From: Prorocentrum cordatum
Taxonomy: Eukaryota
Assembly: GCA_963575745.1 (NCBI GenBank)
Contig: CAUYUJ010000248.1
Span: 558,001 to 622,000 of the forward strand
Length of the DNA stretch: 64,000 nucleotides
Reading direction: 5' to 3'
In this document: positions 1-64,000 of the stretch, piece after piece
Layout of the letters: the number at the start of each line of letters is the position of its first letter
Numbering within the stretch: the first letter of the stretch is position 1
Notes under the pieces: model-generated
Database searches by the model: none
What the model was told of the DNA's origin: nothing
Seen by the model: only the letters and a program-made list of their open reading frames with translations
Position numbers and translations under genes: made by a program

Positions 1-565
1 CGCCTCCTCCTCATCCGCCTCCTCCCCCTCCTCGTCCTCCTTATCCTCCTCCCCAGCCTCCTCCTTCTCCGGCTCCTCCTCCTCCTCCCCTCGCCGGGCG
101 AGGGGCGGCCCCGCGGGCGCCCAGGGCGGCCGGCGCCCGCCCGCCGACGCGCGCTCAGCAAATGCAGCGCCGCGTTGGCGGCTTGCGGCGCTCGCCGCGG
201 CCCTGCGCCTCGCGCCGCGCGGCGCCTCGGCGCCCCGCCGCGGCCGCGTCTGGCGGCCGCGGGCGGCGCGCCGCCGCCCGTCGCCGCGGAGGAGCCGAGG
301 GCTCGTGATCGGGGGCGGCCAGAGGGGGGGGGAGGAGGAGAAGGAGGAGGAGGAGGAGGAGGAGGAGGAGGAGGAGGAGGAGGAGAGGAGGAGGAGGAGG
401 AGGAGGGAGGAGGAGGAGGAGGAGGAGGAATGCTATGGGAATGCGATGTTTCGGGACAAGTGTCCTACCTCAGACCTGGAAGAGAACGAGGGGGGCCCTC
501 GCCCGGGTCTCGCCTCCCGACTCCAGGTAGTGCAGCCACTTGCTGAACGGCACCGAGACCGAGGC

Positions 566-1390
566 TTACTCCTGCTGCACGGCCTTGCCCTCCATGAAGT
601 ACTGAAACTCCTTGCCGAGTCCCCCGTCGACGATCTTCTTTATGGCCTCGTCACGGGCCTTCTCCACCGCCTCCAGCTGGGTCTGGAGGTGCTGGACCGC
701 CACCGTCCTTTTCATCACGAAGTCGAAGAGGTCGCATTTATCCTCGGCAGCCTTGGTGGCGCCCTTCTCATCGCCCTCCGTGTGGTACTTGCTCTCCTTC
801 TTCACCATGTCCTTGTCCTTCTTCTGGTCGCCGTCCTCGAGCTTGGTCTCCAGCTCGCGGCTGTCCTCGTCGGAGCCTTGGCTGCTGCAGGCGGATGCTC
901 GGGGGGCAGCACCTGCACGGCGCCTGCCTCTCTGCCGCCGCTTGGCCTCCTTGCCGTCCTTCGGCAGGGCCTCCACTCCTTCACCCAAGAGCGCGTGCTC
1001 GGCCACGTTCCTGATGGCCCTGGTTTCGCCCGTGATGCGCAGCGACCCCTCGTCGTGCGCCGCGCGGACCTTCGCCGCGAGGACGGGCTTGATCATCCCG
1101 ATCTTGGCCTCCACCTCCTCCATGACCTCCTCCTCGTCGGCCTCCTCCTCCTCCTCCTCCTCCTCCTCCCCCTCCTCCTCCTCCTTCTCCTCCTCCTCCT
1201 CCTCCTCATCCTTCTCCTCCTCCCCCTCCTCTGAGAAGGCTCCAAGGCCTTCTTCTCGTCGGCCTCCTGGGCGGATGCCGCGCGCCCCAGTGCGCCACAG
1301 TGCGCCCCGCCGCGGACGCTGCCACCCGGCGGGAGCCGCCCGCGCGGACTCACCGCGCCGAGCAGCGCCTCCCGCCACCGCATCGGCCAT
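566..1390 (-). CDS. Hypothetical 274-aa protein of the SL-headed element (poly-Glu tract, charged coiled-coil-like C-terminus)
   Basis: ATG ~43 nt after the SL relic. Intronless, with GC3-rich non-repetitive codons (MADAVAGG...KIVDGGLGKEFQYFMEGKAVQQE*). No domain recognised. Confidence 0.5.
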   Translation of the reverse strand: MADAVAGGAARRGESARAAPAGWQRPRRGALWRTGARGIRPGGRREEGLGAFSEEGEEEKDEEEEEEEKEEEEGEEEEEEEEEADEEEVMEEVEAKIGMIKPVLAAKVRAAHDEGSLRITGETRAIRNVAEHALLGEGVEALPKDGKEAKRRQRGRRRAGAAPRASACSSQGSDEDSRELETKLEDGDQKKDKDMVKKESKYHTEGDEKGATKAAEDKCDLFDFVMKRTVAVQHLQTQLEAVEKARDEAIKKIVDGGLGKEFQYFMEGKAVQQE

Positions 1391-1432
1391 GGGAGGAGCG
1401 GTACCGTGGCCAGTGCAACCGGGGGCGGCGGG

Positions 1433-1454
1433 CTCTGAGCCAAATGGCTGCCGA
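1433..1454 (-). other. Degenerate dinoflagellate spliced-leader relic
   Basis: TCGGCAGCCATTTGGCTCAGAG vs DinoSL DCCGTAGCCATTTTGGCTCAAG. Confidence 0.7.
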
Positions 1455-1952
1455 GGGAGGAGGAGGAGGAGGAGGAGGAGGAGGAGGAGGAGGAGGAGGC
1501 GGAGGAGGCAGAAGAGGAGGAGGAGGAGGGAGGGGGGAGCAGGAGGAGGAGGAGGAGGAGGAGGAGGAGGAGGAGGAGGAGGAGGAGGAGGAGGAGGAGA
1601 GGAGGAGGAGGAGGAGGGAGGAAGAGGAGGAGGAGGAGGAAGGGGAGGGGGAGGAGGAGGAGGAGGAGGAGGAGGAGGAGGAGGAGGAGGAGAGGAGGAG
1701 GAGGAGGAGGAGGAGGAGGAGGAGGAGGAGGGAGGAGGAGGAGGGGAGGAGGAGGAGGAGGAGGAGGAGGGAGGAGGGGATAGAGGACGAGGAAGAAGAC
1801 GAGGAAGAGTTTGAGGAGGAGGAGGATGAGGAGGAGGAGGAGGGAGGAGGGAGGGGGGAGGAGGAGGGGGAGGAGGAGGAGGAGGAGGAGGAGGAGGAGG
1901 AGGAGGAGGAGGGAGGGGGGAGGAGGAGGGCTCCTCCTCTTCCTCCTCCTCC
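1455..1952. repeat. (GGA)n microsatellite switching to (CTC)n at 1930/1931
   Basis: Direct reading. It separates the two head-to-head SL elements. Confidence 0.95.
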
Positions 1953-1974
1953 TCCGTAGCCATTTTGGCTCAAG
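1953..1974 (+). other. Perfect 22-nt dinoflagellate spliced leader (DinoSL) at the LINE 5' end
   Basis: TCCGTAGCCATTTTGGCTCAAG, 22/22 match to DCCGTAGCCATTTTGGCTCAAG. It is not followed by a GT donor, so it is not an SL RNA gene. Confidence 0.97.
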
Positions 1975-2135
1975 ATGCCTGGTTCCCTTGGGGCCAAAAC
2001 AGATACCGCTAGTCCGCGGCTTGACCTCGAAGTTCTTCGCCTTTACTGCAGGGGTTGGGCACCTGCACCAGTCTCATCCTTTCTCACGGAGGTCCCTCTT
2101 TCGAGGGGTTCATTCGCCTCCACTCACGGTCATTC

Positions 2136-3377
2136 ATGGCCCAAGATGGCTGGCACAGCAGTGGTGGGAAGGCTCGTCAGCAGTACCACGACCCGTGCCC
2201 GCACTGCAAGTACCGCTGGAACTTCAAGAACAACCACTGGTGCTACCAGTGCGCGGGGGCCCTGGTGTCGCAGCCAGACGGTTCGAAGCGGCCGCTTGGG
2301 CAGTGGGCTTTTGGGCCGCCGCAGTTCTCGAACTCGCCGTTCCACGTTCAGCCTGCTGGGTCTCCCTTCGCCGACCCGACGCCGTCGCAGGCGGCAGCGG
2401 CAGCCGCCACGGGCTCAGGCAAAGGTCGTGGCAAGAAAGGCGCTCCGCCGCCATCGCGGGGGAAGGCCAAGGCGAAAGCCGCCGCCTCCGCGGGCCATGT
2501 CGACAGGCGTCCGTGGGTATACCACCAGGGCTGGTACCCGTACGGCGGCGCATCAGCTCCACTCGAGTCAGCCGATCCGATGGCGGCCCTGCGGGCCAAG
2601 CTGGGCGACGACGGCACCGAGGCGCTGGCAGCAGTGGAGGCCCTCCTCGCCAAGAAGGAAGCCCCGCCTCCTGCTGCACCGCGGCAGCCGCTCCTTGAGG
2701 AGGACGTCTCAACCAAGGGGGTGGCGTACCGTCGTGCAAAGTCCTGGCTCGAGCGTCGCTCTCTCAAGGTCTTGGAGGGTGAGGCCTGGCTGCAGGAGGC
2801 GCGTGATGCTGAAGACCTTGCGGTCGCGGCTGCTGTCGAGGCCAAGCGCTCGTGGGAGGAGGCCTGTGCGAAGCAGCTCCCGCAGCCAGTGGCGGCGCCA
2901 CCCGCTGCTGCAGGGGCATCGTCGCTCAACCTGTCCACGCTCCTGGGCGAGGACAGCGAGGTCGAGGGGCTCACCATCGTCGACGGCCCAATTTTCAGCA
3001 CGGAAGGCCTCGACCTCGACCTTGCGGACCTTCGCGAGTGGGATCGAGTTAAGAACAACCTTGCGGCTGGCATCAAGGCAGAGATCTCCAAGGCGCTCGG
3101 CTCTTCAGCAGAGCAGCTCGCTGCTCTTCGAGCGGAGGCCAAGCAGGTGTCCTTGCGGATGCAAGCGAAGCGCAGGCGCGGTGATAGCGCAGGTGATGGC
3201 GCTGGCGCTAGTGCTGCTGCTCAGCCTGGTGGGTCAGCTGCCTCTGGCTCTGTGGGCGACGGCGGCGGCGCTTCCTCAACCGGCGCAGCTGATGGGCCTG
3301 ATGAAGTTCGAGCTGCCGCCAGGCGCACCGCCAAGGAGTCCTTTGACACTACCCGAGCAGCGCAGCAGGGACTTTAG
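2136..3377 (+). CDS. LINE ORF1 protein (RanBP2-like C4 zinc finger, Ala-rich/coiled-coil)
   Basis: MAQDGW...DPCPHCKYRWNFKNNHWCYQC (CxxC...N...CxxC). Intact ORF ending TAG at 3377. Confidence 0.75.
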   Translation: MAQDGWHSSGGKARQQYHDPCPHCKYRWNFKNNHWCYQCAGALVSQPDGSKRPLGQWAFGPPQFSNSPFHVQPAGSPFADPTPSQAAAAAATGSGKGRGKKGAPPPSRGKAKAKAAASAGHVDRRPWVYHQGWYPYGGASAPLESADPMAALRAKLGDDGTEALAAVEALLAKKEAPPPAAPRQPLLEEDVSTKGVAYRRAKSWLERRSLKVLEGEAWLQEARDAEDLAVAAAVEAKRSWEEACAKQLPQPVAAPPAAAGASSLNLSTLLGEDSEVEGLTIVDGPIFSTEGLDLDLADLREWDRVKNNLAAGIKAEISKALGSSAEQLAALRAEAKQVSLRMQAKRRRGDSAGDGAGASAAAQPGGSAASGSVGDGGGASSTGAADGPDEVRAAARRTAKESFDTTRAAQQGL

Positions 3378-3379
3378 CA

Positions 3380-6300
3380 AGTCTACTGATCCTGGCTTGC
3401 CGTCGACCTTTTACGGCGACATCTTCATGAGTGCTGCGGAGGAGCTCGTCTTCGATCCGCAGTTGTACCTAGCCAATCTCTACAAGGTCACGTTGAACGA
3501 GGGCTGCCCTACGACTCAGTATGGTGACATTTTCCGCACTGAGGCGGAGGAGGTTCACTTTCTCCCCGACTTTCAGCCCTTGTCGGGCATTCTTCAGCTT
3601 AAAGATCAGGATCCCCAACGCCGAGCTGCGATTCACCATCGTGAGGTACTTGAGCGGAGTCTCCGCTCTTTCGCTGCCAGATGGATCCCTGACGTTAACT
3701 CAGCGAACGAGGCTTCTGACGAGGACCACTGGGAAGGGCATTGCATTCCCTTCATCTCGACGTGGTTGTCTCATCCGTTGCGAAGTCCGCTTATTCCAGA
3801 AGCAGCCGCTGCAGCAGGTCATGGGAATCCTGCCATTGCAGCTCTTGATATGGCCAGGCGTATCTGTGAGCGCGCTTGGCGCGCTCGGCGCAGCCAGCGT
3901 GCTCGCGATTTGCAGATGCTGCGGAACTTGGAGTCCGAAGATCACGAGTTGTGGCAGGAGGAGCTGCAGCGACAAGCGATGGCGCTCATGGAAGCTCTGG
4001 AGACCCTCGACACCCGGGCGCCGCAGCGGCGCGTGCAGGGCGGCTTCCAGGTGGCATTCCCCTTTTGCGGGCGTCCCCACCTTGCAGCGCCGCCCGACCA
4101 GGGCAGTCAGGTTGCTTGCGCCCCTGCCCTCGGTCGGACGACTGGCTGCGCGAGCTCTTCGGCAAGTTCGTGGCCTGCTTCGCCCTTGGGCGAGGGGCGC
4201 AGGGATTCAGCCCCTGGTCGTCACAGGCCCCCGCCCACAAGTACTACGGCTACTGGCAGTTTGGCTTCAGTTTCCGCGCCTCTTTCGGGTTCGGCCAGTT
4301 TTGCGAAGATTGCCACCTGTGCTTCGGGCACCGCGAGTGGGTCTCAGGAGGCGTCAACAGGATGCCCTTCCAGCACGGGGTGCATTTCCACGGGTGCTTC
4401 GATGGCTCCGCCCTCGACTCAGATGACTTCGGCGCCAGAGGCGGTGGGTCTTGCGTCGGGCTGGGACGACGCAAATCACGACCCCTTCGATGACCTGGAT
4501 CACATGTTGGACGCGGAAGCGGCTGAGTCCATTCACGCCGTGCCCACAGGTACTGAGGGAGCCGAGGAGCCACAACCTGCTGGCCCCCAGGTCCCTGGCC
4601 GCCCTGCTGACCCCCTTCCGCCCGTCGGCTTCAGAAGGAGGATGGGGGGCGTCTCAGGAGCGTGGCCGAAGCTGCCGAGGACTCTAAGTTATTGGAGGAT
4701 GCGGCCCCAGTCCCACAGCTCTCTGTGCTGCAGAAGCTTTCGGGTCGACCTGATCTGGTTGCTCCTCTCGCTGCAGATGCTGGTTCATTTTCTTTTTTGC
4801 ATGGGAATATTACAGGATGGGGTCCACAAGCTCGCAAGCTTCTTAACGCCACCTCGTTTGCCATGGTGTGCTTTGTGGAGATGCACGTGTTACAGTCCAG
4901 GTTTGCTGATGGCGTCGACCAGACCTTTGATGCTGACGAGTGGAACACGGCTTACACGGGCAGCAAGGCTACGGGCAAAGGAGGCTCTTCTGGCGGCGAG
5001 CTTATTGCTATCCGCAAGCACCTGGCCCCCACCAGCTTTCAAAGTATTCGCCAGGCTGCAGTCAGGCTTGGCAAGTCGGATCCATTCCGGGGGCTTGCAC
5101 CCGTGATCCTGCATCTCAGCAGCGGCAATGTGGTTATCGTGGCCATCTATCTCTGACCTGGACTTTCGACATCAGGCCACAACCAGTCTATGTTGATCCG
5201 CTTGGGTGCTTTTCTGTCGGCGTTAGCCGACCCCGGGATTGTTGTTGGCGACTGTAATCTGGGACCTGATGCATTTCTTCGTTCAGGATGGCCCTCGGAG
5301 TTGAAGAGCGAGATTTTGTATCCAGACGTGAAGGTCACCTGCGACAAGGCGGCTCAAGGTGCATTGAGCGATTATGGCTTGGTCAAGCAAGGCACTACAT
5401 ATCGCTTTCGTATGCGAGGTTTTGCGTCAGTTCCTCGGAAGACGCACATCGCCTTGCAGGTTGACAGCATTGGGTCGAAGCGGAGGTGGTGGCATCAGCG
5501 CCTCGTCACGGCACCAGCGTTCCCGACAGTCAGCCGCCCCAAAAAGCAAGCTGACCCAAGCAGTAAGGCCTCGAATAAGAAACAGGAAGCGCTTATGCAA
5601 CGTCGAGCGAAGCTTCCAGAATACCCTCAAGCTGAATTTGACCTACTTCACAAAGCGGCCGCGGCTACGGCGGCAGAAGCTGACTCAGTCTCTTTCTATC
5701 TTCCTGAAGAGGTTTGGCCCTCAGGTGCTATTGCGGTGCCACCGCTCGGGGAGATCAGCCGACGCACGCTGAAGCAACATTTCTTTGGGGACATTAATGC
5801 ATCGGGCTCGTCGCAGCTTATCAGCAGGTACAACACCTGGACTACCAAGATGTAGATGGCCTTCAGTGTTCACCATCAGCAGGAGGACTTCGAGCCTCTG
5901 CGTGGTGCAGGTCCCCAGCTCAAGTGGCAGTTGTCGCAGGCTGCTCCAGGCCGTGCTCATCTCTCTGACCCAGTGGGCGAGCAGTGGGGCATTGTGCACA
6001 CGCTGGTATTGGGGACGGTGTCGCTGGCCAAGCATGGGCGTGACCCCAAGCAGCTGTCCGATTGCTTTCAGCAGCTTCAGCGGCATGTTGCTCATTTTCA
6101 ATCATCAGACAGACCGGGGTATTTTGGCACATCTGGTCAGGAGGAGCGTGATCGCTGGCTTTGTTGGTCGGCCACCATACCCTCGGCCAATCATGATGAA
6201 CCTGACGACTGGTCACATTTGACGGAAAGACTTGCTCATCGGGCGCAGGCGCGCTCTCTCGCAAAGGGCAGGCAACAGTTCACCAAATGGGCCCTTGAGC

Positions 6301-9300
6301 AATGGCGTCAACATCCTGGGCGTCTTCATGCTATGTCTCGTGGCCCTCAGCCCGCGGTGCATGAGAGTTATCGCCATGGGCAGGTCATCTCGGAACCTTG
6401 GAGTTCATGGGCGACAAGCGGAAATATTGGCGATCCTTGTGGACTGACGCAGTTGACGACGTTGAGGCCATCACCCATATGCCTCAGCAGTTGCATTATG
6501 AATCTCGGCGAGACCCCTTGCCTCCCTTGGAGTTGGAGTCTTTGGAGCGAGTGGTGGCCAAGCTTCCTGCGAAGGCCTCTGGAGTCGATGCTCTCACTCC
6601 TCGTGATCTTCAAAGGGCCCCCCCCCCAAGGTCGGGTGGAATTCCTGGAGTTGCTTGACCAAGTGGAGCAGGAAGGAGTTTGGCCAGCGCAGTTGCTTAG
6701 CAAAATTTGCGCTCTCCTTCCCAAACCCAAGGGAGGGGAGAAGGTCATTGGGCTCCTGGCTGGGTCTGCGAAGATCTGGAGCCGCCTGCGCTACGGTGCT
6801 ACCTCAGAGTGGACTGAATGTTTGGAGGCGCGCTGGGACACGGCTATTGCAGGCAGCAGCGCCTTACGCGCCGCTCTCCTGAGGGCTCTACTTGACGAGA
6901 CGGCGACGGTGCTGGGCATCACGGTGGCCACATTGCTGCTGGACTTCGAGAAGTTTTACGACTCCCTGTCCTGGGTCCTTTTGGGTTGCGTTGCGCAGCA
7001 AGTGGGGTGCCCGCCCATTGTGGTATGCCTGGAGGTGCAGTTATGTGTTGGTCCCCGCTTTCTTCGTGGCCAGAAGGGAGCGTCCAACGCCATCCTGCCG
7101 ACTCGGTCGCTAGTGGCGGGTTCCCCCCATGGGGTGCGGTCAGCTAAGCTCTTCCTGCACCCGCTGTTGCAGCGTGCTCAGGCCAGAGCCGATTTTACGA
7201 CCTTGTGGACATTCATCGGCGATTCTGTGTTGCGTTCAGAGGGACCTCAGGATAAGGTAAAGACTCGCATGGTTGCGTCTGCTACTGAGTTCAAGCAGGG
7301 TTTGGATACTATGCGGTTGGTGGTCCCCCCTAAGACGATGCTTATCTCGAGTGTGATCAGCTTGGACATAAAGTTGGCCAAGAAGCTTCGTCACAAGTCT
7401 ATTCCAGTGCAGTATTGTTTGGAGGCGGTAGACCTTGGTGTCGACGCCACAGGTGGTGGACGGAGGACGGTTCGCACATCTTCCCAGCGCACTGCTAACG
7501 CGGCTCGCCGTGCTGCTCGTCTGCAGCGTTTTCGGCGTCATGCACGGCTCCGCAAGGTCTCTCAGGGCCTGTGGAAAACTGGGGCTTTGCCGCAGGCAGC
7601 ATATGGACATCAAGTTCATGGCCTTGCACCCTACCAGCTCCTTCGCCTTCGACGTCAGGCGGCTATTGCAGGAGCAGGCCCGTTGAAGGGCAGGTGCTTG
7701 ACCAGTACATTAGCCATACTGTATGGTCAGAAAGATCCCGCCTTGGAGCTGAGGCGCCAGCTTCTGGCTGAGTATCTGACGGTCTGGCGCCTTCACCCTG
7801 AAGTTCATCAGAGAGTTGAAGCATCCTGGCCGACAGTTCTTCGTCGTCTGGAGATTGCGGGGCGGGCAGGGCGATGGCGATTGGTCAAGGGACCAGTGTC
7901 TGCAGTGATTGCCACGTTGCTTGATGCTGGGTGGAAGCCATCCTCAGCTACTTCCTGGTGGCGCCCAGAGCATGGTGGATTTGCTGAATGGCAGATCCCC
8001 ACATCATCTCTGGGCGGGTTTTCTGGCGATATGATGGATGTGGGCGGAGTGCTGGAGGACGTTATGCTTGATTTTCACGCTCAGCTTTGGTCTCGAGCTT
8101 CTGAGCGCGAGGGAGCTGAAGACCTCGCTGGAGGTGCTGATCTCTATTGGGCTCGCCGAGAGTTTGCGAAGTTCTCGCAGAACGGGGACCGCGACCAGGC
8201 TGGCCAGACACTTTGCGTGGCTGCTGGAGCGCAGCGGCCGCGGGTGCGCCAGTTCCCGACGGGCGCGGAGGAGCAGCAGCGGTGCCCCAGGTGTCTGAAG
8301 GCGCCTGAGACTCTGAGGCACCGCATCTGGGAGTGCGAGTGTAATAAGGATCATGAAGATTATTCCTTGTCCGCTCCCCTAGTGTCTCAAACACTCGTTC
8401 ATTGTCATATGAATCCAGCCTTGTGGCTTAGAGGCGTTCCCCCGACCGACCATACTCACCGTGAGTTTGTGGACCCGCCGGAAGCGGAGGGTTTGAAACC
8501 TCTCGGCTCGACGTCCCTGACCGATATGTCGATTCCCTGGTCGTTTTTGGGGGCGGTTCGGGAGGGCGGTTTTCCTCCGACCGTCGGCGCCGCCGTCGTG
8601 GCGCGGCGGTTGTTTCGGTCAGGAGAACCCCAGGGACGTCTGCGTGGGAAGTGGTCGGGGGCGTTTCTGGAATTCTAGTGGGAAGAGCCCAAACGGTCTC
8701 CCGCTCTGAGTTGTTGGCTTTCGCCTTGTGCCTTGAGGGCACCACTGGCCCCGTTCATTATGTCACGGACCACTTTCCCTTGATTACTGGTTGGGGGCGG
8801 GGTCGGGTTGGTGCTGTGGGCGGGAGGAATTGGGACTTGTGGTTCCGAATTAAGACCGCTCTTGCTTCGCGAGGTGAAGGTTTAGTAACCTTGGAGCGAG
8901 TGGCTTCTCACTTGGACACGGAGGCCGAGGGCCTGGCGGCCCACCAGGTTTTCCTCAGGTCTGGAAATCAACTTGCGGACCGCGCGGCTTCAGAGGCCGC
9001 GGAGCGTTCCTGGCACCTTTCGGCCCGCGCGGACCCTCGAACTGATTTCTGGGATGCTCAGACCGCCCTAATTAGAAGGAGAGCGCGGCGCGCCCTGGTC
9101 GACTCGTCCGCGGCCGACCCCAGGAAGGCCCGCCCTGCGGTTGCGCCCTTGGAGAGAGCGAGGCAGGGTTCGAAGTTGGATCGGGCGCTTCGCGTCTCCC
9201 CTCGAGTTTGTGACGTTCGGCAGCGCGTTTCGTTGCAGGAGTTGCGAGGTGCTGTGTGATAAGAATGACCTCTTAGAGGTCTCCAAGGCGCCGTGCATCC

Positions 9301-9761
9301 CTGCTGTGGGGGTGGATTCTTTCCCCTCCGACATTGTCGTGGTGGTCCCTGGCCCCGTCACGTTGTCTGGAGCGGTCTTGCATCCGTCCCATAAGCTTGC
9401 GTTTTGGGATTTGCATAGTCTGTACTTTTGCCAGTGTTGTGGCCGAGCGGCTACTTCGGACGGGCGCCAGTTGATGCTTGACTGTAAAGTGCCCTATCGC
9501 AAGGGCATTGAAAATCTGGCCCGGATTCGTCGTGGTTTGTACCCGAGTTACGCAGGCCCGTCCAAGGCGAGTGTCCTGCTCCGCCACGCTCGGTTTTCTG
9601 CCGTGGCCGATCAGCGAGCTCGAGCGCGAGATCCCATCCCGTCGGAATTGGCTGTGCCTCAGGGCATCGGAGAGGCTTTGACCGTTTCGGTGGACGAGGC
9701 TCCTCTCGTCCCTCTCCCTGTCGACCCTAGCAGCGATTCCGATTATAGGGGGTTGCCTTAG
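3380..9761 (+). pseudogene. LINE ORF2 polyprotein, disrupted: APE endonuclease (~4780-5470), reverse transcriptase (~6560-7450), CCHC finger (~8280-8345), RNase H (~8670-9000), C-terminal Cys/His motifs
   Basis: APE: GNITGW, VCFVEMH, VAIYL, VVGDCN, SDYGLV, KTHIAL. RT: KASGVD, LLPKPKGGEKVIGLL, LLLDFEKFYDSL, LVAGSPHG, FIGD (degenerate YxDD). Finger: CPRC...ETLRHRIWEC. RNase H: QTVSRSELLA, VTDH, NWDLW, SHLD, GNQLADRAA. In-frame stops at 5156 and 5855 plus several frameshifts. Confidence 0.9.
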
Positions 9762-11028
9762 GCACATGCGTTCCTGCTTGCTGCTCTCTCCCTCTCTTGC
9801 CCTGCCCGCCTCTCGTTGCTCGACGTTGCTTGCCAAAACGTTCCAAAACGTTCCTCCTCCTCCTCCTCCTCCTCCTCCTCCTCCTCCTCCTCCTCCTACT
9901 GCCGGAGGTTGATAGGCCTCCCACCCTGACGCGTCGATTCGCGAATCGGCCGCGTTCGGTTCGCGAGAGGGCGTCGCGGGCGTCGGTTTTTCGGGTGCCT
10001 GGGTCCGTCGGTTTCGGTTTTGGGCCGTTGTCATTAACAAGGGTGGTTTACTGAAAGGAGGTTTGTCCACCGCCGAGACAGGGGGCCGCTGTGGAATTGA
10101 CCGCCTCCCACACGATTCGAGACCCCCCAAATGTCGGAGAAGGAATATCGGCATAAGTTCGGACGCGACTCATGGCAGGTCAAATTCTGACTCTGCCCTC
10201 GTCCAAAATCCGGCTTCATCCGGTTTGCTCCCGCTTAGTCCGGCGTAATACCGTTCTATCCCGCTTAATCCCGTTTAATTCGAGGCCCACTCCGGGGCAA
10301 CCGCCCCCCCAATGGGGCTTCATTATTTTTAGTCATTCCGACGAAAAACTCCTGGTAGTTACCTCCTAAAGCAGAAGAGCAAGTTCTCGGAACTCCGCGC
10401 GGGCGTCTTGGATCTGCTCTCGGGGTCCCCTTCCGCGGCGCCGCCCGGCGCGCTCCGCGCGCTGGGGAGGGGGGGGGGTCCGGCACCGATCCAAGATGAT
10501 GGGCTTGTTTTCCACCACCACCAGTAGAAGTTGAAGAGAGGGGGTCCTCCTCCTCCTCCACCACCTCCTCCTCCTCCTCCTCCTTTTCCTCCTCCTCCTC
10601 CTCTTCGTCCTCCTCCTCCTCCTCCTCCTCCTCATCCACATCCACATCCTCTTCCTCCTCCTGCTCCTCCTCCTCCTCCTCTTCGTCGTCCTCCTCCTCT
10701 TCCTCGTCTTCCTCCTTCCCCCATCCAATTTGTGGTGGTACTGGTGGAAGACAGGCCCATCACCAGAGGTCCGCGCGGAGCTCCGGAAGTTTGTGCATAC
10801 GCAGTCAATTATTCATAGTTTCTCCTGGGAGGCCCTCGCCGTCACGGCTGGGTTCGCCTCGGAGTTCTGGTCAGAGCGCGCCTCGGGTCGCAGGACTGCG
10901 CCGCACTGATACCTTGCCATTGCGCTGCGACCTGCAGCCCGCCCTCGCCGATGCATCGGTGGTGCGTTGGCGATGCGGCGTGATCCTCCGACCCCGTCTG
11001 CGCCGCCCCCATGTGGGAGACCTCCAAG

Positions 11029-12715
11029 GAGGCGATTCCCAATGTCGTCTTCCTGACCGGTCCGTGGGACCCACTGAACGTGGTGCAGAGGTCCGCGGAG
11101 GTGTTGCCGAAGGGTGCGGAGTTCCGCTTCTACAACTACTCCCAGATGGACCAGTCGGTCCTGGAGATCTCCCCGCTCCTCGAGCGGGAGGGCGTCTACA
11201 ACGTCTAGGGGGACGAAGAAGGACAGAAACATAAAAGCTCGGAGGTCCGAGCGGATTTCTCGGATCCGAGCTGGACCCCCCTTGCGGCGCCTCCGGCGCC
11301 GCCCCTGGCGCGCTCCGCGCGCCAAGGAGGGGTGTCCAGCGCCGATCCGGGAAATCCGCGCAGACCTCTGAGTTTTTATGTTTATGTCGTTCTTCGTCAC
11401 CCTAAACGTCAGCGACGCCTTCCAGAGCCTGCGCCCACGGTCTTTCCGCACGGACCTGTGGCGCTACATGGTCCTCTGGCAGAGCGGGGGCATTTATTTT
11501 TAAGTCGGGCTTGTCCTTCTTCAGGAGGAAAATTTTCAAATAGTCCAAACATCATCAGGGGACGATGTTTTGATTATGTTGTGCTAGTTTGTTCTACTTT
11601 TTGATAATTTTTTATTTTTCGTCCCAAATCCGCCTGTGGGAGGACACGCCCGACCTAAATCTATCTGGATGCCAAGATTGCCCTTACCGCTCCTGTCTCC
11701 ACCTGGGTCGACCAGCAGCGAGACTCCCTCGCGGTGTGCTGGGACAGGAAGCAGAGAGCCGAGATGTACTGGACCGCCATGCTGGCCGCGCGGAGGGGCA
11801 GCCCAACCCTGCTGGCCATCATAAGGCAGATCGTCTCGAACGTGCAGGCGCGCTACTACGGGCCGCCGCGCGGCGTGGACCACGCCGACCTGTACATCAC
11901 GGGCCGGGGCATGCTGACGGAGGTCCTGCGCAGAGAGACGCCGCGGGGCCTCCGCTCGAGCTGCAGGCTGCACGTGAGCCAGATGTGGAAGGTGAATATC
12001 CCGGAGTCAAAGGTCAGCTCGGTTCGCCTTAAAAACGCCCTGTACGTTTTCGTTAGCGTTTCCTGCTTTGGGCTCTTGACAGGCTGAACACGCAAACAAA
12101 AGCGCTACGTGTTTTTCTGCGTTTTCAGGGCTGTCGGTTGGGCGTTTTGTTTTGTTTCCCCTTCCAGGCTGAAAACGCCGAAGAACTGGAAACGCGAAAG
12201 CAACGAATCATTGTTTTAGCGTTGTAGTTGTTTCTGTTGAGACTTGAAACGCGAAACAATGATTTCCAAGACGCCGAGCTGAAAACGCTAAAGAAAGCCC
12301 TGGGCATATTCAAGGCGGCCCAAGAAGGTCAGGGAGACCACCGGCCGCAAGCGCGTCATTGCGGAGGTCGACGAGGATGTGCACAGGGCCATGCGGTCTT
12401 GCGACAACTGCGACTCCTACGGGTCCCTGTTCCAGCGGCACCAGGTCTACTGCAGCGAGCGGGGTCCCAGGTGAGCGACGCAAAAGAAAACGGGTTCGAC
12501 TGCGCCGACATTCGCGCGTCAGCTCCCCGCGTAAGGTCGCGCGCAAGCGCCCTCGTCTCCAATGTGGTGTGCCGCTCTGGCGGCCCGCGTAAGCTGCGGC
12601 GTACGGCTGCTGTGCCATCTCGCGTGAGACCCGTTTGTGATCGTCGCTCAGGTGCCAATTCTCAGTCACCCCATTGCCGCCGGCAGAGAGGTACGCGTCC
12701 CTGGTGGTCTCGTGA
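11029..12715 (+). CDS. Glycosyltransferase, GT32/Gly_transf_sug-like, 5'-partial; coding blocks 11029-11205, 11411-11491, 11659-12012, 12328-12470, 12652-12715
   Basis: Removing each insert plus one TSD copy gives one open frame: EAIPNVVFLT...AFQSLRPRSFRTDLWRYMVLWQSGGIYLDAK...AMLAARRGSP...LYITGRGML...YGSLFQRHQVYC...LVVS*. DLWRY..L...GGIYLD is the GT32 signature. The last two introns are GT-AG. The first two lack precise canonical sites, so it may be a pseudogene. Confidence 0.8.
11206..11404. mobile_element. MITE family B with ~70-bp TIRs and 6-bp TSD AACGTC, inside the GT gene
   Basis: Start TAGGGGGACGAAGAAGGACAGAAACATAAAAG matches the reverse complement of the end. Related copies at ~10367-10820, 18910-19075, 20675-20884, 20929-21313. 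Confidence 0.85.
11500..11658. mobile_element. MITE family A (hAT-like, ~160 bp, 8-bp TSD), inside the GT gene
   Basis: TTAAGTCGGGCTTGTCC...GGACACGCCCGACCTAA; TSD ATTTATTT/ATCTATCT. Confidence 0.9.
12018..12324. mobile_element. TIR element forming a precise GT-AG intron (12013-12327), TSD AAGGTCAG
   Basis: Perfect 8-bp TSD (12010-12017, 12325-12332) containing AG|GT; imperfect TIRs CTCGGTTCGCCTT/AAGGCGGCCCAAG. Confidence 0.85.
12472..12650. mobile_element. TIR element forming a GT-AG intron (12471-12651)
   Basis: Ends TGAGCGACG...CGTCGCTCA are perfect inverted repeats that supply the splice dinucleotides. Confidence 0.75.
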
Positions 12716-13072
12716 GGCGACGGCCCGTTGTCGCGGGGCTCTCCCCCGCCGCCACCCCGTGCCACGACACCCATCGCCGTCCACGCACGTGGCAGGTCGC
12801 GGCAATGGCGATCCTCGGGACCGAGGCGCTATCCCAGGGGTGGAAAATCGGCTCAAACATAAATACACGCTCATGATCTAGAACATATCTGAACATATGG
12901 GGAATGGAGGGGTGGAGGGCACTCCAGGAAGTACGTACACATCCATGGGGAATCGTGTAAGCAGTGCGATATGTTGTGTTTCGTTCAGGGCTCCCTCTGC
13001 CCCTGCACCTCCTTCGTCCTGGGCGCCCGTTCCGTGCTTCCTGCTTCCTCGGTCCAGGGGCACCTTTTGGCT

Positions 13073-13231
13073 CTAAGTGGGGCCTGTCCCTCCACAGGAG
13101 GAGCATCCAGAATCGCCCAGCGAGAGTATGGGGACGATGGCTTGACCATTCTTGGAACATGTGTGAACCTTTTTGTTGTACCTTGCAGGTCTCCTCCAAC
13201 CCCAGCCTGTTGGGGGACACCCCCGACCTAA
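13073..13231. mobile_element. MITE family A copy
   Basis: CTAAGTGGGGCCTGTCCCTCCACAGGAGG...GGGGGACACCCCCGACCTAA. Confidence 0.8.
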
Positions 13232-15166
13232 CACCCTGGCATCTTGCCGCGTCCTGCGCTCGGGAGTTGTGCCTCGGCGCGTCGCGCGCGCGCGCCGGCC
13301 CTGGCACCGCCGCGCCGCGGCGCGGCGTGCCAACCACGCCCCGGTGTGCAAGCTCTATAGACGACGGCCAGCGGAGAGGAGGCCTGTTGCCAACTGACTC
13401 CCAGATGCCTAAAGCATGCTCAAGACGTGTTTTGAACCCGTAACGAATTTTTCCACGCACACGTTGATGTCAACTAATTTCCAGGTGTCTAGAAATGTTC
13501 AACACATGTCTTGAACAGGTAGAACACATGTTTTAAACATGTGGCTTCATTTTTCCATGCACCTGTTGAAGACATGCCTTTTCAACAGGTATAACACTTG
13601 CCTTAAAACATCTTGAGCACATGTTTAATGTAATGATGGGATTGCTAGGTTGTCCATGGTCCTGGCATCCACCATCCGAGCTGCAGCGTCCCGAGCATCC
13701 CGTCGGGCCTTCCGCCCCACAGGGCGGAGCGCCGCACACCGTCCGCCTACCGGGGAACAGCTTGCCGCGGTGGCCGCCGCCGCGACTCGCTCCTCTCAAA
13801 AGCTCCCGACCGCAGGTGCGTTCCACCTTTGTGCTCCGCGCCCGCGCCAGCGCCCGCGCCCGCGCTCGCGCTCGCGCTCGCGCCCGCGCGAGCAGTTCAC
13901 CGGCCGCCTGAGGTCGCGCGGGCCCGCCCACGAGCCGAGGAAGCGCTGCCTGGGAGTTCCCTGCAGCCCGGACGCCGGAGCGAGGACCGCTCTGGGCTAA
14001 GAAGGGTCTCGCTGTTCCTCAGGTCATGCCATGGTTGTTTCTATAGCTGTTCTCGTGCACCCGGGTTCTTCTGGTGCAACAAATGACCTCGTTCCACACA
14101 CTGAGGGCCTTACGGCCGGCACAGCCAACCCAGAAGGACTACGACAACAGCCACGACGACGACCACCACGACAACGAGAACGACGAGCCCATGACCTTGC
14201 CACACGCTCGGGACATGGGGCGGGCGGTGGAGGAGGAGGAGGAGGAGGAGGAGGTGGAGGAGGAGGAGGAGGAGGAGGAGAGAGAGAGAGGAGATGGAGG
14301 AGGAGGCGGAGGAAGAGGAGTAGGAGAAGGAGGAGTAGGCGGCGGAGGAGGAGTCGTAGAGGAGGAGGAGGAGGAGGAGGAGGTGGAGGAGGACCAGAGT
14401 CAGAGTCAGAGTCAGAGGAGGAGGAGGAGGAGGAGGAGGAGGAGGGGGAGGAGTCCTGAGGTGTTTCGCCGTTTCCGGCCTCTCGGGGCCCTCCACGGGC
14501 CCCCCCTGGGCCCCATGGGCCCTCCACGGCTCCAGGACGGAGAGCTGGTCTCTGGGGGAGACACCGGTGTCCAGGGCCCCTCGGGACCCGTGCCCCCGAC
14601 GCTAAGAGGAAGCGGAGGGAGGGAGACATGTTTTGCATCGCGGCGCGGCGGAGGCGGCCCGCTCGCGCGTGCGGGCGGTGCAGGCGGCGGAGAGCGCAAA
14701 TGGACCCGCGGCAGGCGGAGGGGAGTGAAGACAGGCGACGGCGGCCGCGAGGGAGGAGGGAGGGCGGGGAGGGCACCCACATGGCGAGCTGCGTCGGCCT
14801 TGCGGCACATCTAAGCGTCGGCCTGTTCGGGGATTCGTGTTCGCTGTGTGTGTCGGCCTGTTCGGTGAGTCGTGTTCGCTGTGTGTGTGTTTGTGTGTGT
14901 TTGGTGTTTGTGTGTTTGGTGTGTGTGTGTATGTGTGTGTGTGTGTGTGTGGGTGTGTGGGTGTGTATGTGTGTGTGTGTGTGCGTGTGTGTGTGTGCGA
15001 GGTGCGTCGCCGTGGAGCGGCCGGGGCGGCCAGCCAGTGCTGCACCCCCTGGCAGCGGGCGCGGGGCGGCGTCACGGCGGGACGCCTCGGGCAGCTGGGA
15101 AGTGCGGCTCCTCGGCGCAAGTTGGGCGGCCGCGGGCAGGCACGCTGGTGCCCCACGCCCCTACGC

Positions 15167-15465
15167 TTAAGTCGGGCCTGTCCAAAAACACAGCCAAGAC
15201 GCTGACATAAGGAACAATCTGGATTCGGAAGGGACTCGAGGTTCCTCAGGTTCCTTCTTTGCTGTTCCTTTTGCCCTCCTGGGGCACGGAGGCGCTTTCA
15301 GGGCCAAAGAGGGGCTTCGTTCCTTGTTTATCGTTCCTTCTTTCAGCAGCCCGACTGTAGTATGGGGATGACTGTTTGATTATTTTTGTCCGTGTTCGCT
15401 TTTTGTTGGACTATGTTTTCATTGTTCGTCCAAAATCCGCCTGTAGGGGGACATGCCCGACCTAA
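15167..15465. mobile_element. MITE family A copy with a nested element (CAGCCAAGACGCTG...CAGCCCGACTG; second copy at ~48524-48690)
   Basis: Family A ends; TSD CCCTACGC/TCCTGCGC. The internal ~170 bp recurs at 48.5 kb. Confidence 0.8.
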
Positions 15466-16339
15466 TCCTGCGCCCCTCCGGCGGGCCGGGTCCGTGCGCA
15501 CTTCGGCGTCTACAGAGCCGCCCAGCGGCATTCGGAGACGGCCCTTGCCTCCACTGCCTGTGCAGGGGTGTGCACGGGCGGGGGCGGTGCCCTGTCGCCG
15601 GCGGCCATAGGAAGGCCAGACGTAAAGACTCTGGGCTTGGGGTCCCGGGCCGGTGAGGGGCCGTGCGGCGCGCCGGGATCCTTTGCGCACGCGGTACATT
15701 GACGTTTCTTGTCCTCCCTGCGTCCCGCTTCGGCTTACAAGAAGCACCTTGCTTGCCTCCAGGGTGCCCTGGTTTCGATGGTTTTGCCGTGGAAAGCTCG
15801 ACGTTCCCACACCAAAAATCAATGGACGTCCTGGGGTCTCAGGGTTAAGTTTCCACTGGCCTCCACTGTATGGCCTCCACTGTATGGCATCGGCGTGCGA
15901 GTTCTGCCGGTATCTGGCTGCTGGCTCCCTTCCGGGGGGGAGTCTGGGTATAATTGAGAGACGGCTCGCGCAGGGTTGCGGCTCGGAAGGGGGGTGCCCC
16001 AACTTGCGGGGTGTCTTGCTCGTCGTCGTCCTCTTTTTTGGAGGTTCGCCCACGTCCGGCTTGTATAGCTTAATTCCCGATGGCGCCGAAACGTGTCGCA
16101 TTCACGTCTTATCAGCGCGACGCTGATATCCCGGAATTGTGGGGTTCCCCCCCCCTGCGCATTGATGGGGGCCTGGAAATGCGGTGGCCGCAGTCTCCTC
16201 CTCGGCTGCGAGCTGCCCTGCCGAGGCTCATTCGTTGATTCCGCCCCGGGGTGGCCACGAGGCTGCTCTAGCGCAGCTTCATCTTCACCCCATACTGCTT
16301 GTCCCGGTATTCGGCCGAGGGCGCCAAGGGTTTCAGGCA

Positions 16340-18620
16340 GCCTGTCGCCATCAACAACAGCACCAATAAACACAATAGCACCACCACCACCACCAGCAAC
16401 AGCACCAACAACACCACCACCAACAACAGCAAGCATTTTGAGACTGATCGCTCTTACCTGCTCGCGTGCCATCCCTCAACACGTATATTTCGAACCCTCG
16501 ATGCCTGCCCTCTTCGTCCTCGACCGTACCCCGCCTTGGGGGTGTATCTTTATTACCTGCAGCGCGTATTTCGCGCAGCCCCTGAAGCAGGGGAAAGGGA
16601 TGGCGGATGGAACGAAGGACAAGGGGGAGGGAGGAGGATGCAACATGGGCCAGCAGCAGGACGCACGTGGCAGAACCAGACGGGCAGACCGGGGGGGTAA
16701 ACCCTACCAGGTGGGTCGGGAATGGGGGCCCAGGCGGCCAGGTCGAGCAGTCGGGTAGTTCAAGCGTGCGTCATGCATGAATCGCGAGGAAGTCGCGAGC
16801 GACAGCTCGATTCCCAAATCAATCGTGAGGAAATCCGCATCCAGAGCGTGACTCCTGAATGTCGAGGGCGCGGCGTCCGAATACATTGCGACGAGGTCCC
16901 ACGCGAGAGCGCGATTCCTGAATCAATTGTATGGAAGTCCTCGCGAGAGCAAGATTTGGGAGCCGTTGTTGTTGTAGTTCGGGGGCCAACAACACAGTTT
17001 GACCCGAGTGACCATTATAAAAGAAGCAGGGTTCGAGCCCTGGGGGGGGCACTTCAATTGGAAAACGGAATGGTTACAGGAGGGGGCGATCAACCATAAT
17101 TTTTCTGCAGTAGTAAGGGATCAACCACAAGATCAACAACAACAAAAACACCACCAACAGCAGCAACAACAACATCACCAGCAACCACAACAACAGCATC
17201 GGCAACAGCAACAACAACAACAGCAGCAACAACAGCAAAAACAACACTCATTATATTCCTGCTCAGCTCAATCCTATCCGTTCGAGTGCCATTCAACGTG
17301 CATTTACCAAACTCTCGATGCCCGCCATCTTCGTCTTTGATCGTACCCGTTTTGGGGGGTATATTTTTTCCCCTGCAGTCGGGGACCTTGCAAGCGGCGG
17401 GGCGGCCGCGGACCGTCGGCTAAGCCAGCGGCAGCGCTGATCGGCGGCAGCCCGACCCCAAGAGGGACGGACAGAGGACCGACCGAAACGACGACGACGA
17501 CGACGACGGCGGCGACGACGACGACGAGCGAAAGCGAAAGCGAAAGCGAGAGCGAGAGCGGGAGCGACCGCAAGAGCGACAGCGGGGCCACGAAGGGCAG
17601 GAAGGGGGCCACTGAGGGCGACCGCGGGGCCATGAAAGGTATGCGCACGGGGCCACGAAGGGCGCGAACGAGCGGGAACCACGAAGGGCAGATCATGCGG
17701 GGCCACAGAGGGCAACGACGGGGCCACTGGGGTTTGCGGCGGGGCCTCGTAGGACAGCGGGGGGGCCACAACATGGCGACGGCGTGGCCACGAAGGGCCC
17801 GCGCACGGGGCCGCGACTAGCGCGAACGTGCGGGGGCCACGGACGTCGTGCGTACGTTGGGCCGCAGAGGGCAAGGGCGGGGCCGGTGATGGCAGCAACG
17901 GGGCCACGAGGGGATGCGAGGGGATCGCGAAGGGCTGCAACGGGGCCGCGAGGGGCAGCGACGGGGGGCCACGAAGGGCTGCGACGGGGCCACGAAGGGC
18001 AGCGATGGGGGGCCACGAGGGGCTGCAACGGGGCCACGAAGGGCAGCGAGGGGGCCAAGAAGGCCTGGAACGGGCCCACGACGGGCAGCGAGGGTGCTAC
18101 GAAGTGCTGCAACGTGGCCACGAAGGCCAGCGAGATCCCGATTCCTGAGTAAACTGTGGGGGAGTCCTAAGCGTGAGCGCGACTCCTGGGTGCCTGAATG
18201 TCGGGAGCACGGCGCTTGAGTACATTGGTGGGAAGTCCAACGAAAGAGCGCGATTCTTAAGTACATTGCAAGCGAGTATCTGGCGAGAGCGCGACTCCAG
18301 CTTGCCGAATGAGCGATTCTTGAATAAGTTGTACGTAAGGAAGTCCCAAGCGAGAGCGCGATTCCTTAGTACATTGCGAGGAAGTCCCAGGCGGGAACGG
18401 GGGTCCTGGCTAAATTGCGAGGAAGTCTCAGGCGGGAATCGTTATTGTTGTAATCCGGAGGTTAAACAATCAGTCTGAGCTGAGTGACTTTCCCATTTTT
18501 TAAACCAAAAAGAAAAATAAAAAAGGGTACGGGCCTTTGGGGAAACACTTCAATTAAACAACACTAGTCACATGAGGGGGGATCAACAATAACTATTCAT
18601 TCTGAGTACTGAGAGCTCAG

Positions 18621-18661
<41 letters not shown>
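16340..18661 (+). repeat. Diverged composite repeat with (CAA/CAG)n tracts and GGGGCCACGAAGGGC minisatellite; inverted relative at ~46125-46750
   Basis: 16440-16560 resembles 17260-17375. 16965-17245 resembles 18440-18661 and the reverse complement of 46125-46335. Confidence 0.7.
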
Positions 18662-18662
<1 letters not shown>

Positions 18663-19575
18663 GGGCGGCGACACGGCCACCAGGGGCAGAAACAGGCGCG
18701 GCACGAGGGAGGGAAAAACGGAGGGGGGGAGTCGAACAGCAGACAACGGCACGCACGTGACGAGTTCCAGGCAGAAGGTGCTTCGCCTCCGAGGATCGAG
18801 GGGGTTGCCATCCCTTCCCTGGCGGCTGGCTGGTGGAGGCCGGCGGAGGCAGAAGTCGCCCCTCCAGGAGACGGCAATGTTTGTGTCAGGGCCTCCGGCA
18901 CCCGCCACTCTTTTTCTCGGAGCTCCGAGCAGATATCTTGGATCGGCGCTGGGCCCCCTTTCTTAGCGGCGCTTCTGGCGCCGCCCCCCGGCGCGCGCCG
19001 CGGTGCAACGCCAATCCAGGAATCTGCGCGGAGTTTAGACAAATCATGTTTGTGCTGCTGTTGGGTTTTCCTAGGGAGGGCATGCATCCCCCTGGTCGCC
19101 AATGCGGTGCTCCCCTCCCTGTTTCCATTCCCCCCCCGTACGTTTTTCTGTTGTTTCTCTCTCACACACACACTCTCTCTCTCTCTCTCCACCCCCCTGC
19201 CCTCCCTGCTCCCGCGACGCCCATTTGCCCCGCCACCTCCCCCGCTCAGCCCCCTCCTCTCCCGGATGCAGGTCCGCGCCGTGTCAGCCTAGTGGCCTCC
19301 TCAGCGCGGGCGTTCAAGGTAGAACGCCGCCAGTGGCTCTGGAATCGACCGCTTTCGAACGATCCGCGCTCTCGGAAAGCTGCGATCGCTCAATCGGGAG
19401 GAACAAGCGCACAGGCACAAGTAACCATCGACCCGCAGGAACATGTGGGACAGTATGGGAAGTGGAGGGGGGCAGACGAAATCAAGAAAACATGCGAAAC
19501 TATTGGGATCCCTGGGACTTGTGCCTACATCTGCGTGTGTGTGTGTGTGCCTACATCTGCGTGTGTGTGTGTGTG

Positions 19576-19654
<79 letters not shown>

Positions 19655-19794
19655 GGGGCCCCTTCCGTTCCGGGTGGGCGGCGGCACGGCTCGCGAGGCC
19701 CACGCGCAGGGAGGGCGTCTCGGCCACGGCACCCGCCTGCAGCATACCGCCCTTCCCCCCTCCTCCGACTGCTGCGCCTCCGGAGCTTAGGAGG

Positions 19795-19940
19795 GAAAGA
19801 CACACACAGACACAATGAATCGTCGATTCCCCAGAGAATATGGGACAATATGGGCCGTGGGGGGGGAAGACAAAAACCCAGAAAACTTGGGAAAAGATGG
19901 GGAATCCTGTTATTTGTGTGTGTGTGTATTTGTTTGTGCG
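19795..19940 (+). repeat. Dispersed ACACA...TGTGT-bounded repeat (also ~19400-19560, 22195-22335, 24765-24900, 24985-25135)
   Basis: Shared core CGTCGATTCCC...ATGGGA...GGGGAAGAC.AAAACCCAG...GGGAATCCTG. Confidence 0.75.
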
Positions 19941-20318
19941 TCCCAGGACCCCTTTAGGAGAAGCGTCCCGAAGAGAGTTGTGGTCTTCGGGGAAACGTCT
20001 CGCCAGGAGTCGGCGTCTCCTGCCCAGTTTCTCGCCCCGGCGAGGTCTGCTTTGATCCGTTCCGTGCCGTGCACTCCCCCCTTCTTGGGCATTCTGTTCC
20101 ATTCCGTTCCCCCTCTTGCTAGGGTCCCATTCTCCCAGTTTCGACGTGCGCCCGCTCCTTCCTCGGAGGGACGCCAGCTACACACCACCACCAGCGCTGG
20201 CCCCAGGCCTGTCGTGGGCCCTGCGCAGGTGTGCAGACCTGGCCCAAGCCACGAAGGCCTGTACACCAGTCCAGGGCCGCCCAGGGCTGGTGGTGGTGTC
20301 TTGTTTGGAGCTGTCCCC

Positions 20319-20340
20319 TCCGTAGCCATATCGGCTCGAG
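20319..20340 (+). other. Spliced-leader relic (duplicated at 20501-20521)
   Basis: TCCGTAGCCATATCGGCTCGAG, 19/22 match to DinoSL. Confidence 0.85.
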
Positions 20341-20346
20341 GCAGCA

Positions 20347-20500
20347 TCAAGTCGGGCATGTCCCTCTGCAGGAGGAATGTTCAGAAATAGTCAAGATATA
20401 GTCTGGGGACGATTCTTCAATTTTTTTGAGTCTATATCTTCTGACTAGTTCTTAATGTGTCCTTTCATAGTCCGCCTGTAGGAGGACATGCCCGACCTAA
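20347..20500. mobile_element. MITE family A copy flanked by a 26-bp duplication
   Basis: TCAAGTCGGGCATGTCC...GGACATGCCCGACCTAA between two copies of CCGTAGCCATATCGGCTCGAGGCAGC. Confidence 0.88.
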
Positions 20501-20605
20501 CCGTAGCCATATCGGCTCGAGGCAGCGCTCTGGCGCACGTCGGCGTGGCATCCCGCGGCGCGAAGGTCACCGCGGGGGTCGCGGCACCTGGCATGCGGCC
20601 CGCGC

Positions 20606-21792
20606 ATGGAGGAGGAGCTGTGCCGACACGGCTTGGTGCACGAGACCGTCGGTGACGCTTTCGACGCGGAGGACTCGAGGAAGGAGAAACGCCACGAGCA
20701 TAAAAATGTTGGCGCTCCGCGCGGATTTCTTGGATCCGCGCTGGGCCCCCCCGGCAGAGCCTCGGGCGGCGCCCCTGGCACGCTCCGCGCGCCAGGGAGG
20801 GGGGGTCCAGCGCGGACCCAAGAAATCCGCGCGGAGCGCCAAGAGTTTATGTTCATGGTGTGTGTTTGTTTGGTTCTTCTTCTAAGGACAGCGCAGACTG
20901 GGCTTCGAATTTGCGGCAGTCGCTCTTCCCGAGGAAGGGAACGCGGCATACAGACAACTTCTCCGAGCTCCGCGCGAATGTCTCCGAGAGCGGCGTTGGG
21001 CCCCCATGTGGCGGCGCTCCCGGCGCCGCCCTGCCGCACGCCAGGGAGGGGGCCCAGCGCCGATCCAAGAAATCTGCGCGGGCTCCGATAATGCGGGATG
21101 ACGATTAATGAAAATATGGGAGGGAACGATTAAAGCATAGTTTGCTGCTAGTTCTGCACAATCTTCTGACTGGAGGAGAACGATTAAAAACATAGTTTTC
21201 CAGCCCGCGGCCGGTTTTTTTCCAATCGTCATCCCGGGCGCTTGCGTGACCGGGGGTCATTTACTAATCGTCATCCTCCATTACTTTTTCATGTATGCAG
21301 TTTTCTCCTCCTGCCCTCACGAGCGAGTCGTTCAACACGCTGCACCGGTACTCCCTGGACGTGGCGAAGACGCCGTTTCCGCGGTACGTGGTGCCCGCGC
21401 TGCTGGCAGCCGTCGAGCGGCCCCTGCTCGGGCACTTCGGCCTCAGCGCGGGCGACCTCACCCTGGACTCCGGCTTCTTCATCTCCTACGAGGAGGGCTC
21501 CAATCAGGTCTTGCGGCGGCACGTCGACAAGTGCCTCTTCACCCTGAACCTCTTCCTCGAGGCCTCCGAGGACTTGAGGGGCACCGAGGTGCGCTTCCAC
21601 GGCCTGAGGCGCCTGCGCACGAACGACAGCGTCGAGGGTGGGCCAGAGACGATCGACTTCGGCAGCTTTGCGCCCGGCACCGTCCTGATGCACTGGGGCC
21701 AGCACGAGCACGAGACCCTGCCCTGGAGGGGCGGCGTGCGGAGCAGCGTGGTGCTCTGGTTTCGCCACGACGGGCCTGCGGTCCGGGAGTGA
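20606..21792 (+). CDS. 2OG-Fe(II) oxygenase family protein (PLOD/OGFOD2-like fold); exons 20606-20671, 20887-20933, 21324-21792
   Basis: HxD...H...R motifs: LRRHVDKCLFTLNLFL...GTEVRF...GTVLMHWGQHEHETLPWRGGVRSSVVLWF. Two AG|GA...AG introns join in frame; the second boundary is less certain. SL relic ~85 nt upstream. Confidence 0.8.
21089..21283. mobile_element. MITE family C nested in a family B copy (inverted copy at 23573-23776)
   Basis: TIR TAATGCGGGATGACGATTA / TAATCGTCATCCTCCATTA. Confidence 0.85.
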
Positions 21793-22389
21793 GGCGCGGC
21801 CACGCCGGGCCACGCAGGGCCACGCTTTGGGCTCGAGGTGGCCTGCGTTGCTGTGGTGGGGCCGGTGGTGCAGCGGCCGAGCGGCCGTGGGAAGGCGCCC
21901 TGTGCGGCCCCTTCGTGGACGCCGTGCGCGCCGCTCCGCAGCCAGTGCGGCGACTCCTGCGCTGGAAAGCAGATGTGCCTGTTTTTTGCTCTGCCCTCTC
22001 CCCCACCCTCCCACGCGTCCCTCTTCTTTTTGAGTCTCCGGTGCTCCTCCTGCCGTTCTCCCCCCCAGCCTCGCTTCCTTCGCCTCGCCCTCGCCCCTCC
22101 CCTTCCGCTCCTCCCCCCGCTGCCACGTCTGCCCGCCCACCCTGCCACGCCACCCTTCTCAGTCCCTCTCGGGGGAGCTCGCCATGAGTCAGGAGGGAAA
22201 AAACACACAGACCCAATTAAGCGTCGATTCCCGGAAAAAATGTGGGAAACTATTGGAAGCGGGGGGGAAGACAAGAACCCAGGAAATACGGGAAACTCTG
22301 GGGAATCCTGCTATTTGTGTGTGTGTGTGTGTATTTATTGAATCGCTTCGCTCACTCCGCCGGCCCATTTCGCATGACTGAGCCTCTTA

Positions 22390-22920
22390 GGGCCGCTGGG
22401 GGGCCTCTTCAGCGTCGCTTGGGGGCTTCCTGAGGGCCTCTTGGGAGCTTTTGGGGCCTCTCAGGGGCCTCTTGAGGCCTCCTGGGGGCTTCTTAAGGCC
22501 GAGGGCTCGAAGTTTTGTTTTGTGTTCCCCCTTTGGGGCATCGCTTGGGGCCCTCTTGGGCCCCTCTTGGGCCGTCTTGGATGCCTCTGGGGCCGTCTTG
22601 GAGCCCTCTTGGGCCATCTTGGGGCCTTCTTGGGAGCTTCGTGGGCCCTCTTGGGGCGATCTTGGGGGCCTCTTGGGCCGTCTTGGGGCGTTGGGAAGCC
22701 GAAAAGATGGACACGCCAAAAAATCTGCCCAAAACCTAAGGAAAAGCAATGAATGTTGCCTCTTGGGGCCCTCTGGGGAGTGCTCTTGGAGGCCTCTTGG
22801 GGCGTCTGGGGGCCATCTTGGGCGTCTTGGGACGATCGTGTGGCATCTCGGAGCACTCTTGAACCATCTTGGAGGGTTCTTGGCGGTCTCGTGGCCCTTC
22901 TTGGGACTCTCTGGAGGGCC
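22390..22920 (+). repeat. GGGGCCTCTTGGGCCGTCTT-type degenerate minisatellite (also ~33400-33560, 37620-37930, 42650-42825, 53870-53990)
   Basis: Recurrent ~10-11-nt motifs. Confidence 0.75.
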
Positions 22921-25168
22921 ACGGGGGCGGCGCCCAGGAGGAAAACCATCTCTGACCCGACCCTGCCGGGGATCGCCCGGGGTACTTTTCGTCCAGGGAC
23001 CCCCAGGGGCCGCCCCGCGCGCGCGAAGTAGAAGTATTATTTAGCAGCTACCAGAGATCTTAGCACGCCTCTGGCCCGTTGGGCCGGCGAATTTGTGTGC
23101 CCTTGGGCCCCTTCAACGAGGCATGCTCCTCGCGGCGGGTGCGCCGCAGTCGGCGGGGGGCCGGGGCTCGCGCCAGCGCCTGCGCTGGGGTCGCCGGTGG
23201 AGCGCGGCGCGTGTGCGGGGTCTGCCGGCGCGGGCGGGGGAGGGCCGCGCCGGCGCGCTGCCACGGGGGGGGGGGGCCGCGCGCGCGGAGGGCCCTCGGG
23301 CGAGGGCCTGCGCGGAAGGGTGCGCTGTGCCGCGCGTGCGGGCGGAGGCGCCGTGCCCGCTGGGGAATCGCACGCGCGTGGGCCTCCCCTCGGAGCGCGG
23401 CTTTCGTGAGGAAGTCGGAGGAAGAAAAGGTACCCCCCTGATTACCGCTACCCTTCGCATGTGTTCCCGTTTTTGGGGCCTCCTGGGGGGCCTTCGTCGC
23501 CACCGCTGGATTCGCCTCGAGATTCTGGTCAGAGCGCGCCCCAGGAGAGGTCAAAGGGAGTAGCGGCATCGGTAATGGAGGATGACGATTAATAAATGAC
23601 CGGTGGTCGTGTTCACGCAGCGGCGCGTGGGATGACGATTAGAAAAAACCGACCGCGGGCTGGAAAACTGTTTTTTGTTTATTGTTCTCCTCCAGTCAGA
23701 AAATTATGCAGAAATAGCAGAAAACTATGTTTTTAATCGTTCCCTCCCATTTTTTATTAGTCGCCATCCCGCATTACCTGTTGGTGCCCCCCAGGGATGA
23801 CATTGGCAGGGGCCTTATAGCGAGTCCATGCCATGCCTCCTGCGGGGGCCGCAGCCTGGAGCTCCGTGTGGGGGGCGCGATCCGCGGGACGTGTCGGTGC
23901 CGAGCTGGGCGGAGGAGGCCATAGCAACGCCCCTGTGAGGGGTATATGCGCGGAGGTCTGCGTGCTGTATGCTCCGAGGCCCGAAAACCATCACTTCACT
24001 AATTTTGGGCCCCAGGGCCCACTGGGGCCCCAGGGGCCCCAGATTAGTGAAGTGATGTTTTTTCCTACGTAAGGACCCCGAAATTCATCACTTCACTAAA
24101 CCGAACCCAGGACGAAAGTCAGGGGCCGAATTGCTGCTGTGATGCAACATCGGTCTCGTATATGCTCCCCACCGAGGGCATAGACGCAGCTCCCTGTGGG
24201 GCACGATCAGTTCGAGGAGCGCACGGGACCGGCACGCTCCGCGTGACGGTCGCGCCGAGGCAGCAGCAACGGCAGGAACGAGAGCGGGGAGCCAGCAGCA
24301 GTATGCGCGCGCAGCACCGACAGAGCAGGAGGCGGGAGCGAGGGACGGTACGCGCGGCGTGGTGGAGTGCAGTCAAGGACGCAGCAGCACTGCTGCTTCG
24401 CAACTGACCGCAGAGACAGCCAGCGTCAAACACATGTTATAATCGCCTCCCCCCACCAGCGCCTCACGGTCAACCCGCACAGCAGGGGTGGGTAATTTTC
24501 CCAAGGGCACCCTTGCATCCCTGCCTCGTCGGTCCATCCTTGCCTGCTCTTGTTGGCCGCGCCCCGCTCGAGAAGCTTCGAAATGGCCCTCCAAGGCCCT
24601 GGCATCCTTTTACCGCGCATCCTTACACTATACGGGCTGACTGTACTCCCACGTCGGGGCAGCGCTCTCAGTGGCCAGGGTGCCGAGGGGAGAGGCGAGA
24701 CGACGCGGGCCCTCTCAGGGGGCGGCGGTGCTTCTTGGGAGCCCTCCAAAAGAATCAGGAGGGGAAAAAACACACAGACACAATTCATCGTCGACTCCCA
24801 GGAAGATATGGGGAACTATGGGAAGTGGTGGGGGAAGACGAAAACCTAGAACACATGGGGACCATCAGGGGAATCCTGTGGGACTTGTGTGTGTGTGTTT
24901 TCATTGCTGTGTCCTTGGGCGCCTCGAGGCGAGAGGGCACGGGCCCTCTCGGAGGGCGGCGGTGCTTCTTGGGATCAGGAGGGAGCACAATTCACAGACA
25001 CAAGTCCTCGTCGACTCCCCAGGCAGAGATGGGAAACCATGGGACTTGGGGGGGGGGGGAAGACGAAAACCCAGAGGATGTGGGAGCATCTGCGGGATCC
25101 TGTGGGGATTTGTGTGCGTAAGTGCATCGGTGTGTGTCCCTGGGCGCCTCGAGGCGAGACGGCGCGAG

Positions 25169-25206
<38 letters not shown>

Positions 25207-25251
25207 GTGCGTGTGTGTGCGTGTGTGTGTGTCTGTGTGTGTGTGTGCGTG

Positions 25252-25297
<46 letters not shown>

Positions 25298-25490
25298 TGC
25301 GTGTGTGTGTGTGTGTGCGTGTGTGCGTGTGTGCGTCCTTTGGGCGCCTCGAGGCGAGGCGGCGCGGGCCCCTCCGGAGGGCTCCGCTCCCCGGGGGAGC
25401 GGAGCCCTGCGGGGGGGCAGCCCGCCGTGGGCCTCGGCGAGGGAGGTCGGCCTCTCGGAGGGCGCGCGGGCCCCGCCGAGCCTGCCAGAG

Positions 25491-26331
25491 TTCGGCGTCG
25501 GGCCTGTCCCCCCTGCAGGGGGAATTTCGACGAACAATATCAAGAGTACCTAAAAAATAATCAAGCATAGCCCCAAAATAGTCTGGGGACTATTTTTTTA
25601 ATACTTCTCGCCTTTTTGGGGCATTCCTTTTTTAATATATATATATATATATATATTAATCGTCGAACATCCCCCTGTAGGGGGACAGGCCCGACCTAAA
25701 GCCAGAGTCCAGTGTCGGGCCTGTCCCTCTGCAGGAGGAAGGCTTCGGAGTCGTCAAGAACATGCCTTCGGGCCTGTTTTTGTCGACCGTGCTCGATTAT
25801 TTTTGTTGGGGCATTGTTTTGGGCTAGTTTTGCGTTGCCTCCCCCAGGCCTCGTTCTGAGGCTGCGCCCCCCTTTTCCTCCCCCATCTCTGTTTAATTCA
25901 AGCTTCGCGCGGCCCGCTTAGCTTCGACCGGAAGAGGTGCGCTCTCGACCCGCGGTTAAAACATTTTTTGGGCTAGTTTTCATTTTCCCTGCCACAGCCG
26001 CCCGACGGAGTCAATCCGGGCCTGTCCCTCTGCAGGAGGAATGTTCCAGAATAGTCCAACAACTAGTCTGGAGAGGATCTGTTTAAATTATGTCATTATT
26101 ATTGGGGTTTTTTGGGGGGCGATTTGTCGTTCGTCCTCCCAAAGCCGCCTGCAGGGGGGCACGCCCGACCTAAATTTAAGTCGGGCCCGTCTCTCGACAG
26201 GAGGAATATCCAAACACAGTCCAGCAAACAGTCTGGGGACTATGTTTTAGTACTCTTGACCATTTGGGGTGTATGTTTTAAGTTTTTTGCTGTCGTCGAG
26301 AATCCCCTGTAGGGGGACACGCCCGACTTAA
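25491..26331. mobile_element. Cluster of four family A MITEs (25491-25699, partial ~25708-25830, 26011-26173, 26176-26331)
   Basis: Repeated GTCGGGCCTGTCCC...GGGACA(C/G)GCCCGAC ends. Further solitary right ends at ~27096-27126, 28094-28124, 36290-36308. Confidence 0.8.
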
Positions 26332-26493
26332 AACCTGAGTCCAGCGCCCCTCTCTTTTTTTTCCGTGCGGAGGGCGCGCAGGCCCTGCGGGCCTGCCGGA
26401 GGGGCGAACCCCGCCCCAGAGGTCGGAGGTCGGGGCGGCCCCGCCCGCGGGTGGAGCGCTCACAAATATATGTATCGCGGGCCCAGACGTTGT

Positions 26494-26686
26494 TCGGGTC
26501 GGGCGAAAGGGGGGGATTGGGAAAGGGGGGGTACGACATTTGCTGCATGCAGCTAGTTCCGGCCTCACCGAGGGGCCCATTCCTCGATACATGGCGCCTC
26601 CGGCGCCGGGAGGCGCCGGGAAAATCAGCTACGTGAGCTGATTCTCAAACCCCCCCTTTGCTATCCCCCCCTTTCGCCCGACCCGA
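26494..26686 (+). mobile_element. MITE family H, 5-bp TSD GTTGT
   Basis: TIR TCGGGTCGGGCGAAAGGGGGG/CCCCCCTTTCGCCCGACCCGA. Near-identical copy at 50888-51084 (TSD ATCAA); diverged copy at ~40865-41280. Confidence 0.9.
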
Positions 26687-28193
26687 GTTGTTCATCTCTG
26701 ATTATCACGTTTGAAACATATTTGGGACATCTGTCCGACATTTTACACACGTGTCTAACTCGATGGTAGGTCTGTTAGGGTGTCCACAGCCGTGGCATCC
26801 GCGGCTCTCGAGCGCCTGTTTTTTCTCCGTGCGGAGGGCGAGCGGCCCGCCGAGCCCGCCGGAGAGGCGAACCTCGCCCCCGCCCCAGAGATCCGAGGTT
26901 GGGCCCGTCCCTCCTGCGGGAGGAGCGGTCATCCTCCCAACAGGGCTGGACCTCAACGGTGGTTTTGGCGACTTCGTGGGCCGTTTTCGTTTCGATGTCG
27001 CTTTGCGGTCAAGGCGGACTCGAGACAGGAGCGCGGGAGAACGAAAGCAACATGAAACGACAAACACCGTTGAGGTTCCGCCCTGCCTCCCAGAGCCGCC
27101 TGTAGGGGGGACACGCCCGACCTCAATGCGGAGGAGGAGGAGGAGGAGGAGGAGGAGGAGGGGGAGGAGGAGGGGGAGGAGGAAGAGGAGGAGGAGGAAG
27201 AGAAAGAGGAAGAGGAGGAGGAGAAGGAGGAGGATCCGTGTTTTCCGTGCGGGGGGCGAGCGGCCTTCCGAGCCTCCCGGAGAGGCGAATGCCCGCCCCC
27301 GCCCCAGAGGTCGGAGGTGGGGCCGGTCCCCCGCCTGCGGGAGGCATGGTCAGAACATATCGCAGGCCGAGGCGTTGTTCATCTCTGGCTCTTTGAAAGC
27401 TCTGTGATTTTTTTTGGGGGGGGGGCAAGATCCTCTCATTTCTAATCCTTCCATCCTGGGCCTCTCCCTGGCCACCAGGGGGCCAGGAACAGTGAGAAAC
27501 GAGCACACTTAGAAATGAGCACGATCGGCACCAACACCAACATCGGCGGCGTGCGTCCACCGAGGGAAGAAGATCCCGATCTCGGCGATGGTGGCAATAG
27601 TCTGGCTTCCAAGGCGGCCGAAATAGTACCGCCACCATTATGATTTTCCAGCCCACTTTAGCCTCAATCACCAGAAAGAATTTCGAGCACCACGAAAGTA
27701 CCGAAACTCGAGGGTTTTCACGAATCGGGCCCTGGGAGACACTCGTCCGACACTGTTTCGACACTCTTTCGACACTTGTCCGGGTGCTCGAAAGTATGTT
27801 TGCGATGTGGGCCTTAAGTACGATGGGAGCAACATAACACCAACACCAACATCGGCGGTGTGCATCCACCTGGGGAAGACGATCCCGATCTCGGCGATGA
27901 TGGTAACAGTCCGGCTTCCAAGGCGGCCGAAATATTACCGCCAGCACGGAAATCTAGGATCGTATTCCCCTTGTGGAGGCAACCCCCTGTGTTGGTGTTG
28001 GTGCCCATTCCCAGGCCTCCAAAAATAGTCTAGAAATACTCTCGGGACGATTTTTATATGCTTTTTGGAGCTATTTTCAATTTTTCTCCCAAAGCCGCCT
28101 GTAGGAGGACACGCCCGACCTGAATCTAGAGTCCTGCTTTTCCGTGCGGGGTCCCTAGAAGCCCCGACCCTTGTCCCAGCGACCCGCCCGAAT

Positions 28194-28332
28194 CTGGGCC
28201 TTCCAGACGGGGTCGGAGCGAATGGTGTCGAAGGGTCCCGCCGATGTTCTCCATCCCGATGTCGCCGACGCATCGCCGATGCGGCGCGATCCTCCGCCCC
28301 CATCTACTCGGGCCCCATCTAGGAGGCCTCTA
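28194..28332. mobile_element. MITE family D (TAGAGGCCTCCCAGATGG-type ends); also ~10886-11026 and 56917-57094
   Basis: Shared GCATCGCCGATGCGGCGCGATCCTCCG core and inverted ends. Confidence 0.7.
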
Positions 28333-29126
28333 CTGAATCGTGTCCCTGTCCCTATGATTGGCATCTCCGTATTCCGGTGCCGGCCTTAGGGGTCCCTCAA
28401 TTTTTGGAGACGCATCCCAGAGGTTGTCATCGCCTTGGGCCTGTCGATCTCAGGGGTTGGTGTTGAGTAGAAGGCCATGCCAAGGAACATCCCACTTGCC
28501 TCCGGGGTGCCCTGGGTGTCCTGGGCCTCGATGGTTCTGCTGTGGAGCGCGTGGCGCTCCTAGAGGCGCTAGCGGTGTGTTAGCCAACGGCGAAGTAGGA
28601 CAACCAATTGCGGGAAGACGTGGTTCGTGGCCAAACCAATTGTAGGAACGCGTGGTTCGCGTTTTCCTTCGACTCGCTGTGCTGTTTTTGTTCGATACGT
28701 TCGCAAATGCGAAATGTGAGTTGCTACGTGTTGTTTTGCGTGAGCTTGGTGCTAAAAAACAAGATTCCCAACTGCACCGTTAACCAAGAACGCTGGCAGC
28801 GCGGCCTTGGCACCAAGAAAACCTTGGGACGTCCTGGGGTCTCAGGGTTGGGCGTCTCGTGGATTTTTTTCTTTTGGTGGAGCTCCTGCTGTGGAGCCCG
28901 AGAAGTGCACCGTTTTCCACCCCACTTGTCGCCCCCCATGAAGCGATGCGCAAGGGCTCGAAGCTCGAGGCGTTCGGGCGGTGTCGTCGGTTTTCAGCGT
29001 CTTCTTCGCACCGGGCGTGTTTGTCGCTGGCTTCCAGGCCCCGGGACCCGCACAGAATATTCCAGCGTCTTTAGGAGGGTTTCTTATGGTCAAGCTCCCG
29101 CTGTCGGACCCGAGAAGTGCACCTCT

Positions 29127-29315
29127 CCCAGACATGCGACGTAATGTTTTTTTCGGGACGGCGTCTTCGGAAGTCCCGACACAGCCCCTTCCCCGAGACC
29201 AGTTTTTCATCCCGAGTCTTTTTTTGACGCTCCCGAGGCCCGGCGAGAGCCCCCCGAGGCCGAAATAGCCAAGAACCTCTCGTCCATATTTTTCTTCGAC
29301 GCGACCATGCCTGGG
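29127..29315. mobile_element. MITE family F (CCCAGACATGCGACG...CATGCCTGGG); also ~29937-30123, 51516-51708, 52317-52470, 61373-61601
   Basis: Shared TTCCCCGAGACCAG...CCCGAGGCCCGGCGAG.GCCCCC.GAGGCCGAA core in both orientations. Confidence 0.8.
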
Positions 29316-30639
29316 CACCGATTACCGACCCCCCCCCACCCCACAGCGACGCCCAGGGGCTCGCGGCTCGAGGCGCTCGGGCTGCTTCGTCGGTCCTCGG
29401 CGGCTCCTTCGCGCCTGGGGCGTGCTTGTCGTTGGCTTCCAGGCCCCGGGGCCCTCACACATCGATCCGGCCTCGGGGCCCCCCGAGCATTGGCCTGCCC
29501 CATCGGGGTTTGCCGCCTCGCAGTCCCCGAGACGTGGGGGTGCAAGCGGGGATGATGTCGAGATGGAGGAGTGGTGAGTGGTGGTGGAGGGCGGGAGTCA
29601 GGACTATGGCACCCAAACGTGCGACGTCCTGACTTTTCCCATGCGGGGTCCCTGGAAGAACCTCGCGTAGTAGCTGGTTCTCCTGGCGCCAGGAGGCGCC
29701 TGGATAACCAGCTCCCATGTGGGCTGCTTCGGTTACCTTCCCCTTTCGATTGCGCGTTACAGTGGTCCTTCGCTGGAGTGATTCTTGGCGCGGGCCCACG
29801 GGGTCCTCTCAGCACTGGCTTGCGCGATCGGGTCTTGGCGCCTCGCGGTCAGAGATGTAATTCGGGGTGTAAGGAGGGATGAAGTCGAGGTCGAGATGAT
29901 GGTGGTGGAGGAGGGCGGAAACCAAGATTCTGAAACCGAAACACGCGACGTCCTGAAAAACCAGTACGGGGTCGCCGGAAGTCCCGACCCTTATCCCCGG
30001 GACCAGTCTTTCATCCCGAGTCGTTCTGTGGCGGTCCCGAGGCCCAGCGAGAGCCCCCCGAGGCCAAAAATTGCCCCAACCCCCCCGTCCTGATTTTTTG
30101 TTTGCGACGCGAGCGTGTCTGGGTAGAGGAAGGGCGGGGCGAAAGCAATGGAGGAAGATGGACGCGGGCAGCGTTGTGAAGATGGCGGGGGAGGTGGCGG
30201 CGGTGCTGGGCGGGGGCCCGGCCATTAGGCGGGAGCTGTCTTCCGAGGAAGCCAGCGTGGGCTCTGCTGCGCCGTGCTGCTCTTCATGGGCCGCGGCATG
30301 TCCAACGTGCTCTCGAGCACCAGATGAGAGGTCAGATTCGAGAGCGAGGGCCTACACTTAAGTCGGGCCTGTGCCTCTACACGAGGAGTGTTCAAAATTG
30401 TAAAAAGCATGGTGTGGGCACGATTTTTGAGTACCCGTAAGGGCTTCGCCCCCTGCCGCCGGCACCCTCTTTCGGATAATTGGCTATGCAAGAGCTAAGT
30501 CATGAGGCCTCGGCGCCGCTGTGAAACAGCATCGGCAAGAGAAATTTGAATTTTGATGAGATTGTTGAACTTAGCGTTGCATTTTGAACCTGCCTCCGTA
30601 TGATGTAAACTGAGGTTTCCCGCAGAATTTCAGACATGT

Positions 30640-30865
30640 AGCAAATTCCATTGGTTTTTCGACTTGGACCCCGCTGATCTGCGTGAGGGGTGCCTTCTGA
30701 TTTTAGAAATGTGGCAAACCCCATTGTTATTTCGACCCTGGCCCCGCCGATCTGCGTGAGGGGTGCCGCCGAATTTTAGAACTGTGGCAAATCCCATTAT
30801 TTGTTCGACCCTGGCCCCGCCGATCTGCGTGAGGGGTGCCGCCGAATTTGAGAAATTTGGCAAAT
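30640..30865 (+). repeat. ~72-bp tandem repeat, 3 copies
   Basis: CGACCCTGGCCCCGCCGATCTGCGTGAGGGGTGCC at ~30660, 30734, 30806. Confidence 0.85.
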
Positions 30866-30879
30866 ATTGTTCCAAGTAT

Positions 30880-31675
30880 TAAGGTTTATGGTTTCCTGGT
30901 TGAGAGTATAATGTAATGTACGAGGGTTTATGGTTTCGGGGACGCGAACATAGCGCAATTTTCATATAAATTGAAAAGGGCTGATGGCTTTGGAGACGCG
31001 AATCAAATTTCATCTACGTGGGCTTATGGCTTCGGATAAGCGATTGGCGCGTAATGTACGAAGGTTCATTGTTTCGGGGTTGCAGATATAATGTGACTTG
31101 CGCAGGTTTATGGCTTCGGGGACACGCATACCATGTACATGGTTTATGGCTTCGGACACGCGATTAGTTTGTAATGTACGGTGGTCTTATGGCTTCGGGG
31201 TCGCAAGTATTGCGTCATTTACGCGCAGGCGTATGGTTTCGGAGACGCGAGTACTGTGTAATGTTAAAAGGGTTTATGGCTTCGGGTACGCGAATATAGA
31301 GTATGTTGCGAGATGTGTCTGGTTTCGGGGACGCGAACATTAAGTACTTGCCAATGGTTTATTGCATCGGGGGCGCAACTATTGTGCAAGTTACATGGTT
31401 TATGGCTTCGGAGACGCGAGCATGGTGTATGTTGCAAGGGTTCTGGCTTCGGGGACGCAAGTCTTGCGTAATGTACTAGCGTTTGTGGCTTCGGGGACGC
31501 AAGGCTTGTGTAATTAACAATGGTTGATTGCTTCTGGGACACGATCTATGGTGTAGTCTGCTAGGTTTTTATGTCTTCGGGGTTGCAACAATTGCATAAT
31601 TCGCGAAGGTTTATGGCCTCGGTAACCCGACTATTGCGTAATTTACCAAGGTGCATGGCTTCGGGGGCGCGCATT
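30880..31675 (+). repeat. ~42-bp-period degenerate minisatellite, ~19 units
   Basis: Conserved GGTTTATGGCTTCGGGGACGCGA core with variable AT-rich linkers. Confidence 0.85.
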
Positions 31676-32672
31676 TCATTGATTGTTACGTGTCCCACGC
31701 CCCCCCCCCTCAGAAATTCTGATACCCTCCCGGGAGGTGCTAACCAGGGTGCGTCTCGTCTTCCTCCCTTCGCGCGGTCTACAACAAGGAACAGCAAACA
31801 ACAAGAAACAAAACTTCAACAGTGGAAACTGGAAGCTGGAACTGGTGCAGGGAGCAGCAACACCTCACCCTACAGCTTGGTGGCCGCACAAGGGGGCCAG
31901 CGGATGTTTGGTGATCCGGCGGTATGTGTTTAAATTTGTGTTATTGTTCATCCAAGATACGCCTGTAAGAGGACATGCCCGACATAAGCCTACAATCGTC
32001 TCCCGATGCCTCCAGGAGCCGTGGCCCCGAGAAGGCCGCGCGTGTTCCCCACCCCGCGGGGAGAGAGGTTTCGCAGAGGGGCAGGCGCGAAGGGGAAGTG
32101 CCCCCCGCTGCAGATTGATCGCGTGCTGCCGAAGGAGCACCCCAAGTGAGAGCGGAACTTGCCATATATACTTCCATGGTCGGCGCCGTGCGCTGTACGG
32201 CTGTCGCGGTCCAGGCGCAGCGGGAAGTACCCCCGATTGCAACTGCCGACTGACATCGTTTGTGTCCCTCAGAAGTTCTGGGCCCCCGGACTACAGGTAC
32301 CCCCCCCCCCCCACGGACTACAGGTACCCCCCCTCGGACTGCAGGTACCCGTCCCCCGGACTACAAGTACCCTCTCCAGACTACAGGCACCCCCAGATCT
32401 GTTGAGGGACACGGAGTACTCACGTGTTGTCGAAGGAGCGCCCCTGAGGAGGGCTGAGCTTGCCATCCTTCCATGGTCGGCGCCGTACGTTGCGCGGCTG
32501 TCCCAGCCCGTCGGCCCGCGCGCTGCCGTCGGGCGGCCGGGCGGCGTGCGCAGGGCGCGCGCAGCCGCGGCTCGCGGCTGGACTTCGAGCCTTCGGACTC
32601 ACGGTGTCCTCTCGGGCCCGCGGGGTCCGGATTGCCGAGCCCTGGTGTCGCGCCTCTTTCCACTTTTCCTTA

Positions 32673-32844
32673 CAGTCAACGCGCCTAGTAAGGACGCGCG
32701 CCTTCATCTAGGGTGCCCTTGTGTCCTTGCCTCTGAGGCCCGTCCTTGCCATTATCACTGGTCGCCCGCCGCCCTAGAAAACCCAACTTCGGCCTCCAAG
32801 GGTCTTGCGTCCTTATCACTCGTCCTTAATACACGTTTTGACTG
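32673..32844. mobile_element. Tc1/mariner-like MITE, TA TSD (second copy 61833-62005)
   Basis: TA|CAGTCAA...TTGACTG|TA; the two copies are colinear. Confidence 0.85.
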
Positions 32845-34467
32845 TATCTCTCGCCTCTTCGCCCTCCCCCCCCGGGCGCCCAGGCCACGCTCGGCGCCGT
32901 GCCTCCGACGCGGTGAACACAGTCGCGGTTTGATCGAAATTATTGACGCTTCGCGCATCCCCAGCCCCGGCATCCTGGCCTGCGATTCCTGCATTTCCCT
33001 ACCAACCTGATTCAGCTTGGTCTGGCAATTTGATGCATGTCGGTGATGGTGGACCGCTTCCGACCTCCTGGCCCTGGCGCCCCCAGCTTTCCGCAGCGCA
33101 GCTCGGCGGCTTAGGCAGCTTAGGTTTGACCCCGCGCTCTAGTTTGCTGCTCGCTGTCAATTAGTAAGGGCCGCGCCCCGGACTTCCGACCCGCCGCCTG
33201 CGCCTTCGCTTGCGGCCGCGACCCCAAAAATGTATCCCCAACCCGTCCAGAAACGGTGCCCGTGAGAGTTGATGGGGGAAGAGGAAGAGACAGGCATAGT
33301 CAATCAGCGGGGGAGGCTTGGGAAGCCGTGGCCATCTCGAGCCCTCGTGGTGCGTTTTTGGGGCCGCTTGGAACATTTTGGGGGCGTGGGCCAGCTTGGG
33401 CTATCTGAGCCATCTTGGACGTTAGTTTGGGCTCTCTGAAGCCGTTCGGGGGCCTCTTGGGGGCCTCCTGGGTGCCTCTTGGAGGCCTCTCGGGGCTTTT
33501 TGGGACGGTCTTCGGGCCCTCTTGGGGGCCTCTTGGGCTCCATGGAGGGCCTCTGGGTGCCATTAAATGCGGTCGGTCAAAATGGGGGTGTACTCGATCT
33601 GCGCCTCCCCCTCGGGGGCGACGATCCTCGTAAGGGATGGCAAACAATGGCCTTCCCAATGGCCGGACAAACGACCTCCGACACCTTGCGATCCCTCCAA
33701 AAAACCTCAGGGAGGGGAGGGGGAGGGTTCCCTTCCCCGAAGGGAAGAGGGTTGTGGAAGAGGAAAGAGACACTCCTTAGACTACCTGTCGCCCAAAGGG
33801 CTGGTGGAGTTTTCGTGTGTTTCCTCTTCCACCTCCTCTCCTCTCTCCCCGCCTATTCGCCCTGTTGCCTTGCCCTTGCGGGTTTCGCATTGGTTTCGGG
33901 TGGTGGGTGGCGGATAAGCCGAAGGAGGGGAGGCGCCGGTGGATTTGGTGATTGGTGGGGTTGGTGGAAGAGGCGGTGTTTGAAGAATTCCATTCCTTCC
34001 CTCTCCCCGTCGGCCTGTCACGGCCGCGAGCGCAGGCGTGGGAGATGGAGGAGCGGGAGCAGGAGGAGGAGGAGGAGGAGGAGGAGGAGGAGGAGGAGGA
34101 GGAGGAGGAGGACGGTGCATTTCCACCTGTTTTCCCCTGGCGATAACGTGTGTGACCAGAGGGGAGGGGGAGGGGGTGGGTCACGTCACGATTCGCGCCG
34201 GCGCCGTCTGCGAATGCTTAAGTAAAAATGGTGAATTCCCAGGCGGCGCCGGCGCGAATCGTGACGTGACCAGGGTCGGGAAGGGTGGGAGGGGGGGGGC
34301 GGTTCGATTAAAGCATGGGAAAGAGCACGCGTGTGGCGCAGTCTTCATGAACAGGGGGAGCCCCAGCTGCAAAAGCTACCTCCCATGCTGTGGGCATTTT
34401 TTCTGCTGGGGGGGGCCCACCTAAGGCTTCAAAGCTGCCCCGCCTTCCCGCCCTCTCAGGAGCCCAA

Positions 34468-34656
34468 GGTTACTCCAGATTTCGTAACAAAGGGAGGGGG
34501 GTCTCATTTCGGGGGGGGTCTCTTCTAGGCTATCTTGGAGGGCCTGGGGGGGTCTGGGGACGATGTTTTGGAGGGTCCTCCCACGGGGGGGGGTCCAAAA
34601 CTCTTCGTCTGGGAGAGTTGAGACCCCCTCCCTTTTATTTCGAAATCTGGAGTACC
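34468..34656. mobile_element. MITE family G (second copy ~36695-36880)
   Basis: TIR TACTCCAGATTTCGTAACAAAGGGAGGGGG / CCCCCTCCTTTTATTTCGAAATCTGGAGTA. Confidence 0.85.
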
Positions 34657-34689
34657 CCCCCCCCCCATCCTTGTCGCAGTTGAGATCGG

Positions 34690-36270
34690 TGATCCGTTGG
34701 CTTTGGTGCCTCTTTGGCTTTTCGGCGCGTTATTGTTTTTTGGCGCCGCTTTGGTCTTCGGCGCGCCGTGGTTTTCGACGATCGTTTGGTACTCCGCGTA
34801 TCTTGGGGTCTTCGGCGCCTCGCCGTCGATTTCCAGCGCTCGTTTTGGTGTTCGCCGTCTCTTTGCTTTTCGGCGTTTTTGGTCGGTCTTCGTCGCCCGT
34901 TGGGTTTCGCTGCTCCTTTGACTGTGGCGCGCGTTTTGTGTTCGGCGTCTGGTTGGTTTTCGGTGCCCTTCTGGTTGTCGTCGCCCTTTTTGGTTCTGGT
35001 GGTCCTTTGGGTCTCGGCGTCCCTTTGGGTGTCGGGTTCCTTTGGATATCGGAGCTCTTTTGGTTTGCGGCGCTCTGTTCGCACTCGGCGCCTTCTAGGA
35101 TTTTGGCGCTTCATTGTTGTTCGGGTGTTTTTGTTGCTGCTGTGCGCTCTTTGGGATTACGGCGCGTCCTTGGTTTTCGCGCCCTTTGATTGTCGGCGGT
35201 TTTTGGTTTTCGAAGCCCTCATTGAGCCACAGGGGCGGGGAGGGCTTTCCAAGCCATTCTTTTCCTTTATCCGAACAGGGAGGGAGGCGGGGGGGGTGCT
35301 TCCGGCAGGGATCGACTCAGGGAAAGGAGCGTCCATGTAGTCTTCGGCGCCGCTCCGGTATTCGGCGCATCTTTGGTCGTCGTTGATTTGGTTTTCGGCA
35401 CCCTGTGGGTTCTTGGGGCATCGCTGGTTTTCGGGGTCCTGTAGGTTTTTGGTGTTCTTTGGGTTTTTGGCGCCTTTTTCCGGCGGTCCTTTAGGCTTTG
35501 GCGCTTTTTGGGTTCTCGGCGTGCTAAGGTGTTGTTGGCGCTGTGCCGGTGATCGGCGAATCGAAGGTTTTCGGCGTCTGATCGGTTTTCGGAAACCCGT
35601 TGGTTTTCGGCGCTCATTTGGTGTTCGGCGCTCCTTTGGTTTTCGGCGCATTCATAATTTTCTGCGCCGTCTTGTTGTTTCGGGTTTCTTTGAGTTTCGG
35701 TGCTCTTTGTGTTTTCGGTGTTCTTTGTGTTTGTGGCGCTCCTTTGGTTTTCGACGCCCCTTTGGTTGTCGGAGCATTATTTGTTTTCGTCGTCCTTTTG
35801 GTTTGCGGCGCCGCTGTGGTTGCTGGCGCTCTTTTGGTTTTCGGCGTTGTTGGTTATTTGGTTTTCGGCGCTCTTTTGGGGTTTCGGCACCTTCTTGGTT
35901 TTCGGCGCTCATTTGGCTGCCGCTTTTTTTTTGGGGGGGGGATGGGCGCCATTTGGATTATCGGTGTGCTTTTGGTTTACGCCGCTCCTTTGGTTTTTGC
36001 CGCTCGCTTGTTGTTTGGCAATCTTTTGATGTTCTGCGCATCTTTTGAGTGTTGCGACCTGTTGGTTGCGGGCGCCCTTTTGGTGTCCAGCGCGCCTTTG
36101 GTCTTTGGCGCGTTCTTGGTGTTCGGCGCTCGTTTCGTTTTTGGTGTTCTTTTCGGTGGTGCTTTCCTCGCTCTTTCGTATTTCTGCGCTCTTCGATTTG
36201 TGCGTTTGCGCTTTTTGGGTTTTCGGGGCAGCGTTGGGTTTCGCAGCTTTGTCTTATATTCGGCGCTTGT
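34690..36270 (+). repeat. Degenerate T/G-rich minisatellite (TTTGGTTTTCGGCGCTC-like)
   Basis: Near absence of A on the + strand and a recurrent ~18-nt motif. Confidence 0.85.
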
Positions 36271-39059
36271 CGGGGGGGGGTAGAGAGTGGGGGACACGCC
36301 CGACTCAATCCTTGCGCTGAGACCAATTCTCGACTGAATCCCCGACTTCATTCTCGATTGAATCCCCGACTTAATAATCCCCGACTCCTTATTTTCGCCG
36401 AACATCCCCCGACTTAATTCTTGCGCTGGGACCAATTCTCGACTGAATCCCCGACTTAGTTCTCGATTGGATTCCCGACTTAGTAATCCCCGACTTCTCA
36501 TGTTCGTCGAACATCCCCGACTTAATATTTAATTCTTGTTGGAGGTTCGCTTCCGAGGAGCAGAACAAAAAGGGAGGGGGGGGGGCTTCCGGCAGGGGAG
36601 GTCCAGGGGAGGGGGGGGGGAGCGGAGCCCCTGTTCCCCTTTTTGGGGGACGGGAGGGAGGGGGCTCCCCTCGCGGAGCGCGGGCGGGGGGGAGGGTACT
36701 CCAGATTTCGTAATAAAGGGAGGGGGGTCTCATTTCGGGGGGGGTCTCTTCCAGGCTATCTTGGAGGGCCTGGGGGGTTCTGGGGACGATGTTTTGGAGG
36801 GTTCTCCTACGGGGGAGGTCTGAAATGGCTTGTCTTGGAGGGTCCAGACCCCCTCCCTTTTATTACGAACTCTGGAGTAATTAGCTTAGCCTCCGAGGGG
36901 CGGGACAAAGAATAGGGGGGGATTTTTCCCAAGGGGAGGCTCCAGGGGGATTGGGGGGGCAGCGGCGAAGCCCCCCCCCCCTGGCGCTTGGGTAGGGGAG
37001 GAGGGGGGGGGGGGGGGCTAGCTTGTGGAGCGGCGCGGGCCCTCCAACCCCCCCCCCCCCCCCCCCTGGGGGCAGATCTCGGCTGTCTCTTGGCGCCTGC
37101 TCCGAGCGGGTGGAGCCTCCCCCCAGGGAGGCCGCACTCCTGCAGACAGTCGCACTGAGCAGAGGCCTGCAGCCAGAGCCCGCCCCTCCCCCCCCCCTTG
37201 CCGCGCAAGGTCGAAACGCCGAAACAAGACAGCACTCGCCAGAATGTGCGCAAGACGTGTCTCCGGGCTCCCCCCCTTGCCTGTGCCCTGTCTCCCGAAT
37301 TCAAGCTGTGCGTAGCCCGCCTAGCTTTTAGCGGAAGAGGTTCGCTCTCGCCCCGCCGACGAAAAAAGTTTCCGGGCACCCCCCCAGGGCCCCAGGAGCT
37401 GCCGGACCACGCTGACTTCCCCCTCCCCTCGGGGCGTCCTCGAAGTCTCCCCGCCGGCTCCCCAGAGAGCTTCCTCCAGGCCCCCCCCCCCCTGGGAGGC
37501 TTCTGGAACCCCGTCGAGGGTCCAATCGAGTCCAGCACAGACCAAGCTGTCTTCTGGATGGCCCTAGATGTCCCCAGAGAGCTTCAGGACGGCACGTCCA
37601 TGACGGCCCCCAGACTATCATCCTGGGCCGTATTGGGGCTCTGTGGGGGGCCTCCTGGGTTGTCTTTGGGCCAGCTTGGAGGTTGCTTGGGTCGCCTGGA
37701 GTTGACCGAGCCATGAAAAGGTGAGACTCTGCAATTCGTTAACAAACATACCAAAGAACCGCAGATGGTTGCTGTCTTTTGACTTGCTGTAGGTCCTCTG
37801 GTGGTTCTTTTGGTCCTTTTTGGAAGCATCTAGCCCGTCCTGGGGCAATATAGGGCCGCATTGGGCCGTTTGGGGCAGCCTATATTGGGCAGTATTGGCG
37901 GCCTTGCTTGCCTGCTTGAGTCGTCTTAAACGTTTCGGGGCCCACGTGTCCGTGAACGTATCTCGAGGATCGCAGCCTTGGGGAGCGCGGGCCCGCTGCT
38001 TTCTGCGAGGGATCGCAGCCTCAGGGGCCGGGGCGGGGGGGGCGGTGTATGCGACATTCTGCGAGTAGGGTGGTGGGGGGTTGTGCGTTCTACAGAAGCG
38101 CAGCCAAACTGCCCTTGGCATTGTGCCACCCCTCGTCGTGCTGGGTGACGTGGTGGCGCATTCCCGTGAGGAGAGGGGGGGATGCCTTCCGAATATCACG
38201 CCTTGGCGACGAGCCTGCGATGTCTGACTCTCCCGGTCGCGAACCTACGCATGGTACGGGCCATCGCCGTCGCTGTGCAGGTCGGCGCACTCCGTCGACT
38301 CGGGGCGAGGCGAGACGCGAGCACGACCAGTGGCGGGGGAAGGGAAGACCAGGGGAAGGATTGGGGCAGGAGGGGAGGGAAGGATTGGGCAAGAGGGGGG
38401 GGAAAGGATTTTGGCAGGATTTGGGCAGGAGGGAAGGATTTGGGAAGGAAGACCAGGGGAAGGATTGGGCAGGAGGGGAGGGAACGAAAGGGATCTGTTC
38501 CCGAGCCCGCGCCTCGACTCAGGGTAGTCTTTTCGACCCAGGGCATTATGTTCGAAACGGGCTGTTGCCGTGACGGCTCAGTGGGGCCCCGTGCGGTCTG
38601 GAAGACCAGGTGTGTCTCGTGCTGCCGCCTCCTTGGGGGCCCTGGGGAACTTCGGCGCCGCAAGATGCGTACATTTTGGGCCACCAGGATCATGCGTTAG
38701 GTTCAGCAGCTGCGCGCGCGAGTGGTCCACACTGTGGCGGGCGAGGAATTCCCGATCGACGTCATGCGCAGGTCGGCTCATTCGGCCCGCGGCGTTGGAG
38801 GCGAGACGATACGTGAGCTTGTAAGTGGGCAGGGAATGACTCTTATATGGGGAGTTGGAAGAGGGCGAGGGCACAAGGGGGAGAAAGGAAGAGTAATCAG
38901 AATGTGTTGGCCGGGCGGTTTGACAGTCCCATCTATGATGGCCCCCCCCCCGGATTCCGATTGCCATTAACTTGCATCCGAATAACTATTTTTCTCTGTC
39001 CCCCTGGAAACAAATTCCATGGATGCCGATCGATGCCACTTGTATATACCTCGGTACCA

Positions 39060-39745
39060 GGGAGAATGCCGATGGGGATGTTCCAGTCTCCCGATCAGAG
39101 AATGATGTTTCACATTGGATTTTCGCCATTGGGTTCTGGAATTCAACATCGCTCCCGTGGAACCTCACCTATCAGCGGTATGCCGCCGCCGCGCGCGCGC
39201 TGGCGATTGGTATGTTTGCATTCAGTGCCGCGTATCCACATGGGGATGTTCCCGTCTTCCAATCAGATAATGAATATTATCAATGGGTTTTCGCCATTGG
39301 GTTTTGGGGTGCAACATCGCTCCCGTTGTATCCAATCGATCAGCGGCATGCCACCGCCGCGCGGGCGCTCGCTGGCGATTGGCATGTTTGCATTCGGTGT
39401 CGTATATCCACATGGGGATGTTCCCTCTTCCGATCAGAAAATGAATTGTTACATTTGGGTTGTCGAGATCAAATTTCGTCCCGTTGCGTAAAATCTATCA
39501 GCGGCATGCCGCCGCCGCGCACGCGAAATTTCGTCCCGTTGTATAAAACCTATCAGCGGCACGCCGCCGCCGCCGCCGCCGCCGCGCGCGCGGTGGCGCT
39601 CGGCATTTTTGCGTTCAATGTCGTATATCCACATTGGGATGTTCCCGTCTTCCGAGGGAGTAGATTTTTATATTGGGTGTTCGCCATTGGGTTTTGGAGT
39701 TAAACATCGCCCCCGTTGTATATAATGTATCAGCGGCGTGCCGCA
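39060..39745 (+). repeat. ~170-bp diverged tandem repeat, ~4 units
   Basis: ATGGGGATGTTCC at ~39072, 39240, 39412, 39633; TATCAGCGG.ATGCCGCCGCC recurs. Confidence 0.85.
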
Positions 39746-40639
39746 TTTGCGTATTCAGTGCCGTTTCGCAACCCAGACAGGGCGCGCGGTGCGCAGGGAG
39801 TGGTCCCTGAGCGCAGTCTCTATCCACGCTGGGGTCGCAGGGCGTGGCAAACGCGGCCTGACGCCAAGAGGGGATGCGCAGGAATCTGCCCCTGCACGCA
39901 GGGCGCCAGGGCGGTCGCGGGGACGTTTCCAGCGATCCAGTTCGCCCCGCCTCCCAATTGTTTTCTACAGGCGCACAACAGCGCTGGGGAAAACAATGTT
40001 TCCAACTGTCTCCCCAACATTAAATTAACAGTTTTTAAACGTTTTGTTTCCCCCCCCTCCGTGCTGTGCACATGCCAGCCTTCACGTCGAAATGACCCCC
40101 TGGGGGTCGCACCCGTTTTATCATTGTCTGGGGGAAAGTCGTGGGGCTCAAATTGCGTTATTTAGTTTCGGACTACAACAGCACTGGTCCGTTCTTGATA
40201 TGTATTCGCAATGTTTTCAAATTCGCGCTCTTGTGTGGGACGTCCTCACAATGTACTCTTGAGTCGTGCTCTCGCTTGGAACCTCCGTACCATTTTTTCT
40301 GTCGCTGCGCTCTCGATCGACGCCCCAGAACCGCGTTCCCGCATGCAGCTGCCTTGCATCTTGCAAAGGGAACGTGTGCTCTCGCTCGAGGCTTCTCCGC
40401 AATGTTCAGAGCTTGTCTCGTTGTCCCCGCGCCCCCGCGCGCCCGACCCGCCTGTTCGAGAGCCCGCCTGCCCGACCAGGCATGCAGAGTCCGCCCGCCC
40501 AGCCCGCACCTGGGAGTTCGCTCGTTCTGCCTGCCTGAAGCCCCCCCGGCCGCTCCAATGCTCCGCCCGGCTGGCTCGTTGGGGTCCGCCCGCGCGACCA
40601 GCCTGTCAAGGATTTTCTTGCCCGGCGCGCCCGTCAGGG

Positions 40640-40813
40640 TCAAGTCGGGCATGCCCCTCTTCAGGAGGAGTGTTCAGAAATAGTTGCTATATATATATAT
40701 ATATATATATAGGAGACGTTGTTTCATTGATTGTCGGCCTATGTCTGATTTTTGGGGTTTGTGTTTGGGCATGCGTCCAGAATCCGCCTGTCCAGGGGAC
40801 GTGCCCGACCTAG
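40640..40813. mobile_element. MITE family A copy
   Basis: TCAAGTCGGGCATGCCCC...GGGACGTGCCCGACCTAG. Confidence 0.8.
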
Positions 40814-41044
40814 CGTTGGGACTCGCCCGCCCGCCCCTGCCCGTCAGGGGCCCCCCCTGTCCGCTCGGGCCGGACGAAAGGGGGGTGATTGGGAAAGGGG
40901 GGGTTACGAAATCTGCTGCATGCAGCTGGTCTCGGCCCCACCGAGGGCCACACTGCTCGATGCATAGCCGCCTCCGGCGCTGGGAGGCGCCGGGAAAAGG
41001 AGCTGGGCGGGCCGATTCTCAAACCTCCCTGCTGCTATCCCTTT

Positions 41045-41251
41045 GGACGCTCGAAATGGGTACGGAAAGAATGGGTACAATGCCCAACAGCAGTTACTGT
41101 TCATTCTGAGCAGGACTCGCTGTCGGTGTCGCCGCGGCCTGTGTCCATTCGAGACAGAAGGCCGCCTGCCCAACAGCGGCCGCTGTTGGTTCGGGACAAC
41201 ATTTGCTGTTGGGCATTGTACCCACTGTTTCCGTGCCCACTTCGGGCGTCC
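41045..41251. mobile_element. TIR element nested in the right end of a family H copy
   Basis: GGACGCTCGAAATGGGTACGGAAAGAATGGGTACAATGCCCAACAGCA vs TGCTGTTGGGCATTGTACCCACTGTTTCCGTGCCCACTTCGGGCGTCC. Confidence 0.8.
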
Positions 41252-43075
41252 CAAATCCCCCCCTTTTCGCCCGGCCCGGTCCGCGTGCCTCTGGCGACGC
41301 CCCCGCCCTCTGCAGCGCCCCGCCCGCCCGACCCGCGCGCGGTGGCGCCCGCCCGCCCCGGCCCGTCAGGGCCCCCCACAGGTTCAAACATAGCTTTTGA
41401 AAATAGCTTTTCCCCATGATTCCACTTCATAAGCCCTAAACCCTCTACCCCAAACCCTCTCCTCCTCCTGGCGAGCCCGTTGGTGCTTTTCTCCTCCCCC
41501 CTCTCGGGTCAGATCCTCGTCGCCCTCCCTTTCCTCCTCCTCCTCCCTTTCCTCCTCCTCCTCGTCGTTTTCCTTTTCCTCCTCCTCCTCCTCCTCTCCT
41601 CCTCCTCCTCCGCCTCCTCCTCCTCCTCCTCCTCCTCCTCCTCCTCTCGGCATCGTTTTTGGAGGAGGAGGAGGAGGACTCCTTTCTCGTTTCCTCCACC
41701 TCTCCTCGCTCTTTACCCGTGTCTTTCTCCGTCCTCCTCCGGTTTCAGGGGCCGCGCTGAATATGCATGCACGTCGAGCGGCGCGCGAGCACCGCAGAGC
41801 GGACAGCTCAAACCAGGGCTGGGCCTAAACGCTGTTTCGCTGGACGTCGGCTGTGTTTTTTCAGCTTTTTTGGGAGGAAGGCACCGGACAACAGGTAGAG
41901 CAAAACGAACCTCAAAACGAACACAAAACGAACAACACGGTTTCGGTTGAGGCTTTCTTCTTGAATATGCATGCGCACAACAAGTTCTTGCTGTCGCACC
42001 GAAGTTTGACTGATCGCTCTCGTTCGAGCGTTGGTTTCATATCATTTGACCGCGAGGTTAATGCCGCGTGTTCCGCGAGGCCCCCGTGCTGCGGCAACAA
42101 CGGCTCTCGCGTGAGACGTCCTCACGATTGATCCAGTTGCTTGCTGCAAACCTCGCCACCGCGTCTGTGCAACAGCGCTGCCGGAAGGGGATCGAGTGTA
42201 AGAACAGCGCAATTCCAACGAGTGGTCTGATACGGCCGGGTCGTAATCCCGACCTTGTCTTCATTCGAGCGGTCGGAAGTTCACAACCTGCGGCAGTTCA
42301 GCGAGTGGTCTGAACTGAGGACGGTCGTGATGCCAGCATCGTCTTCGTCCGCACGACAGGGAGGAGGAGGAGGAGAAGGAGGAGTAGGAGGGGAAGGAGG
42401 AGGACGAGGAGGAGGAGGAGGAGGAGGAGGGGGCGAGGAGGAGGAGGAGGAGGAGGAGGAAAAGGAGAGGGAGGAGAAGGAGGAGGAGGAGGACGCGGAC
42501 GCGGAGGAGGAGGAGGACTCCTTTCTCGTTTCCTCCACCTCTCCTCTCCGGGGCGAGGAGGACGAGGAGGAGGAGGAGAAGGAGGAGGAGAGGCAGAACA
42601 TGAGGACGACGAGGAGACAGGAGGCGATTGGCCCGCCTGAAGCATTCGGATGCCTGCTGTGGGGCCTCTCTGAGGCGTCTTGGTGTTCTGTGGGGGGCGC
42701 TTTGGTGCAGTCTTGGGGCTTGCTTGGGAGCCTCTTGGGCGATCTTGAGGTGCTTTTGGGCCGACTCGGGGCCCGCCTTGGGCTGTCTTGGAGCTAGAAT
42801 GGAAGCCCCTTGGGCCGTCTTGGGCGGTCGGATACCCGCATAGGCGGGAGTTTCAGTAATCGGTGGACACTTAAGGGATAATTACGCTACCGAGGAACCC
42901 CACATACTTGACTTAAATATTGAGTGTTTGCTTAAGTTTATAATATATGTGCAATTCTGCGTTCTCAGCCCTCGTCGCGAATGTTCCCCTATGTGTCATC
43001 CAACGCCATATTGCTTGAACCTCCTCCCTCTTCCTAGCCTTCTATCCTCCGTCGAGGACAGATTCGAGCCAGCCA

Positions 43076-44745
43076 GCGGCCGCGGTGAGGGACCACCCCC
43101 TGCGCACCCCCAGTGGTGTCGAGAAAATGCCGCGCCTGCTATGCCCTGGACGACCGTCGTGCATAGCGGCCGCGGTGAGGGACCACCCCCTGCGCAGCCT
43201 CTATGGTGTCGAGAAAGTGCCACGCCTGCTATGCCCTGGACGACCGTCGTGCATAGCGGCCGCGCTGAGGGACCACCCTCTGCGCACCTCCTGTGGTGTC
43301 GAGAAAGTGCCACTCCTGCCACGATCTGCGAGCGTGTCACGGATAGAGGCCGCGCTGAGGGACCACCCTCTGCGCACCCCCTGTGGTGTCGAGAAAGTGC
43401 CACTCCTGCCACGATCTGCGAGCGTGTCACGGATAGAGGCCGCGCTGAGGGACCACCCTCTGCGCACCCCCCGTGGTGTCGAGCAAGTGCCACTCCTGCC
43501 ACGATCTGCGAGCGTGTCACGGATAGAGGCCGCGCTGAGGGACCACCCTCTGCGCACCCCCTGTGGTGTCGAGCAAGTGCCACTCCTGCCACGATCTGCG
43601 AGCGTGTCACGGATACAGGCCGCGCTGAGGGACCACCACCCCTGCGCACCCCCTGTGGTGTCGAGACAGTGCCACTCCTGCCACGATCTGCGAGCGTGTC
43701 ACGGATAGAGGCCGCGCTGAGGGACCACCCTCTGCGCACCCCCTGTGGTGTCGAGAAAGTGCCACTCCTGCCACGATCTGCGAGCGTGTCACGGATAGAG
43801 GCCGCGCTGAGGGACCACCCTCTGCGCACCCCCTGTGGTGTCGAGAAAGTGCCACTCCTGCCACGATCTGCGAGCGTGTCACGGATAGAGGCCGCGCTGA
43901 GGGACCACCCTGACCCCCTGTGGTGTCGAGAAAGTGCCACTCCTGCCACGATGCCAGCGTGTCACGGATAGAGGCCGCGCTGAGGGACCACTCTGCGCAC
44001 CCCTTGTGGCGTCGAGAAAGTGCCACTCCTGCCACGATCTGCGAGCGTGTCACGGATAGAGGCCGCGCTGAGGGACCACCTTCTGCGCACCCCCTGTGGT
44101 GTCGAGAAAGTGCCACTCCTGCCACGATCTGCGAGCGTGTCACGGATAGAGGCCGCGCTGAGGGACCACCCTCTGCGCACCCCCTGTGGTGTCGAGAAAA
44201 TGCCACTCCTGCCACGATCTGCGAGCGTGTCACGGATAGAGGCGAGGCCGCGCTGAGGGACCACCCTCTGCACACCCCCTGTGGTGTCGAGAAAGTGCCA
44301 CTCCTGCCACGATCTGCGAGCGTGTCACGGATAGAGGCCGCGCTGAGGGACCACCCTCTGCGCACCCCTTGTGCGTCGAGAAAGTGCCATTCCTGCCACG
44401 ATCTGCGAGCGTGTCACGGATACAGGCCGCGCTGAGGGACCCCCCTCTGCGCCCCCCCTTGTGGTGTCGAGACAGTGCCACTCCTGCCACGATCTGCGAG
44501 CGTGTCACGGATAGAGGCCGCGCTGAGGGACCACCTTCTGCGCACCCCTTGCGGCTTCGAGAAAATGCCACTCTTGCCACGATCTGCGAGCGTGTCACGG
44601 ATAGAGGCAGCGCTGAGGGACCACCCTCTGCGCACCCTTTGTGGTGTCGAGAAAGTGCCACGCTTGCCACGATCTGCGAGCGCTTCACGGATAGAGGCCG
44701 CGCTGAGGGACCACCCTCTGCGCACCCCCACCCCCTGTGGCGTCG
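43076..44745 (+). repeat. 90-bp tandem satellite, ~18 units, followed by (CTGTG)n
   Basis: CGCG(G/C)TGAGGGACCACC at 43081, 43171, 43261, 43351, 43441, 43531, 43621... Confidence 0.97.
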
Positions 44746-45217
44746 AAGGAATGCCTTGTGTGGTATGCTGTGCTGTGCTGTGCTGTGCTGTGCTGCTGTG
44801 CGGTGAGCTGTGCTGTGCCGTGCCGTGCCGTGCCGTGTTGTGCTGTGCTGTGCTGTGCGAGAAGGAGAAGGGGAGGGGGGAGGTGTGAGACGCGGGTGCG
44901 GCGCGGCAGGGAAGAAAACCAGAACCCCACGAAACATGTGGGGAACAATGTTTTGGGTTTCCTCGGGCTTTCTTGGAGGGCCTCGTGGAGCTGGGCCGTC
45001 GTGGAGGCATCTGGGGGACGCTTTGAGGCTGTCTCCAGAGCCTCGTTAGCCGTCTTGCGCCATCTGGAGCCGTTCTGGTGTCGCGCTGGCGAAGTGTATG
45101 AGAAGCCGTCCTGGAGGCAAAGCTGGCAGCTTGGAAGACGAAGAGACCGCCAGAAAACGTTTTCTGAGGGGGCGATCTCTCGACGATGTGTGTGCGGGGG
45201 GGGGGGGGGGCCTGGAA

Positions 45218-45383
45218 TTAAGTCGGGCGTGTCCCCCTACAGGGAGATGTTGGACGAAAATGAGCAAATAAGAAGTACCCAAAACATATACAAAAGATGC
45301 CCAAACATATTCGAAAGATAGTCCCCAGACTAGTTTTTACTATTTTTGAATATTCCCCCTGTAGAGGGACAGGCCCGACTCAA
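45218..45383. mobile_element. MITE family A copy
   Basis: TSD GCCTGGAA/GCCTAGAA. Confidence 0.88.
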
Positions 45384-46833
45384 GCCTAGAACACGTGCAA
45401 CGACCCCCAAGACAACAGACGAGCATCCGGACACGCCCACCACACGTGCGGGCACGGCTGCGGCTTCGGGACCCGCGCTCCCGCCAGAGACCTCTTCGCC
45501 GCGTGCTCAGGGATTTTTCGCTCTTCGTGTAGGGCGCCCCAGAACTTTGCCCAGAACCTTGGACCGCCCGGCTACAGCAGCGGCTCCCGCTTGAGGTGCC
45601 CTCCCCCGAGTCATGCAGGACCCCCGCTCCCGCCCGAGACGTCCTTCGCCATGTACGCAGGAGTTGCGGTCTCGCCCAAAACTTCCCCGCCATTCATTCC
45701 GAACCCTTGACCGCCCGGTTACAGCAGCGGCTCCCGCTTGAGATACCCCCCCGAGTGATGCAGGACCCCCGCTCCCGCCCGAGATTCCCTCGCCATGTGC
45801 TCAGGAGTTGCGGTCTCGCCTAAAATTTCCCCGCTATTGATTCCGAACCCTTGATTGTCTGGCTACAGCAACAACGGCTCCCGACTTCCTAGGACTTTGC
45901 TCGGGATCCCTGCTCTCGCCCGAGATTCCCCCCCAATGTACTTAGGAAGCGGCTCCCGCCTGAGACTCACTCGCAAGTTATTCGGGACCCCAGCTGCGTC
46001 CCAGTTTTTCCCTCGCCGGGTTTCACCCCAGAGTTGGAATGGTCCCTCAAAAAGGGGGTGCGTCCAGAGATATCGAGGGCGGGTGCGAGGGAGAGGGAGA
46101 TACACACGAAAGTCAAACCGATTCTTAGATCAAATGGTCGTATGATGATTGTTGCTGAAGTTGGACAAGATGATAATTATTTGTGATCCCTCCCCCTCCA
46201 GTGCCCATGGCATGTTTCTATTGAAGTGCCCCTGTTGGGGCTCGCACCAGTCTTTTACAAGACAAAGTTTTTGGACTCCAAATGTTATTACTGGCTCTTG
46301 GGCAACATAAAACAGCAACAACAACCACAACGACAACAACGACGGTTCCCGCCGGACTTGTCTTCATTAGTCATTGAGGGTCGCGCTCGCGCCCTTGCTT
46401 CCCTTTTCAATTTACTCAGGAATCACACTCTCGCATGGGACTGTTGCGCAATTCATTCAGTCATGAATCATGCTTTCGCTATGGACATCCTCACGGTCTA
46501 TTTGGAATTCGCGCTATTGCTAGAGACCCCTTGGTGATTCATGCAGGACTCACACCTCAGCGACCCGCCTGCTCAACTCGCCCGTCTGGGTCCGCCCGCC
46601 CGACCCGTCCGTTACGTACCGCGGTCGCCCTTCGTTGTCCCTCGCACGTCTTCGATGGCCCTCGCTGCCCTTCGTGGTTCCGCAGTCGCCTTCCGCGGCT
46701 CCGACACTGCCCTCGTGGCCTCATCGATGCCTTTCGCGGCCTCCCTTCCCGCAGTCTTGCGGGTTCTTGTGCAGCTGCCGCGTCCCGCCGAGGTGGCCTT
46801 CCTGGAGGCACTGCTCATGCGGCCAGGCTAGCA

Positions 46834-46997
46834 TTAAGTCGGGCACGTCACTCTAAAGGAGGACAATTGAAACATAGTCAAAACAAGCAGTCAAGGAACG
46901 AATTGTTGAGTATGTTCGAAACCGTTTGGGAATCCGTTTTGACTATTCTTTATTGTTCGTCTCAAATCCCCCCTGTAGGGGGACATGCTCGACCTAA
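46834..46997. mobile_element. MITE family A copy
   Basis: Perfect TSD GGCTAGCA (46826-46833, 46998-47005). Confidence 0.92.
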
Positions 46998-47131
46998 GGC
47001 TAGCACCTGCGTAGCACACATCTATACCAACGATGGCAACCATATGATCCGTAACCGAAAATTACGCACGCAGCCATTTGACGGACGGTTTTAGATTCCC
47101 GCAGACTGCCGCGCGCCCCTGGACGGCAGCG

Positions 47132-47775
47132 ATGTCGGGCGGAGCTTACGACGACTACTTCAAGGACCCCTGCGCTCCACGCCACCTCCTCATCCTATCC
47201 GCCTACTCCCTCCTCCATCGCTCCTCCTCCTTGTCCATCTCTACTCCTCCATCCATCCCCCCTTCTCCTATTATATCCCTCCTCTTCTCCTACATCCGTC
47301 CTCCTCCCCCTCCTCCTCCTCCTCCTCCTCCTCCTCCTCCTCCTCCTCCTCCTCCTCCTCCTCCCCTCCCCCTCCTCTCCTCTCCTCTCCTCTCATCTCC
47401 TGCTCCTGCTCCTGCTCCTCCTCCTCCTCCTCCTCCTCCTCCCCCTCCTCCCCCTCCTCCTCCGTCTCCTCCTCCTCCTCCTCCTCCTCCTCCTCCTCCT
47501 CCTCCTCCTCCTCCACTCCTCCCTTCGGACGCTGCCCTCCCCCCCACCTGCATCCCTCCTGCTCCATCGCTCCTGCTCCTTCTCCTCCTCGTCGTCCTCC
47601 TCCTCCTCCTCATCATCATCAGCATCATCATCCTTTCTGCCTCATCCCTCTTCCCCCCCCCGCCGCTTCAAACTCCCTCCTGCGGCATCCCTGTCCCCAG
47701 ACCCTCCTACACCAGGAGCAGAGCGCCACAGCCATTGTCACGGTGAAGGACGTGGACGCGCCGGCCTTTATCAAG
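47132..47775 (+). CDS. RPS19: Probable 40S ribosomal protein S19 (eS19), exons 1-2 only (47132-47164, 47716-47775)
   Basis: MSGGAYDDYFK|EQSATAIVTVKDVDAPAFIK; TVKDV....F is the eS19 N-terminal motif. Intron AAG|GA...CAG; next donor AAG|GC. Downstream exons not found. Confidence 0.65.
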
Positions 47776-50700
47776 GCCTCGATGCCCTTGGCCTACCAGG
47801 GTGGAGACGGAGGATCGATCGGTGAGGATAGGACTTTGAGGTTTTCGGACGCCTTGTGGATTTTTCTGGGCAGATGTCTGGGCAGCGGGGGTGAGGAGGC
47901 CCTTTGCGCATCTGTGGCAAGATTCAGTGCAGACCATCACAGCCTGGCACGCGACCGTCACGCGGTATGACGATGCCCTCCGAGGCTGTTTTTCGTGTCC
48001 ATGTGCGTTTTTGCAGTCAGCTTCTCTCTCTCTCTCTCTCTCTCTGGTGGGCTTTTCGTCGCCATTGCCGGGTTCCCCTGGGAGCTCTGACCAGCACGCA
48101 TACGGGGACAGGTCAGGAGGAGGAGAGGGAGGACCCATACCTCCAGAGATTCGACAACCATCCAGGCTGTTGTTTTTCTCAACTCTCCTGTGTGGGTTTT
48201 CGTTTTGAACAAATCACTGTGGTCTATACTCTTTCCCACATCCTCCTCGGTCCTGCCTCCTCCTCGTCATCCTCCTGCGCCTCCTCTTTCTCCTCCTCCT
48301 CCTTCGCCTATCCCTTCCTCCTCCTCGTCACTCTGGACGGCTCGCTGGGGGAGCTGCGAAGTGCGCAGGTGGCGCCACGTGCGTGAGCTCCTTTCGAGTT
48401 CCAGCGGAGTGGAGGTCCACGCAGACCCAGCGCCGAGACTTCGAGGCGCCCTGGGGGGCTGCGAAGTGTGCGATTGCGGCCGCTTTCGTGGGCTCTTGGG
48501 AGGTCCAGCGGGGTGGAGGTCTACAGCCAAGACGCTGAAATAAGGAACAATTTGGATTCGGAAGGGGCTCGATGTTCCTTAGGTTCCTCCTTTGCTGTTC
48601 CTCTTGCCCTCCTCGGGCACGGAGGCGCTGTCAGGGCCAAAAAGGGGCTTCGTTCCTTGCATAGCGTTCCTTCTTTCAGCGGCCCGACTATACGCAGACC
48701 TGGCCAAGACCTCGCGGTTCCATGGGAGGCTGCGAATTGTGGAACGGTCGCCGCTTTTGGTGGGTTGCTGAGACGTCCAGCGGAGGAAGGTCCACGCAGA
48801 CCCAGCGGAGACGTCGCGGCTCCCTGGGAGGGTGCGAAGTGCGAAGCGATCGCCTTTTTTTCGTAGGCTTTTGGGAGGTCCCGCAGGATGTAAGGAGTAC
48901 GCAGACCCAGCGGAGACCTCCCGGCTCCCTAGGGGGCTGCGAAGCTTGAAACGGTCGCCTTTTTCGCGGGCTCCCTGGGAGGTCCAGCGGAGTGGAGGTC
49001 GACGCAGACCCAGCCGAGATTTTGCGGCTCCCTTGTTTCTTGTTGGTTCTGTTGCCGCGCCCTTACTTATGGTTGCTTCTCGTTGCTTTCGTTGCCGCGA
49101 CCTGTTGTTTCCACTTCTGGGTTTTTGTTCAGAACGCCACTTTAGGGTGCTTTTTGTTGCCCTCGCTGCCGCGGCCATATGATTTTCAGTTCTGGGTATT
49201 TTCCCTACGGTGCCCGTTTGCTTCCACGTCTGGTTGCTTCCGGTCAGTTGCATTGCCTTGGCCTTCTGTTGCCACTTTCGGGTGATTGGTGGTTCTCGTT
49301 GCTCGGGCAGCCACGCCCTTTTGTTTCCACTCTTTGAGCGTTTGTTCCCACGTCGCCGTGTTGTTTCCACTTTTGTGTGATTTTTGTTCGTTGCTCTCGC
49401 TGCTGCGCTCTTCTGAGGTTTGCTCCCGGGTGCTCCTTCGCACCGCGGGTCTTTCTACACGTTCATTCGTATTGTGCGGTCCTGCAGATAGTCACGACAT
49501 ATTCAGAATATGCTGGGTACGCCGCAGGGCAATTCCAGCTTTTCGGCCCTTGGGGGCCTCTGACGGATTCCAGGACAGTCAACAACGTCTGGCATGTGCC
49601 GCATGAGGAGGGGTTCAGAGCGGACGGGGCTAGGACGAGGATAAGTCCGTTCCAGGGTGTTCCGGAGCGCTCTCGGAGCGTTCCGGAGCGCTCTCAGAAG
49701 GCAGCGGCGCCCGCATCCTCCGGAGCCGCCGGATCTCAGCGATTCTCGATTCACCCCCACCCGATGTTATCTTCGTCCCAGTTTCGTCTTGTCAGAGGTT
49801 CGGGTGCCCGAGGTTTGAAGGCTAGAGAGTCGTCGGAAGTATGGCGTGTGGCCCCTTCGGCCCCATCCTCTTTGCTCCATGCCCTTCCGCCGCCCTCCCT
49901 CCTCTGTCCCCTTCCCCTTCCGGCTCTCTTGAGCTCCTCTCCCCTCCTCTCTCCATCTATCTGTCTTCATGTTGATTTCCCTCTCTCCCTTCCTTGGTTG
50001 TCGTGGTGGTCGTGGTGGAGGAGAAGGTGGTCGCGGCCGTTGTGGTGGGCGCCGTCGTGGTGGCCGCGTCGTCGCGGTGGTCGTGGTGGTGGTCGCCGTG
50101 GTGGTCGCACGGGTCTTGGTGGAGGCCGTGTTCCGGGTCTTCGCACGAGTGGTGGTGGTGGCCGCATCGGAGGTGGCAGCGGTCGTGGTGGAGGCGGTTG
50201 TCGTGCTGGCAGTGGGGAGCTGCTTGGCTCTTCACGTCGCACGAAGCAGCACATCCACGTCTCTGGAAGCCGAGCAGCGCTGGACCTTCCCCTCCCCAAT
50301 GTCTCTCTCTCTCTCTCTCACTTCTGCCCTCTTCTCCTCCTCATCTTCCCAGTGGGCCCCGATTTGCGCATCGTGAATTTGAGGCAGATGAGTGAACAAG
50401 GGATGGGGTGGGGGCGAGGGATGTAGGGGAGGAAGGTAGGATGATGATCAGGAGGAGTTGTACGCTCGATGCATTCTGGTCTATGCCGCCCCAGTGTCCA
50501 ATACGGTTGGGGTGGATACGTGGTGCTTGGGTGCGCATCTCTGCGTCCGAGAGCGTCTCGACGGTTTGCGGCGCGGAGTTGTTCGGTGTTGGGTTCAGCC
50601 TCTTTTGCGTGGAACCTGTGGGCGACCGCCCTAGTTGCACCAATCGGCGCCCACGAGGAGGAGGAGGAGGAGGAGGAAGAGGAGGAGGAGGAGGAGGAGA

Positions 50701-50887
50701 AGGGAGGAGGAGGAGGAGGAAGAGGAGGAGGAGGTGGCCCAGGATAGCTCTGGCCAGGTGTGGCCCCGTGCGGCTTCGGCTGGCCGTGGCATGGCCGCCC
50801 ACGATGCGATTCGATGCTGCGCGATTCGCCGGCCGGGCCTGCGACTCCGCTCCTTTACGATTCAGGCGCCTCGGCAGTGGGGATCAA

Positions 50888-51084
50888 TCGGGCCGGGCGA
50901 AAGGGGGGGATTGGGGAAGGGGGGGGTACGAAATTTGCTGCATGCAGCTGGTTTCGGCCCCACCGAGGGGCCCCATTCCTCGATATATGGGCGCCTCCCG
51001 GCGCTGGGAGGCGCCGGGAAAATCAGCTACGTGAGCTGATTCTCAAACCCCCCCTTTGCTATCCCCCCCTTTCGCCCGACCCGA
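50888..51084 (+). mobile_element. MITE family H, 5-bp TSD ATCAA
   Basis: Near-identical to 26494-26686. Confidence 0.9.
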
Positions 51085-52536
51085 ATCAATGCGAACGGGG
51101 GTCAGCCAAAGCGCCGGATCTTGCGGGGTCCTGCGGGGCCAGGGGTGCATTGACCCGGGCAGGCGTGCAGGAGCCTGCAGACTCCTCCTGGATCTCGTAG
51201 GATCTAAGCTAGGGCCGACTGACCCGTGTTTGGATTGACCCGGGTCAGCATATCCCCGAACTATTTCGCGATTCGATGCAGTTCGAGCCTGCCTGGCTAC
51301 GGTCGGGTGTTTTTTGGATACGGTCGGGCTTACCTTGCTCGGCGCGGCACGCTGTCCACCTCCCAGTCCCTAGGCCTCCACGTCCCGAGTATTTCCCAGC
51401 CTCCCGCCCCGCGGAGCGGAGCGGAGCGACACGCCATCCGTCTGCAGGGCACGGCATGGCGTGCCGCCGGGACCGCCGCGGCGACACGGTGAGCAGCAGC
51501 TCCGGCCGTTGCTCCCCAGACATGCGACGTCCCGATTTTTTGTGGAGGACGGTGTCCCTAAGATGTCCCGACCCCTTCCCCGAGACCAGTTGTTCGTCCC
51601 GAGTCCTTCTTGGACGCTCCCGCGAGGCCCGGCGAGGGCCCCCGCGAGGCCGAACAAGGCCCAAACACCTCCCGCCCCGATTTCCGTGACGCCGCGAGCG
51701 CGTCTGGGCCAGGAGGGCCTCGGCTCTCGGCGCTGCGTGGCCTCGAGAGCACGGCGTCGGCCCGGCGAGGGCCCCCGCGAGGCCGAACAAAAGGTCAAAA
51801 GCCTCCCGCCCCGATTTTCGTGACGCCGCGAGCGCGACTGGGCCAGGAGGGCCTCGGCTCTCGGCGCTACGCGGCCTCGAGAGCACGGCGTGGGCGGCCG
51901 GGCCGCCCGCGGGCCCCATGGGGCTGCCCGGGCCGCCGGCGGGGCCTCCGCGGGGCCTCCTCCTCCTCCCCCTCCTCCTCCTCCCTCCTCCTCCTCTTCC
52001 TCCTCCTCCTCCTCCCTCCTCCCCTTCTCCTCCTCCTCCTCCTCCTCCTCCTCCCTTCTCCTTCTCCTTCTCCTCCCTCCTCCTCCTCCCTTCTCCTCCC
52101 TCCTCCTCTTCCTCCCTCCTCCTCCTCCTCCTCCTCCTCCTCCTCCTCCTCCTCCTCCTCCTCCTCCCTTCTCCTCCTCTTCCTCTTCCGCCTCGGCGGG
52201 GCGCATGCAGTGGCCTCTGGGGGGCCGCTCGGGCTGTCTTCGTGGAGCGCTCCCTGGCCCGTGTGACGCCGTCGGAAGCCGTCTTGGGGGGCCACGCTGG
52301 GCCGGCTCTCTGGGTGCCCAGACACGCTCGCGTCGTGACAAGCATCAGGGCGGGAGGTTTTTGGCCAATTTCGGACTCGGGGGGGCCTCGCCGGGCCTCG
52401 GGACCGTCAACAAAACGACTCAGGATGAAACACCGGTCCCGGGGAAAGGGTTGGGACTTCCAGGGGCCCCGTATTTAAATTATCCTGGCGAAGGACCCAA
52501 CCAGATGCAGTTGCGAGTACCGCAATTGTGGGTATC

Positions 52537-53691
52537 TTATGGGGCCACGAAACGTGTGAGGGGTGTGCCGAAATTTGTGCGGTGGGCGCACGGGAGCGCA
52601 GCCACTGGGGCCTTCGCTGGAGCTCCCCATGGGACCACGAAACGTGTGGTGGGTGTGCCGAAATGGGTGCGGTGGGCGCATGGGAGCGCAGCCACTGGGG
52701 CCTTCGGTGAAGCTCCCTATGGGGCCACGAAACGTGTGAGGGGTGTGCAGAAATGGGTGCGGTGGGCGCATGGGAGCGCAGCCACTGGGGCCTTCGCTGG
52801 AGCTCCCTATGGGGCCACGAAACGTGTGAGGGGTGTGCCGAAATGGGTGCGGTGGGCGCATGGGAGCGCAGCCACTGGGCCCTTCGCTGGAGCTCCCTAT
52901 GGGGCCACGAAACGTGTGAGGGGTGTGCCAAATGGTGTGGGCCATTGGGGCCTTCGGTGGAGCTCCCTATGGGGCCACGAAACGTGTGAGGGGTGTGCCG
53001 AAATGGGTGTGGGGACGCATGCGGGCGCACCCTGGGGCCTTCGGTGGAGCTCCCTATGGGGCCACGAAACGTGTGAGGGGTGTGCCGAAATGGGTGTGCG
53101 GGACGCATGCGGACGGCAGCCATGGGGCCTTCGGTGGAGCTCCCTATGGGGCCACGAAACGTGTGAGGGGTGTGCCGAAATGGGTGTGCGGGACGCATGC
53201 GGACGGCAGCACTGGGGCCTTCGGTGGAGCTCCCTGTGGGGCCACGAAACGTGTGATGGGGTGTGCCGAAATGGGTGTGCGGGACGCATGCGGACGGCAG
53301 CCATGGGGCCTTCGGTGGAGCTCCCTATGGGGCCACGAAACGTGTGAGGGGTGTGCCGAAATGGGTGTGGGCGCATGGGAGCGCAGCCACTGGGGCCTTC
53401 GGTGGAGCTCCCTATGGGGCCACGAACGTATGAGGGGTGTGCCGAAATGGGTGCGGGGGCGCATGGAGCGCAGCCACTGGGGCCTTCGCTGGAGCTCCCT
53501 ATGGGGCCACGAAGCGTGTGAGGGGTGTGCCGAAATGCGGGGGCGCATGGGAGCGCAGCCACTGGGGCCTTCGCTGGAGCTCCCTATGGGGCCACGAAAC
53601 GTGTGAGGGGTGTGCCGAAATCTGTGCGGTGGGCGCATGGGAGCGCAGCCACTGGGGCCTTCGCTGGAGCTCCCTATGATCGTCATGATGG

Positions 53692-53759
<68 letters not shown>
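52537..53759 (+). repeat. 90-bp tandem satellite (~13 units) ending in (GAT)n
   Basis: GGG(G/A)CCACGAAACGTGTG at 52541, 52631, 52721, 52811, 52901...; (GAT)n 53683-53759. Confidence 0.97.
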
Positions 53760-55223
53760 CAGGAGGGAGGGGGCAGCGGGAGGAGGAGGAGTGAACGCGG
53801 GGCGCTGTCTCTTCAAAACGAGGACCCAACACCACAGGATGGTTGGGAAAAACATCAGGACGTCGCATGTCTGGGTCTCCTTGGGGCGTTTCATGGCTGT
53901 GCGTCTTGGATGTCTCTGCGGCCGCCCTGGGAGGCCCTGTTGGGGCCCTCTTGGGGTCGTCTTGGGGGCCTCTTGGGCCGTCGGGCATCTCGGGGTGTTG
54001 GGCTTTGAGAGAATTGCCCCCCCAGACAAGTCGACAGGACTTCTGCGCGGCTTCAGTCGACGTCGGCGTTCGAGTGTGCCGGTGCAGTGCTTCGCCGGTC
54101 GGCGTGCGTTTGGTCGGATACGTTCGGTGGTGTGTTTCGACGCCGAGTGGCTATCCCGCCCGCGTGCACTCGCACGTGGAGTGCCCTCCTCCTCCTCCTC
54201 CTCCCCCTCCCCCTCCTCCTCCTTCTCCTTCTCCTCCTCCTCCTCCTCCTCCTCCTCCTCCTCCTCCTTGGAACGGCGATTTGCGAGAGGGGGTTGGGTT
54301 GTGTCCACCCCCGGAGGTATTCTGGGGCAGGCCTGGGCAACCACGCATCGGGCCCGAGCATCGTTGAAAGCAGGTATTTCTAGAGCGCAAGCAAACCTGC
54401 CTCGCTTTTGACCGCCCTCGCGTCCAAGAGATACTAAGCGACGCCAAACTACGGCCTGCGCTGGTCAGGCCGCTTGACGAGGAGGCGCTTGGTATGACTT
54501 GGTTTCGCCTGGAAGCGAAAGCGGGGTAGGTAATTCACGCTCTGAATTTCAGAATTCCCAGATCACAATTTACGTCAGGCACCTTCCTACTTCAAACATC
54601 GATGTGCTTCTGGTGTGTTTCGTAGTTCTCTGGGTGGGCCTGGACCCAAATCTACATCCTCCGCCTTCCAACTTCATGTTTGTAAGTACTGGTTCCGACC
54701 GACGTGTACACTGCACACCAGGATTTCCAAAATTCTTCACGCTTCGCGTGACCCCACCAGCCCATCCAGCAACGATGCCCAGACGAGTAGCTTTGATGAG
54801 GGAAGTGGGGGAGCATGCAGAGGAACAAAGGGCCGGGGAAACCGTCACACCCCAAGAGGGCGAGGAGGAGGAGGAGGAGTAGTAGTAGGTTTTTGTAGGA
54901 TGGAGGATGCCTCTAAGAATGGCCGTGATCATCTTGACAGGTCCTTCGGGGGAGTGGGGCGCTGTCCCCCAGGGGCAACCCGTGGGGCTGGGAGGCATGC
55001 TCGAACTAATCTGATTCCAAGCTTCGAGAGGAGGATGAGGAGGAGGAGGAGGAAGATGAGGAGGAGGAGGAGGAGGAGGCGGAGGAGTAGGAGGAGGAGG
55101 CGCGTCGCACACTCCATCTGGGAACTCGTGCAACCGACTGAGCAGCGACGAAGGTTCAGCGGGACACGGCTAGCTGGCGCCTCGGCGTCGACGAGGGGCA
55201 AGCAGCAGCCGAGGCTCGTCCGC

Positions 55224-55443
55224 AGGACCCCGCGACCCGGCACTCGGCCGTGGCAGTCGTTCTTCTGACACGCCCGCCGGTGCTCTGGCCCAAGCCGTGT
55301 CAGCCGCCTCCCGCCCTTCAGCGCTGCGGCTGAGGCCGTCGGCAGGACCCCGCGACTCGGCACTCGGCCGTGGCAGTCGTTCTTCTGGCGCGCCCGCAGG
55401 TGCTCAGGTGCTCTGGCCCAAGCCGTGTCAGCCGCCTCCAGCC
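55224..55443 (+). repeat. ~120-bp tandem duplication upstream of psbF
   Basis: CAGGACCCCGCGAC.CGGCACTCGGCCGTGGCAGTCGTTCTTCTG...CTCTGGCCCAAGCCGTGTCAGCCGCCTCC occurs twice. Confidence 0.85.
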
Positions 55444-55606
55444 TTAAGGCGGGCGTGTCCCTCGACAGGGAGGATATTCAGAAATAGTCAAAAAATAATA
55501 TGGGGACGTTTTTTTTCAATCTGTTGTTCAGCATTCGGGGGGCATGTTTTGAATATTGATGATTTTTCGCCCAAGGCCCCCCAGTAGGCGGACACGCCCG
55601 ACTTAA
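55444..55606. mobile_element. MITE family A copy 35 nt upstream of the psbF ATG
   Basis: Perfect TSD CTCCAGCC. Confidence 0.92.
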
Positions 55607-55641
55607 CTCCAGCCTTTTGCAGCGCTGCAGCCCCCGGCGCC

Positions 55642-56131
55642 ATGGTGTTCGCCCGCCTCGCCGCCCTGCTCGCGCTCGCCGGCGGCGCGTGCGCCTTCGT
55701 GCCCGGGGCCGTGAGCGACCCCGCGGCCCGGGCGGCGGCGCCCGCGGCCGCCGACGGCGCGGGCCGCCCCGGGCCCTCCGCCGAGCCCGCCCCGGTGGGC
55801 GCCTGCGTGCTGGCTGGGCTCGGCCTCGGGTCCTCCTCCTCCTCCTCCTCCTCCTCCTCCTCCTCCTCCTCCTCCTCCTCCTCCTCCCCCTCCTCCTCCT
55901 CCTCCTCCTCCTCCTCCTCCTCCTCCTCCTCCTCCTCCTCCTCCCCCTCCTTCTCCTCCTCCTCCTCCTCCTCCTCCTCCTCCTCCTCCTCCTCCTCCTC
56001 CTCCTCCCTCTCCTCCTCCTCCTCCTCCTCCTCCTCCTCCTCCTCCTCCTCCTCCTCCTCCTCCTCCTCCTCTCCTCCTTCTCCTCCTCCTCCTCCCCCC
56101 TCCTCTCCTCCTCCTCCTCCTCCTCCTCCTC

Positions 56132-56162
<31 letters not shown>

Positions 56163-56497
56163 TCCTCCTCCTCCTCCTCCTCCTCCTCCTCCTCCTCCTC
56201 CTCCTTCCTCCTCCTCCTCCTCCTCGCTCCTCCTCCTCCTCCTCCTCCTCCTCCCCTCCTCCTCCTCCTCCTCCACCTCCTCCTCCTCCTCTCCTCCTCC
56301 TCCTCCCGCCTCCCCCTCCTCCTCCTCCCTCCTCCTCCTCCTCCGCCTCCTCCTCCTCCTCCTCCCCTCCTCCTCCTCCTCCTCCTCCTCCTCCTCCTCC
56401 TCCTCCTCCTCCTCCTTCCCCCCCTCCTCCTCCTCCTCCTCCTCCTCCTCCTCCTCTCCTCCTCCTTCCTCCTCCTCCTCCTCCCCTCCTCCTCCTC

Positions 56498-56528
<31 letters not shown>

Positions 56529-58031
56529 TTCCTCCCTCCTCCCCCCCCTCCTCCTCCTCCTCCTCCTCCTCCTCCTCCTCCTCCTCCTCCTCCTCCTCCT
56601 CCTCCTCCTCCTCCTCCTCCTCCTCCTCCTCCTCCTCCTCCTCCCTCTCCCCTCCTCCTCCTCCTCCTCCTCCTCCTCCTCCTCCTCCTCCTCCTCCTCA
56701 TCCTCCTCCTCCTCCTCCTCCTCCCCCTCCTCCTCCTCCTCCCCCCCCTCCTCCTGCTCCTCGTCCTCCTCCCTCCTCCTCTTCCTCTTCCTCTTCCTCC
56801 TTCTCCTCCTTCTCCTTCTTCTCCTCCTCCTCCTCTTCCTCCTCCTCCTCCTCCCCCTCCTCTTCCTCCTCCTTCTCCGACGACGACGCACAAAAAAGCA
56901 TGATATGTTTATATTCTAGGCCTCGCAGATGGCATCGGAGTAGGTCGGGTCGGAGGATCGCGCCGCATCGCCGAGGCATCGCCGGTGCGGCGCGGTTTGC
57001 AGCCCGATGTGCTTCACGTCGACGTCGCCGATGCATCGCAGACGTCGACGGTGCAGCGCCGATGCATCGCCGGACGCCATCTGGGAGGCCTCTATAGGTA
57101 CGCTGCCGCCGTGGCCGGCAGGGCCAGGACCCCTCGAGGGCAAGAGAACCCCTGATCCCCACATTGAGTCGGGCCTGTCCCTCTACAGGAGGAAGATTTT
57201 CGAAAATAGGAAAGAACCGTCTGGGGACGATCTTTTTATGATTTTTGACTCCCTTGGAGTTTTTTGGGGACTGGTTTCATGTTTCCTTCAAAATCCGCCT
57301 GTAGGGGGGCACACCCGACCTAACCCTGACAGCGAACATGCCAAGAAGCGCCCGGCTTGCCTCCAGGGTGCCCTGGGGTTTCTTGGGTGTCGATGGCTTT
57401 GCGATGAGGAGCGTAACGTTCCAACACCAAGAATCAATGGAGATCCTGGTGTCTCATGGTTGTGTTTCTGGTGGAAGGTTTCTTGTGGTCGAGCTCCTAC
57501 TGTGACGACGTGGCCTCGCTCAGGTCCCCGTCTTTGCACTCGGGCTAGTAATAATTCTGGGCGGTTTGGTTCGGCACATCTGCAGAGAAAAAGACCCCCT
57601 ATCTCTGAAGATGTTCTTGGCCCTCTTACAACTTGGGCCCCCTCTCAAGAGGGCAGGGCTCCTTTTATATCGCCGATCCAGGACGGCCCGCCGGGCGGAG
57701 CCGAAGCCGCAGATCGCGGCGGCGCGGACCCCCGTGGCCTACCCCATCTTCACCTTCCGCTGGCTGGCGGTGCACATGCTGGCGGTGCCGGGAGGGGCTC
57801 TCGATGTGTGCGCCGTGTCGTCTGGTCGGCTGGGGATCCGAGGCGTCCGGCGAAGGATCTCAGCGTCCCGCGGTTCGGAGAATGGGGACGCTAACGAATC
57901 TGCGCATTTGTAGATACACCGAGCTCCTCGGTCGATGAGACGAAGTGGTGTCTTTACATCGAGCCCCATCCCAGGTGCCGACCGTCTTCTTCCTCGGGGC
58001 CATCAGCTCCATGCAGTTCATTCAGCGCTGA
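55642..58031 (+). CDS. psbF: Nuclear-encoded cytochrome b559 beta subunit precursor (PsbF, 125 aa); exons 55642-55829, 57098-57127, 57682-57784, 57975-58031
   Basis: Spliced product MVFARLAALLALAGGACAFVPG...[102 protein letters not shown] is PsbF. Introns GT-AG, GA-AG, GT-AG, with consistent phases. Confidence 0.95.
55831..56876 (+). repeat. ~1.05-kb (TCC)n tract in psbF intron 1
   Basis: Direct reading. Confidence 0.97.
57164..57323. mobile_element. MITE family A copy in psbF intron 2
   Basis: TTGAGTCGGGCCTGTCC...GGCACACCCGACCTAA. Confidence 0.85.
57791..57973. mobile_element. TIR element forming psbF intron 3 (57785-57974), direct repeat GGTGCCG
   Basis: GGAGGGGCTCTCGATGT...ACATCGAGCCCCATCC inverted ends; GGTGCCG on both sides. 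Confidence 0.75.
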
Positions 58032-58544
58032 GCTGCCGCTCCCGGGGGGGGCTGCGCTCGGCTGCGGCCTGCCAGTGGCGTCGGCGGGACGGCATGCGTG
58101 GTGGAGCATCGCCGCGCACTGCCCACAAAGAGCATTTCTTCGGCACGGCGCGTTTCTTGCGCTGAGGTGGCCGCTGACGGTTGCCTTGATTTTCGATCGG
58201 GGGTTTTGCACCTGCACTCGGCAGCAGTCTGACGTCGGGCTGCTTAGTTTGGCAGCCGAGTCTGTGGATTGGGCAGCGAGCCTTGGCAGTCTAGGTTGCC
58301 ACCTGGGTGGCCTCTCGTTTGACAGCAAGACTTCCGCCGAACAGTAGTTGCCCCTCGTGCGCTTTGCTCCCCGAGCGGGGTGACGAAAACACCGCCAGTA
58401 TGCCGCTGTGCGTGTTCGTGTGATGTGTGTTTGTGTGTGCATGCGTGCTTCACAGCACATCCGTTTCTTGTGGCGTGGCCCGCTCTAGATGCACCCGCGG
58501 CTGCCATCTCGTCGCTGCGTCGGATGACAAGTGCACGTGCAGGT

Positions 58545-59745
58545 GCATGTGTGTGTGTGCGTGTGTGTGTGTTTGTGTGTGTGCGAGCGTGTGTGTGTGT
58601 GTGTGCTTGTGTGTGTGCGTGTGCGTGTGTGTGTGTGAGTGTGTGTGTGTGTGTGCGTGTGTGTGTGCGTGTGTGCGTGTGTGCGTGTGTGTGTGTGTGT
58701 CTGTGTCTGTGTGTGGGTGTGCGTGTGTTCGGCCGTGTCCTCCCTCCCTCACCCGCCGCTGCTCGCTGCGTCCGCCCCAGCCGCACCGGCCGCCCACATA
58801 ATCGGACCCGCTGTTCCCCAAACGCTGAGACCATCGCGTCGCGGAGCGATCGCCCGCCGAGCAAAAAAGTGTGTGTGTGTGTGTGCGCGTGTGTGTGTGC
58901 GCGCGCGTGTGTGTGTGTGTGTGTGTGACAGTGTGTGTGTGTGTGTGTGACAATGTGTGAGTAAATGTGTGTGTGTGCCTGTGTGTGTGTGGGGGTCGTT
59001 TGGGTGTGCTTCTGCGTGCGCCCTGTCGCTGCGCGCGGGGCCGCGACGCCAAACAAGTGTTTGTGTGTGTGCGTGCCTGCCGTGACTGGGCCTTTTTCAT
59101 AATGGCGCGTCCGACTACGCTCGGTCGCAATTGGCACCTCCACCTGCCGACCGCGCCTGAGGTTCCTCTGCGACGACGACTTGAAATAATGAGTACGTGG
59201 TTGGCGGCTGCCCCCGCAGTTCTCGATCTGTCTCGCGCCGGCCAGCTCTTTCGCGCGAGTTGTGGGAGTCCACTCGGCTGGTTGGCGTCTCTGCTGTTTT
59301 GCCTCACGAAGTGATCGGAGACTGCATTCGGCCTGTGCGTGTCCGCCGGACCTGCTCTCCCCGAATTGGTGTCATTGGCGCGTCGGGGAAACAAGTGAGT
59401 GCGCGTGTGTGTGTATGCGTGTGGACCACAAATCTGCACAGCCGTGGCTGGATTCTTTCACCGCGGCGCGTTCGACCACATCCGTTCGCAATTGGCACTT
59501 TTTGTCTGCTGGCCGCGCCTGAGGTTTCTCTACGCCGCCGATTTTTTTAATATAAAAAAGTGTCTGTGTGTGTGTGTGCGTGCGTGTGTGTGTGTGCGTT
59601 TATGTGTGTGCGTGTGTCTGTGTCTGTGTCTGTGTCTGTGTCTGTGTGTGTGCGTGTCTGTGTGTTCTTGTGTCTCTGTTTATCTATGTCCCTGTGACCC
59701 TGTGTCTCTGTGTCTCTGAGTCTCTGTCTGTGTGTGCGTGTGTGT
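58545..59745 (+). repeat. (GT)n microsatellite blocks (others at 14835-15000, 19535-19650, 25170-25335, 60540-60598)
   Basis: Direct reading. Confidence 0.9.
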
Positions 59746-60608
59746 TTGGTCCGTTGGCCATCTGCCTTCCACTCCTCGCGCACCCGCCTCGCGCAGCGGC
59801 TCCTGCGCGACCCGCCCAGCGCAGCCCCCCCTCTGCCACGCCAGGCTGAGCCGACGCCGAGCGCGCCCCGCCGCAGCCGCCGCTGCAGTGCGGCCACTCG
59901 GCCGCGGAAGGACACGCGTGTTCGGCCACTGCGAGCGCTGCCCGCCTGCCACGGGGCCGCGGACGAGCGACGTGCGGCACAGAGGCCGACGCGAGCCTCC
60001 GCGCGCCGCGCGGCGCTCCTCCAGGGCCACCGGCCGCCCTTGCGGGGGCACGTGCGGCCAGAGCACGCACCAGCCGCCGCGCCCCCCGGGCACACTGGAG
60101 GTAGCCCCGCGCTCGGTGGGCCCTGGAAACGACAGGGCCGTCTTTTATACCGGTTCCGGTTCCGTCGCCGTCTTTTTTTTATTTTTTCCGTTTCTGGTTC
60201 CGGCTCCAATCGCGGAACCGTTATTTTGCCGTTTCCGGTAACCGTGTTTTTTGTTGTTTATCTTGCTTCCGTTGTCCAGTAACAGTTTCTCGAAAACGGT
60301 GGAACAACGGCCCTGCCGTTTCCGGGGCCCAATAAGGCCCAGGGGGCACTCAACACCGCCCAGGGAATTGGGACCAAGTAAGGTGTGCGGCGTCAGGTGG
60401 ACGGGGTCTTCCAGCATCGCTCGCGCAACATGGCCCCGCAAAGTGAGGCATCACACGATTGCTGGTGGCAGCTCTCATCTGAAACTCGACATCGGAACGG
60501 ATGGAGAGGAACTCGTTCAAATCGTGGGGAGTCGTGCTTGTGTGTACGTGTGTGTGTGTGTGTGTGTGTGCGTGTGTGTGTGTGGGTGTGCGCGTGTGCT
60601 TCGGATTT

Positions 60609-60644
60609 TCCGTCGCCCTTTTGGCTCAAACATTTTGACTTCAG
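60609..60644 (+). other. Tandem spliced-leader relics
   Basis: TCCGTCGCCCTTTTGGCTCAAA (19/22) followed by CATTTTGACTTCAG. Confidence 0.7.
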
Positions 60645-60843
60645 GCTCGGCGGCGAGTGAGGGGGCGAGGTGAGAAGGGGCGGGCCTCCTCAGAAGGCTC
60701 GGAGGTCCCCCCAGCCTTCGAAGAAGCTTTCTCTAAGCCCCCCCCCGGAGGACACAGAAAGTCTCCAAGAAGGCGCGCGAGGGCTTCTGAGACGCCCCGC
60801 CGCCTTCCGAGAAGGCCCTCTCCTTCAGATATCCCCCTTTCGC

Positions 60844-61219
60844 TTAAGGCGGGCGTGTCCCTCTACAGGAGGACTATTCAAGAAGAGTCAGAAATAGTCG
60901 GGGAGTATGTTTTAAATAATTGTCTTGCTTAAAACATAGATCAGTTTAACTGTTCTTTCGAAGTCACCCTGTAGGGGGAAAGGCCCGACCTAACCCTCCG
61001 CTCGCCGCCACCAGGCGGCGTGCCGTGGTCGATCTCCCACGGGTGGATCCCGCGTCCACGCTTGGGTCGGGCATGTCCTCCTGCAAGCGGATCGTGGACG
61101 AAACATAAAACATATTCAAAGCATGCTCGAGCATAACACACAGGAGTCAAAACATAATCCCAGAGTGTTGTCAGACTGTTTTCGAACACTCTTCATGCAG
61201 AGGGACATGCCCGACTGGA
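60844..61219. mobile_element. Two family A MITEs (60844-60993; 61062-61219)
   Basis: TSDs CCTTTCGC/CCCTCCGC and perfect GTCCACGC. Confidence 0.87.
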
Positions 61220-62189
61220 GTCCACGCCCGCTGCCGCGCGCGCAGGGCCGACGGGCCTCGCGTTCCTCCCAGAGCCCGTCTGCGCCGCAAGCGTGGGCCG
61301 CAAGGAGTGCGCCCTCTCGGCAGCACGGGGCCCTGCCGGCTCGGCGGGCGGGCTGGCGGTCTATTGGGGAAGCCAGGCACAGGCACGATCGCGCCGTGAA
61401 GAGAAATCCGGACGGGATGCTGCTGGCCATTCCCGTGCAGAAACATCGGGGCGGGAGGTTGCCGGCAATTTTCGGCCTCGGGGGGCCCTCGCCGGGCCTT
61501 GGGGCCGCCAGAGAACGACGCAGCACGAAAACCGGGTCCTGGGGAAAGAGTCGGGGCTTCCAGGGACCCCGTATGGAAAGCATCAGGACGTCGCATGTTT
61601 GGGAAGGTTATGATATTCCAGCCTACTATGGCCGCTAGCCTGGACCGCCAGAAATATTTTCGAGCACCACGAGGGTCGAACAAATGGATGGTGTAAAGGC
61701 GTCGGGCCCTGGGAGGCGATGGTACTCGTTCGGCACCTCACCAGCGTGTCGGGCAGACAACGTTTCGATACTTGTCGGGATGCTCGGAATTAGTTCTGGG
61801 ATAGAGTCCTTCCGTGCGATGGGAAGAACATACAGTCAACGCGCCTTGTAAGGACGCGCGCCTTCATCTAGGATACCCTTGCGTCCTTGCCTCTGTGGCC
61901 CGTCCTTTGCCGTTTTCACTGGTCGCCGCCGCCCAGAAAAATCCCAACTTCAGCCTCCAAGGGTCTTGCGTCCTTACCACGCGTCCTTAATATACGTTTT
62001 GACTGTAACAGCAGATGTCCATGCGCCCTTTGCATGGGGCCCTTTGCGTGGGCCCACGGCGGGCCACGCGAGCACAACTGCGGCCACTTTGCCTGGCCCC
62101 TTGCAACTGGGGCGCATGCCCGCGGCCGTCGAGCGGGACGTCGCCCCGCGCGCGAAGAGCACACGGTCCCCCCCACACCCAGGATGCAG

Positions 62190-62415
62190 GACCCCCCCGG
62201 ACTACATGGCCCCCCCCCCCCGACTACAAGGCTCCCCCCCCGGACTACAAGGGCCCCCCCCCCCGCCTACAAGGCCCCCCCCCCCCGACTACCCCCCCCC
62301 CCCCCCCCCTGACTACAACGGCCCCCCCCCCCCTCCTGGACTACACAGGACCCCCCCCCCAGACTACAGGGCCCCCACCCCTGGACTAACTACAGGGCCC
62401 CCTCCCCGGACTATG
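62190..62415 (+). repeat. GGACTACA-(C)n minisatellite (also 32288-32395)
   Basis: Recurrent GACTACA followed by C-runs. Confidence 0.8.
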
Positions 62416-64000
62416 GACGATCGGTCACCTCATAACCATCGAGATATGATATACTCATCATACCGCTATTCCTGGGATCTCTCCCCCGGCCGGGGTGCGC
62501 TCGGGCTCGAAGTTCGAGGCGAACCCGGCGGTGGCGACGAGGGCCACCCGGGAGGCCCGAACAAAAGGCGGAGTCGAGGGGAGGCCAGTCTTGCCCCCCT
62601 TGGCCTCGTGCGCTCGTGCTCGTGCGCCGCGCCCCACCCAGTGTATAATGCAATCCTTCAACCTACTGCCAGCATGTTACCAGCCTGGGACATATCCCTA
62701 TCCCTATGCTGGGCACCTCCTCATCACGATGCCAATCTTAGGGATTCCCTTATGTTTTCAGGGCGAATCCCTAAGATTGTCATCGCCTTTTGGCGTGTCA
62801 ATCATACGTTCGAGGCTGGTAAGCATGGCTTCGTGGCCTTACTTGGGTCCCCAGGTTGCCTAGGCAGTTCCCTGGCTAGTACGGGTGGCCTTGCTTGACA
62901 CGTCTGGAAAAAGACCCCCCTCCATCCCCGAGGTTCTCGGCTCCCCTAACTCGGGTCCCGTCGCAAAGGGTCCCGGGCACCTGTGCTTCTCATCATCGCT
63001 TCTTCCCACCCTGCCGGCTCTCCGCTGCAGCGATCTTTCGCCTCGCAGATGGCCCTCTTGCCTCGGCCGTTCTCTCCGCGGCTAGGCCGCATACAGCTGC
63101 CTGCGTACGTCCGGTCTCTTCGTGGTGGTTCACTGCTTCGTTCACGGCCCCACGCAGGATGGTCTATCTACATTGCTTTGGAAGGGTGTCCCACCCCGCC
63201 TTGGCAGTTGGCGGGCCGTCGCTTGCACCCCATCGGCGCGGCGAAGGAGCAAGTGTGTGTGTGTGTGTGTGTGTGTGTCCACCCCCGGCTGCCCCGCGGC
63301 TGCCGCCCCGACGCCCCAGCGCTGCTCCGCCGCCGCGGCCTGGCCCCGCTCTGAGCGGGCCTGGCCTTTGTCTCCCTCCCGCCCGCGCTGGGCCTTCCCC
63401 CTCCTCCTCACGTGCACCGCTGCTTGACTTGCAAGTATATGCCCTACATTTGCCCCGTCCGCCAGCGCAGCCACTTTGCCTAGCCTCCGACGCAAAAAGT
63501 GTGTGTGTGTGTCAGTGCGTGTCTGCGTTTTCAGGCAAACCTGCATGACCTCAGTTTCGTTTTCACACGTATTCGTTTTGTCTGGCCCCTAGCCCTAATC
63601 TTGGCGACCGCTTGAAGTTCGATGGCATGTTGATTTGTCAGTTCAGTCAGTTGATGACCAGACGGTAGCCCGTCGCTGCAGTAGAGGAGAAGTGTCTGTG
63701 TGCGTGACCGGAATAATGAGAGAAAGAGAGTCTCTCTTTCTCCCATCTTCTCTCTCTCTCTCTCTCTCTTGAGAGAGAGAGAGGAAAGGAAAAGAGCAGA
63801 GAAAGACAAACAAGCACAATAGAGAGAGAAGGAACGAGGGAGGGAGGGAGTTTGGGAGGGAAGAGTGAAGAACATATATGATAGTATGATCTGACAGCAG
63901 AGGAGAGGAGATGAGATAAGTGAGACGGAGGGAGAGCGCGATACATATACATATATATATATATAATGATGGACATAATGAGGGCGAGAGAGAGAGAGAG

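What the first reader, a model, noticed from the sequence alone, without database searches (positions are those of the whole stretch)
331..1454. Second SL...(TCC)n element head-to-head with the LINE: a possible non-autonomous partner
Seen on the minus strand: (CCT)n, degenerate SL, a 274-codon intronless ORF with no RT, then a tandem 11-mer ending in TTCC and a (TCC)n tail. The LINE ends the same way (AAAACGTTCC twice, then TCC repeats) although the sequences differ. Inference: a short element or captured mRNA mobilised in trans by the same machinery, with the duplicated ...TTCC unit as a 3' recognition or slippage signature.
Basis: partly seen in the sequence, partly recalled or inferred. Interest (0 to 1): 0.75.

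Follow-up and report, generated by a model that had tools for sequence, protein, structure and literature searches.

The report
Host-gene retrocopy inside a TCC microsatellite
A copy of an ordinary dinoflagellate gene, made from a spliced messenger RNA, sits inside a TCC repeat beside a jumping gene that is framed by the same repeat, which hints at the machinery that makes the many such gene copies in these algae.

Summary
On the minus strand lie a 474-bp (CCT)n array, a decayed dinoflagellate spliced leader (SL), a 274-codon frame, an 11-mer duplicated in tandem and a (TCC)33 array. The neighbouring LINE starts with an exact SL and ends in AAAACGTTCC twice, then (TCC)15.

The short unit is not a dedicated non-autonomous element. 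It is a processed retrocopy of a host mRNA from a large dinoflagellate protein family (best matches Prorocentrum cordatum). It is colinear with the family mRNA and has no intron. Its first third is frame-scrambled, and only a 185-codon frame survives. It shares no 3' UTR sequence with the LINE.

A link to LINE machinery is supported but not proven. A metagenome search for (TCC)3 joined to the SL found 13 distinct loci. Four are APE-type LINEs or their relatives. Three are short units built (TCC)n–SL–body–A6-7–(TCC)n.

My reading is that both units were inserted into TCC arrays by target-primed reverse transcription, at different times. The duplicated terminal unit occurs only at these two 3' ends in the window and in none of three environmental retrocopies, so its meaning stays open. 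The papers I read call the enzyme behind dinoflagellate retrogenes unknown. Genome-wide counts could not be run.

The parts
331..429 (-). (TCC)33 array directly 3' of the retrocopy: tail and/or remaining part of the target microsatellite
   Evidence: TRF period 3, 33 copies, 93% matches; same polarity as the unit's sense strand
427..448 (-). tandem 11-mer CATCGCATTCC/CATAGCATTCC, its last TCC in phase with the array
   Evidence: TRF period 11, 2.0 copies; one of only 2 of 34 arrays with such a terminal duplication
430..565 (-). 3' UTR of the retrocopy (136 nt), with no A-run at its end
   Evidence: read; no similarity to the LINE 3' UTR
566..1123 (-). surviving open frame, 185 codons plus stop (P0002), the conserved core and C-terminal part of the host family
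   Evidence: 100% match to a protein the window itself encodes; 87% identity to P. cordatum paralogue P0003; tblastn; alignment
1124..1390 (-). decayed 5' third of the coding region: the family N-terminus is spread over three frames, with a (GAG)n expansion (1108-1231) and a 10-bp tandem duplication (1282-1306)
   Evidence: three-frame translation; tblastn second HSP in another frame; TRF
1391..1432 (-). 5' UTR between the SL relic and the ATG (42 nt)
   Evidence: read
1433..1453 (-). relic of the dinoflagellate spliced leader, 4 edits from the consensus
   Evidence: mean 0.07 such hits per shuffled window
1456..1929 (-). (CCT)n array 5' of the SL relic, in the unit's sense polarity: the presumed target microsatellite
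   Evidence: TRF 158.7 copies, 86% matches
1931..1953 (+). short (TCC)n-type run CTCCTCCTCTTCCTCCTCCTCCT directly 5' of the LINE's SL, in phase with the SL's first TCC
   Evidence: 96% pure
1953..1974 (+). complete 22-nt DinoSL at the 5' end of the LINE
   Evidence: exact 21-nt match at 1954-1974, preceded by T
1975..9851 (+). LINE body: zinc-finger first ORF, APE-like region, weak RT, C-terminal regions. Most parts lie in one frame, with 2 in-frame stops and 4 frame switches.
   Evidence: RVT_1 at 14.6 bits, below the cutoff; APE region aligns to the Pfam-confirmed APE regions of L026 and L020
9833..9854 (+). tandem 10-mer (AAAACGTTCC twice) at the LINE 3' end; the two AACGTT palindromes can pair as a 6-bp hairpin
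   Evidence: TRF 2.2 copies, 100% matches; fold
9852..9897 (+). perfect (TCC)15 array 3' of the LINE
   Evidence: TRF 100% matches; purity 1.0

Best explanation
The minus-strand unit 331-1455 is a processed retrocopy of a host messenger RNA.

Shown:
- A mature, SL-capped mRNA of a dinoflagellate-specific gene family was copied into DNA. What remains is the SL relic, 5' UTR, intronless coding region and 3' UTR.
- The copy lies inside a (TCC)n microsatellite, in the polarity where TCC is on its sense strand.
- It is old. The SL, the tail and the 5' third of the coding region have decayed, and only a 185-codon frame survives.

Inferred:
- The copying was done in trans by an APE-type LINE of the kind that lies next to it, through target-primed reverse transcription. 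The endonuclease nicks the GGA strand of a TCC/GGA array, the freed 3' end primes cDNA synthesis on the RNA, and the 5' end is joined back into the array. The first bases of the SL (UCC) match the repeat and could help that join.
- The neighbouring LINE is a later, separate insertion into the same repeat cluster, in the orientation that fits the local TCC polarity.
- The 10-11-nt tandem duplication at both 3' ends may be a trace of re-initiation or slippage of the reverse transcriptase at the first few bases. This step is the least secure.
For: Retrocopy:
- The SL relic lies 42 nt upstream of the ATG.
- The DNA is colinear with family proteins from N-terminus to C-terminus, with no intron.
- The called product P0002 is a contiguous translation.
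- In P. cordatum 83.7% of genes have introns and the mean is 11.7 exons per gene (PMC10666404, Table 2, passage seen).
- It is a host family, not a transposon protein: 305 representatives at E <= 0.001, no Pfam family, no likeness to the LINE's first ORF.

TCC framing in the window:
- Both SL-capped units have TCC arrays on both sides in their own sense polarity.

Recurrence elsewhere:
- The pattern (TCC)3+SL found 14 metagenome contigs, which are 13 distinct loci, with 57-72% G+C.
- L020 and L026 carry Exo_endo_phos above the Pfam cutoff. These were 2 hits among 20 ORFs from 10 of the loci.
- L014 and L018 are related to L026. Together with L026 they share a 5' UTR motif with the window LINE.
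- The window LINE's APE region aligns to those of L026 (E 6e-8) and L020 (E 1e-7).
- Of 7 non-LINE contigs with at least 600 nt after the SL, 3 (L019, L021, L023) end in A6-7 followed at once by a TCC-type array.
- These are the only 3 A-runs of 6 or more found downstream of the SL in all 14 contigs.
- The L021 ORF has its best relative in P. cordatum (43% identity, E 9e-38).

Unbiased sample of exact SLs:
- In contigs of prokaryote MAGs that carry an exact DinoSL (presumably misbinned dinoflagellate DNA), 2 of 12 sites not classed as SL RNA genes are directly preceded by a microsatellite under a strict test, against a background of 0.43% (p = 0.0012). By eye it is 4 of 12: (GT)n, (TCA)n, (GA)n, (GACA)n.
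- One site is a bare SL with a 19-bp target-site duplication.

Terminal duplication:
- Found at 2 of 2 SL-capped units in the window, against a 3.2% background.
Against: - TCC/GGA arrays are very common here: 27 array starts were tested in 64 kb. Lying beside one is not rare.
- The window retrocopy has no A-run at its 3' end, unlike the three environmental ones.
- No target-site duplication can be told apart from the repeat. No empty site, parent gene or second genomic copy could be examined, because no genome is held.
- The metagenome search selected for TCC+SL, so it shows recurrence but not frequency.
- In the unbiased samples, 0 of 151 exact SL sites had TCC upstream, and the TCC+SL pattern found nothing in genome contigs.
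- No LINE contig reaches its 3' end, so the (TCC)n end of this LINE family rests on the single copy in the window.
- The terminal duplication is absent from 3 of 3 environmental retrocopies. It is not enriched over all arrays: 2 of 34 against 3.2%, p = 0.29.
- The LINE copy itself is defective: 2 in-frame stops and 4 frame switches.
- Its RT match to Pfam is below the cutoff.
Confidence: 0.6

Rival explanations
1. This is an ordinary, old single-exon gene. It may be an ancient retrogene that was later copied as DNA, and it lies among abundant TCC microsatellites by chance. On this view the LINE next door and the similar ends are coincidence.
For: TCC/GGA arrays are frequent in the window. A paralogue with 87% identity exists elsewhere in the genome, which could be a DNA duplicate. 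The unit has no poly(A) remnant. 16.3% of P. cordatum genes have no intron (PMC10666404, Table 2).
Against: Arrays lie at both ends of both SL-capped units, all four in sense polarity. The SL relic abuts the array within a few bases. The same architecture recurs in three environmental retrocopies whose 3' arrays were not selected for. The terminal duplications occur only at these two arrays.
Confidence: 0.2
2. It is a retrocopy of a host mRNA, but not made by this kind of LINE. Either cDNA from another reverse transcriptase (for example an LTR element, as the 2018 review favours) or any cDNA was captured at breaks in fragile TCC/GGA tracts without a LINE endonuclease.
For: Song et al. 2018 (PMC6050394, passage seen) argue for Ty1/copia. 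Polypurine/polypyrimidine repeats are break-prone (my own knowledge, not tested here). The oligo(A) of the environmental copies has no complementarity to a GGA primer.
Against: APE-type LINEs carry the same (TCC)n-SL junction, and the window LINE has TCC on both sides. The sense polarity matches in every case seen. A bare SL with a 19-bp target-site duplication points to staggered nicking.
Confidence: 0.12
3. It is a dedicated non-autonomous partner of the LINE (SINE-like, or an ORF1-only element), recognised through a shared 3' end.
For: Both units start with an SL and end in a duplicated ...TTCC unit plus (TCC)n.
Against: There is no shared 3' UTR sequence. The ORF is a member of a host family, not LINE-derived. 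Its 5' coding region is decayed. There are no further copies in the window, and only one close paralogue appeared in the protein search.
Confidence: 0.03

Closest known systems
Dinoflagellate retrogenes marked by relic spliced leaders (Slamovits & Keeling 2008, known to me only through citations; Song et al. 2017, PMC5585692, passages read)
   Same: An SL relic in the DNA upstream of an intronless copy of a host gene, within a family with dispersed paralogues.
   Different: Here both insertion borders are visible: TCC arrays on both sides and a LINE-like 3' end. The passages I read in these papers do not describe borders or tails. They state that the enzyme is unknown.
Microsatellite-specific non-LTR retrotransposons with APE endonuclease (Tx1 and R1 clades; Kojima & Fujiwara 2004 as cited in PMC4640811, passages read)
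   Same: A LINE framed by one kind of microsatellite. It has an APE-type endonuclease, and its tail matches the target repeat.
   Different: The clade of this LINE was not determined. Specificity rests on one copy in the window plus relatives that were found by a TCC-selecting search. The 5' SL cap and the co-insertion of host mRNAs are not part of those descriptions.
L1-mediated processed pseudogenes of mammals (relaxed 3' recognition; PMC3747384, passages read)
   Same: Host mRNAs copied in trans by LINE machinery; the environmental copies keep a short A-run.
   Different: The landing site is a TCC array rather than a TTTT/AA site. The window copy lacks any A-run.
UnaL2/UnaSINE pair of the eel, with a 3' terminal repeat and template slippage (PMC1636434, passages read)
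   Same: A short tandem repeat at the very 3' end of the LINE, and a possible slippage trace on a second template.
   Different: There is no shared stem-loop or 3' conserved region between the two units here. The repeated units differ in sequence.

Membership tests
DinoSL-relic retrogene / processed retrocopy | Spliced-leader relic encoded in DNA upstream of the coding region | tested here: met
   21-mer at 1453..1433, 4 edits from DinoSL, 42 nt before the ATG; mean 0.07 such hits per shuffled window
DinoSL-relic retrogene / processed retrocopy | Colinear with the mature mRNA, no introns | tested here: met
   Family proteins align from N-terminus to C-terminus on contiguous DNA; the called product P0002 is a contiguous translation
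DinoSL-relic retrogene / processed retrocopy | Intron-containing parent gene elsewhere | not testable with these tools
   No genome is held; the paralogues are known only as proteins
DinoSL-relic retrogene / processed retrocopy | Poly(A) remnant at the 3' end | tested here: not met
   The 3' UTR runs straight into the 11-mer duplication and (TCC)n; three environmental retrocopies do have A6-7
DinoSL-relic retrogene / processed retrocopy | Target-site duplication | tested here: inconclusive
   Both flanks are TCC repeats, so a duplication cannot be told from the array
SINE-like non-autonomous partner of a stringent LINE | 3' end sequence or structure shared with the LINE | tested here: not met
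   Best local alignment of the two 3' UTRs scores 17, against a shuffle mean of 16.8 and maximum of 30
SINE-like non-autonomous partner of a stringent LINE | Many dispersed copies with the same ends | tested here: inconclusive
   No second copy in the window; one 87% paralogue in the protein search; genome not available; sequencing-run search gave only repeat-word matches
Microsatellite-specific APE-type LINE (applies to the neighbouring LINE) | APE endonuclease and reverse transcriptase | tested here: inconclusive
   Pfam finds no APE in the window copy, and RVT_1 scores only 14-14.6 bits against a cutoff of 29.6. The region 4611-5855 aligns to the Pfam-confirmed APE regions of L026 and L020 (E 6e-8 and 1e-7).
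Microsatellite-specific APE-type LINE (applies to the neighbouring LINE) | Independent copies all inserted in the same microsatellite | tested here: inconclusive
   The window copy plus 4 LINE loci (L014, L018, L020, L026) sit behind TCC arrays, but those four were found by a search that required TCC+SL
Microsatellite-specific APE-type LINE (applies to the neighbouring LINE) | Repeat at the 3' end equals the target repeat | tested here: met
   (TCC)-type run of 23 nt 5' of the SL and a perfect (TCC)15 at the 3' end

The most novel reading that the evidence does not exclude
SL-capped APE-type LINEs that land in microsatellites could be the long-sought engine of dinoflagellate retrogene formation. 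In Prorocentrum-like genomes the repeat is (TCC)n; in others it may be a different repeat. On this reading the LINEs copy themselves and, in trans, polyadenylated host mRNAs into these repeats, so that microsatellite arrays act as nurseries for new genes. The first bases of the spliced leader (UCC) and the repeat at the 3' end would give the RNA a match to the target at both ends. The 10-11-nt terminal duplication would be the footprint of reverse-transcriptase re-initiation.
Probability: 0.35. Interest if true: 0.8.

Novelty: new variant of a known kind. Interest (0 to 1): 0.6.

Why it matters
About a fifth of dinoflagellate genes are reported to be retrogenes. The papers I read say that the reverse transcriptase and the mechanism behind them are unknown, or they favour LTR elements:
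- PMC5585692 and PMC6050394.
- PMC12014239: 'retroviruses cannot be ruled out'.

This locus, together with the environmental loci found from it, shows both borders of such copies. They lie in one kind of microsatellite, in one polarity, and APE-type LINEs carry the same junction. That turns the open question into a simple genome-wide count, followed by an endonuclease or retrotransposition assay.

My searches found no paper describing microsatellite-framed SL retrocopies or SL-capped LINEs with TCC ends. The supplements of the P. cordatum genome paper were not opened and could hold repeat annotation that bears on this.

Tried and rejected
- Whole genome: none is held. Copy number, parent gene, empty sites and other LINE copies could not be examined.
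- Public sequencing runs: 24 runs shared only 5-8% of the sampled words. Laying four of them (X1, X24, X22, X2) gave nothing on the unique parts. Two contigs of X2 matched at under 90% identity over 75 and 37 nt. No P. cordatum run was served.
- LINE 3' pattern CCAAAACGTTCCTCCTCC: 11 hits in genome contigs and 1 in viral contigs, all in prokaryote or viral contigs. About 17 hits are expected by chance from collection size (my estimate), so these were taken as chance matches.
- TCC+SL pattern in genome contigs: 0 hits.
- Earlier notes of this scan: nothing by place, by words or by sequence for this locus.
- The LINE's C-terminal ORF: only one relative of similar length.
- PDB sequence search: nothing for the RT region, and only weak low-complexity hits for P0001.
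- ESM Atlas: no usable hit for family member P0004.
- Test of whether the L021 ORF belongs to the same family as P0001: hhalign probability 0.4%, rejected.
- Other LINE relatives in the window by tblastn: none.
- Search for target-site duplications around other SL sites: only L035 gave one.
- The idea that the terminal duplication marks TCC-array 3' ends in general: rejected (2 of 34 arrays).

Full report
**What is there**

The window is dinoflagellate DNA with 61% G+C. All named protein relatives of the ORF are from Prorocentrum cordatum.

Read on the minus strand, the finding consists of these parts:
- a 474-bp (CCT)n array at 1929..1456;
- a 21-nt relic of the dinoflagellate spliced leader (SL) at 1453..1433;
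- a 42-nt 5' UTR;
- a 274-codon frame, 1390..566;
- a 136-nt 3' UTR;
- the tandem 11-mer CATCGCATTCC/CATAGCATTCC;
- a (TCC)33 array at 429..331.

The SL relic is 4 edits from the consensus. The window has 5 sites that good, while 30 Markov shuffles gave a mean of 0.07.

The LINE on the plus strand begins with the complete, exact SL at 1953-1974. That SL follows a 23-nt TCC-type run. The LINE ends in AAAACGTTCC twice, then a perfect (TCC)15 at 9833-9897.

**What the short unit is**

Its ORF has no Pfam family, no likeness to the LINE's first ORF and no solved relative. It does belong to a host protein family:
- six close members were aligned;
- a profile of them finds 305 cluster representatives at E <= 0.001 and 111 at E <= 1e-10.

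The family has a conserved N-terminus (consensus MADAxASALLxxVVRAGGSRQVVAATAVALWRAARA) and a core motif (consensus RNVAEHALFGEGAEALPKDGKEAKRRQR).

The window DNA is colinear with this protein from first to last residue, without an intron. The N-terminal 40 residues, however, are spread over three frames: MADAVA, then EALLGAV, then VRAGGSRRVAAS after a stop, then ALWR, then RAASAQEADEKKALE. At least five frame switches are needed to read them. This stretch also holds a 10-bp tandem duplication and an expanded (GAG)n run. Only the 185-codon frame from 1123 survives, and that frame is the product on record for this place (P0002).

The combination of SL relic, full-length colinear copy, no intron and a decayed 5' end identifies a processed retrocopy. 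For comparison, 83.7% of P. cordatum genes have introns (PMC10666404, Table 2, passage seen). A paralogue with 87% identity (P0003) exists elsewhere in the genome. Its DNA could not be fetched.

**Relation to the LINE**

The 3' UTRs of the two units share nothing beyond chance. The unit is therefore not a SINE-like partner that borrows the LINE's tail.

The two insertions differ in age. The LINE's SL, 10-mer repeat and TCC array are all perfect. The short unit's SL has 4 edits, its tail is 93% pure, and its 5' coding region is broken.

What the two units share is their framing. Each has TCC-type repeats directly 5' of the SL and directly 3' of its end, always with TCC on its own sense strand. 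Each also has a 10-11-nt tandem duplication whose last TCC is in phase with the array. Such a duplication is found at only 2 of 34 TCC arrays tested, namely these two, against 3.2% of random positions.

**Evidence from elsewhere**

No genome is held for the window, and public runs gave nothing usable. I therefore searched the metagenome contigs for (TCC)3 joined to the SL. The search found 14 contigs, which are 13 distinct loci because L017 and L022 are the same. Their G+C is 57-72%.

- LINEs. L020 and L026 encode an Exo_endo_phos endonuclease above the Pfam cutoff. L014 and L018 are related to L026, and together with L026 they share a 5' UTR motif with the window LINE. The window LINE's region 4611-5855 aligns to the APE regions of L026 and L020.
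- Short retrocopies. Of the 7 non-LINE contigs with at least 600 nt after the SL, three (L019, L021, L023; units of about 0.65, 1.34 and 0.64 kb) end in A7, A7 and A6, followed at once by a TCC-type array. No other A-run of 6 or more occurs downstream of the SL in any of the 14 contigs.
- L021 in detail. It has an intact 359-codon ORF whose best relative is a P. cordatum protein (43% identity). Its 5' UTR holds an older SL relic that is again preceded by TCCTCCTCC.

The architecture (TCC)n–SL–mRNA–oligo(A)–(TCC)n thus recurs. The 3' arrays were not selected for by the search.

**Unbiased samples**

Searching for the exact SL alone gave 20 stretches in prokaryote MAG contigs and 119 in viral contigs. 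None of the 151 sites with enough upstream sequence has TCC before it.

I judged which MAG-contig sites were SL RNA genes by the GT that follows the SL. Among the 12 sites not so classed, a strict test finds 2 directly preceded by a microsatellite, against a 0.43% background (p = 0.0012). By eye it is 4: (GT)n, (TCA)n, (GA)n and (GACA)n.

The unit behind the (GA)n array starts with a RanBP2-type zinc-finger ORF. The first ORFs of the LINEs here carry a similar cysteine motif by eye, though Pfam did not call it in them. One MAG-contig site is a bare SL flanked by a 19-bp direct repeat.

That these MAG contigs are dinoflagellate DNA is inferred only from the SL.

**Mechanism**

The simplest account is target-primed reverse transcription by APE-type LINEs that nick TCC/GGA arrays. 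The LINE RNA and, in trans, host mRNAs are copied from a primer in the GGA strand. The sequence after the copy's 3' end is then target DNA, which explains A6-7 followed by TCC.

The SL starts with UCC, and in every junction that UCC stands in phase with the repeat. For the metagenome loci this holds by design of the search; for the window LINE it was observed. It would allow microhomology joining at the 5' end.

The window retrocopy has no A-run. It may have been primed internally at ...CAUUCC, or on a non-adenylated RNA.

The terminal duplications resemble the template slippage described for UnaL2 (PMC1636434, passages). Their absence from the three environmental copies keeps this reading weak. 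In the LINE, the duplicated AACGTT palindromes can also form a small hairpin.

These steps are inferred. None was tested biochemically.

**What speaks against it**

- TCC arrays are abundant in this window, so adjacency is not rare.
- There is no recognisable target-site duplication, no empty site and no parent gene.
- The frequency of TCC-framed SL sites in any genome is unknown, because my search selected for them.
- Only one LINE 3' end was seen.
- The LINE copy is itself broken: two in-frame stops and four frame switches.

**Comparison and novelty**

Three things are already known:
- SL-relic retrogenes (PMC5585692 and PMC6050394, passages read);
- microsatellite-specific APE LINEs (PMC4640811, passages read);
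- LINE-made processed pseudogenes (PMC3747384, passages read).

What I did not find in print is their combination in dinoflagellates. The passages I read say that the enzyme behind retroposition is unknown, or they favour LTR elements.

I rate the finding a new variant of a known kind, of moderate to good interest, because it makes an open question countable.

Noticed in passing
L047-L165 (viral-contig loci): The exact 21-nt DinoSL occurs in 119 stretches of AT-rich giant-virus MAG contigs, often many times per contig. Each occurrence comes right after a conserved AT-rich motif such as TTGATAAATCAATTTTTTATTTTTTATTTTTAAATATAAATTTTA. This looks like a viral promoter followed by a genome-encoded spliced leader at gene starts. 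One literature search found no description of it.
   Followed up: partly
L035:3001-3021 and flanks: A bare 21-nt SL with nothing behind it, flanked by a perfect 19-bp direct repeat (TTTTGCTTGCAGGCGTGAG). It looks like a retroposed leader alone with a target-site duplication.
   Followed up: no
L027, L030, L040, L042 (5' ends): Exact SLs directly preceded by other microsatellites: (GT)n-like, (TCA)n, (GA)n and (GACA)n. L040's first ORF has a RanBP2-type zinc finger. Different lineages may use different repeats as landing sites.
   Followed up: partly
window 60520-60630: An SL-like 21-mer with 3 mismatches at 60610-60630 lies about 20 nt downstream of a long (GT)n array.
   Followed up: no
window 20320-20340 and 20501-20521: Two identical SL-like 21-mers (CCGTAGCCATATCGGCTCGAG, 3 mismatches) lie 181 bp apart. 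Both are followed by GCAGC, and an AT-richer stretch lies between them.
   Followed up: no
window 2025-9761: Most coding parts of the LINE (first ORF, APE, RT, C-terminal ORF) lie in one frame. That frame is broken by two in-frame stops (TGA at 5154, TAG at 5853) and four frame switches.
   Followed up: partly
window 1975-2030; L014, L018, L026: A conserved 5' UTR motif (GGATACCGCTAGNCCGCGG-like) lies about 35-50 nt after the SL in the window LINE and in three environmental relatives.
   Followed up: no
L021 (minus strand of the locus), first 75 nt: Behind the full SL lies a second, older SL relic (CATTTTGGCTCA), again preceded by TCCTCCTCC. This indicates two rounds of retroposition, both next to TCC.
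   Followed up: no
L023 (as oriented) 1-400: Upstream of the (TCC)8-SL junction lies a (GGA)n array, the same inverted GGA/TCC arrangement as at window 1456-1953. Further upstream are two ~140-bp repeats with inverted ends ATCGCCTGCC...GGCAGGCGAT.
   Followed up: no
window 1108-1231: A (GAG)n run of about 124 nt encodes a poly-Glu stretch inside the retrocopy. Family member P0004 has only a short acidic stretch at that place, so the run is an expansion within the copy.
   Followed up: no

What the first reader, a model, noticed from the sequence alone, without database searches (positions are those of the whole stretch)
1931..9897. LINE capped by a perfect spliced leader, embedded in and tailed by (TCC)n: candidate trans-splicing-dependent, microsatellite-homing retrotransposon
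Seen: the element starts exactly at a 22/22 DinoSL (1953-1974), is preceded by (CCT)n on the sense strand, and ends in a duplicated 10-mer plus (TCC)n instead of poly-A. Established: DinoSL is added to mRNAs by trans-splicing, and genomic SL relics can be re-spliced at their internal AG (CCGTAG|CCATTTT). SL-targeting retroelements of trypanosomes and nematodes are RLE-type and insert into SL genes; this one is APE-type with no SL-gene remnant. Inference: the LINE RNA is trans-spliced and reverse-transcribed to its cap, with priming on (GGA/TCC)n via its tail. The target (CCT)n plus the SL's AG would rebuild a polypyrimidine/AG trans-splice acceptor, so each new copy could be cut out of read-through transcripts without its own promoter. 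I cannot tell whether this has been reported.
Basis: partly seen in the sequence, partly recalled or inferred. Interest (0 to 1): 0.88.

Follow-up and report, generated by a model that had tools for sequence, protein, structure and literature searches.

The report
Spliced-leader-capped LINE inside a microsatellite
A dead copy of a dinoflagellate jumping gene (LINE) begins with a DNA copy of the host's spliced leader and sits inside a (TCC)n repeat, and two more such leader-capped LINEs from other dinoflagellates suggest that this is how these elements are built.

Summary
A 22/22 DinoSL lies at 1953-1974, with 0 matches expected by chance. It is preceded by a 22-nt (TCC)-type tract, which itself follows a 474-nt (GGA)n array. 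It is followed by a 7.9-kb non-LTR retrotransposon that ends in CCAAAACGTT x2 plus (TCC)15.

The window is Prorocentrum cordatum; an NCBI gene model is stitched from this locus. The element is collinear with intact relatives: APE, RT, CCHC, RNase H and a Cys-rich tail. This copy is dead: two in-frame stops, at least two ORF2 frameshifts, and FIGD in place of FIDD. It belongs to a multi-copy family (1043 contigs in run X1, some with the stop and the FIDD box intact).

A scan for the exact SL found two further SL-capped APE LINEs in mis-binned MAG contigs.
- **L132:** intact, and flanked on both sides by (GA)n.
- **L135:** 5' part only, with no microsatellite upstream.

The SL cap therefore looks general, and microsatellite embedding recurs in 2 of 3. 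The proposed polypyrimidine/internal-AG acceptor does not fit: L132's flank is purine-rich, and none of the three carries an SL-relic tandem.

Untested: the 5' junctions of other P. cordatum copies, and any RNA evidence. I rate it a new variant of a known kind, of moderate to high interest.

The parts
1456..1929 (.). Upstream flank: (GGA)~159 array, opposite polarity to the element's tail
   Evidence: TRF, (period 3, 158.7 copies, 86% matches)
1931..1952 (+). 5' flank: (TCC)-type tract directly abutting the SL
   Evidence: TRF row 1931-1955, 8.3 copies
1953..1974 (+). Genomic copy of the 22-nt dinoflagellate spliced leader, taken as the 5' end of the element
   Evidence: exact match; 0 expected by chance
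1975..2135 (+). 5' UTR, with an ATG directly after the SL that opens a non-coding-looking frame
   Evidence: covered by at least 5 X1 contigs at position 2022
2136..4442 (+). ORF1 region, frameshifted. It starts MAQDGWHSS and has a CPHC...CYQC zinc-finger-like motif and coiled-coil-like stretches.
   Evidence: Zn_ribbon_PADR1 E=0.011, weak; exon pieces of gene model P0001 change frame
4611..5852 (+). ORF2 N-terminus: apurinic-type endonuclease (APE) region, with in-frame stops TGA 5154-5156 and TAG 5853-5855
   Evidence: E=2e-12 to the APE part of P0006; GDCN aligns to GDYN; other copies read G at 5156 (13 of 13 X1 contigs)
5856..8675 (+). ORF2 reverse transcriptase and CCHC motif. The catalytic box reads FIGD at 7212-7223, where other copies read FIDD.
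   Evidence: loose end at 7227 in 3 X1 contigs reads ...FIDD
8465..9256 (+). ORF2 RNase H domain, in a shifted frame
   Evidence: E=4e-18 to P0006 residues 1200-1387, which are Pfam RNase_H
9072..9761 (+). ORF2 C-terminal Cys-rich domain, after a second frameshift back
   Evidence: E=5e-7 to P0006 residues 1417-1530
9762..9854 (+). 3' UTR ending in CCAAAACGTT x2.2; contains AAAAC twice
   Evidence: the AAAAG/C polyadenylation-site motif is described in PMC2488372 (passages)
9852..9897 (+). (TCC)15 tail or 3' half of the target microsatellite
   Evidence: 100% matches

Best explanation
This is a full-length but inactivated copy of a multi-copy Prorocentrum cordatum LINE. ORF1 carries a zinc-finger-like motif. 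ORF2 holds APE endonuclease, reverse transcriptase, a CCHC motif, RNase H and a Cys-rich tail.

Its first 22 nt are a DNA copy of the host spliced leader. The most likely history (inferred) is as follows. The parent element's pre-mRNA was matured like any dinoflagellate mRNA, by SL trans-splicing at an AG directly before ATGCCTGG. The element's own RT then copied that RNA by target-primed reverse transcription to the 5' end, or to within one base of it. The copy was integrated inside a (TCC)n array, which now flanks it on both sides.

No SL-relic tandem is present here or in the two other SL-LINEs found. If full-length copies are re-expressed, the acceptor must therefore be the SL's own terminal AG (CTCAAG|), so that one SL replaces another. 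The internal AG cannot be the one used.

Shown here: the anatomy, the family membership, the decay of this copy, and the recurrence of the SL cap and of microsatellite embedding elsewhere.

Inferred: the trans-splicing origin, priming on the microsatellite, and re-expression from read-through transcripts.
For: 1. The SL is exact and not a chance match.
2. It is not an SL RNA gene. ATG follows instead of the GTAC... intron seen at the 7 true SL-gene occurrences on 4 MAG contigs. Two of those contigs (L125, L126) were scanned with Rfam and lie in snRNA, 5S or tRNA clusters. The window has no such RNA genes.
3. LINE identity. Relatives P0002 and P0006 carry Exo_endo_phos and RVT_1, and P0006 also RNase_H. 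The window is collinear with P0006. No LTRs or TIRs were found.
4. Multi-copy family. 1043 contigs of run X1 lie on it at 85-100% identity, in all 30 bins. 13 of 13 X1 contigs read G at 5156 (no stop) and 3 contigs read FIDD.
5. Independent recurrence. Among the 14 non-SL-gene occurrences of the exact SL in GTDB MAG contigs, 2 head APE LINEs.
   - L132: (GA)n, SL, ORF1 with a RanBP2 zinc finger, an intact 2536-aa ORF2 (Exo_endo_phos 5e-9, RVT_1 5e-11, RNase_H 1.3e-5, all above the curated cut-offs), then AAAAAAG plus (AG)35. Its RT is 25% identical to the window's over 589 aa, E=9e-16.
   - L135: SL, ORF1, then APE at E=7e-8.
6. The literature holds that SL trans-splicing occurs on all protein-coding pre-mRNAs and that SL relics mark retrocopies (PMC12014239 and PMC5585692, passages).
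Against: - Only one P. cordatum copy was seen at the junction. Read laying masked 1900-1963 and 9845-9909, so whether other copies start with the SL or end in (TCC)n is unknown.
- (TCC)n is common in this window (4.3% of the sense strand outside the element), so embedding of this one copy could be chance (about 0.04).
- L135 has no microsatellite upstream.
- In L132 an A6 run separates the 3' UTR from (AG)n, which fits target-derived rather than RNA-templated repeats.
- The ORF1s of the window and L132 show no significant sequence similarity.
- The window's own Pfam RT score is below threshold (RVT_1 E=0.026).
Confidence: 0.7

Rival explanations
1. The LINE depends on trans-splicing, homes to (GGA/TCC)n through an RNA-templated (UCC)n tail, and each insertion rebuilds a polypyrimidine tract plus the SL's internal AG (CCGTAG|CC). 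The copy is then cut out of read-through transcripts without a promoter.
For: The window copy has (TCC)n directly before the SL and (TCC)15 directly after the last unique base. Re-splicing at the internal AG is documented for retrogenes (PMC12014239 and PMC7245778, passages) and is visible in L130 as an SL plus two relics.
Against: L132's upstream flank is purine-rich (GA)n and L135's is not a repeat. 0 of 3 SL-LINEs carry the SL plus 15-nt relic that internal-AG use would add at every cycle. Bachvaroff and Place report no consensus beyond AG at acceptors (PMC2488372, passages).
Confidence: 0.12
2. SL-gene origin. Either the LINE inserted into an SL RNA gene, or its master copy sits just behind an SL exon and is transcribed from the SL RNA gene promoter. 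Transcripts would then start with the SL without trans-splicing, and daughters like this one inherit it.
For: SL-gene-targeting retroelements exist in other phyla (recalled: SLACS, CZAR, CRE, NeSL). In L135 the SL is followed by GT, and a 12-mer upstream (CCTTTTGGAGGC) resembles one upstream of the L125 SL gene with 1 mismatch.
Against: The window and L132 have microsatellite, not promoter-like sequence, upstream, and no GTAC intron downstream. The window, L132 and L135 have no snRNA or 5S neighbours. The L135 resemblance is to one of four SL-gene contigs only, and its downstream sequence does not align with the SL intron.
Confidence: 0.07
3. The SL cap is real, but the microsatellite association is incidental or secondary. 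The repeats are simply abundant target DNA, or they expanded after insertion, and the element has no repeat-specific homing.
For: TCC- and GGA-type arrays cover 4.3% and 2.4% of the window outside the element. L135 has no repeat upstream. L132 has an A-run before its (AG)n. SymbioLINEs are described with TSDs and conserved 3' UTRs, with no mention of repeat targets (PMC5890265, figure legend).
Against: Two independent elements are each flanked on both sides by the same repeat on the same strand. In addition, 4 of the 12 informative non-SL-gene SL occurrences in MAG contigs, and 2 of the 3 SL relics in the window, lie at or within 12 nt of a microsatellite end. One of the four, L123, is doubtful because the rest of that contig looks bacterial.
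Confidence: 0.3
4. Chimera. The SL and 5' UTR come from another mRNA (RT template switch) or from a pre-existing retrogene relic next to which a 5'-truncated LINE happened to insert.
For: Template switching by LINE RTs is known (recalled).
Against: The region just 3' of the SL is itself multi-copy: at least 5 X1 contigs cover position 2022, and the first bin has depth 71.7, like the body. The same SL-UTR-ORF1-ORF2 order occurs in L132 and L135.
Confidence: 0.04

Closest known systems
Symbiodinium LINEs (SymbioLINE / SymbioLINE-Dnmt; de Mendoza et al. 2018, PMC5890265; passages and figure legend read)
   Same: They are dinoflagellate LINEs whose ORF2 holds Exo_endo_phos, RVT_1 and RNase_H. They are described as lacking poly-A tails and as having conserved 5' and 3' UTRs and TSDs.
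   Different: ORF1 here has a zinc-finger-like motif, not a DNMT. The paper's main text has 0 occurrences of 'spliced leader' (listing) and does not mention microsatellite flanks. Phylogenetic placement was not tested here.
DinoSL-relic retrogenes (Slamovits and Keeling 2008, recalled; Song et al. 2017, PMC5585692; PMC12014239)
   Same: A DNA-encoded SL at the 5' end marks reverse transcription of a trans-spliced mRNA. Song et al. note that 'RNA-dependent DNA replication' is enriched among SL-tagged genes (passages).
   Different: This is the autonomous element itself, encoding APE, RT and RNase H. It is not a host-gene retrocopy. It has a single complete SL with no relic tandem, and a repeat tail.
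SL-gene-targeting retroelements (SLACS, CZAR, CRE1/2, NeSL-1; recalled, not read here)
   Same: They are retroelements physically associated with spliced-leader sequence.
   Different: Those elements are RLE-type and sit inside SL RNA genes. This one is APE-type, with the whole SL as its own 5' end and no SL intron, promoter or snRNA cluster.
Microsatellite-specific and repeat-tailed LINEs (R1-clade Waldo, Mino, Kibi and Koshi; Dong; CR1/L2 with repeat tails; recalled, not read here)
   Same: They are APE LINEs found within one simple repeat, with the same repeat at the 3' end in place of poly-A.
   Different: They come from different hosts and probably a different clade. Only 2 embedded copies were seen here, with different repeats ((TCC)n and (GA)n). 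Specificity is not demonstrated.
Peridinin-chlorophyll a-protein gene of Amphidinium carterae (Bachvaroff and Place 2008, PMC2488372; passages)
   Same: It has a genomic 21/22 SL exactly at the 5' RNA end. The authors propose either trans-splicing exactly onto an identical sequence or a message made without trans-splicing. That is the same alternative raised here.
   Different: It is a host gene in tandem arrays, not a mobile element.

Membership tests
APE-type non-LTR retrotransposon (LINE) | Reverse transcriptase of the LINE type | tested here: met
   The window RT ORF has 3328 relatives at E<=1e-3. Five of the nine relatives scanned (P0002, P0006, P0007, P0009 among them) hit RVT_1 at E<=0.001, and only P0006 exceeds the curated cut-off. 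L132 also exceeds it. The closest solved structure is human LINE-1 ORF2p, weakly (E=2.6e-4). The window's own Pfam score is sub-threshold (E=0.026).
APE-type non-LTR retrotransposon (LINE) | Apurinic-type endonuclease N-terminal to the RT | tested here: met
   Window 4611-5852 aligns to the Exo_endo_phos part of P0006 (E=2e-12; Pfam on P0006).
APE-type non-LTR retrotransposon (LINE) | No terminal repeats (LTR or TIR) | tested here: met
   The repeat finder on 1931-9897 gave 0 direct and 0 inverted repeats of 25 nt or more. Self-blastn gave only the self match.
APE-type non-LTR retrotransposon (LINE) | Target-site duplication | tested here: inconclusive
   Both flanks are (TCC)n, so a duplication cannot be told apart from a split array.
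SymbioLINE-type dinoflagellate LINE | ORF2 with Exo_endo_phos, RVT_1 and RNase_H, and no poly-A tail | tested here: met
   compared with the description in PMC5890265.
SymbioLINE-type dinoflagellate LINE | Placement in the SymbioLINE RT clade; DNMT in ORF1 for the -Dnmt subgroup | not tested
   No SymbioLINE sequences were at hand. No DNMT domain was found in the window's ORF1 region (Pfam).
SL-gene-targeting retroelements (SLACS/CZAR/NeSL) | Restriction-like endonuclease C-terminal to the RT | tested here: not met
   The endonuclease is APE-type and N-terminal. The C-terminus holds RNase H and a Cys-rich domain.
SL-gene-targeting retroelements (SLACS/CZAR/NeSL) | Insertion inside an SL RNA gene | tested here: not met
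   No GTAC... intron follows the SL and no snRNA or 5S cluster is present, unlike the true SL genes. L125, L126, L131 and L137 all have SL|GTAC; L125 and L126 were scanned with Rfam and lie in such clusters.
DinoSL-relic retrocopy | Genome-encoded SL at the 5' end of a transcribed unit | tested here: met
   22/22 SL at 1953-1974.
Microsatellite-specific LINE | Many copies, each inside the same simple repeat in one orientation | not testable with these tools
   No genome is held, and read laying masked both junctions. Only the window copy and L132 were seen embedded.

The most novel reading that the evidence does not exclude
Dinoflagellate APE LINEs form a class that uses the host spliced leader as their own 5' end. 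Each cycle re-creates one perfect SL by trans-splicing onto the terminal AG of the genome-encoded SL, so any copy lying in a transcribed region can be matured without a promoter. They integrate preferentially into homopurine/homopyrimidine microsatellites. They are also the long-sought reverse-transcription machinery that produced the SL-tagged retrogenes, many of which also abut microsatellites.
Probability: 0.3. Interest if true: 0.82.

Novelty: new variant of a known kind. Interest (0 to 1): 0.62.

Why it matters
Song et al. 2017 state that it is unknown what mediates reverse transcription in dinoflagellate retroposition (PMC5585692), and Ty1/copia has been proposed (PMC3942190). A LINE that is itself copied up to the SL shows three things:
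- LINE mRNAs enter the trans-splicing pathway.
- This RT can reach the capped 5' end.
- Its insertions share a signature (an SL abutting a simple repeat) with some retrogene-like contigs.

That makes 'which element makes the retrogenes' testable by flank analysis. It also suggests a promoter-free way for retroelements to stay expressed in genomes that are transcribed in long arrays.

There is a practical point too. NCBI protein P0001 is a gene model stitched across this dead LINE's frameshifts, so such elements inflate dinoflagellate gene counts.

Tried and rejected
- **Whole genome:** none is held for this window.
- **Earlier findings of this scan:** three look-ups, nothing.
- **RNA evidence:** no RNA holder was listed by the look-up of sequencing runs. 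The four runs laid were all contigs, labelled 'DNA?'.
- **Junctions in other copies:** Read laying skipped 1900-1963 and 9845-9909 as repeats, so it says nothing about either junction.
- **SL-free anchor:** a 21-nt stretch (window 1975-1995) gave 0 hits in viral contigs. In metagenome contigs it gave one hit (L001) in AT-rich, unrelated DNA, which I take to be chance.
- **Junction-crossing reading frames as protein queries:** 252 aa with region 1-110, then 110 aa. Neither scored at E<=10.
- **IMG/VR loci holding the exact SL:** none of the 118 loci holds a relative of the LINE (0 hits at 1e-8, best E=0.12). ORFs of the GC-rich loci L047 and L049 had no Pfam family.
- **L132's MAG:** holds only that one copy.
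- **MAGs G002 and G003:** they hold LINE relatives, but the six contigs fetched are internal ORF fragments with no SL-like site at 5 mismatches or fewer.
- **SL-bearing contigs L120 and L134:** no credible similarity to any LINE contig.
- **ORF1 comparison:** the first one used the wrong frame. In the right frame there is still no significant similarity.
- **NCBIfam:** nothing.
- **Literature:** six of the seven searches attempted ran (one search failed on syntax) and passages of 12 papers were read. None describes an SL-capped LINE. This is no proof that none exists: subscription journals and Repbase entries were not searchable, and no supplements were opened.

Full report
**Observation**

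Reading the window confirms the finding.
- TCCGTAGCCATTTTGGCTCAAG lies at 1953-1974 and ATG follows at 1975.
- A search for the 21-nt core gives one exact match and three 3-mismatch matches in 64 kb. None is expected in 100 shuffles.
- The first T of the SL is also the last repeat base, so 21 nt are unambiguous.
- Before the SL lies GC plus a 22-nt (TCC)-type tract (1931-1952). Before that lies a 474-nt (GGA)n array of the opposite polarity (1456-1929).
- The element ends with CCAAAACGTT x2.2 (9833-9854), then a perfect (TCC)15 (9852-9897) and no poly-A.

**Organism and annotation**

The best hit of the RT ORF in the 5.8-billion-protein search is P0001, an NCBI 'unnamed protein product' of Prorocentrum cordatum. 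tblastn shows it is a gene model stitched from nine pieces of this locus (2136-3197 ... 11386-11490, in three frames). The window is therefore P. cordatum, and the model is a mis-annotated dead transposon. No genome is held.

**What the body is**

Pfam on the window's own ORFs is weak (RVT_1 E=0.026; nothing at 0.01). An exhaustive HMMER search, however, finds 3328 relatives at E<=1e-3 and 193 at E<=1e-30.

The long relatives carry different subsets of the three ORF2 domains:
- P0006 has Exo_endo_phos, RVT_1 and RNase_H.
- P0002 has Exo_endo_phos and RVT_1.
- Others have RNase_H, with or without RVT_1.

The window is collinear with P0006: APE (E=2e-12), RT, RNase H (E=4e-18) and a C-terminal Cys-rich domain (E=5e-7). 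There are no LTRs or TIRs. The closest solved structure is human LINE-1 ORF2p, weakly.

This copy is dead:
- in-frame TGA at 5154-5156 and TAG at 5853-5855;
- two frameshifts around the RNase H domain;
- further frame changes in the ORF1 region;
- FIGD instead of the catalytic FIDD at 7212-7223.

**Family**

Laying Logan contigs of four runs on 1900-10000 gave these counts:

| Run | Contigs laid | Note |
|---|---|---|
| X1 | 1043 | 125 at 99% or more, 276 at 95-99%, 403 at 90-95%, 239 below 90%; all 30 bins covered |
| X2 (a metagenome) | 154 | |
| X3 | 0 | |
| X4 | 10 | short pieces |

All 13 X1 contigs at 5156 read G (TGG, no stop), and three contigs read ...FIDD. The family is therefore multi-copy and has intact members.

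The tool skipped 1900-1963 and 9845-9909 as repeats, so it gives no information on either junction. No RNA holder was listed. Only this one copy lies in the window: all 128 tblastn hits of 69 family proteins fall inside it.

**Is the SL cap a one-off?**

I scanned two collections for the exact 21-mer.

IMG/VR gave 119 stretches, almost all AT-rich giant-virus MAG contigs (see the passing notes). None holds a relative of the LINE.

GTDB genomes gave 20 stretches in MAG contigs that are evidently mis-binned dinoflagellate DNA. They hold 21 SL occurrences.
- Seven occurrences, on 4 contigs, are true SL RNA genes, with the SL followed by GTAC.... L125 and L126 were scanned with Rfam. L125 lies among U1, U2, U4, U5, U6, 5S and SRP genes, and L126 among U6, U3 and tRNA genes.
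- Of the other 14 occurrences, two head APE LINEs.

L132 (9096 nt, GC 0.70) reads, in order:
- (AGAGAGAC)n/(GA)n at 1-116;
- the SL at 117-137 (21/22; the base before it belongs to the repeat);
- a 5' UTR;
- ORF1 with a RanBP2-type zinc finger (PF00641, E=1.4e-7);
- an intact 2536-aa ORF2 with Exo_endo_phos, RVT_1 and RNase_H, all above Pfam's cut-offs;
- ...GGGTAAAAAAG, then (AG)35 at 9005-9074, then unique flank.

Its RT and CCHC region is 25% identical to the window's over 589 residues (E=9e-16).

L135 (2541 nt, GC 0.43) reads: 77 nt of non-repeat DNA, a 22/22 SL, ORF1, then an ORF2 that opens with Exo_endo_phos (E=7e-8) and runs off the contig.

Three LINEs from three different genomes thus begin with the SL. 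Two of the three are embedded in one simple repeat on both sides.

**Origin of the SL**

The window's SL is not part of an SL RNA gene. It has no intron and no promoter-like flank, and the window holds no snRNA or 5S genes. The literature describes SL addition to the pre-mRNAs of all protein-coding genes and genomic SL relics as marks of retroposed mRNAs (PMC12014239, PMC5585692 and PMC7245778, passages).

The simplest reading is that the LINE's own mRNA was trans-spliced and then copied to its 5' end by target-primed reverse transcription. This is inferred, not shown. I give it about 0.8.

**Which acceptor?**

Re-splicing of a genomic SL at its internal AG adds a 15-nt relic per cycle, as seen in L130 (an SL plus two relics). 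None of the three LINEs has a relic: the SL is followed by ATGCC, TCGTA and GTTGT respectively. A lineage that has cycled many times without accumulating relics must use one of three routes:
- the SL's terminal AG, so that one SL replaces another;
- maturation without splicing;
- descent from a few masters with that exact acceptor.

Bachvaroff and Place raised the same alternative for a host gene with a 21/22 SL at its exact 5' RNA end (PMC2488372, passages).

The proposed polypyrimidine tract is not general either. L132's flank is purine-rich and L135's is not a repeat. That paper also reports no acceptor consensus beyond AG.

**The repeat**

For this copy alone, chance is not negligible. Outside the element, sense-strand TCC-type arrays cover 2385 of 56,033 bases (4.3%) and GGA-type arrays about 2.4% (summed by hand; perfect runs). 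L132 was found through its SL, not its flanks, and repeats the pattern with another homopurine/homopyrimidine repeat.

Other SL occurrences point the same way.
- Of the 12 informative non-SL-gene occurrences in MAG contigs, four follow a microsatellite directly: L120 (GT-rich), L123 (TCA)n, L132 (GA)n and L134 (GACA)n.
- L123 is doubtful, because the rest of that contig looks bacterial.
- In the window, 2 of 3 SL relics lie at or within 12 nt of an array end: 1954, and 60610 behind (TG)30.
- The 60610 relic also has a (GT)13 about 2.6 kb downstream. This is only a weak hint, because (GT)n arrays are frequent here.

Whether the repeat is RNA-templated tail or target DNA is open. Both 3' UTRs end in an A-run followed by G or C (AAAAC twice here, AAAAAAG in L132). 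That matches the reported polyadenylation-site motif (PMC2488372). In L132 this favours a target origin for the repeat. I put repeat-directed integration at about 0.5.

**Comparison with what is known**

- The closest described family is the Symbiodinium LINEs of de Mendoza et al. 2018. They have the same three ORF2 domains, TSDs, conserved UTRs and no poly-A (PMC5890265). That text does not mention the SL.
- Song et al. noted RT-related GO terms among SL-tagged genes.
- Six literature searches that ran and the passages read turned up no description of an SL-capped, repeat-embedded LINE. Supplements and Repbase were not seen.

**Verdict**

This is a new variant of a known kind. The cap itself is what universal trans-splicing would predict, which tempers the surprise. 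Even so, it gives a concrete candidate for the retroposition machinery and a testable model of promoter-free propagation.

Noticed in passing
L002-L119 (IMG/VR contigs, e.g. L009, L011, L020, L051, L054, L059): The exact 21-nt DinoSL occurs in 119 stretches of IMG/VR, mostly AT-rich giant-virus MAG contigs. In 136 distinct contexts, most show a conserved AT-rich motif before the SL (for example ...aaatcaattttttattttttatttttaaatataaatttta) and gene-like sequence after it. This looks like giant viruses of dinoflagellates that encode the host spliced leader behind a promoter motif at many of their own genes. One literature search listed no title describing this.
   Followed up: partly
window 20320-20526: A 3-mismatch SL relic plus 5 nt (26 nt in all) is duplicated on both sides of an AT-rich insert of about 155 bp with terminal inverted repeats. 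The insert belongs to a repeat family of about 160 bp, with further copies at about 11500, 26017, 26175, 45215, 46834, 55444 and 57164. It is probably one of the introner or MITE elements reported for P. cordatum (PMC10666404).
   Followed up: partly
window 60539-60630 and 63253-63278: A decayed SL relic (3 mismatches) lies 12 nt behind (TG)30, and a (GT)13 lies about 2.6 kb downstream. It may be an old retrocopy embedded in a GT repeat. No clear ORF lies between them.
   Followed up: partly
window 2136-11490: NCBI protein P0001 (772 aa, 'unnamed protein product', P. cordatum) is a gene model spliced together from nine pieces of this dead LINE and its 3' flank, in three frames. It is an annotation artefact.
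   Followed up: yes
P0075, P0135, P0154, P0155: Short proteins 86-90% identical to the window's ORF2 are filed in EukProt under a green alga, Pyramimonas sp. CCMP1952. This suggests contamination or mislabelling of that data set with Prorocentrum-like sequence.
   Followed up: no
window 9910-10000: The sequence just 3' of the (TCC)15 has far higher summed contig depth (4067 in X1 and 1269 in X2 for bin 9759-10000). Several contigs diverge at 9984 and 9996. It is either another high-copy repeat or an effect of the microsatellite. No second copy lies in the window.
   Followed up: partly
L127 (MAG contig, 209 kb): A bare SL, with no gene-like sequence attached, is flanked on both sides by the same 19-nt sequence (ttttgcttgcaggcgtgag). 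It looks like an SL-only insertion with a target-site duplication.
   Followed up: no
L120-L138, G002, G003: Several bacterial MAGs in GTDB (for example those labelled Limnohabitans, Rhodoferax and Pseudomonadota) hold dinoflagellate contigs. These include SL RNA/snRNA/5S clusters, retrogenes and LINE fragments with open frames of up to 2369 aa. This is contamination worth flagging.
   Followed up: partly

What the first reader, a model, noticed from the sequence alone, without database searches (positions are those of the whole stretch)
11200..11666. Two inserts with no precise canonical splice solution inside an otherwise intact ORF
Seen: for the family A MITE (11500-11658) in-frame TAA codons lie at both ends, and no G[TCA]..AG pair keeps GGIYLD. 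For 11206-11404, exact removal needs GT..AC, or GT..AG with loss of 6 codons. Yet the flanking exons have no stops or frameshifts, and the two TSD differences (ATTTATTT/ATCTATCT) are both synonymous. Inference: either hairpin/direct-repeat-guided non-canonical splicing, as described for the parasitic dinoflagellate Amoebophrya, or a young pseudogene. DAK instead of DxD and TGRG instead of TGPG are compatible with either.
Basis: partly seen in the sequence, partly recalled or inferred. Interest (0 to 1): 0.72.

Follow-up and report, generated by a model that had tools for sequence, protein, structure and literature searches.

The report
Transposon inserts cut exactly from mRNA
Two small transposons sit inside the coding exons of a dinoflagellate sugar-transferase gene without usable splice signals, yet RNA-derived contigs lack both of them to the base, so this alga appears to remove such inserts by an unusual kind of splicing.

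Summary
A + strand PF04488-type glycosyltransferase gene is interrupted by two elements. One is a 199-nt palindromic element (11206-11404) flanked by AACGTC repeats. The other is a 159-nt family A MITE (11500-11658) flanked by an 8-bp duplication, ATTTATTT/ATCTATCT. No GT/GC/GA..AG pair removes either exactly.

Contigs from four sequencing runs of four studies, one a documented polyA RNA-Seq library, each join 11199>11405 (205 nt skipped) and 11494>11662 (167 nt skipped). That is the element plus one repeat copy. They match the exons with 0-1 mismatches over about 900 nt and also skip two ordinary GT..AG introns. The allowed borders are AA..TA to TA..TC for the first insert, with GT..AC the only one starting in G. 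For the second they are TA..TC, AT..CT, TT..TA or TT..AT.

The processed message encodes 278 residues. It is collinear with 10 homologues across both joints and keeps 67 of 72 family-invariant positions. The MITE is old: 84% identity to a local consensus, and its duplication has diverged at 2 of 8 positions.

The pseudogene reading is therefore rejected and non-canonical excision, as in Amoebophrya, is favoured. The machinery is unknown. A MITE-free gene copy and a reverse-transcriptase artefact are not fully excluded.

The parts
11029..11205 (+). Coding exon upstream of insert 1. The frame is open from 10984. ATG 11011 may not be the true start, because the RNA contigs begin at 11022-11036.
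   Evidence: Translation. Contig pieces 11022/11027/11036-11199 with 0 mismatches. Aligns to the IPNV..FTGPW..EFR region of the homologues.
11200..11205 (+). Left copy of the 6-nt direct repeat AACGTC (putative target-site duplication of insert 1).
   Evidence: Read. The joint ambiguity 'both = 6' equals this repeat.
11206..11404 (+). Insert 1: a 199-nt palindromic, MITE-like element (TAGGGGG...CACCCTA) that is absent from the RNA contigs.
   Evidence: 96-nt arms, 82% complementary. Fold -185.3 kcal/mol, z -15.2. Four partial relatives in the window (10386-10492, 18916-19002, 20703-20857, 20961-21079). Joint 11199>11405 skips 205 nt in 4 of 4 runs.
11405..11410 (+). Right copy of the direct repeat AACGTC.
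11411..11491 (+). Coding exon between the two inserts, matching the core of the Gly_transf_sug domain.
   Evidence: Pfam PF04488, E 1.8e-4. Contig piece 11405-11494 with 0 mismatches.
11492..11499 (+). Left copy of the 8-bp target-site duplication (ATTTATTT). The mRNA keeps at least positions 1-3.
11500..11658 (+). Insert 2: a 159-nt family A MITE (TTAAGTCGGGC...GCCCGACCTAA) that is absent from the RNA contigs.
   Evidence: TIR 31 nt, 81%. 9 full copies in the window with 8-bp duplications. 84% identical to the local majority consensus. Joint 11494>11662 skips 167 nt in 4 of 4 runs. Depth is 0 at 11503-11569 in all 4 runs.
11659..11666 (+). Right copy of the 8-bp target-site duplication (ATCTATCT). 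The mRNA keeps at least positions 7-8.
11667..12012 (+). Coding exon 3. It contains the polymorphic site 11906 (G here gives Arg; C in run X15 gives Pro).
   Evidence: Translation. Contig piece 11662-12009. Homologues.
12013..12327 (+). Ordinary GT..AG intron, 315 nt, flanked by the exact 8-nt repeat AAGGTCAG that supplies both splice sites. Transposon-like in origin.
   Evidence: Register table. Joint 12009>12325, cut +3 = GT..AG. Its ends pair. No other copy in the window.
12328..12470 (+). Coding exon 4.
   Evidence: Translation. Contig piece 12325-12467. Aligns to the conserved Cys-rich C-terminal region.
12471..12651 (+). Ordinary GT..AG intron, 181 nt, flanked by the 6-nt repeat CAGGTG (12468-73 / 12649-54). 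Its ends pair.
   Evidence: Joint 12467>12649, cut +3 = GT..AG, both = 6. Fold.
12652..12852 (+). Last coding exon (stop TGA at 12713-12715) and 3' UTR up to the contig ends at 12785-12852.
   Evidence: The processed message has its only stop at codon 279. Contig pieces 12649-12785/12818/12839/12852.

Best explanation
Two non-autonomous DNA transposons landed inside coding exons of an expressed glycosyltransferase gene of a dinoflagellate. One is a 199-nt palindromic element with a 6-bp duplication. The other is a 159-nt family A MITE with an 8-bp duplication.

Both are transcribed with the gene and then removed from the RNA together with exactly one copy of the duplicated target. The message therefore reads as it did before the insertions. 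The borders cannot be GT/GC/GA..AG or AT..AC, so these are non-canonical introns of the kind described for Amoebophrya.

Shown:
- the anatomy of the inserts;
- the exact joints in RNA-derived contigs;
- the intact, conserved product;
- the age of the MITE.

Inferred:
- that removal happens in the cell on the RNA of this locus;
- that the terminal inverted repeats fold into a hairpin that places the two repeat copies side by side and so defines the cut sites;
- that the catalyst is either the spliceosome working without its usual dinucleotides or a separate cut-and-ligate activity.

The data cannot tell these two catalysts apart.
For: (a) Joints in RNA-derived contigs. In each of X1, X2, X12 and X15 (4 of 4 laid runs, 4 studies; X15 is on record as polyA RNA-Seq, the others are guessed RNA) one contig of 896-958 nt joins 11199>11405 (205 nt, ambiguity 6) and 11494>11662 (167 nt, ambiguity 3). 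The same contig skips the two GT..AG introns. It has 0 mismatches in three runs and 1 in X15.

(b) Share of words held. 20 of 24 listed runs from 8 studies hold part of the stretch, and none holds half or more of its words. Fourteen hold 0.45-0.48. By my arithmetic the exons make up 0.53 of the stretch, so these runs hold about the exons only.

(c) Allowed borders. Insert 1: AA..TA, AC..AA, CG..AA, GT..AC, TC..CG, CT..GT or TA..TC. Insert 2: TA..TC, AT..CT, TT..TA or TT..AT. Brute force finds no exact GH..AG solution.

(d) The product is functional-looking. It has 837 nt and 278 codons, with a stop only at the end. There is no gap against 10 homologues at either non-canonical joint. 67 of 72 invariant columns are kept; homologues left out one at a time keep 72 of 72-83.

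(e) The insertion is old. Insert 2 is 84% identical to the majority consensus of 9 copies, mean pairwise identity among copies is 66%, and the duplication has diverged at 2 of 8 positions. A gene copy that split off before the insertion should therefore differ in the exons, yet the contigs are identical to the window.

(f) No contig covers the unique interior of insert 2. Depth is 0 at 11503-11569 in all 4 runs, where exon contigs have depth 15-221 and a contig bridges the gap. This argues against retained RNA that a reverse transcriptase merely skips.

(g) X1, X2 and X12 carry the window's G at 11906, while the environmental run X15 has C. That ties the culture-type transcripts to this allele.

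(h) Both inserts fold as hairpins far better than shuffles.

(i) Precedent: RNA-seq-supported non-canonical introns with inverted and direct repeats in Amoebophrya (PMC7789003, passages read).
Against: - All RNA evidence is from assembled contigs, not reads. Contigs drop rare forms and cannot show strand, level or absence.
- Three of the four laid runs are only guessed to be RNA.
- No DNA run of the organism and no genome were available. I could not show that the genome lacks a MITE-free or processed copy with identical exons. The table of joined forms in DNA runs was not given.
- A stable hairpin flanked by direct repeats is exactly the substrate on which reverse transcriptases switch template (PMC2923612, abstract read). 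The joint of insert 2 is what such a switch within TAT would give.
- The age estimate rests on a noisy consensus of 9 diverged copies and on 2 substitutions in 16 nt.
- Only one locus was tested.
- No lariat, circle or cleavage product was seen, so the mechanism is wholly inferred.
- Pairing between the exons beside the joints is not above chance, so nothing beyond the element's own inverted repeat supports guidance by structure.
Confidence: 0.72

Rival explanations
1. The transcripts come from another gene copy without the two inserts (an empty-site paralogue or allele, or a processed retrocopy). The window's copy is silent or a pseudogene.
For: Dinoflagellate genes are often multi-copy (general knowledge; Dougan 2023, PMC10666404, passages). 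No genome or DNA run was available to exclude a second copy. The mRNA's ATTTATCT could equally be the ancestral target, if each duplication copy later took one substitution.
Against: The contigs match the window's exons 0-1/~900 nt. Meanwhile the MITE is about 16% from its family consensus and its duplication has diverged at 2 of 8 positions. A copy that separated before the insertion should therefore show many exon differences.

A recent duplicate would carry the MITEs too. A retrocopy presupposes an mRNA from which the inserts had already been removed.

X1, X2 and X12 share the window's Arg allele at 11906. There is no paralogue in the 64-kb window.
Confidence: 0.1
2. Laboratory artefact. 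The mature RNA keeps both hairpins and reverse transcriptase jumps between the direct repeats at the base of each hairpin during cDNA synthesis. In the cell the gene would then be broken by the in-frame TAG and TAA.
For: Both inserts have the two features that favour template switching: a stable hairpin and flanking direct repeats. Apparent non-canonical splicing is produced this way in vitro (PMC2923612, abstract). The joints fall inside the repeats.
Against: Four runs of four studies dated 2015 to 2025 give the same single joined contig, and no contig covers the unique interior of insert 2 (depth 0 at 11503-11569 against exon contig depth 15-221). Random-primed libraries of fragmented RNA would sample that interior if it were present.

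The hairpin of insert 2 is modest (31-nt arms, 81%; z -4.1) and its repeats share only 3 perfect nt at the joint.

Cores of other copies of the insert 1 family are abundantly present in the same runs (summed depth up to 13181), so such hairpins can be copied.

The reading frame has stayed intact and conserved (67/72 invariant positions) although the MITE is old.
Confidence: 0.08
3. Young pseudogene. The gene was recently disabled by two insertions and is not processed into a working message.
For: In-frame stops at both inserts. A few deviations at otherwise invariant positions: P175R, P190L, A65V, V32L, I151V.
Against: RNA-derived contigs with both inserts removed exactly. The insertion is not young. 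93% of invariant positions are kept, and three of the five changes are conservative. P175R is a polymorphism that reverts to Pro in X15. DAK is shared by all 10 homologues.
Confidence: 0.03
4. Excision at the DNA level. Some genome copies or cells lose the elements precisely, by slippage between the direct repeats across the hairpin or by transposase, and only those templates give stable mRNA.
For: Direct repeats flanking a palindrome are the classical substrate for precise excision by replication slippage in bacteria (recalled, not checked here).
Against: Such events are rare, yet the joined form is the only one assembled in 4 of 4 runs. The chimeric use of the two diverged duplication copies would have to recur identically. 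The assembled genome carries both inserts. No programmed DNA elimination is known in dinoflagellates (recalled).
Confidence: 0.03

Closest known systems
Non-canonical introns / introner elements of Amoebophrya A25 and A120 (Farhat et al. 2021, PMC7789003; passages read)
   Same: RNA-supported removal of intervening sequences without GT..AG. Inverted repeats pair the two intron ends into a hairpin. Short direct repeats overlap the borders, so the exact cut cannot be placed. The elements form repeated, MITE-like families without a transposase. No common border dinucleotides.
   Different: The host here is a free-living, plastid-bearing core dinoflagellate whose annotated introns follow GT/GC/GA..AG. 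The direct repeats are 6 and 8 nt (3-5 nt there). The inverted repeats are 31 and 96 nt (8-20 nt there). Only one gene was examined here, against more than 60% of introns there. The same gene also has transposon-like introns with ordinary GT..AG.
Introners of dinoflagellates and other protists (Roy et al. 2020 preprint, doi 10.1101/2020.10.14.339549, parts 1-2 read; Gozashti et al. 2022, PMC9860276, passages)
   Same: DNA-transposon families with TIRs and 3-8-nt target duplications that insert into exons and are removed so that mRNA length is unchanged. 8-nt-duplication classes exist in Polarella. Introns 12013-12327 and 12471-12651 of this gene fit this scheme exactly (AG|GT inside the duplication).
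   Different: Every described class recruits GH at the 5' end and AG at the 3' end from the element, the duplication or the flank. Inserts 1 and 2 have no such solution.
Identically repeated intron boundaries of dinoflagellates (Mendez et al. 2015, PMC5032977; passages read)
   Same: A 2-9-nt repeat at both intron ends is kept once in the mRNA, which leaves the cut ambiguous.
   Different: Those repeats always contain GG, usually AGG, at the splice point, which is compatible with the spliceosome. AACGTC and ATYTATYT do not.
Nonconventional introns of Euglena (Nomura et al. 2025, PMC12501133; abstract and introduction read)
   Same: Frequent introns without GT..AG, whose ends base-pair and which are excised by unknown machinery.
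   Different: The Euglena signature 5'-N3CDG.../...CH'GN5-6|R is not present in any allowed register of either insert (read). No link to transposon duplications was given in the parts I read.
Non-canonical, MITE-derived introns of the tunicate Fritillaria borealis (recalled; only mentioned in passages of PMC7789003)
   Same: Transposon-derived introns with unusual border dinucleotides in an organism that also has ordinary introns.
   Different: According to the passage read, a majority there share an AG-A(N) pattern. No shared pattern can be claimed here (n = 2). I did not read the paper.

Membership tests
Amoebophrya-type non-canonical introner elements (Farhat 2021) | Removal supported by RNA data | tested here: met
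   One bridging contig in each of 4 of 4 laid runs from 4 studies. These are contigs, not reads.
Amoebophrya-type non-canonical introner elements (Farhat 2021) | Borders differ from GT..AG | tested here: met
   Allowed registers listed. None is GH..AG or AT..AC.
Amoebophrya-type non-canonical introner elements (Farhat 2021) | Inverted repeats (8-20 nt) between the 5' and 3' intron ends that form a hairpin | tested here: met
   31-nt and 96-nt arms, which are longer than defined. Fold z-scores -4.1 and -15.2.
Amoebophrya-type non-canonical introner elements (Farhat 2021) | Direct repeats of 3-5 nt overlapping the exon/intron borders | tested here: inconclusive
   Direct repeats are present and overlap the borders, but they are 6 nt (exact) and 8 nt (6/8), outside the stated length range.
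Amoebophrya-type non-canonical introner elements (Farhat 2021) | Repeated family spread over the genome, without a transposase gene | tested here: met
   Family A has 9 full and about 10 partial copies in 64 kb. Insert 1 has 4 partial relatives. The elements are 159-199 nt, too short to encode a protein.
Introners sensu Huff 2016 / Roy 2023 | Transposon insertion with a target duplication that creates the intron | tested here: met
Introners sensu Huff 2016 / Roy 2023 | Spliceosomal GT/GC/GA..AG borders carried by the element or recruited from the duplication | tested here: not met
   Not met for inserts 1 and 2. Met for the two downstream introns of the same gene.
U12-type (AT..AC) introns | A at +1 and C at -1, with the conserved RTATCCTY 5' site | tested here: not met
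   No register gives AT..AC. The 5' ends read GTCTAGGG / TATTTTTA.
Euglena nonconventional introns | Signature 5'-N3CDG.../...CH'GN5-6|R | tested here: not met
   Checked by eye on all allowed registers against the signature in the abstract.
tRNA/HAC1-like endonuclease-ligase introns (bulge-helix-bulge) | Two bulges separated by a 4-bp helix at the cut sites | tested here: inconclusive
   Insert 1 has a 4-bp ACGU/ACGU helix between a 4x4 loop and a mismatch at the stem base, which could mimic the motif in register 0. Insert 2 shows nothing comparable in its allowed registers. The motif definition is recalled.
hAT-like MITE (family A) | 8-bp target-site duplication and short terminal inverted repeats | tested here: met
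   Flanks match 8/8 in 3 of 9 copies, 7/8 in 1, 6/8 in 1 and 5/8 in 1; 3 are unclear. TIR TTAAGTCGGGC... That 8 bp points to hAT is recalled.
hAT-like MITE (family A) | Termini shared with an autonomous element that encodes a hAT transposase | not tested
No genome is held.
Glycosyltransferase, Pfam PF04488 (Gly_transf_sug) | Match to the family profile | tested here: inconclusive
   Exon 2 alone scores 22.6 bits against a cut-off of 23, E 1.8e-4. All 16 homologues listed at E <= 1e-10 carry PF04488 precomputed. The window protein is 45-55% identical to the 10 of them that were aligned. The joined protein itself was not scanned.
Glycosyltransferase, Pfam PF04488 (Gly_transf_sug) | DXD motif | tested here: not met
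   D-A-K in the window and in all 10 homologues. This is a trait of the dinoflagellate subfamily, not a lesion.

The most novel reading that the evidence does not exclude
Core dinoflagellates have an RNA excision route that does not read splice dinucleotides. It recognises a transposon's terminal hairpin and removes it together with one target-duplication copy, which makes MITE insertions in coding exons phenotypically silent. A rule of 'hairpin plus about 3 nt on each side', or a UA..UC border, would fit both inserts.

The 'canonical' introners, whose duplication happens to contain AG|GT, would then be a subset of what this route handles. Gene models built with GT/GC/GA..AG only would systematically miss or break such genes.
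Probability: 0.3. Interest if true: 0.85.

Novelty: new member of a known kind. Interest (0 to 1): 0.68.

Why it matters
Dinoflagellate genomes are annotated on the assumption that introns start with GT, GC or GA and end with AG. The Prorocentrum cordatum gene models were built with tools restricted in this way (PMC10666404, methods passage and supplement passages). All introner classes in the Polarella/Symbiodinium study also use such borders. Introns without any fixed borders have so far been reported in dinoflagellates only for the parasite Amoebophrya, which also seems to lack U1.

If a free-living bloom-former removes transposons from exons with no such signals, three things follow:
- the trait is older or more widespread than thought;
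- many genes with exonic MITEs are probably mis-annotated as broken or split;
- the very high load of transposons and introns in these genomes becomes easier to understand, because an insertion into coding sequence need not be harmful.

This locus is also a compact test case. One gene carries two signal-less and two ordinary transposon-type introns side by side, and the diverged duplication of insert 2 narrows the cut to four positions.

I found no report of this for Prorocentrum in searches, nor in the papers read. Subscription papers, the published version of Roy et al. 2023 and bioRxiv supplements were not seen.

Tried and rejected
- Whole-genome search for further copies or empty sites: no genome is held.
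- Exact 40-nt exon pattern and a protein-guided scan of metagenome contigs: 0 loci.
- Looking for this organism's own predicted protein in the protein collection. It is absent; only homologues of at most 55% identity were found.
- Exon-exon base pairing beside the joints as a guide. The apparent 10-bp helix at insert 1 is not beyond chance: 11th-15th percentile of 521 controls. Insert 2 lies at the 65th-70th percentile. Rejected.
- A shared bulge-helix-bulge geometry: possible for insert 1, absent for insert 2. Rejected as a common rule.
- Euglena code and U12 borders: not met.
- Nested (stwintron-like) canonical splicing. It is impossible because the first and last nucleotide of every allowed register exclude G..G.
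- Survey of other exonic MITEs in the window. Of the 187 open frames of 150 aa or more, 121 were scanned and none has a Pfam hit at 1e-5. Frames spanning the excised junctions of the 9 family A copies are uninformative, because GC-rich DNA is open in many frames.
- Rfam on 10300-13300: no match at E <= 1.
- Depth over the arms of insert 1 (11206-11234, 11369-11404) exceeds what the exon contig explains in X1 and X2. I attribute this to spill-over from very deep contigs of other family copies, but could not check it.
- An 11-nt exact complementarity between insert 1 (11215-25) and insert 2 (11512-22), and a possible common UA..UC border: noted, with n = 2, and not pursued.
Full report
WHAT IS THERE

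The window is GC-rich DNA (about 60%). Earlier notes of this scan assign it to the dinoflagellate Prorocentrum cordatum; I did not test that, and no genome is held for it.

On the + strand a reading frame that is open from 10984 encodes a protein of the Gly_transf_sug family. Exon 2 alone matches PF04488 at E 1.8e-4, just under the cut-off. A 337-residue MMETSP protein and 15 further proteins, all with PF04488, are its relatives.

The frame is broken twice.

At 11206 an in-frame TAG opens a 199-nt element. It is almost a perfect palindrome: 96-nt arms, 82% complementary, and a fold of -185.3 kcal/mol, z -15.2 against 200 shuffles. It is flanked by the exact repeat AACGTC.

At 11500 a 159-nt element begins and ends with in-frame TAA codons. 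It has 31-nt terminal inverted repeats (fold z -4.1). It is flanked by ATTTATTT / ATCTATCT.

THE INSERTS ARE TRANSPOSONS

The second element belongs to a family with 9 full-length and about 10 partial copies in this 64-kb window. All full copies have TTAAGTCGGGC-type ends. Their 8-bp flanks match 8/8 in 3 of the 9 copies, 7/8 in one, 6/8 in this one and 5/8 in one; three are unclear. This is the anatomy of a MITE; that an 8-bp duplication suggests the hAT superfamily is recalled knowledge.

The copies are old. Mean pairwise identity is 66%, and this copy is 84% identical to the majority consensus.

The first element shares its GC-rich core with four other places in the window.

Two further introns of the same gene, 12013-12327 and 12471-12651, are also bounded by exact direct repeats (AAGGTCAG, CAGGTG) and have pairing ends. 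There the repeat contains AG|GT, so an ordinary GT..AG intron results. This is the published 'introner' scheme.

NO CANONICAL SOLUTION

Removing element plus one repeat copy allows 7 registers for insert 1: AA..TA, AC..AA, CG..AA, GT..AC, TC..CG, CT..GT and TA..TC. It allows 9 for insert 2, none starting with G.

A brute-force list of all in-frame, stop-free GT/GC/GA..AG pairs gives 18 solutions for insert 1. None is exact, and the closest, 11203..11425, loses 6 codons. It gives 46 solutions for insert 2. None keeps GGIYLD, and the closest loses 13 codons.

WHAT THE RNA SHOWS

Public runs were ranked on 11011-12470. Twenty of the 24 listed runs, from 8 studies, hold part of it, and none holds half or more of its words. 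Fourteen hold 0.45-0.48. By my arithmetic the exons make up 0.53 of the stretch, so these runs hold about the exons only.

I laid four runs from four studies on 10900-12900. X15 is on record as a polyA RNA-Seq metatranscriptome; X1, X2 and X12 are guessed to be RNA.

In each run a single contig of 896-958 nt runs from 11022-11036 to 12785-12852. It shows four joints:
- 11199>11405: 205 nt skipped, 6 ambiguous letters;
- 11494>11662: 167 nt skipped, 3 ambiguous letters;
- 12009>12325: 315 nt, GT..AG;
- 12467>12649: 181 nt, GT..AG.

The contigs have no mismatch to the window in X1, X2 and X12 and one in X15.

Because the two copies of the 8-bp duplication differ, the second joint is pinned down. 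The message reads ATT TAT CTG, taking the left copy at position 3 and the right copy at position 7. The removed piece is therefore 11495-11661, 11496-11662, 11497-11663 or 11498-11664, with borders TA..TC, AT..CT, TT..TA or TT..AT.

No contig at 90% likeness or more covers 11503-11569 in any of the four runs, where the exon contigs have depth 15-221.

THE PRODUCT IS A GOOD PROTEIN

The blocks given by the contigs add up to 837 nt, which is 278 codons with a stop only at the end (12713-15). Aligned with 10 homologues (45-55% identity), there is no gap at either non-canonical joint.

67 of the 72 columns invariant in the homologues are kept. The five lost are V32L, A65V, I151V, P175R and P190L. 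Homologues left out one at a time keep 72 of 72-83.

The 'missing' DxD (D-A-K) is shared by all ten homologues. The Arg in TGRG is a polymorphism: X15 has C at 11906, which gives the family's Pro.

WEIGHING THE EXPLANATIONS

A young pseudogene is excluded by the RNA contigs, by the age of the MITE and by the conservation.

A MITE-free paralogue or allele as the source of the transcripts is unlikely. The MITE and its duplication have diverged by some 12-16% since insertion (2 of 16 duplication letters), while the contigs are identical to this locus over about 900 nt. A copy that split off before the insertion should differ, and a recent duplicate should carry the inserts. A retrocopy would itself need a correctly processed message. 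Without the genome this rival cannot be closed, and I give it 0.10.

Template switching by reverse transcriptase is the classical source of 'introns' bounded by direct repeats (PMC2923612, abstract), and both inserts are ideal substrates. Against it:
- four studies dated 2015 to 2025 give one and the same joined form;
- the unique interior of the modest hairpin of insert 2 is absent from all four;
- cores of other copies of the insert 1 family are abundant in the same runs, so such hairpins can be copied;
- the frame has been kept intact.

I give it 0.08. Excision at the DNA level gets 0.03.

This leaves removal from the RNA in the cell at 0.72.

HOW IT MAY WORK

Shown: each removed piece is a hairpin plus exactly the length of its target duplication, and G..G and A..C borders are impossible.

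Inferred: the inverted repeats fold and bring the two repeat copies together at the base of the stem, and cutting and joining happen there.

I tested three ideas for further guidance. Exon-exon pairing is not above chance. A bulge-helix-bulge shape is conceivable for insert 1 only. The Euglena code is absent.

Two simple rules fit both inserts but rest on n = 2. One is a cut 3 nt outside the paired stem on each side (GT..AC for insert 1, AT..CT for insert 2). The other is a common UA..UC border.

Whether the catalyst is a tolerant spliceosome, as discussed for Amoebophrya, or an endonuclease-ligase pair is open.

COMPARISON WITH WHAT IS KNOWN

The closest match is the class of non-canonical introner elements of Amoebophrya A25/A120: RNA-supported, no fixed borders, inverted plus direct repeats, and MITE-like families (PMC7789003). 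The differences are longer repeats, a free-living core dinoflagellate as host, and coexistence with ordinary transposon-type introns in one gene.

The published dinoflagellate introner classes and the 'identically repeated intron boundaries' (PMC5032977) all keep AG|G-type borders.

The P. cordatum genome paper reports introner elements in 2.4% of introns, but it used tools restricted to GT/GC/GA donors.

I found no report of border-free introns in Prorocentrum in searches or in PMC9860276 and PMC12130899. I did not see the published version of Roy et al. 2023 or the bioRxiv supplements.

I did not test it; it suggests that this locus is not unique.

VERDICT

I rate it as a new member of a known kind, with interest 0.68. 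The evidence comes from one locus and from contigs only, and the decisive controls (genome-wide copy search, direct RNA, junction peptides) are still to be done.

Noticed in passing
window 11011-11036: All four RNA contigs start at 11022-11036, downstream of the ATG at 11011. X1 has 5 unaligned letters upstream of 11027, while X2 follows the genome to 11022. This suggests a 3' splice site at AAG|G (11028/11029) and an undetected upstream exon for the signal/anchor region that the homologues have. ATG 11011 is then probably not the start.
   Followed up: partly
window 11906: G in the window and in runs X1, X2 and X12, but C in the environmental polyA run X15. This turns Arg into the family-invariant Pro of the ITGP motif, so the cultured lineage may carry a slightly impaired allele.
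   Followed up: partly
window 11235-11368: The GC-rich core of the insert 1 family is covered in RNA-type runs by contigs from other copies (90-95% alike), with summed depth up to 5583 (X1) and 13181 (X2). Many copies of this hairpin family are therefore present in RNA pools and not removed.
   Followed up: no
window 10540-10720 and 14220-14450: Long CCT-type and GGA-type microsatellite tracts flank the gene in inverted orientation about 3.5 kb apart. A (TG)n tract follows at 14870-15000.
   Followed up: no
window 26011-26331: Two family A copies lie head to tail, separated by 2 nt. This is either a nested or adjacent insertion, or a preference for inserting next to a resident copy.
   Followed up: no
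window 20322-20525: The family A copy at 20347-20500 is flanked by a 23-nt direct repeat (GTAGCC...GGCAG) instead of a plain 8-bp duplication.
   Followed up: no
window 11215-11225 and 11512-11522: There is an exact 11-nt complementarity (GAAGAAGGACA / TGTCCTTCTTC) between the arms of the two unrelated inserts. In insert 2 this stretch departs from the family consensus. It may be chance in purine-rich sequence.
   Followed up: no
window 13074-13232: A further diverged family A copy lies just downstream of the gene's 3' UTR. Family A density in the window is about one copy per 3-4 kb.
   Followed up: no
window 1960-5103 and 5856-8675: Two very long open frames on the + strand (1048 and 940 aa) have no Pfam match at 1e-5. 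They may be a lineage-specific gene or mobile element upstream of the glycosyltransferase gene.
   Followed up: no
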